The notes below the pieces were generated by a model. It worked only from the letters and a program-made list of their open reading frames with translations. It did no database searches and was not told where the DNA came from. From assembly GCF_001194135.2 (NCBI RefSeq), contig NC_069000.1, forward strand, positions 46,063,496 through 46,103,102: a DNA stretch of 39,607 nt, read 5' to 3'. Below, piece by piece: positions 1 through 39,607 of this stretch. The DNA comes from Octopus bimaculoides. Lineage: Eukaryota. Position 1 is the first letter of the stretch; each line of letters begins with the position of its first letter. Position numbers and translations under genes: made by a program.

Positions 1-1285
1 TATATATATATATAGGATTTGACTGCTTTGTTTTCATGTGTATAAACACGTTTCATTGCATATACCTATGCATACATACATACATGCATCCATACATGTA
101 TAAATATATATGTCTGTCGCACTGTCTTATTGTATTGACTGCTTTGTCTCCATTTATGTAAATATGTATTATTGGATATACTTATACATACATACATACA
201 TACATACATACATACATACATACATACATACATACATGTTGATATGTTTTATGTATATCCTCATATATAAGAGTATGTATATATATATGCACACATACGT
301 ACACGCTCACATACACATATATATTTTAATACATTCATGCACCAAATGCTTATGCTGAGACACACATGCGTCAGGAAATTAACTATATATATATTAACTA
401 TATATATTAACTATATATATATATTAACTATATATATATATATTTAAACTATATATATATATATTTAAACAAAATATTTTTATTCACTCAATTCCATTTA
501 TTTCAGAACTTAACTAAAAGTAACAAATATCAAAAAACACAATAAACTTGCAAATAATTAAACAAAAATCAAACGAAGAAACTAATTTAATAAAAAAAAA
601 AACTGAACAAAACAAATATACTTCTGAAATATTCTTCATTATTTTGTTACTTTAGAATTTCTTTTTTTCTCCTTCTTGCCCGCGTTTCTGTTTGTCTCTC
701 TCTCCCCGATAAATATTCTTTTAACTATGGCAATGTCGTTTTATATTTGTTCTTTCAACCGAAATAGTATTTTACTCTACCAAAACACTATTATTTGTTT
801 AACAGTTCTTTTAAATATTTATTATTTTTTTTATTCATTTTATTTATTTGTTCTTTCCAAAATAAACTTGTTTCATTCTTCGACTACATTTGCAGTATTT
901 CGCTTTTCATTTTCTATCGATTTTTCTTCTTTCCCTTCCGAAAGCAAAAGAATACATCTTTCTCAGTTTTTGGCAAACAAGAACAATACCAGGAATAACA
1001 ACAACAACAACAACAACAGCAACAGCAACAACAACAATAACAACAATATTTTAAAAAATAATTGGTGGATTGTATAATTTTAAAGCATGTCGTTTATAGT
1101 TTTGTGTATCATATTTAAGTTTTTCACTACACTATGTCCATTATCCACCAATTCTCATCATACATTCTAACTTGGTTTTCAAAACAGTCGATATGCATAT
1201 ATATGTATATATATATATATATATCTGTACGCGCGCGTGTGTATTTATGTAGGGTTTATTTATGTATATATATGTATGTATATGT

Positions 1286-1319
<34 letters not shown>

Positions 1320-1413
1320 ATATACATATATGTATGCATACACATATATGTGTGTTTATAAATATATATATGTATGTGTGTATATATATATATATACATA
1401 TAAATGTGTATGT

Positions 1414-1475
<62 letters not shown>

Positions 1476-1679
1476 CAACAAAAAGTCTCCATAGAATCGC
1501 AAGTATATTGTCTTAAAAAGAATGGCAAATTGAAAATATGGCTTTGGAAAATATTAAAACGAGGTCATTTTTGGTACATCTTTAGTTACAGATTTAAGGA
1601 ACCAAGACTGAACTTGGGTTATGTAATAACTACAATTCAGAAAGCTATAGTTACTACGGCGCCGGTGAAGGAGCCTCTC

Positions 1680-1880
1680 TATGTATTATAGACCTGCTAA
1701 ATGTAACAGCCAGAACCTACTCAAGCCACACACTACCGTCTTAATAGAGGGCACAGTAGAGAATATAATACGTGATGTCCTATTCTTGATGAAAAGTAAA
1801 CAATCGAGATAGTCGTGGCTGGAATGCTTTTGATCATAAATTTCTTAAATCAAGACTAACCTGAAGTAACACTACAGTTT
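1680..1880 (+). mobile_element. Degenerate interspersed repeat, probably the 3' half of an octopus SINE
   Basis: Motifs ttatagacctgcta...acagcca...taccgtctta...gtggctggaatgctttgatcata match a recalled octopus repeat 3' region. The family is not securely named. Confidence 0.4.
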
Positions 1881-2164
1881 CTACCCTGCCAATATGCTTT
1901 ATGTTACGAATCCATCATGATGTAAAACCTTGACTGTATTAGATATTTGATTTTTGTAAACCCTTAACATAAATTTAAGAGACAAAGGAAACAATTAAAA
2001 CTAGACCTGGTCCCATATTCAAGAAAAAAAAACTGAAAGAACCCTAAATAACTAGTACAAATGAAGATAACACGATAGAATGAACTACGTAAACATCACA
2101 ATAACAATGATTTTATCAAAATAGACACAAAAATCCCATCATCAGCAACTATGTTGGAAATCCT

Positions 2165-2640
2165 AACGGTTTCGACACCAAAGAGTACCATTCAATCCAA
2201 CAGTTTCTGCAGCGTCGTTTAGTCTGTTGCTGGGTTGATTATTATTGTTTTAGGCTTTGATTCGTTTCCAGTTACATGTACTGCAGGTTGTATATTTCTA
2301 AATGTATTTTTGTTAATAGCTTAGTTGGCGGTGTTGTTGGGCAGCTATTGATATTTTTATATTGTTCGTATTGAATAGCTTGTCGTATCTATGGTCTGTT
2401 GAAAAGTATTAGCTGATTATTTTTAGGAAATGTTTTACCACATTAATTGTTATGTTTTAGTTGAAAAGTGAATTAAACCAAGCAATGTTTCTATTTCTAG
2501 TTTTGTATAGCTCATGGTTCTTATGACTCTGTGTGCTTATGTGTTCATAATAGCTACTTTCGTAATATGTACTACATCCTTGCAATATTTTGCATAGTTC
2601 TGTATGCACAAACTTAACTATACACCTGTTCATTCTTATT
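2165..2640 (-). mobile_element. Penelope-like retroelement (PLE) relic, RT-to-GIY-YIG linker
   Basis: Minus strand reads TRNRNIAWFNSLFN*NITINVVKHFLKIIS*YFSTDHRYDKLFNTNNIKIS, like the PLE motif RKRxIIWFNPP(F/Y)SxNVxTNIGxxFLxLIDKHFPxxHKxHKIFNRNxIKVSY. Contains stops. Confidence 0.65.
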
Positions 2641-3615
2641 TATCATACATCTGAACGTATACCTGTTCATTTGAGTCCGATTTACTCAAAACTACAAAGA
2701 AAAACCACAAATGCTCAAATATAGCACAGCATTTAATACAGAATGTTTTGCACCATTTATTTGGATCTATACATCCCCTAGGTGCTTGAGTTTAATTCTA
2801 AAACATTTGTCACAAAAACTAGATGCCTGTCAAATATTTCTGTCGCTTTTCTCTTTCTTTCTACATCAGTCGCTTAATTCTGCCGCTAAAGGCACTTCTT
2901 TCCATTACTTCTTGCAATAGCTCTCTTCACTTGTACAGCTGTTCAATCATACCACTAGGGATATTTATAACCATGAATCCACTTTAAAGTCTAGCGTGTT
3001 TCCTGTTCGTTGAGATTATATCTGTTTAAAAATTGCTTCCACAAATATTAGAGAGACACTATCCAGTGGAAAATTTATATATCGCCCATTTTCGTTCCAT
3101 TTTTAAAAGAAAATTCTTCGTATGGTATTTTGTTTGTTTGTTCGTTTAACATATTTCTTTACTTCTTTACCAATCAGTAATGTGAACCATTTCCTATTCA
3201 GTTAGAAAAAAAAAATCTACAAAACTTATATTTATATACCACTCTAAATTTCTATCAATAACTTGAGATATTTGTTCCTTTAAGTATCAATCACGTAAAA
3301 ATAATAGAACCATATGTTGTATGTTCACGTATTGGAAGCCAGAATAATCATTATGTCAATGCTGAAGGTGGAAAAACTAAGAACTTCGTTTATCAAGAAG
3401 CCTTCCCTTGAAAATTGTTTGTCGATGACTTGCCAGAGGGAATGGATGATTTTTTTTTTTTTTTTTTTTTTGAATTGTGTGTCTGTAATAAAGAATGTAA
3501 ACGTTTCTGTGTTTCAAATAATAGATTTATGCAGATTTACCATGATTCTTTTTCAAGAATCTGACTACTGAGAGGATTGTTGCCAGGACAACGCCAAGTA
3601 TTCTGCTATAACAAA

Positions 3616-3649
<34 letters not shown>

Positions 3650-3918
3650 CATACGTACATACGTACATACATACATGCATACATACATGCACGCATATAT
3701 ACGTACTTACATATATACACACACTCACAAAAATACACTCAGACACACTCATGTATGGTTCTCTTCTATTTTTAATTATTTACTCTCTTCCTTTGAGGAA
3801 GGAAATGGCTTCTAACAAAAATACAAAGCTCCATCGTTGGAATGTGGATAACGAAAACAATGTATGTATGTATGTATGTATGTATGTATGTATGTATGTA
3901 TGTATGTACGTATGCATA

Positions 3919-3990
3919 AAGGCGCATGGCCTAGTGATTGGTGTGTTGCAATCAAGATCGCAGACCTCCGTGTTGAGTCTGAAGCCGTGT
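3919..3990 (+). mobile_element. Degenerate tRNA-derived SINE head
   Basis: aaggcgcatggcctagtgattgg resembles the head of the copy at 16615-16936 (gaaggcgcgtggcttagtggttagg) and follows a (TATG)n tract. Confidence 0.4.
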
Positions 3991-4171
3991 GAGAAGTCGA
4001 ATGGAGGCATAACGCCACCATCACCGGTGATCACTCCAAACACCACGATGTTGACTGGATATTTGATTTTTATCACTCTCGGTACATGTCCTCACATTGC
4101 ACTGTCCTCAAATTGACACCCAAACACTCTGAAATGTTCGTATTGGAGCTTCCGGTGCGAATGCCAAGCGG

Positions 4172-4348
4172 TACAGCATGTCGTTTCTAAATTTCTGGCA
4201 GAGTGAATTCGTCATGGTGCTGTTTTTCTCACAGACGGTGCCCAACTGACTCTACTATACTGTGTAGTCGACAAAATCAAAAACAAACAATGCACATGCG
4301 CGAAATTGAAAATATAAAATGGCTACAATTTACCCATCGCACCCTGTA
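4172..4348. mobile_element. Possible Tc1/mariner-type MITE
   Basis: Left end tacagcatgtcgtttctaaatt partly mirrors the reverse complement of the right end, tacagggtgcgatgggtaaatt. Both begin TACAG and have TAAATT at positions 17-22. Confidence 0.4.
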
Positions 4349-5271
4349 TATCTAAATGTGTACGAATGTGTGTGCATATATATATATGCATGCATGTCAT
4401 TAAATGTGTGAATTTATGTTTGGATTTATGCAACAGTACCAATACATATATTTGCACGTCTATATAGATGCTTTTATTATACACGAAACTTCTGCATTGT
4501 TTTACATATTTCGACAGGATCCTTAATAATTTTTAATTGCTATTTAACTAAACCTCTCTTCTTGTTTTATGAACCCTAGTTGCTCAGAATTGATTATATA
4601 ACAATAAACTACATAACAACGTTTCCCCAAACAATTACAGGTATAATACGAAGTCGTTGACTAGGAAATGTATCTACCGATTTCTTATTGATCAAACATT
4701 GATGCATCTTTTTCTGTAATCTTTAGCATCACTTTATGGTCTGCTGGACAACAGTTCTTTAATGCTATGCAAACATACTTTTCTCTGTCCTCAATCATTA
4801 TGTTTAGTCTGTTGCGCTTACAATTTTCAAAGGTTTTAGCAGGAATATTCCACCAGTATTCTTTTCTGTTATAAGTGCGCTTGTCCTCAGCATCAATGTA
4901 GCTTTATATATTTTGAGCTTCAAGTCTAAATGTGTTTCCGAATTTTGAAAATATATCGACGAGCGATTTTCAACATGTAATTTTCGAATTATTTACCAAT
5001 CGAGAAAAAACTGTTTTCAGTTTAGAAGCAAAATACTTCTTTTGGAAATTAGACATAATTGGCGTTGTTATCTTTATATGTATGTATGTACGTATGTATG
5101 TATGTATGTACGTATGTATGCATGCATGAATGTATGTTTGTATGTATGTATGTATGTATGTATGTATGTATGTACGTATGTATGCATGTATGTATGTGTG
5201 TATGTGTGCGCGAGCGTGTGTGTGAATGTTTGTATGCTTTTATATATATCCATATAATCACTCTTCTATAT

Positions 5272-5511
5272 CAGTGGTGTTCCAATACATTTTGACCATC
5301 GACTTCTTTCATTCCTATTTTATTCCACTGAACCTCCAAACCCATTCCATGCTTAAAAAAGCCTTTTATATTTTCATAATTATATATTATTAGGAATTTT
5401 GTGAGAAAAAAATTAAAATATTTTGTGCACCAATTTATTGCAGATAAATTTTAGCATCAAAATCTTAAATGGGCCCCCAAAGGTCAAGTGGACCCCGGTT
5501 GGGAACCCCTG
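5272..5511. mobile_element. hAT (Charlie-like) non-autonomous element / MITE
   Basis: Ends are CAGTGGTGTTCCAA and (reverse complement) CAGGGGTTCCCAACC. The 8-bp flanks ttctatat / gtctacat match 6/8 and fit the Charlie-type NTCTANAN target duplication. Confidence 0.68.
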
Positions 5512-5654
5512 GTCTACATGTGTGTAGCTGTGTGCACAAGTATACATGTGTGCAGGTATGGCTGTTATAACTTGTACAGAGCTGTATGTCTTGATTTATC
5601 TATGTGGTTTTGTATGCAACTATATGCCTATATGAAACCGTCGACGTTTAATAA

Positions 5655-5680
5655 TGTTCTCTTTAATTCTGTTTTTGCAG
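5655..5680 (+). promoter_or_regulatory. Candidate splice acceptor upstream of the start codon, implying a 5' UTR from 5681
   Basis: Pyrimidine tract ttctctttaattctgtttttgCAG ending at 5680. No transcript evidence. Confidence 0.4.
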
Positions 5681-6097
5681 ATGTCAACGGATTCGGTTGT
5701 CTGAAGTGAAAATGTCTGCCAGTTGCTGTGCAATCTGGAACACGCCATATCAGTTGTACAAATCTGTGGATGCGGTGACCTATTGAAGATCATACATGTC
5801 GTTAAGAAATCTTGTAGTCTGGTAGATATGAAAACCGTGTACAAATGAAACAATTACTCCACAGATAAACTGTATGATACATTTATATACACATACTCAA
5901 CAGATAAAAGTTATATACACGTGCACTACAGCTACAACATTCATATACACAAAACGAAGAAAAACAAATTATATTTTATGGATTAAAAGTATATACAAGA
6001 AAGTAACTCGAAATAAATTGAAAAGAGTACGAAAAAAAAACAAGGACAAAGAGTAAAAATTGTAAGGCAAAGGGAGTACACTAAAAAAAAAGGAACG

Positions 6098-6704
6098 ATG
6101 TCTTCAACTGTTATATTTGCCCGAAACAGCAATAACAACAACAACAATGCCGAACAGAAGACAAGTCTGTTGCGGACCGGAAGTGATAGTAGTTATGGGG
6201 CAGATGACTACGACCAAGACTGTTACTCAGACGAAGATGTGTTCGTCGATGAATGCAACGAAGACAATGCTTCCCTTTCAAAACCATTGATGCACGCCCG
6301 TTCTCGGTCGCGGGTCCGTCCTTGCTCTCGCTCCAAAGTGACCACACGCCGTCCACCCTGTCGATGTAGATATTTAGTTCGTCCCATCTGCTGTTTCCTA
6401 CTTCTGGTCAGTACTTTAAGTACATTAATGGTACTCGTCCTGTATATGGTGGGTTCCTTCTCCGGTGATTCCGACAATCTGAAGAAGAATGGTAAAGGGA
6501 GCTGGCAGTCGACGTCTGGTCAGTGGTCTTCTGCAAGTGACTATGGTTATCTGCCGTTTGACAAGAACGTAATTGGTTGTTCCAATGTTGAAGTGGAAGA
6601 TGTGTGGGTAGTAGGTTTGCCAAAACTCACCACCGAATCAGCAATACGCTTGGTTGACGTGAACTCCGACGGAGAGTTGGATATCATCTTTGGATTCGGA
6701 ACAG
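6098..6704 (+). CDS. FAM234B-like: Coding exon 1: cytosolic tail, TM helix, first propeller motif
   Basis: ATG at 6098. Encodes the acidic SDEDVFVDE stretch, hydrophobic [24 protein letters not shown] and [24 protein letters not shown]. Donor G|GTATGA at 6705, phase 1. Confidence 0.9.
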
Positions 6705-8136
6705 GTATGAACGACTTCTCATCATCCATTATTGTTGTTATTTTTACTACAATCACTTTCATACTACAAAAGCTATCACTACACAATTACAGCATCCCTA
6801 CTGTCACCAACACACCACAACCATCACCACAGCCCCCACCACACCCTTACTACCACCGCCACAGCTTTAGAGCATCGTAGCAGCTTCCACAACGATGCCT
6901 ACACCATTCCAACTCCATCTACACCACGACAGACATCACAACCACACCACCACCGCCGTCAGCACCACCACAACCACCACCACCACTATCGCCAATGCCA
7001 GTACCAGCACTAGCACCACAACTACCAGCATCAACACTATCACCTCCACACCACTAGTATCAATACTACTACCACCACCAGCCCCACCACCACCACCACC
7101 ACCACCACCACTGCTGCTTTTGTTACTTCACCCACGACGACGAGAGACAGTTTCAGTATGGCTCTGAGGTCTTCGGGAGTGATGAGGACCCGTACGCAGT
7201 TACGCCCCACCCCCTCCAGCCCACACATCACATTTAGTTAATTCAGCAGTGAGATTATGACCGCACAATGCCACAGAGATGACGACACATTACAGTTTAA
7301 CTCAAAACACTTAATGTAATAATGTCATCTCAGTCGTCTTAAGTTTGACAGTTCTGGGAACGCTGTACTTCACTGAAGAGCTCCGATGAAAGCAAAAGAT
7401 GCCCATTGCTGTCAACATAGCAGTAAAAACCAGAGTCATTCTTCACAACGTTCAGTTTCAAAATTTATTTATTCCGATGTTGTCTCCCTTGCTTTATTTG
7501 AGCAGAATTAATCATTAAGCTAATTAATTTTTCATCTCATACAGGTGTAGCTTTAATTAATTAGAAATTTCTTGGTTCACGATATTAGACATGTTCGCAT
7601 CAAATTTAATATTTGTTTATAACGTAATAATTGAAATTCACAATGAATCATCCAACTGCGTAATATTCCACTATAATTAGTCTTTGGAGAAAATTAAATG
7701 AGACACCATATGGTAGAGGAATAAGAAAATATTCTCAAATCTTCTTCAAAATCAATTTTTGAGGTTATAAGACCCAGGGAGAGGACATGTTTCTAATAAT
7801 GCCGATATCGCTACTTCAACCACAACACGTCTCGTCAGCCATGGCGTAATTATAGCCACAGATGTTTGCTCTCCTCTTCTCTCGTTCAGCCAGAGTTTCA
7901 TACATCAGTTATTAACCAACGTTAATCAACGAATGCTGAAGATTTGGTAATTAATGTTCTGGGATAATTAAGTAACACACAACAGAAAGTATAGAAACTA
8001 ATTAAATATTACTGAATGAAATATTATTAATTAGTTTTATAGAAGAGTTTAAAAAAAAGTTTAATGTAGATTGTTTCACTGGTTACTATATCGGTCTGTA
8101 TACGCACGAGCATGTCCACGTACACATATACTCGCA

Positions 8137-8177
<41 letters not shown>

Positions 8178-9181
8178 CGCTTATTATAAACGCATATGTA
8201 TATGCATGTGTGCATGCGTGCATGTGTGTAGACAAAATGAATTATAAAACAATTGAAGACATATTTTAAAGTAAAAAATAAATAAATGAATAATTTTAAA
8301 AGGACACACACCGAGTATATTTCTAAGAAAGTGGTTGCATTCTTGGAAACATAACCAGAACAGTCGTTAGTCGCAAAGAAATGACATTCGATTGCGTCCA
8401 AATTATATTTACCTCGGCCAATAAAGCCATACATATAAGTATACTGCATGAAGAACTTAAGCGTGCTGCTCGAAAGCGCGCTGCTGGTGTAGTGAATGGG
8501 GAAAGCTTGGTTTGTAATGTTTGCAGTCGTGTATACTTGTCAAGAGCGGGGCTCATTAACCACCAACGGAGCCACAAATGCAAGATATAAGTCACTCCTG
8601 GAGCACACACTGTTCCTAAAAGTCAGCAATGGTCTTCTTCAGTCCTGAGTGGAAGGCCATCATATATGCTGAACGCATGTATAGACGCATGATTTGTAAG
8701 TGTTTTAATTTGTTAACCTCTATCCTTATTCGCCCCACAGGTGTTGATGGCAAGAATATTCCGGAAGTGGTGTGTAAAATCTACTTCAACAATACGTTCC
8801 CATGTTTCGGGGGTGTGATGGCTTTGGAAGGACAAACGGGCAAGGAGCTCTGGAGGCACTACAGTAACCATGAGGTGTATGGTTTAAACTGTAACTCAGA
8901 TTTAAATGGGGACAATATCCCGGATTGTTTGGCTGGTGGTCGCGCCGGGGTACGTATACCCTTACTTCTATTCATGTTGATCTTTTTTTTCTACTGTTGT
9001 TATTTCATTTTACTCTAAGCACAAGGCTTGAAATTCCGCCGAGGTCGACTTTTCCTTTCGTCTTTTTCGGGGTCGATGAAATAAGTACCATTTGAGTACT
9101 GGGGTCGACGTAATCGACTAACCCCAACATCAAAATTTCAGGCCTTGTGCCTATAATAGAAAGGATTATTATTATTATTAC

Positions 9182-9230
<49 letters not shown>

Positions 9231-10965
9231 GCTGTTATTGTTGTTGTTGTTATTAATGCTGTTGCTCTTGTTGATGATGCTGATGCTGGTAACATACTGT
9301 CCCCTCCCCCGCCATCAAAACGATCCCTGTTTTAACATCCAACTTTCATCTTTTCTCCTCCAGGTGTTCCAAGTGATCAGCGGTCGAGACGGAACCCTAA
9401 TTTGGGACTTTGGTCACCAAAAGGCCAAAAACGGAATAATGAACCTCTACACAGCCCAGTTCATCCGTGACCTCGATGGTGATGGGGTTTTAGACGTGCT
9501 GGCTGTCCACGGCGGTGACCCATTGCAGCACCCGAGTATGTGACGTCATCTACCTTTTAAAAAGCCAAACAATAACAACTGATGCACTTTAATGGGCTCT
9601 CTCTCTCTCTCGTAGTAGTAGTAGTAGTAGTAGTAGTAGTTATTGTTATTGTCTGTGGTGGTGGTGGTGGTGGTGGTGGTGGACATCGTCGTCGTCCTCG
9701 TGGTGATCGCGGTCAGTATTGGTCTGTCTGTGATAGAGCAAATCTATGTTCTATAACAGATAGACATCGCACCGTGACCATCGCGTCTTTTAAGGGCACT
9801 TGTAAAAGCTACGTTGCAGTGGCACGTGGCTTTGCGGTTAAAGTTGGGCTCACAATTGTTAAATCGCGGTTTCGTTTCTCGAGTCGAGCTGTATGGTGCT
9901 GTTGCCGTTATTATTGGGAGCCAAGGTCATCCATGAGAGAATAGATTTAGGATCAAAGACAGTCCAGCCGTAACAATTATGTTATTTTTATAGGTTTTAT
10001 CTAAGATAACATTGTGAAGGCGTGTATTCGTGTGGTTTAGGTGTTCACTTCACAATGGACAGGTGGTCGCTTCGTCTCATGGGTCAGGCAGTATGCTGTT
10101 GGTCAACCTTGATCATCTATGATAGAGTAGATCCATGATCAAAGACGTTCTATCTGTGACTGTCACGTCTTTTTGTGTGGGTTGTATCTTTAAGCAAGTC
10201 ACTTCCTTTCAACTTGCTGAAAAAAAAACAGTGTCAGTCGCACATAAGAGTCAAACCTGCGAAGGTGTATCTTCTACTCTTAGGTCAAACGCCTTGAAAA
10301 TCCAAATAATTTCTTGTGGCCTCCTGGATCTGTAGGCTTGAGATAGAGTTTAAGTAAGACCAAATATCCAGTGTGTACTTCACTTTTTAAGGTGGTAGGA
10401 AACGTTCAAGGAAAATATGACTGCTACTTTTAGCAGTTCCACAGACTGCATAGAGACACTCTGGTTAAATCTTTGAGAGTTTGGTTGTCTATAAGAGGCA
10501 AATAACTATAGCGTTACTTTGAGAAAATTATGGTTTTTCAAGAACATTTACAGACAATTTAATCTAGTTGCTTAATGGCGTTAAAATATGCCAAAGTTTC
10601 AAAAGATTACAATAGAATTGAACTTATTGCTGTCCACGGAGTAACAAAAGAGTTTTGTCTTTTAGTTCAGAAATCGATAAAGTTATATTAAAATAAATTG
10701 AAAGAGAAAAAGAAAGAGGGAGATGAGTATACATGTGTGTGTGTGCGTGTACGTGTGTGTGTGCGTGTACGTGTGTGTGTGCGTGTACGTGTGTGTGTGT
10801 GTGTGTGTGTGTGTGAGAGTGAATGTGCAGGAGTTTTGCTTTTTGTTTGGCGACCAAATATCCTGTCTGTGGCAAAAAGAATGCTTCTTGTATCGAAGAA
10901 AATTGTAAGAAACAAAAGAGATGTCAAACCTACATTAATATAATGTGACAGACGGAAACATAGTG

Positions 10966-11020
<55 letters not shown>

Positions 11021-11309
11021 GAGGAGGAGGATAGGGAGAGAGGTGGAGTAGGTGCATCATTGTAAAAGACAACCCACATACTACAGATGACTATTCAGAA
11101 CCAAACACTAAAATCAATTGTGTGATCTTCACGTTTGGCTTTTAAATGAATGTTTGGTGGGAGAAGATCTGGCGATGGGATAGTTGTGTTTTGACATCGA
11201 TCATGAGAAAAATGCCGGACAAACATAATAGTTGATCACGAGTTCAATCCCTTAGCAAACCCTAAAAGACGTTAAACTCGGGCTTTTTAATATTCGGCTC
11301 TAACACACA

Positions 11310-11349
<40 letters not shown>

Positions 11350-11628
11350 AACGTACACTCGCACGCACGCACGCACGCACGCATGTACAAGAAGGCCCCA
11401 CATTCACGAATGTTGAGAGAGTAAACGAATCACTATCGACCTCGCCGATGAGCATTGGCCAATCAGCGACGCCAGATTATATATATANNNNNNNNNNNNN
11501 NNNNNNNNNNNNNNNNNNNNNNNNNNNNNNNNNNNNNNNNNNNNNNNNNNNNNNNNNNNNNNNNNNNNNNNNNNNNNNNNNNNNNNNNNNNNNNNNNNNN
11601 NNNNNNNNNNNNNNNNNNNNNNNNNNNN

Positions 11629-11674
<46 letters not shown>

Positions 11675-25561: not shown

Positions 25562-26362
25562 CATACATACCTACATACATACATACATACATATAATATA
25601 CGAGAGATTAAGTGAGGGATAAAGTAATGGGGGTGGAAAGGGGTGAATAGGTGGATAAGGACAAGCCATTAAATGTCTGCTTGTGTGTTTCGAGAGAAGC
25701 GTGTACAAATATTACTTGTCATGGCGACCAACCGAAGGAATAAAACGAGGAGACAAAAACAAGAATAAGTTTGCTTGTGTGTACTTGTATATCATAAATT
25801 AATGAGCAAAAGCTGTGTGTAGATCTTATTAAATAGTTGTTTCGTGCGAACTAAAATCATGGAAGCTTATTTTTTTTGTTGCTTCTTACAAACAATAACA
25901 AATATATTCCCAGCAATAGAGAGAACAGCATATTCTCCTAACCATTCTCAGCCGCCATGTTCTCTCATCAAAACGTATTTTGTTTTCCAAGCTCTGTGAG
26001 AATATATGGAGGACATTTGTCTTCAGCCGTTTGGACTACCGCTCTTAACTGTGGCTGCCCCACTGTGTCAAATTAATGGTGGAACTTGAGGTAGTTCAGC
26101 GGTGTTACACCAGGAGGATTCCATCAATGGAACAGCTGAGTTACTGGGGAAGATTGAAAGGGCTTCGGCTTCGTTCCCTGGAATGAATACGGGAGAGATA
26201 ATCAGTGATATATCTATGAATGGTCCTGGAGAGGTTGGCACCGAATTTTGACATCGAACGCTATATCAGCCCCCGAACTGCATTGTTCTAAAGATCGCAG
26301 CTATTCCGTCTAGAATGAGGACCATGTCCTACAATAGCTTGTGCGCGTGTGTGGTGTGCAGT

Positions 26363-26423
<61 letters not shown>

Positions 26424-28608
26424 NNNNNNNNNNNNNNNNNNNNNNNNNNNNNNNNNNNNNNNNNNNNNNNNNNNNNNNNNNNNNNNNNNNNNNNNNNNNN
26501 NNNNNNNNNNNNNNNNNNNNNNNNNNNNNNNNNNNNNNNNNNNNNNNNNNNNNNNNNNNNNNNNNNNNNNNNNNNNNNNNNNNNNNNNNNNNNNNNNNNN
26601 NNNNNNNNNNNNNNNNNNNNNNNNNNNNNNNNNNNNNNNNNNNNNNNNNNNNNNNNNNNNNNNNNNNNNNNNNNNNNNNNNNNNNNNNNNNNNNNNNNNN
26701 NNNNNNNNNNNNNNNNNNNNNNNNNNNNNNNNNNNNNNNNNNNNNNNNNNNNNNNNNNNNNNNNNNNNNNNNNNNNNNNNNNNNNNNNNNNNNNNNNNNN
26801 NNNNNNNNNNNNNNNNNNNNNNNNNNNNNNNNNNNNNNNNNNNNNNNNNNNNNNNNNNNNNNNNNNNNNNNNNNNNNNNNNNNNNNNNNNNNNNNNNNNN
26901 NNNNNNNNNNNNNNNNNNNNNNNNNNNNNNNNNNNNNNNNNNNNNNNNNNNNNNNNNNNNNNNNNNNNNNNNNNNNNNNNNNNNNNNNNNCATCGAAGCA
27001 TCAGACTCTTACCCCCAAACGTCACTGTTTTCGTCGTGTAACGTGGATCGTTTCTCTTTCTATTGAGCGAGATTTTGTCAGAAGACCTTCAGAAAAGCGA
27101 AAACTTTTGCACAGCCACTTTTGGTGATCGTCTCGCATCTTCCCCTCTTATTCAGAATCCCTGCTATAAAATATAATGATTAGGTATGGAAATGAATCCA
27201 ATAGGGCCAATGTTTCATCTGTAAAAAACGCATTGCGAAACATCCATTTATAAGTTGGCAATTAGTAGAAATTTACAATAGTTTAAAGTGGCCGAAGACT
27301 TTTGTGCGGCACTGAATGTGAATTTTCTGGCGATGAAGAATCGATTGTTGTATCATGAGAATAATTCTTAACTGAATGATTTGACATGGGTAAGATAACT
27401 TGAGCTTCGCAACCCATTTTATGTTGCTGCCTAATCTAAGGAGCGAGTGTCAGGCTTCTTACATGACGAACATCCTGATTTGTCACATTTAACAGCTTTT
27501 TGATGATGAGTATTTATCTTGTGACTACAATTGTAACTGATTTTCACAGAATAATTATTGAAAATTTTCCTGTATCAATGATTAACCGGAAATGTTTATC
27601 TAAAAGGATCAAGAATGTCTTACCTTCATCGGATTTAACAATTAAGAGTAAAAAAAAAAAAGGGAATGCGAACCAGGGAATGTGTACTAAATTCGCTCAG
27701 AAGTGAATGGTCAGAACATTTGTAAAAGACACTTGTTGCGAAGATACCGCGTAATGGGAGTGAACCTAAAACCACGTAACTGTGAACCGAACTTCGTAAC
27801 CACACAACTATGCATCATAAAGACGAAAAAAAATTGCAAAGATTAATCTCACCATTTTTGCTGTATCGAACCAGACAAGGTGGCACCTGGTGAGATTTAA
27901 ACCGAGGCCGTCAAGGGAGGTAATAAAAAATCTCCTCCAGCCGGATAGTCGAGCAGTCGTCATCTAATTCTACCCGCCCCCGTTATCTTTCCTACTTTAT
28001 ATTCTAAGCCGCCATATTCTATCAATTGATCACATATCATTGGACAAGCTTAAGCCATCTTTAGCATGACATCTCAACAATAATCACTAAAGATCTCATC
28101 CAATAATTAATTATTCCGTTCACGTTCATTTATTTCTGATGTAATTGCTTTCGTTTCTCTTTATTTTATTTTATGTTATTTTATCCTATATTCATTTTTC
28201 ACTCAAATTCGCAGTTTTTGTCATCCTTCTTTTTCTCTCCTTATTATTTTCTGTTATTTAATTTTCACTCGTCTCTCTGCCTTAACCATCTACTACGGCG
28301 AAAATTATACGAACGGTAAGACATTCATGAAGGGACGCTATGATACATGAACGCTACGATAGATTCAAAGTACACAGGCAATAACAACCACGTGACTTCT
28401 GATTTCGATCGTCATTTATTTATTTATTCGAGAAAAATGGTATTAAAAATGTTATGCCTACGAAGCCATTTCTTTATGTGTGCGTGTGTGCATCTATGTG
28501 TGTGCATGTGTATGTAAACTATCTATCTGCCATATCTGTCTGTTCGTCTGTCTATCCGTCTGTCTGTCTCTATGTCTATGTATCTGTACATATCAACGTG
28601 CATCTATA

Positions 28609-28647
<39 letters not shown>

Positions 28648-29546
28648 CGATCACGATTGCTATTCATGTCACCATGGAAGGGCAACAGAGGTAGGTTCTG
28701 TGTAAAACATCGATCATTATAATGGAGGGGAGAAAGAGAGATAGAGAGAAAGAGAGAAAGAGAGAAAGAGAAAGAAAGATACAGAAAGAGGGGGTGAGAG
28801 AGAGAGAGAGAGAGATACAGTGACTTTATTAATATATTTTACCATTTCTATTAGCAATTATTCCATTCCCAAATGTCAAAAGTATTGCCTTCTACTTGAA
28901 TATCGCAATATAAGCATGTATGGCCGTATATAAATGTATAACTTGTATGTGTGTCTTTCATACGCATGTTTGTGTGTGTTTGCTTTCATATATATGTATG
29001 TGTATTTATACATATATATGATTATGTGCATATTATGTATATATATACATAGAAACAAACAAACATACGTAACTATATATGTGTGTTTGAGTGTGTTTTT
29101 ATGAAAATCGGTAGACGTTCATATAGACGAATGTTTTTGTATAGATGATGTCACACACATAAAAACCTACACACAGACAGACGTACATACACACACAAAC
29201 ACACACACACATAAATACATATGCGTATATATACATTTTTATAACATGGGGCAATAATCGCGTAATATATGCGCGTACACACATACATATATACACTTAT
29301 GTATATATTGAACCATTATTGTTCCGACTTGAAGATCATCGTTCAGAACACCACCCTCGCCCCCACACTACCACATCACCAATTACTGTCATACCTCCAT
29401 CAACACCCCTACCGGCCACTTCTCCACCACCTGCTACACCACTCCACTATCCAGGCAGATCAGACAAACCAATACAGATTTGTGTGTATATATATGTATG
29501 CTTGTATGCAGGTGTATGTGTCCGCGTGTGTGTGTACATATATATG

Positions 29547-29579
<33 letters not shown>

Positions 29580-31909
29580 AAATATTTTTTCCTATATCGA
29601 AAAGATGGAAACATCTATAGCGACCAATGCCAATTTCAGAATGGTAAGGTACTAATGATCAGAGAAGAACCAACAATAAGCACTAGTACATNNNNNNNNN
29701 NNNNNNNNNNNNNNNNNNNNNNNNNNNNNNNNNNNNNNNNNNNNNNNNNNNNNNNNNNNNNNNNNNNNNNNNNNNNNNNNNNNNNNNNNNNNNNNNNNNN
29801 NNNNNNNNNNNNNNNNNNNNNNNNNNNNNNNNNNNNNNNNNNNNNNNNNNNNNNNNNNNNNNNNNNNNNNNNNNNNNNNNNNNNNNNNNTATATATATAT
29901 ATATATCCATATACTTATTTGTTTATTTATATATGCTAAAGCTTATCAAATAAGTCTATCTATTGTTTCAGGAACTAACGTTCACAAAAAGAGCCGAGCA
30001 GATTTCTGTCGAATGCGATTCAAAACGAAAGGTTATGCCAAGTTGTACGCCACGAGTCAACATATCAAGGCCCCGGGAAAGACACTCTATTACTCAGGTA
30101 GGTCAGCTTCGGGCTCGGCCCTTACCGCTCCCGTCACTGCCTCTAAGCATTATGTCATTACTATAACTTAAACATTATTATTATGATCTCTCAAACAGCA
30201 TCGTTGCCCCCACAGTTAAACCCCTATGAAAAATCTTCATTAACCTCTCTAAAATTCTTCCATTCCCAACTCTTAAATGCCATCTTTACCTCACTTAAAT
30301 ACCAGTTCTCCTTTTTAAACACCATTCCTCTCCCAAAACTACGTCGATTATTACCCCATTAAATAATATCATTACCCCACCCCCACTAAACACCAACTTT
30401 ACCTAAACATCGTCACCACTCACTTTTAATCCCAGTTTCACCCTAAACACTTCTTTCCTTTAAACACTTTACCTCGTCCATTATCTCCATTCAGTCCAGT
30501 CAAAAGCCCGTCCTAAACACATCACGACTCTCTCCTAAATACCACCAATGCCCACCCCACCACTAAACACCATCGATACCCCTTCTTAAACACCTTTATC
30601 CCCCCTCCTACCGATCATCAGTTCCCCCTCCTACCGATCATCAGTTCCCCCTCCTACCGATCATCAGTNNNNNNNNNNNNNNNNNNNNNNNNNNNNNNNN
30701 NNNNNNNNNNNNNNNNNNNNNNNNNNNNNNNNNNNNNNNNNNNNNNNNNNNNNNNNNNNNNNNNNNNNNNNNNNNNNNNNNNNNNNNNNNNNNNNNNNNN
30801 NNNNNNNNNNNNNNNNNNNNNNNNNNNNNNNNNNNNNNNNNNNNNNNNNNNNNNNNNNNNNNNNNNNNNNNNNNNNNNNNNNNNNNNNNNNNNNNNNNNN
30901 NNNNNNNNNNNNNNNNNNNNNNNNNNNNNNNNNNNNNNNNNNNNNNNNNNNNNNNNNNNNNNNNNNNNNNNNNNNNNNNNNNNNNNNNNNNNNNNNNNNN
31001 NNNNNNNNNNNNNNNNNNNNNNNNNNNNNNNNNNNNNNNNNNNNNNNNNNNNNNNNNNNNNNNNNNNNNNNNNNNNNNNNNNNNNNNNNNNNNNNNNNNN
31101 NNNNNNNNNNNNNNNNNNNNNNNNNNNNNNNNNNNNNNNNNNNNNNNNNNNNNNNNNNNNNNNNNNNNNNNNNNNNNNNNNNNNNNNNNNNNNNNNNNNN
31201 NNNNNNNNNNNNNNNNNNNNNNNNNNNNNNNNNNNNNNNNNNNNNNNNNNNNNNNNNNNNNNNNNNNNNNNNNNNNNNNNNNNNNNNNNNNNNNNNNNNN
31301 NNNNNNNNNNNNNNNNNNNNNNNNNNNNNNNNNNNNNNNNNNNNNNNNNNNNNNNNNNNNNNNNNNNNNNNNNNNNNNNNNNNNNNNNNNNNNNNNNNNN
31401 NNNNNNNNNNNNNNNNNNNNNNNNNNNNNNNNNNNNNNNNNNNNNNNNNNNNNNNNNNNNNNNNNNNNNNNNNNNNNNNNNNNNNNNNNNNNNNNNNNNN
31501 NNNNNNNNNNNNNNNNNNNNNNNNNNNNNNNNNNNNNNNNNNNNACCACCACCACCACCACCACCACCGTCATCACAACTACAATTCGCGCGTCCCACCA
31601 CGTTTATCATCACAACCATTACCCCCTCCCCATCACCACAGCCTCTTCCTCCCCCTCCGCCGCCGCCTCCACCAGCATTGTACAATATTACATAAAAAAA
31701 AAGACTCCAACAGCAATTTGTAGTGTTTCTAGATCAGTGGCTGCAGTTGTTGCTATGGTTACGTGTTTACACCATAGCAACGGTTGACAGTCAATGTTTT
31801 TGTCCATGACGTCATTCACAATAACACTGACAACAGAAACAACAAGAGCAACATTGTTGGTCACAACAATGAAAGAAACAACAACAATACTATTATTATT
31901 ATTATTATT

Positions 31910-31947
<38 letters not shown>

Positions 31948-31955
31948 TGATAAAG

Positions 31956-32008
<53 letters not shown>

Positions 32009-32057
32009 CGCTACAATTATACTCTGCTTGATTGTGGGTGTGTATGTGTGTATATAG

Positions 32058-32138
<81 letters not shown>

Positions 32139-32165
32139 AACATAATTAAGGGATCAGAAAGCATT

Positions 32166-32209
<44 letters not shown>

Positions 32210-33324
32210 CATGTATGTATGTATGTATACACAGGCACACATACACACGCATGTTTATGTATAAGAAATTGAGATGACGAAGGTAAAAACGGTTATGTTA
32301 TGAACTCCATCACCTTACAGCTGTTTCTGCTATCGGAAGATGTTGACTCATAATTGAGTTTTTGGTTTGTTTATGCTCCTGTAACTTAGCAAATGGGACC
32401 GATAGATAAGTACCAGGGTTTTTAAAAAAATTTAAATAAGTACAGGGATCGATTCTGTCGACTAAAATTCTTTCAGGTAATGCCCTAGCATGCCCGCAAC
32501 CGAATGCCTGAAACATGTAAAAGATAGATGTCTATACCCATCTATCCACTTAACTAGTTAGCTACACACACGTCCGGGCGCGCGTGAGTGATAAACCATT
32601 CTATGACATTCAGATATCACGTGATGTAGAAAGAACCCTCTCTATTCGTCTCCTCCGTCTCGGGGGACCTTTAAAGGGCATGGAAAACTCCTTATTTTCT
32701 CTTAACAAATACATAAAATATTTAAAAATCAGCAAATTATAAAAATTTATCGTATGAAATAGTAAAGTCTATATATAAATACTAGCGGGATCCATGAATA
32801 TTTCATGGAATTAATGGTAAACCCAGTGGGTTATTTCTGAAAACTTTATCCAAAAAAACCTGAAAGCATATCCTCATGTATTGTGTCTGTATGGAAAGAT
32901 AGTCGCTCATCTACTCACTGATAACTGAAAGAAATTGGAATACGATGACCAGTTAAAGCGTTTTATATAGACACTTTACATATACTTTATGCACAATTTT
33001 ATAGATTTAATACACAGCGCTCATAAAATAAATATTCAGTCTTATTTTTCCATTTTTCCCATAAAGAAACAAAGAAAAAAATATCGCGTACATAAGATGC
33101 AACCTTTAGTTAAATTGCATATACCTGCCTCGTAAATAAGCGTGAATATTTCACGGATAGCACTTATGCGCATGCGTTAAGTGATAGGTGATATTAAAAA
33201 AAATTAGCTCAGTTAAAAAAAAGCATACTCTTCACTTATTTACTCACCACCACCACCACTACCACCACCATCATCATCTCTCTCTCTCCATCTCTCTCTG
33301 CCTCCTCTCTCTCAGACAAACACA

Positions 33325-33369
<45 letters not shown>

Positions 33370-34669
33370 ACCTCACCATACTTAAATTATATTTTAAACT
33401 CTCCTCTTCTATATCACTGCCTTCAAATAACTTTTTATTTTGTATTGACAGTGACTTCGAAGATTGGGCCAGCTAAGCTAACGTCGGACTGTGATGACTT
33501 AGCTGGCCGAAACTTCGAAGTCACTGTCAGTACCATTTGGATAAACAACAGGTTTACTTACTTTGATGTACTTTCGTTTGTTTATCTTTGGTTAACAGAA
33601 GAACGAAACAAAGACGAGCACAAAGCGTGGGTTAACACGACAGAGGAGGTTGTGAAGTTCATCAGCAACTCCCCAGAGTATCTGGACGACTATCTCTATT
33701 ATCTTTCACTCACTGTTCCTGTGAACTTTGGTGAAGAAGATCAGATGAAAGTGGCCGAAAAGGTAGGTTAGTTTGGTAGGCACAGCGTTAATACTGCATT
33801 GTGCAAACTTCGCAGTTCTACGTTCGAATCGATCCAAGATCGTTATCTCGCACTTGACGTTTAGGGGAGATGAAAATGTGTAAGGAAACTTAATACAGTT
33901 TAATTTAGGGATGACTAATTAAAATATTAACATAGAAAAGATGTGGGGCAACAGAATAGTTGGTGGGATAACAAAGGTTTAAGTGTGACAACATGGTGGT
34001 ATATTCACACATAGCTACGTACACCCGGTCTGTCCATTCAGCCAAAATATGTGTGAGTGTGTATACTTGGATTGACTCGTTCAACTAAAACCTTTGAAGG
34101 TGGTGCTGCAGCACAATCCATTGGCTGAAACAAGTAAAAGAATAATTGATAAAATGATAATAAAAATGATAGAATATATGAGAGATTTGCTCTATTATTT
34201 AACAAATTTCTGTTATATTTGGCGGATTCTGCATGACTCACCAATTTTAATCTATTTGACTCTTGCAGCAGAGAATCATCAATGAATATGGACCAATCAG
34301 TAAAGAATCGGCCAGGAAACAATACGGTAAGAGCGGTGAGAGTGGGTCTGCCCCGAAAAAGGGTAATGTCGATAACCAACGGAAGTCATCGCAGCAAAAA
34401 GGAAGTAGATATTATAACAACAATAAAAACATTGATGCAGCTCGGGCCCTGGGAGGAGACCGAGGTTATTTCTTGGGTCGCGGGATCGATACCAGAATGA
34501 GTAGCAATTCTAGGCCTACCAATAATCGAAGAATTATCAACGATGCTAATGGTGGCAATGGCGACCGTGCTAATGTCGATTCTTCACAATTTGGTGACTT
34601 TTACGACACTGCTGATGGTGGTGGTGGTGGTGATGATGGTGGTGGTGGAGGTGGTGGTGCTGGTGCTGG

Positions 34670-34700
<31 letters not shown>

Positions 34701-37700
34701 GCTGGTGCTGGCTATACGGGGTTGGATTCTTCGAGGGACTATTCTCAGGACTCACAAGATTATTCTTTATATCCATACCAGCAAAACTCTCAAAATGGTC
34801 AAGACGATACTGGAATCCGTCAAGGTGAACTGCGACAAAATTCGAACAAAAATCGTTACAGAAATTATAGAAACCAATACAGTGATACAGATCGATACAA
34901 TTACGGCAGAATGCGGCAAAAACGAATTGAAAGACAACCGAAAAGAAGCACCCAATCTGACATTACACCAGATGGCGCATGGAAGCGCTCGCAGAAAAAT
35001 ATCCGTCCTTCAACAGCTGAAAACAACATTAGTGGCGAACAAACGTTACAAGAACTGTCTAATATAATTATGAGGCGTAAAAGAGCAATCGCTAAACAAG
35101 TAAAAGACATTAAAACATCTACGAATGAACAAAATGTTTCCCAACAAGAAAGCACACTGCGAGAAAAACGAAGAATCACCAGAGAAATTCGTTCAAAGAA
35201 GCAAAATGAGAAATACTCAGAAAGTAAAATTGTAGAAAATTTGAAAAAATTGTTTTCTTTAAAACGAAATCGGCGCCATATTGGTCCACATGATACGAAA
35301 GGTCTGATGAGACTTATATCAACTGGTTCTTTGGTTCCGTCTAATTTACCTCCAAACCACCCAGACTTCAACCATTCCATCGATATTGTATTTGCTACCT
35401 ATTGGTTTTACCCAGCAGAAACGAGAATTATTTTACCACAAGACAAAAAGTGTATACAACAGAGAATGGATGACCAAAGCATACGTTTTGATCAGACGAG
35501 TAAGTAAAATAAAATGTTTTGTTTTTTAACAATTTCTCATTATTGATTAAGGTTCCTGGATTGGTGGAATAGTCATAGCATCTGATAAAATGCCTTGTCA
35601 GTAATCTGTTAGCTCCTCTACTCTTATTCAATCCATCTCACCTCAAACCGTGCACTAAACTGTTCACTCAACCCTTATTTCCCAGACATTTTCCTCTGAC
35701 ATTTCTAAGCGATTTTCTGCCTATTTCCTCATGGAAATTAATGGAAATTAATTACATTGAGGTACATAAAATTAAATGTTTTAATTCAGAGACAGAACTG
35801 AATTATTTGCATTAGATACGGATTAAATATATCAACAAAACTCTTCTCTCAGAAAAAACGTTAGTCTCTAAACGTCACATTCCTTTTTCCTTTCTCCATA
35901 CGAATTTTTCCAAACTCGTGATATTCATTGTATAATTTTTACCGACGCATTCTCCACCGCTCTCCTCGGACTCTGCTGTGTTTTATTTTTAAAAATACAA
36001 ATAAAACGGTTTTACTACTCACTGCAGACACAAGCGGACAAATAAAACTGTTAAATGATTTAACAGCTGAATAAATATTAAAAAAAACACACAATGCAGA
36101 TATAAAAATAGTGTAGTTTATATTAGGTTCCAAGAAACCACAATAAAGAATGACTTTTCTTGAAGCTGAGAAAATATCAGTGACCTGTCTCTGTAACAAG
36201 GAGGTATTTGTCTATTTGAAAAGTCAACCGGAAGTCTACTGATGTATTTAGTTAACAAAATAGTTAATCCTTGATTTGTTGGTTGTTAATTTTGTTTTGA
36301 TTAATGAAAAGTTTTAAAGTTGATACGTAAGATGTCTGTTTAAATGTTGACCGATCAGGTATCGTCTGCTTTGATGTTAACCGACCACGTATCGTCTGCT
36401 AAAAATGTTGGACGACCAGGTATCGCCTGCTTTAATGCCAGACGACAAGGCATCGTCTGCTTTAATTAATTGTTTGTGGTTATTTATGTATTTATTCGTT
36501 TGTCACCCAATTTTCACAGGTAAATACTATGGCATGGATGACGATGCGTATGAACATGCTATCACTGAAGAATGTTTGCAAGTTCATGGAAAGAAAGAAC
36601 ATCACCACGACAACTATAATCCGTACAATATACCAATGGGACAGATGACACTCTACAGGTGAGAAGATTGAAATTCATATATAAGCGAAGAAACTTTGTG
36701 GCTGCTCTTCAGATTTATTTCGTTTACTCGAAAGAAATCAGTTTTCCGCTTGCATCACAATAAAGAGCGAGATTAAATAAACTCTCTTCGTTCCTTTTCT
36801 CAAAGTCTTAGCTTGAAACATAAGAAATCACATCCTCCTTGTGGCACACAACTTTGTTGTCAACACAAACCATCTTCCAGTGAAAATTTGTTCGTCGTTT
36901 ATGCAACATGTGGAAGTATTACTACATGCATGAATAAAATATAATCTATCACCCATAAGATACATGTAGATGCACAGTCATGTCATTTTGATTAATTCAT
37001 CTTAAATATAATATGTAAGACAAAATGCTATTGATGTTTCGGCAATCAATGCGAAATAGATTTTAGATGCTCGATAAAAGATGTAATACTTTGGACGCTG
37101 TCAGTTAAATATATATTAGCCAGAAATTGATTTTATGGGATCCAGGCTTGCAAACTTTTAAGACATTCAGTCACAAACATATGTGTGTCCGTGCATATAT
37201 ATATATATATATATACCCCACACACATATCATATATACATATATACACATACATATATACATATATGTGTATGTACGTGTGAGTGCGTGTATGCATATAT
37301 ACACACATGTATATATGTATGTATGTATATATATATATATATATATATNNNNNNNNNNNNNNNNNNNNNNNNNNNNNNNNNNNNNNNNNNNNNNNNNNNN
37401 NNNNNNNNNNNNNNNNNNNNNNNNNNNNNNNNNNNNNNNNNNNNNNNNNNNNNNNNNNNNNNNNNNNNNNNNNNNNNNNNNNNNNNNNNNNNNNNNNNNN
37501 NNNNNNNNNNNNNNNNNNNTTATATACGTACATATATGTGTGTGTTCATTACATTATACATTATGCATTAAATGCATATATATACACACATACAGTATAT
37601 ATTTACACATGCACCTGAATGAAATGTAAGCTTTTTTTAATATATTTCTTTTAACGAACAAGACCGATGCCACGATCAGGCAGAGGTAAAAATCTTGATA

Positions 37701-38151
37701 TTTGTGTCGTCCTTATGTATAACTACAGATCCTACACTGTTACTGCGTGGGTTTCTTTTCTGTGTTCTTTTCTTTTTTTTTTTTTTTTTCGCTGTATCGC
37801 TAATTTGTAATCGATGGATCAACGAGACTGTGTAGTCTGCATCTTTTTCTTTTTTGTTTTTTTTTCTTTTTGTGGTTGTCGTCTTTTGCAAATGGCTGGA
37901 TTGAAACGCTAGGGGCGAATGCATCTAGATAACTCATTATGTCTTAGGAAAAATATTACTTGAGATTCGTACGTCCACACACAGACACACACGTACACAA
38001 ACACACACACACGCTCGTGCACAAAGACACACACACACACACACGTAATCTTCGATCTCTTTGTCGCAAGGACATAGAAGTAAAACAATTCGATCAATGA
38101 CGACAATTCATGCAGTGAGTCATCATAACTGAATAAATATTAACTGACTTT

Positions 38152-38192
<41 letters not shown>

Positions 38193-39388
38193 TTGTGTGT
38201 GTTTCTATATATGCATGTTTGTATGTTTATAATCATAAGTGTATGTGTATACATATGTATGCACGTGTATATGTATATAATATTTGTTTTGTGTATAACG
38301 ATATATAACGAAAGCGAAGGCTTTCTTTAAGGGTCACTCATTGCAATAAAATGCACGATGAGATTCATTTATTTAATCAGGGTAACTGTTGACAGTGACT
38401 TCTATGTATATGCATATATATGGGTATGTATGTGTGTTTGTGTGNNNNNNNNNNNNNNNNNNNNNNNNNNNNNNNNNNNNNNNNNNNNNNNNNNNNNNNN
38501 NNNNNNNNNNNNNNNNNNNNNNNNNNNNNNNNNNNNNNNNNNNNNNNNNNNNNNNNNNNNNNNNNNNNNNNNNNNNNNNNNNNNNNNNNNNNNNNNNNNN
38601 NNNNNNNNNNNNNNNNNNNNNNNNNNNNNNNNNNNNNNNNNNNNNNNNNNNNNNNNNNNNNNNNNNNNNNNNNNNNNNNNNNNNNNNNNNNNNNNNNNNN
38701 NNNNNNNNNNNNNNNNNNNNNNNNNNNNNNNNNNNNNNNNNNNNNNNNNNNNNNNNNNNNNNNNNNNNNNNNNNNNNNNNNNNATTATGTTTTCATGCAT
38801 TCAGTCGCCTACGGAGTTCCATTGTCAGTTAAAAAGTATTATTTTAAACTCATGTAAAAAAATTCAAGTTTTTGCCGGCAGGTCGAAATCAGTTCGGATT
38901 ATTATTTTTGTTAATTTAGGAATTGCTGTCAGGTAGTTAATCGGGCAGAATTTCTCTGCAAGACACAAATTGCAGCATTTCGATCTATAGTGACAATTTT
39001 CAAAAAATACGCTTAAGGTTCTTCCTTCAACGAATTATATTATCGCCATCATTACGAAGTTTTATTATGAGAAATGAAACATTCGTATACGTTATATATG
39101 CATCTTTGTACGCAGATACCTGTATGCAGATACACGTGTGTATACATAAATATGCATACATATATCATAATATATATTTTTAAATGGATTTATATTGCTT
39201 TTTTTTTTTACAGACTTCGGATTACATGTACATGTAAAGACGACAACGAGGTGAAAAATGGAACGAAGCGATGTGCAAGAATATTACCATTCAATGATCA
39301 ACAGTGGCCGGCTTATATGGGATCACGTGCTGACAGTCATTGGTTACCAAGGCAACACAGAAGGCCACAGTCACAACATAGAAAATAA
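6098..39388 (+). CDS. FAM234B-like: Spliced gene, FAM234-family (FAM234A/B-like) type II membrane protein with FG-GAP-like beta-propeller; join(6098-6704,8741-8949,9364-9535,11727-11953,12615-12796,17960-18056,[missing exon(s)],29972-30097,33599-33762,34269-35499,36520-36658,39214-39388)
   Basis: All 11 exons are bounded by GT-AG and stay in frame. The first six total 1494 nt (498 codons); the last five total 1835 nt (phase-1 start, TAA end). The protein has an acidic N-tail, one TM helix, repeated D-x-[DN]-x-D-G-x-x-D loops ([53 protein letters not shown]) and a C-terminal QQWPAYMG motif. Family assignment is from recalled motifs; A versus B orthology is not resolved. Confidence 0.88.
6780..7135. 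repeat. Mosaic (CAC/ACC/CTA)n trinucleotide microsatellite
   Basis: Direct repeat composition; source of the Thr/His/Pro-run ORFs. Confidence 0.9.
8325..8665 (+). mobile_element. RTE-clade LINE 3' end with C-terminal C2H2-like finger
   Basis: Reads [13 protein letters not shown]...[23 protein letters not shown]-stop, then a short 3' UTR (gtcttcttcagtcctgagtggaaggccatcat) of RTE type. Confidence 0.7.
8741..8949 (+). CDS. FAM234B-like: Coding exon 2 (GVDG...CKIYF...[17 protein letters not shown]...DCLAGGRAG)
   Basis: Acceptor cttattcgccccacAG; G+GT makes Gly; donor GGG|GTACGT, phase 0. Confidence 0.93.
8975..9245. mobile_element. Fused inverted SINE pair: minus-strand 3' stub (about 8975-9035) plus a 5'-truncated plus-strand copy (9031-9245) with (ATT)n tail
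   Basis: The + copy matches 18827-19065 (aaattccgccgaggtcgact...gtaatcgact...aatttcaggccttgtgcc). 9019-9035 is the reverse complement of 9134-9150 (16/17). Confidence 0.8.
9364..9535 (+). CDS. FAM234B-like: Coding exon 3 ([14 protein letters not shown]...[18 protein letters not shown])
   Basis: Acceptor ttttctcctcCAG, phase 0; donor A|GTATGT, phase 1. Confidence 0.93.
11727..11953 (+). CDS. FAM234B-like: Coding exon 4 ([18 protein letters not shown]...[11 protein letters not shown]...[13 protein letters not shown])
   Basis: Acceptor ctcttcctattttCAG; A+AC makes Asn; donor CGA|GTAAGT, phase 0. Confidence 0.92.
12055..12600. repeat. Degenerate 36-37 bp minisatellite (about gatgacgttaagtgaatcagaaattgtaatgttatat) interrupted by a SINE
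   Basis: Unit anchors at 12081, 12402, 12467, 12504, 12541 and 12577. Confidence 0.8.
12128..12340 (-). mobile_element. Near full-length tRNA-derived SINE, same family as 18827-19065
   Basis: Reverse complement reads aaggcagcgagctggtagaatcg...cttagcggtatttcgtc...ttctgagttcaaattcc...ggccttgtgct. taagtgaa flanks both sides (12120-12127, 12339-12346), a possible TSD. Confidence 0.85.
12615..12796 (+). CDS. FAM234B-like: Coding exon 5 ([31 protein letters not shown]...SSESY)
   Basis: Acceptor ttttctttgttgaCAG, with a second in-frame CAG 6 nt downstream. Donor AA|GTAAGT, phase 2. The ORF track misses this frame. Confidence 0.92.
13365..13665. repeat. Degenerate (CACAGACT)n octamer repeat
   Basis: Many ctcacagact / cactgact units are directly visible. 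Confidence 0.8.
13800..15050. repeat. Mosaic trinucleotide (CTA, CAA, CAC, CAT, CTG)n and (CT)n microsatellite field, including gap 14523-14616
   Basis: Direct repeat composition. Confidence 0.9.
15973..16612 (-). mobile_element. Mariner (DD34D-type) transposase relic, 3' part with terminal repeat
   Basis: Minus strand gives [16 protein letters not shown]..., [41 protein letters not shown], then ...QHRWEKC..CKGDYVEK-stop at 16041, with frameshifts. A TIR-like cgatggtcagctgaaaagtccataagctgaccaa lies at about 15975. Confidence 0.85.
16615..16936 (-). mobile_element. Full-length tRNA-derived SINE of a second family (octopus OR/OK-like), about 320 bp
   Basis: Reverse complement starts gtgaaggcgcgTGGCTTAGTGGttagg (A box, 16914-16924) ... 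GAGTTCAATTCC (B box, 16871-16882). The body continues about 250 bp, so it is not a tRNA gene. Confidence 0.85.
17960..18056 (+). CDS. FAM234B-like: Coding exon 6 ([33 protein letters not shown])
   Basis: Acceptor ttctatttacttaCAG; AA+T makes Asn; donor CAG|GTGATT, phase 0. Confidence 0.92.
18136..18265 (+). mobile_element. 5'-truncated SINE, family of 18827-19065
   Basis: ggtcgataaattaaatac...gtaatcgactagtcccc...aatttcaggccttgtgcc followed by an (ATT)n/(GTT)n tail. Confidence 0.8.
18827..19065 (+). mobile_element. Full-length tRNA-derived SINE with (ATT)n tail
   Basis: Head aaggtggcaggctggcagaatcg, B-box-like ctgagttcaaatt, shared body with copies at 9031, 12128 and 18136. Confidence 0.85.
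19070..19754 (-). mobile_element. 5'-truncated R4/Dong-like LINE with restriction-like endonuclease
   Basis: Minus strand reads [14 protein letters not shown]..., a degenerate CCHC knuckle ([21 protein letters not shown]), RPD...[28 protein letters not shown]...PVIVGALG...ILRKA-stop, then a 3' UTR. Has an internal deletion and frameshift. Confidence 0.8.
19771..20085. repeat. Highly diverged ~31-bp minisatellite, about 10 units, core tcccacagagatgatggga
   Basis: ccc(a) anchors at about 19790, 19820, 19850, 19881, 19913, 19943, 19974, 20006, 20038 and 20072. Confidence 0.7.
20420..25610. repeat. Dense (TA)n/(TG)n/(TATG)n/(GA)n/(GGT)n microsatellite field with four assembly gaps
   Basis: Direct repeat composition; gaps 21117-21185, 22382-22832, 23552-24126 and 24922-25446. 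Confidence 0.9.
25990..26342 (+). mobile_element. L2/CR1-type LINE relic (post-RT C-terminal region)
   Basis: Reads [62 protein letters not shown]..., matching the LExVQRxxTxxI...LSYxERLxxLxLxSLExRR motif. Several stops. Confidence 0.8.
27705..27985 (-). mobile_element. Two adjacent, strongly degenerate SINE fragments
   Basis: gaacctaaaaccacgtaactgtgaaccgaacttcgtaaccac resembles one SINE head and gagatttaaaccgagg...ctaattctacccgcc the other, both on the minus strand. Confidence 0.4.
29972..30097 (+). CDS. FAM234B-like: Coding exon after the missing segment ([43 protein letters not shown])
   Basis: Acceptor ctattgtttCAG, donor G|GTAGGT, phase 1 to 1. The frame differs from the ORF-track call 29963-30166. 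G+AA joins the next exon in frame; the SRADFCR-x-RF motif is recalled from invertebrate FAM234 proteins. Confidence 0.85.
30600..30668. repeat. 23-bp perfect tandem repeat (ccccctcctaccgatcatcagtt), about 3 copies running into gap 30669-31544
   Basis: Identical units are directly visible. Confidence 0.92.
31880..32230. repeat. (TAT)n/(AAT)n, (TA)n and (TATG)n microsatellites
   Basis: Direct repeat composition. Confidence 0.9.
32395..32525 (+). mobile_element. SINE 3' end fragment
   Basis: gtcgactaaaattctttcaggtaatgccctagcatg...tgcctgaaacatgtaaaagata parallels 34075-34145. Confidence 0.55.
33446..33529 (+). other. 84-nt inverted repeat / hairpin: 32-bp arms with 30/32 identity and a 20-nt loop
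   Basis: Left arm tgacagtgacttcgaagattgggccagctaag (33446-33477); right arm cttagctggccgaaacttcgaagtcactgtca (33498-33529). Confidence 0.95.
33599..33762 (+). CDS. FAM234B-like: Coding exon ([32 protein letters not shown]...KVAEK)
   Basis: Acceptor tttatctttggttaaCAG, phase 1, matching the previous donor; donor AAG|GTAGGT, phase 0. Confidence 0.85.
34040..34145 (+). mobile_element. SINE 3' end fragment
   Basis: gactcgttcaactaaaacctttgaaggtggtgctgcagca...ggctgaaacaagtaaaagaataa; same 3' type as 32395-32525. Confidence 0.55.
34269..35499 (+). CDS. FAM234B-like: Large coding exon: low-complexity Gly/Asn/Gln/Arg-rich insert, then conserved HIGPHD...[11 protein letters not shown]...[11 protein letters not shown] segment
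   Basis: Stop-free for 1231 nt. NAGNAG acceptor tcttgCAGCAG, phase 0; donor A|GTAAGT, phase 1. A small internal intron cannot be excluded, but none is needed. Confidence 0.82.
36344..36464. repeat. 30-bp minisatellite, 4 copies (atgttgacgaccaggtatcgtctgcttta-like)
   Basis: Units start at 36344, 36374, 36405 and 36435. Confidence 0.9.
36520..36658 (+). CDS. FAM234B-like: Coding exon ([20 protein letters not shown]...[12 protein letters not shown])
   Basis: Acceptor ccaattttcaCAG; A+GT makes Ser; donor AG|GTGAGA, phase 2. Confidence 0.9.
39214..39388 (+). CDS. FAM234B-like: Terminal coding exon (R-LRITCTC...[25 protein letters not shown]...stop)
   Basis: Acceptor poly-T-aCAG; AG+A makes Arg; TAA at 39386-39388. 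Confidence 0.9.
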
Positions 39389-39491
39389 AGCGGGCGAATA
39401 TAAAAGAAAAATACTATTCTACTGTTTGAAAAAATAAGTATAGAGAAAAAACAAAGGCAAAAGACAATACACGAGTGTTTGCGTGCGTTTG

Positions 39492-39537
<46 letters not shown>

Positions 39538-39607
39538 GATGCATACATACATGCAACTATATAAGGGTATATGACCATATCTATATATATATATATATAT
39601 ATATATA

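What the first reader, a model, noticed from the sequence alone, without database searches (positions are those of the whole stretch)
33446..33529. Near-perfect 84-nt intronic hairpin: candidate novel microRNA or ADAR duplex
Seen: 32-bp stem with only two mismatches (A-A, G-G) and a 20-nt loop in AT-rich, largely unstructured flanks, ending 70 nt before an exon. It has no TSD or TE-type termini and no second copy in the window. Known: Microprocessor prefers a ~33-35 bp stem with single-stranded flanks, coleoids have a large expansion of novel, often intronic miRNAs, and their RNA recoding depends on duplexes near exons. Inference: an unannotated miRNA gene, an editing-guide structure, or a recent local inverted duplication.
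Basis: partly seen in the sequence, partly recalled or inferred. Interest (0 to 1): 0.72.

Follow-up and report, generated by a model that had tools for sequence, protein, structure and literature searches.

The report
Short palindromic insert in an intron
A real, very stable 92-base hairpin sits in an intron of a FAM234-like gene, but it looks like a young palindromic mini-transposon (or a local inverted duplication), and nothing positive shows it is a microRNA gene or an RNA-editing guide.

Summary
The hairpin exists and is far beyond chance. The inverted repeat extends to 36 bp (33442-33533, 20-nt loop), with an RNA MFE of -61.8 kcal/mol (z = -13). It is the only non-low-complexity hairpin of this quality in the window. 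TA dinucleotides flank an 86-nt core (33445-33530). The terminal 14-mer TTGACAGTGACTTC recurs at 38389-38402, starting exactly at the predicted element end (p about 0.005 for any shared 14-mer).

The block is a 49% GC island in flanks of 25-30% GC. No Rfam family reaches its threshold. The mir-942 and mir-3119 hits score on both strands and reflect geometry. The hairpin has no complementarity to the adjacent exon and does not abut a splice site. It is absent, with no trace of its 20-mers, from the orthologous locus of the only relative I could retrieve, which is a distant one.

Genome copy number, close relatives, small-RNA reads and editing could not be tested, because no available collection holds this genome or near relatives.

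Best reading: a young Made1-like palindromic MITE (about 0.45). Main rival: a template-switch inverted duplication (about 0.22). Its geometry suits Drosha and ADAR, but base rates make a working miRNA unlikely (about 0.1). Interest is low to moderate.

The parts
33442..33533 (.). Full inverted repeat / hairpin (92 nt): 36-bp stem with three non-complementary positions at DNA level, 20-nt loop
   Evidence: arms 33442-33477 / 33498-33533, 92% complementary; RNA MFE -61.8 kcal/mol (z -13.1); DNA MFE -33.7 (z -10.8)
33445..33530 (.). Putative mobile element proper (86 nt) under the TA-duplication model: 5'-TTGACAGTGAC...GTCACTGTCAG-3'
   Evidence: sequence; its first base coincides with the start of the 14-mer shared with 38389; 49% GC island against flanks of 25-30% GC. 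Inferred, not shown.
33443..33444 (.). Left TA, candidate target-site duplication
   Evidence: TA frequency in the host intron is 0.123, so both flanks being TA by chance is about 0.015 for this register
33531..33532 (.). Right TA, candidate target-site duplication
33446..33477 (+).
33478..33497 (+). Loop/spacer, 20 nt (CTAACGTCGGACTGTGATGA), 50% GC, with a weak 5-bp inner stem in the RNA fold
33498..33529 (+). Right arm (32 nt)
38389..38402 (+). Second copy of the terminal 14-mer TTGACAGTGACTTC (16/18 over 18 nt), oriented as a left end; followed directly by TG/TA microsatellite-like sequence and an N gap (38445-38783), so no interior can be compared
33599..33762 (+). Downstream exon of the FAM234A/B-like host gene (…[14 protein letters not shown]…VAEK); acceptor AG at 33597-98, donor GTAGGT at 33763
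   Evidence: orthologous exon at L002:3691-3807, 64% aa identity

Best explanation
The feature is a young, lineage-restricted, palindromic miniature inverted-repeat element. It has the same build as human Made1: two long terminal inverted repeats (about 33 nt each) around a short 20-nt core, 86 nt in all. It appears to have been inserted at a TA in an AT-rich intron of a FAM234-like gene.

As DNA it needs no host function. It would have been moved in trans by a transposase that recognises the terminal TTGACAGTGAC... sequence. This step is inferred, and no parent element was found.

Because it lies in the sense strand of a transcribed intron, the pre-mRNA will carry a 36-bp near-perfect duplex with a 20-nt loop (shown by folding). 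Such a duplex is a generic substrate for ADAR and has the stem length that Microprocessor prefers. It may therefore be edited or occasionally cropped, but nothing shows that it is. On base rates it is most probably inert.
For: The structure is real and unique in the window.

The arms differ at only 2 of 32 positions (3 of 36), which points to a recent origin.

The whole block, arms and loop alike, is a 49% GC island with sharp edges in flanks of 25-30% GC, as expected for inserted foreign DNA.

TA dinucleotides flank the 86-nt core on both sides.

The terminal 14-mer recurs 4.9 kb away in the orientation of a left end. The match begins exactly at the first base predicted by the TA model, and the preceding bases differ. 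A shared word of 14 nt or more occurred in 0.5% of 400 simulations.

The hairpin is absent from the orthologous locus of a relative. There is no hairpin upstream of the orthologous exon, and no hairpin 20-mer matches within 4 mismatches anywhere in 21 kb, while shuffled controls average 1.4 hits.

The window and the relative's locus both carry other DNA-transposon and foldback debris: a mariner-like remnant at about 16041-16560 and a foldback with 154-nt arms at L002:1479-1810.

Octopus genomes are reported to hold recently active Tc1/mariner and MITE families (PMC13282606).

Against: Copy number in the genome, the defining property of a MITE, could not be measured. No full second copy exists in 34 kb of readable window.

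The TA flanks require a mismatched terminal base (T against C), and TA is common in this intron (0.123).

The second site is preceded by TG, not TA. It is only 14-18 nt long before it runs into a microsatellite and a gap.

The only transposase remnant in the window has unrelated termini (p = 0.3-0.5).

No hits appeared in any searchable DNA or protein collection. These collections lack this genome and its close relatives, so the silence carries little weight either way.
Confidence: 0.45

Rival explanations
1. The hairpin arose as a local inverted duplication made in one step by a template-switching mutation during replication. A pre-existing stretch of about 52 nt (one arm plus the loop) was copied in reverse complement next to itself, giving a single-copy hairpin with no transposition involved.
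For: The arms are near-perfect with a short spacer, and there is no unambiguous target-site duplication. No full second copy exists in the window. Template switching is documented to create perfect hairpins of miRNA size, with more than 6,000 arising in the primate lineage (PMC10710096).
Against: This does not explain why the terminal 14-mer recurs at 38389 starting exactly at the repeat boundary (p about 0.005). It does not explain the TA on both sides. It also needs the template arm and loop to have been a GC-rich patch already, in a 25-30% GC intron (about 11% of 92-nt windows reach that GC).
Confidence: 0.22
2. The hairpin is a genuine, unannotated, lineage-specific intronic microRNA gene, whatever the origin of the hairpin. 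Drosha would crop about 13 bp above the basal junction and Dicer would remove the loop. The predicted products are 5p CUUCGAAGAUUGGGCCAGCUAA (33455-33476) and 3p AGCUGGCCGAAACUUCGAAGUC (33501-33522).
For: The 36-bp stem and 20-nt loop match the reported Microprocessor preference of a 35-bp stem and a loop of at least 10 nt (cited in PMC10710096). A UG sits at the basal junction, at -14/-13. The hairpin is in the sense orientation in a transcribed intron. Sub-threshold Rfam hits go to hairpin miRNA models of the same size. Octopus-lineage miRNAs are said to be under-counted (PMC9699675).
Against: No family reaches its gathering score (57 against 100 bits), and the hits score on both strands. 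CNNC lies at +24, not +16 to +18, and UGUG is on the 3' side of the loop. MFEI is 1.37 with 34 of 36 positions paired, which from my own knowledge is more perfect than selected miRNAs usually are. The candidate seed sites are labelled non-seed controls, and there is only a 6-mer coincidence with Ovu-Novel-13. The hairpin is not conserved in the one available relative. Base rates are poor: about 18 miRNA genes from more than 6,000 template-switch hairpins, and a handful from 7,850 Made1 copies.
Confidence: 0.1
3. The hairpin is an ADAR editing-guide (editing-site complementary sequence) that directs recoding of the adjacent exon.
For: It lies 69 nt from an exon. Cephalopods edit heavily, if the window is indeed cephalopod.
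Against: Both arms pair with each other. No complementarity of 10 nt or more exists between the hairpin and exon 33599-33762; the only exon match is an 11-nt CT-rich stretch outside the hairpin. Most octopus editing is reported in intronic and 3'UTR hairpins without recoding (PMC9699675). The most that can be expected is incidental editing of the hairpin itself.
Confidence: 0.02
4. The hairpin is an assembly artefact, a chimeric or palindromic mis-join in a gap-rich draft assembly.
For: The window has 13 N gaps and is clearly a short-read draft.
Against: The hairpin lies in 5.8 kb of uninterrupted sequence, 1.9 kb and 3.8 kb from the nearest gaps. Its arms are not identical (3 differences). 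It matches no adaptor-like or foreign sequence in any collection scanned.
Confidence: 0.04

Closest known systems
Made1 (human 80-bp palindromic MITE derived from the mariner Hsmar1; source of the hsa-mir-548 family) - PMC1784062
   Same: Almost the whole element consists of two long terminal inverted repeats (37 bp in Made1, about 33-36 bp here) around a very short core (6 bp against 20 bp). Total length is about 80-90 bp. Both are near-perfect palindromes that fold into a very stable pre-miRNA-like hairpin when transcribed. TA flanks are compatible with Tc1/mariner-type insertion. Both sit in introns.
   Different: There is no sequence similarity. Made1 has thousands of copies and a known autonomous parent, and neither is shown here: there is one full copy plus one terminal 14-mer in the window, and the window's own mariner remnant has unrelated ends. 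Processing into small RNA is shown for some Made1 copies and not for this hairpin.
Template-switch-generated hairpins / de novo miRNAs (PMC10710096)
   Same: A near-perfect reverse-complement repeat of miRNA size appears in a transcribed region, with a few later substitutions.
   Different: Those are single-copy replacements with no target duplication and no dispersed relatives. Here TA flanks and a recurring terminus point the other way. The ancestral state needed to diagnose a template switch is not available.
Novel coleoid/octopus miRNA families (PMC9699675; MirGeneDB)
   Same: Hairpin geometry and intronic sense location.
   Different: Those genes were accepted only with small-RNA reads and presence in two octopus species. 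This hairpin has neither. Its possible seeds are absent from the held seed tables. Its stem is much more perfect than I would expect for a conserved miRNA.
Rfam mir-942 (RF00997) and mir-3119 (RF03717)
   Same: Full-length alignment to models of 85-86 nt for near-palindromic precursors. Scores are 57 and 36.5 bits, and there is a 10-nt identical run GUUUCGGCCA on the - strand.
   Different: The scores are far below the gathering thresholds (100 and 80). Both strands score almost equally, so the match reflects stem geometry. By my own knowledge these are mammalian families, with no expected relation to an invertebrate intron.

Membership tests
MITE (Tc1/mariner-type, Made1-like) | Short (<600 bp), non-coding | tested here: met
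   86-92 nt. The only ORF through it is an accidental read-through with no homologs over the hairpin-encoded residues 1-30.
MITE (Tc1/mariner-type, Made1-like) | Terminal inverted repeats | tested here: met
   36-bp arms, 92% complementary.
MITE (Tc1/mariner-type, Made1-like) | TA target-site duplication directly flanking the termini | tested here: inconclusive
   TA is present at 33443-44 and 33531-32 if the element is 33445-33530. This needs one mismatched terminal base. Chance is about 1.5% for this register and higher across registers.
MITE (Tc1/mariner-type, Made1-like) | Many dispersed copies in the genome | not testable with these tools
   No collection holds the source genome. The only hint is the terminal 14-mer at 38389-38402 (p about 0.005).
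MITE (Tc1/mariner-type, Made1-like) | Termini shared with an autonomous transposase-encoding element | tested here: not met
   The mariner-like remnant in the window (about 15955-16560) has unrelated termini. A genome-wide test was not possible.
Bona fide animal miRNA gene (MirGeneDB-type criteria as applied in PMC9699675) | Hairpin with an imperfect duplex of about 22 nt, a loop of at least 8 nt and single-stranded flanks | tested here: met
   The stem is, if anything, too perfect (MFEI 1.37).
Bona fide animal miRNA gene (MirGeneDB-type criteria as applied in PMC9699675) | Small-RNA reads from both arms with 2-nt 3' overhangs and homogeneous 5' ends | not testable with these tools
   No small-RNA data are accessible.
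Bona fide animal miRNA gene (MirGeneDB-type criteria as applied in PMC9699675) | Presence in a second species | tested here: inconclusive
   It is absent from the one orthologous locus retrieved (L002). That species is distant (exon identity 64-74% aa), and close relatives could not be reached.
Any Rfam RNA family | Score at or above the family's gathering threshold | tested here: not met
   There were 0 hits at gathering score in the whole window. The best sub-threshold hit is mir-942 at 57 against 100 bits.
Mirtron / tailed mirtron | At least one hairpin end coincides with a splice site | tested here: not met
   The 3' end lies 65-69 nt upstream of the acceptor. No donor lies within the 1.9 kb of readable sequence upstream.
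ADAR editing-site complementary sequence for the neighbouring exon | Intronic sequence base-pairs with the edited exon | tested here: not met
   No hairpin-to-exon complementarity was found.
Template-switch (TSM) hairpin | The ancestral sequence shows one arm present and the other replaced in a single event | not testable with these tools
   This needs close outgroup sequences, and none are available.

The most novel reading that the evidence does not exclude
The hairpin is an unannotated, lineage-restricted intronic microRNA caught shortly after its birth from a palindromic MITE. That would give a concrete source mechanism for the large coleoid miRNA expansion, whose source the authors of PMC9699675 describe as not known.
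Probability: 0.08. Interest if true: 0.55.

Novelty: new member of a known kind. Interest (0 to 1): 0.25.

Why it matters
As it stands, the finding matters little. Short palindromic inserts in introns are a known kind of genomic debris, and this one has no demonstrated activity.

It would matter if two things were shown. The first is that the element belongs to a dispersed family in the source genome. The second is that some copies yield Drosha/Dicer-type small RNAs. Palindromic MITEs would then be a candidate raw material for lineage-specific miRNA gain in this animal group, as Made1 was for miR-548 in primates.

There is also a practical point for scanning. Hairpin perfection alone is a poor predictor of a miRNA gene. 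Flanking dinucleotides and recurrence of the terminal sequence should be checked before calling one.

Tried and rejected
(1) Parent transposon in the window. By eye, the 3' terminus of the mariner-like remnant (15955-16040) seemed to share motifs with the hairpin arm. Local alignment with shuffles gave p = 0.3-0.5, and 529 of 820 random window pieces scored as well. Rejected.

(2) Rfam membership. The mir-942 and mir-3119 hits are below threshold and score on both strands. Rejected as homology.

(3) Editing guide for the exon. No complementarity was found. Rejected.

(4) Mirtron. The hairpin does not abut a splice site. Rejected.

(5) A second functional stem between the hairpin and the acceptor (33539-33586). 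Its z-score is -0.88. Rejected.

(6) Public collections. The two-termini pattern gave 0 hits in the metagenome, prokaryote-genome and viral collections. The single-arm 20-mer gave 8 chance hits in GC-rich bacterial contigs, with no extension or inverted partner. These results are uninformative because the collections hold no animal genomes of this kind.

(7) Protein route to relatives. Three word-index searches and one exhaustive HMMER scan were run. No translated hairpin copy was found. Only distant orthologs turned up (L001, L002, P0058).

(8) Exact-ORF look-ups of the source assembly with three ORF and start-codon choices. Nothing was on record.

(9) Literature sequence look-ups. There were no matches, but the held supplements contain no precursor or TE-consensus sequences.

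(10) Seed look-up. This gave only non-seed controls and a chance-level 6-mer overlap with Ovu-Novel-13.

(11) CpG decay as an age marker. The window is barely CpG-depleted (o/e 0.83), so this is uninformative.

(12) Taxon of the window and of L001/L002. This could not be established.

Full report
**Observation.**
- Positions 33446-33477 pair with 33498-33529. That is 32 bp with two mismatches, A33463/A33512 and G33466/G33509, around a 20-nt loop.
- The 84-nt RNA folds at -55.8 kcal/mol on the + strand and -51.5 on the - strand. The z-scores are -12.2 and -11.3, and no shuffle of 200 folds as well.
- The inverted repeat continues for four more positions on each side (GTAT.../...GTAC). This gives a 36-bp stem at 33442-33533 with one T/G position, at -61.8 kcal/mol and z = -13.1. 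As single-stranded DNA it folds at -33.7 kcal/mol.
- The stem survives folding in 217 nt of context.
- In a scan of the whole window for stems of at least 18 bp, at least 90% paired and not low-complexity, it is the only one.

**Context.**
- The window is a gap-rich draft assembly of an animal genome, with 13 N runs, 37% GC and many microsatellites.
- On the + strand lies a spliced FAM234A/B-like beta-propeller gene (Pfam PF23727 and FG-GAP).
- The hairpin is intronic. It lies 69 nt upstream of the acceptor of exon 33599-33762. That exon is confirmed by an orthologous exon at L002:3691-3807.
- I could not establish the taxon. The protein collections hold nothing closer than 60-80% identity, and the source assembly is not on record.

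- If the element is taken as 33445-33530, it is flanked on both sides by TA, the target duplication of Tc1/mariner-type elements. TA frequency in this intron is 0.123, so the chance is about 1.5% for this register and more once other registers are allowed.
- The terminal 14-mer TTGACAGTGACTTC occurs again at 38389-38402 on the + strand, oriented as a left end (16 of 18 over 18 nt).
- A shared exact word of 14 nt or more between the hairpin and the rest of the window arose in 0.5% of 400 Markov-1 simulations.
- The match begins exactly at 33445, the first base predicted by the TA model, and the bases before it differ.
- That second site runs straight into the TG/TA microsatellite-like sequence common in this window, and then into an N gap. 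No interior can be compared. Its flank is TG, not TA.

**Composition.** The 92-nt block is 49% GC, and the loop alone is 50%. It sits in flanks of 25-30% GC with sharp edges. About 11% of 92-nt windows reach this GC, so this supports an insertion but is not decisive. CpG depletion is weak across the window (o/e 0.83) and gives no age signal.

**Known RNA families.**
- Nothing in the window reaches any Rfam gathering score.
- A permissive scan gives mir-942 at 57.0 bits on the - strand and 50.3 on the + strand, against a threshold of 100. It gives mir-3119 at 36.5 and 34.7, against 80.
- Both strands score almost equally, and the models are near-palindromic precursors of 85-86 nt. I read these hits as matches of geometry, not of family.

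**Microprocessor features.**
- The stem length and loop fit the reported preference of a 35-bp stem and a loop of at least 10 nt (cited in PMC10710096).
- A UG sits at the basal junction.
- The only CNNC lies at +24, not +16 to +18.
- The UGUG is on the 3' side of the loop.
- MFEI is 1.37, higher than I would expect for conserved animal miRNAs; that expectation rests on my own knowledge.
- The hairpin does not abut a splice site, so it is not a mirtron.

**Editing-guide idea.** No part of the hairpin is complementary to the downstream exon, so it is not an editing-site complementary sequence for that exon. Most octopus A-to-I editing is reported in intronic and 3'UTR hairpins (PMC9699675). If the taxon assumption holds, incidental editing of this duplex is plausible but would carry no recoding role.

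**Comparison with relatives.**
- The last protein search found one ortholog of the long exon 34263-35507. This is P0056, 35% identical but collinear over its full length. It lies on a 45-kb ENA contig (L002).
- L002 carries the orthologous exons at 64-74% amino-acid identity.
- L002 has no hairpin in the 400 nt upstream of the orthologous exon. It has no match to the arm motifs within 2 mismatches. No 20-mer of the hairpin matches within 4 mismatches anywhere in its 21.3 kb, while shuffled controls average 1.4 hits.
- The hairpin is therefore not an old, conserved structure at this position. The test says nothing about close relatives.
- L002 has its own, unrelated foldback element with 154-nt arms at 1479-1810 in the same gene. 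Palindromic inserts are thus ordinary in these introns.

**Annotated octopus miRNAs.**
- The held supplements of PMC9699675 contain seed-match k-mers, not precursor sequences.
- For 12 plausible Drosha/Dicer registers, the hairpin's seed sites appear only as 'Non-seed kmer' controls.
- One register shares a 6-mer with Ovu-Novel-13 but differs at position 8. That is chance level for this many comparisons.
- The files are truncated and the species is unverified, so this is weak negative evidence.

**Other searches.**
- Pattern scans of the metagenome, prokaryote-genome and viral collections found either nothing or chance hits in bacteria.
- An exhaustive HMMER scan used the ORF that reads through the hairpin, against 1.84 billion representative proteins. 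It found no match to the hairpin-encoded residues.
- None of these collections demonstrably contains the source genome, so none measures copy number.
- A mariner-like transposase remnant at about 16041-16560 was tested as a possible parent and rejected.

**Interpretation.** The evidence favours a young, palindromic miniature inverted-repeat element of the Made1 type.
- Made1 is 80 bp, with two 37-bp TIRs around 6 bp, is derived from a mariner and has 7,850 copies (PMC1784062).
- Octopus genomes are reported to carry recently active Tc1/mariner and MITE families (PMC13282606).
- What is shown: the structure, its uniqueness in the window, the GC island, the TA flanks, the recurring terminus, and its absence in one distant relative.
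- What is inferred: transposition, the family, and mobilisation in trans.
- The main rival is a one-step template-switch inverted duplication (PMC10710096). It explains the perfect arms but not the recurring terminus or the TA flanks.

**Activity as RNA.** Either origin would give an RNA duplex of the size Microprocessor and ADAR accept. The base rates are poor. About 18 miRNA genes came from more than 6,000 template-switch hairpins, and a handful came from 7,850 Made1 copies. I put a functioning miRNA at about 0.1.

**Verdict.** This is a real structure and probably a new member of a known kind, a short palindromic mobile or duplicated element. It has no demonstrated function. The decisive tests are genomic copy number, the empty site in close relatives, and small-RNA and editing data. 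None of them can be run with the tools at hand.

Noticed in passing
window 16041-16560 (- strand), abutting the (TA)n run and N gap ending at 15936: Decayed mariner-like transposase remnant (…[14 protein letters not shown]…[10 protein letters not shown]…GDYVEK*) with in-frame stops and frameshifts. It is too degraded for Pfam to call. Its terminus is unrelated to the hairpin arms.
   Followed up: partly
window ~16870-16935 (- strand): A stretch that looks like a tRNA-derived SINE head (GGCGCGTGGCTTAGTGGTTAGGG…GGTCATGAGTTCAATTCCCGGCG). ARAGORN calls no tRNA anywhere in the window.
   Followed up: partly
window 19416-19733 (- strand): ORF with a weak zf-RVT (reverse-transcriptase zinc-binding) hit, E = 0.05, below Pfam's cutoff. 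Probably a retroelement scrap in the intron.
   Followed up: partly
window 34263-35507 (+): The host FAM234-like gene has a long, fast-evolving, low-complexity exon with a run of about 30 Gly/Ala residues. It is still collinear at 35% identity with the relative's 431-aa ORF (P0056). Only its last 78 or so residues are well conserved (74%).
   Followed up: partly
L002 1479-1810: Unrelated foldback element in the orthologous gene of a relative: 154-nt arms, 92% complementary, 24-nt spacer.
   Followed up: partly
L002 475-527, 2557-2609, 2660-2712 and inverted pair 2608-2902 / 6166-6460: Several copies of a tRNA-like SINE head (GGGGTG.CCTC.TGG..AATGGTTAAA.CGATGGACTGCGGAATCGTAGTAA). They include a 295-nt inverted pair, 96% complementary and 3.3 kb apart, that brackets the orthologous exon.
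   Followed up: no
window 33442-33533 (- strand) vs Rfam RF00997: The sub-threshold mir-942 alignment includes a 10-nt identical run (GUUUCGGCCA) and about 58% identity overall. I judged this chance plus geometry, because both strands score and the family is, to my knowledge, mammalian.
   Followed up: partly
window 38330-38343 vs 38389-38402: AAGGGTCACTCA, 46 nt upstream of the second 14-mer, loosely resembles the reverse complement of the terminus (GAAGTCACTGTCA), with a 2-nt deletion and a 1-nt insertion. It may be chance. The region does not fold significantly (z = -0.48).
   Followed up: partly
whole window: The window has 13 N gaps, and those I read directly (near 15936 and 38445) are bordered by TG/TA microsatellite-like runs. 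About 13% of the window is unread, so any repeat census within it is incomplete.
   Followed up: no
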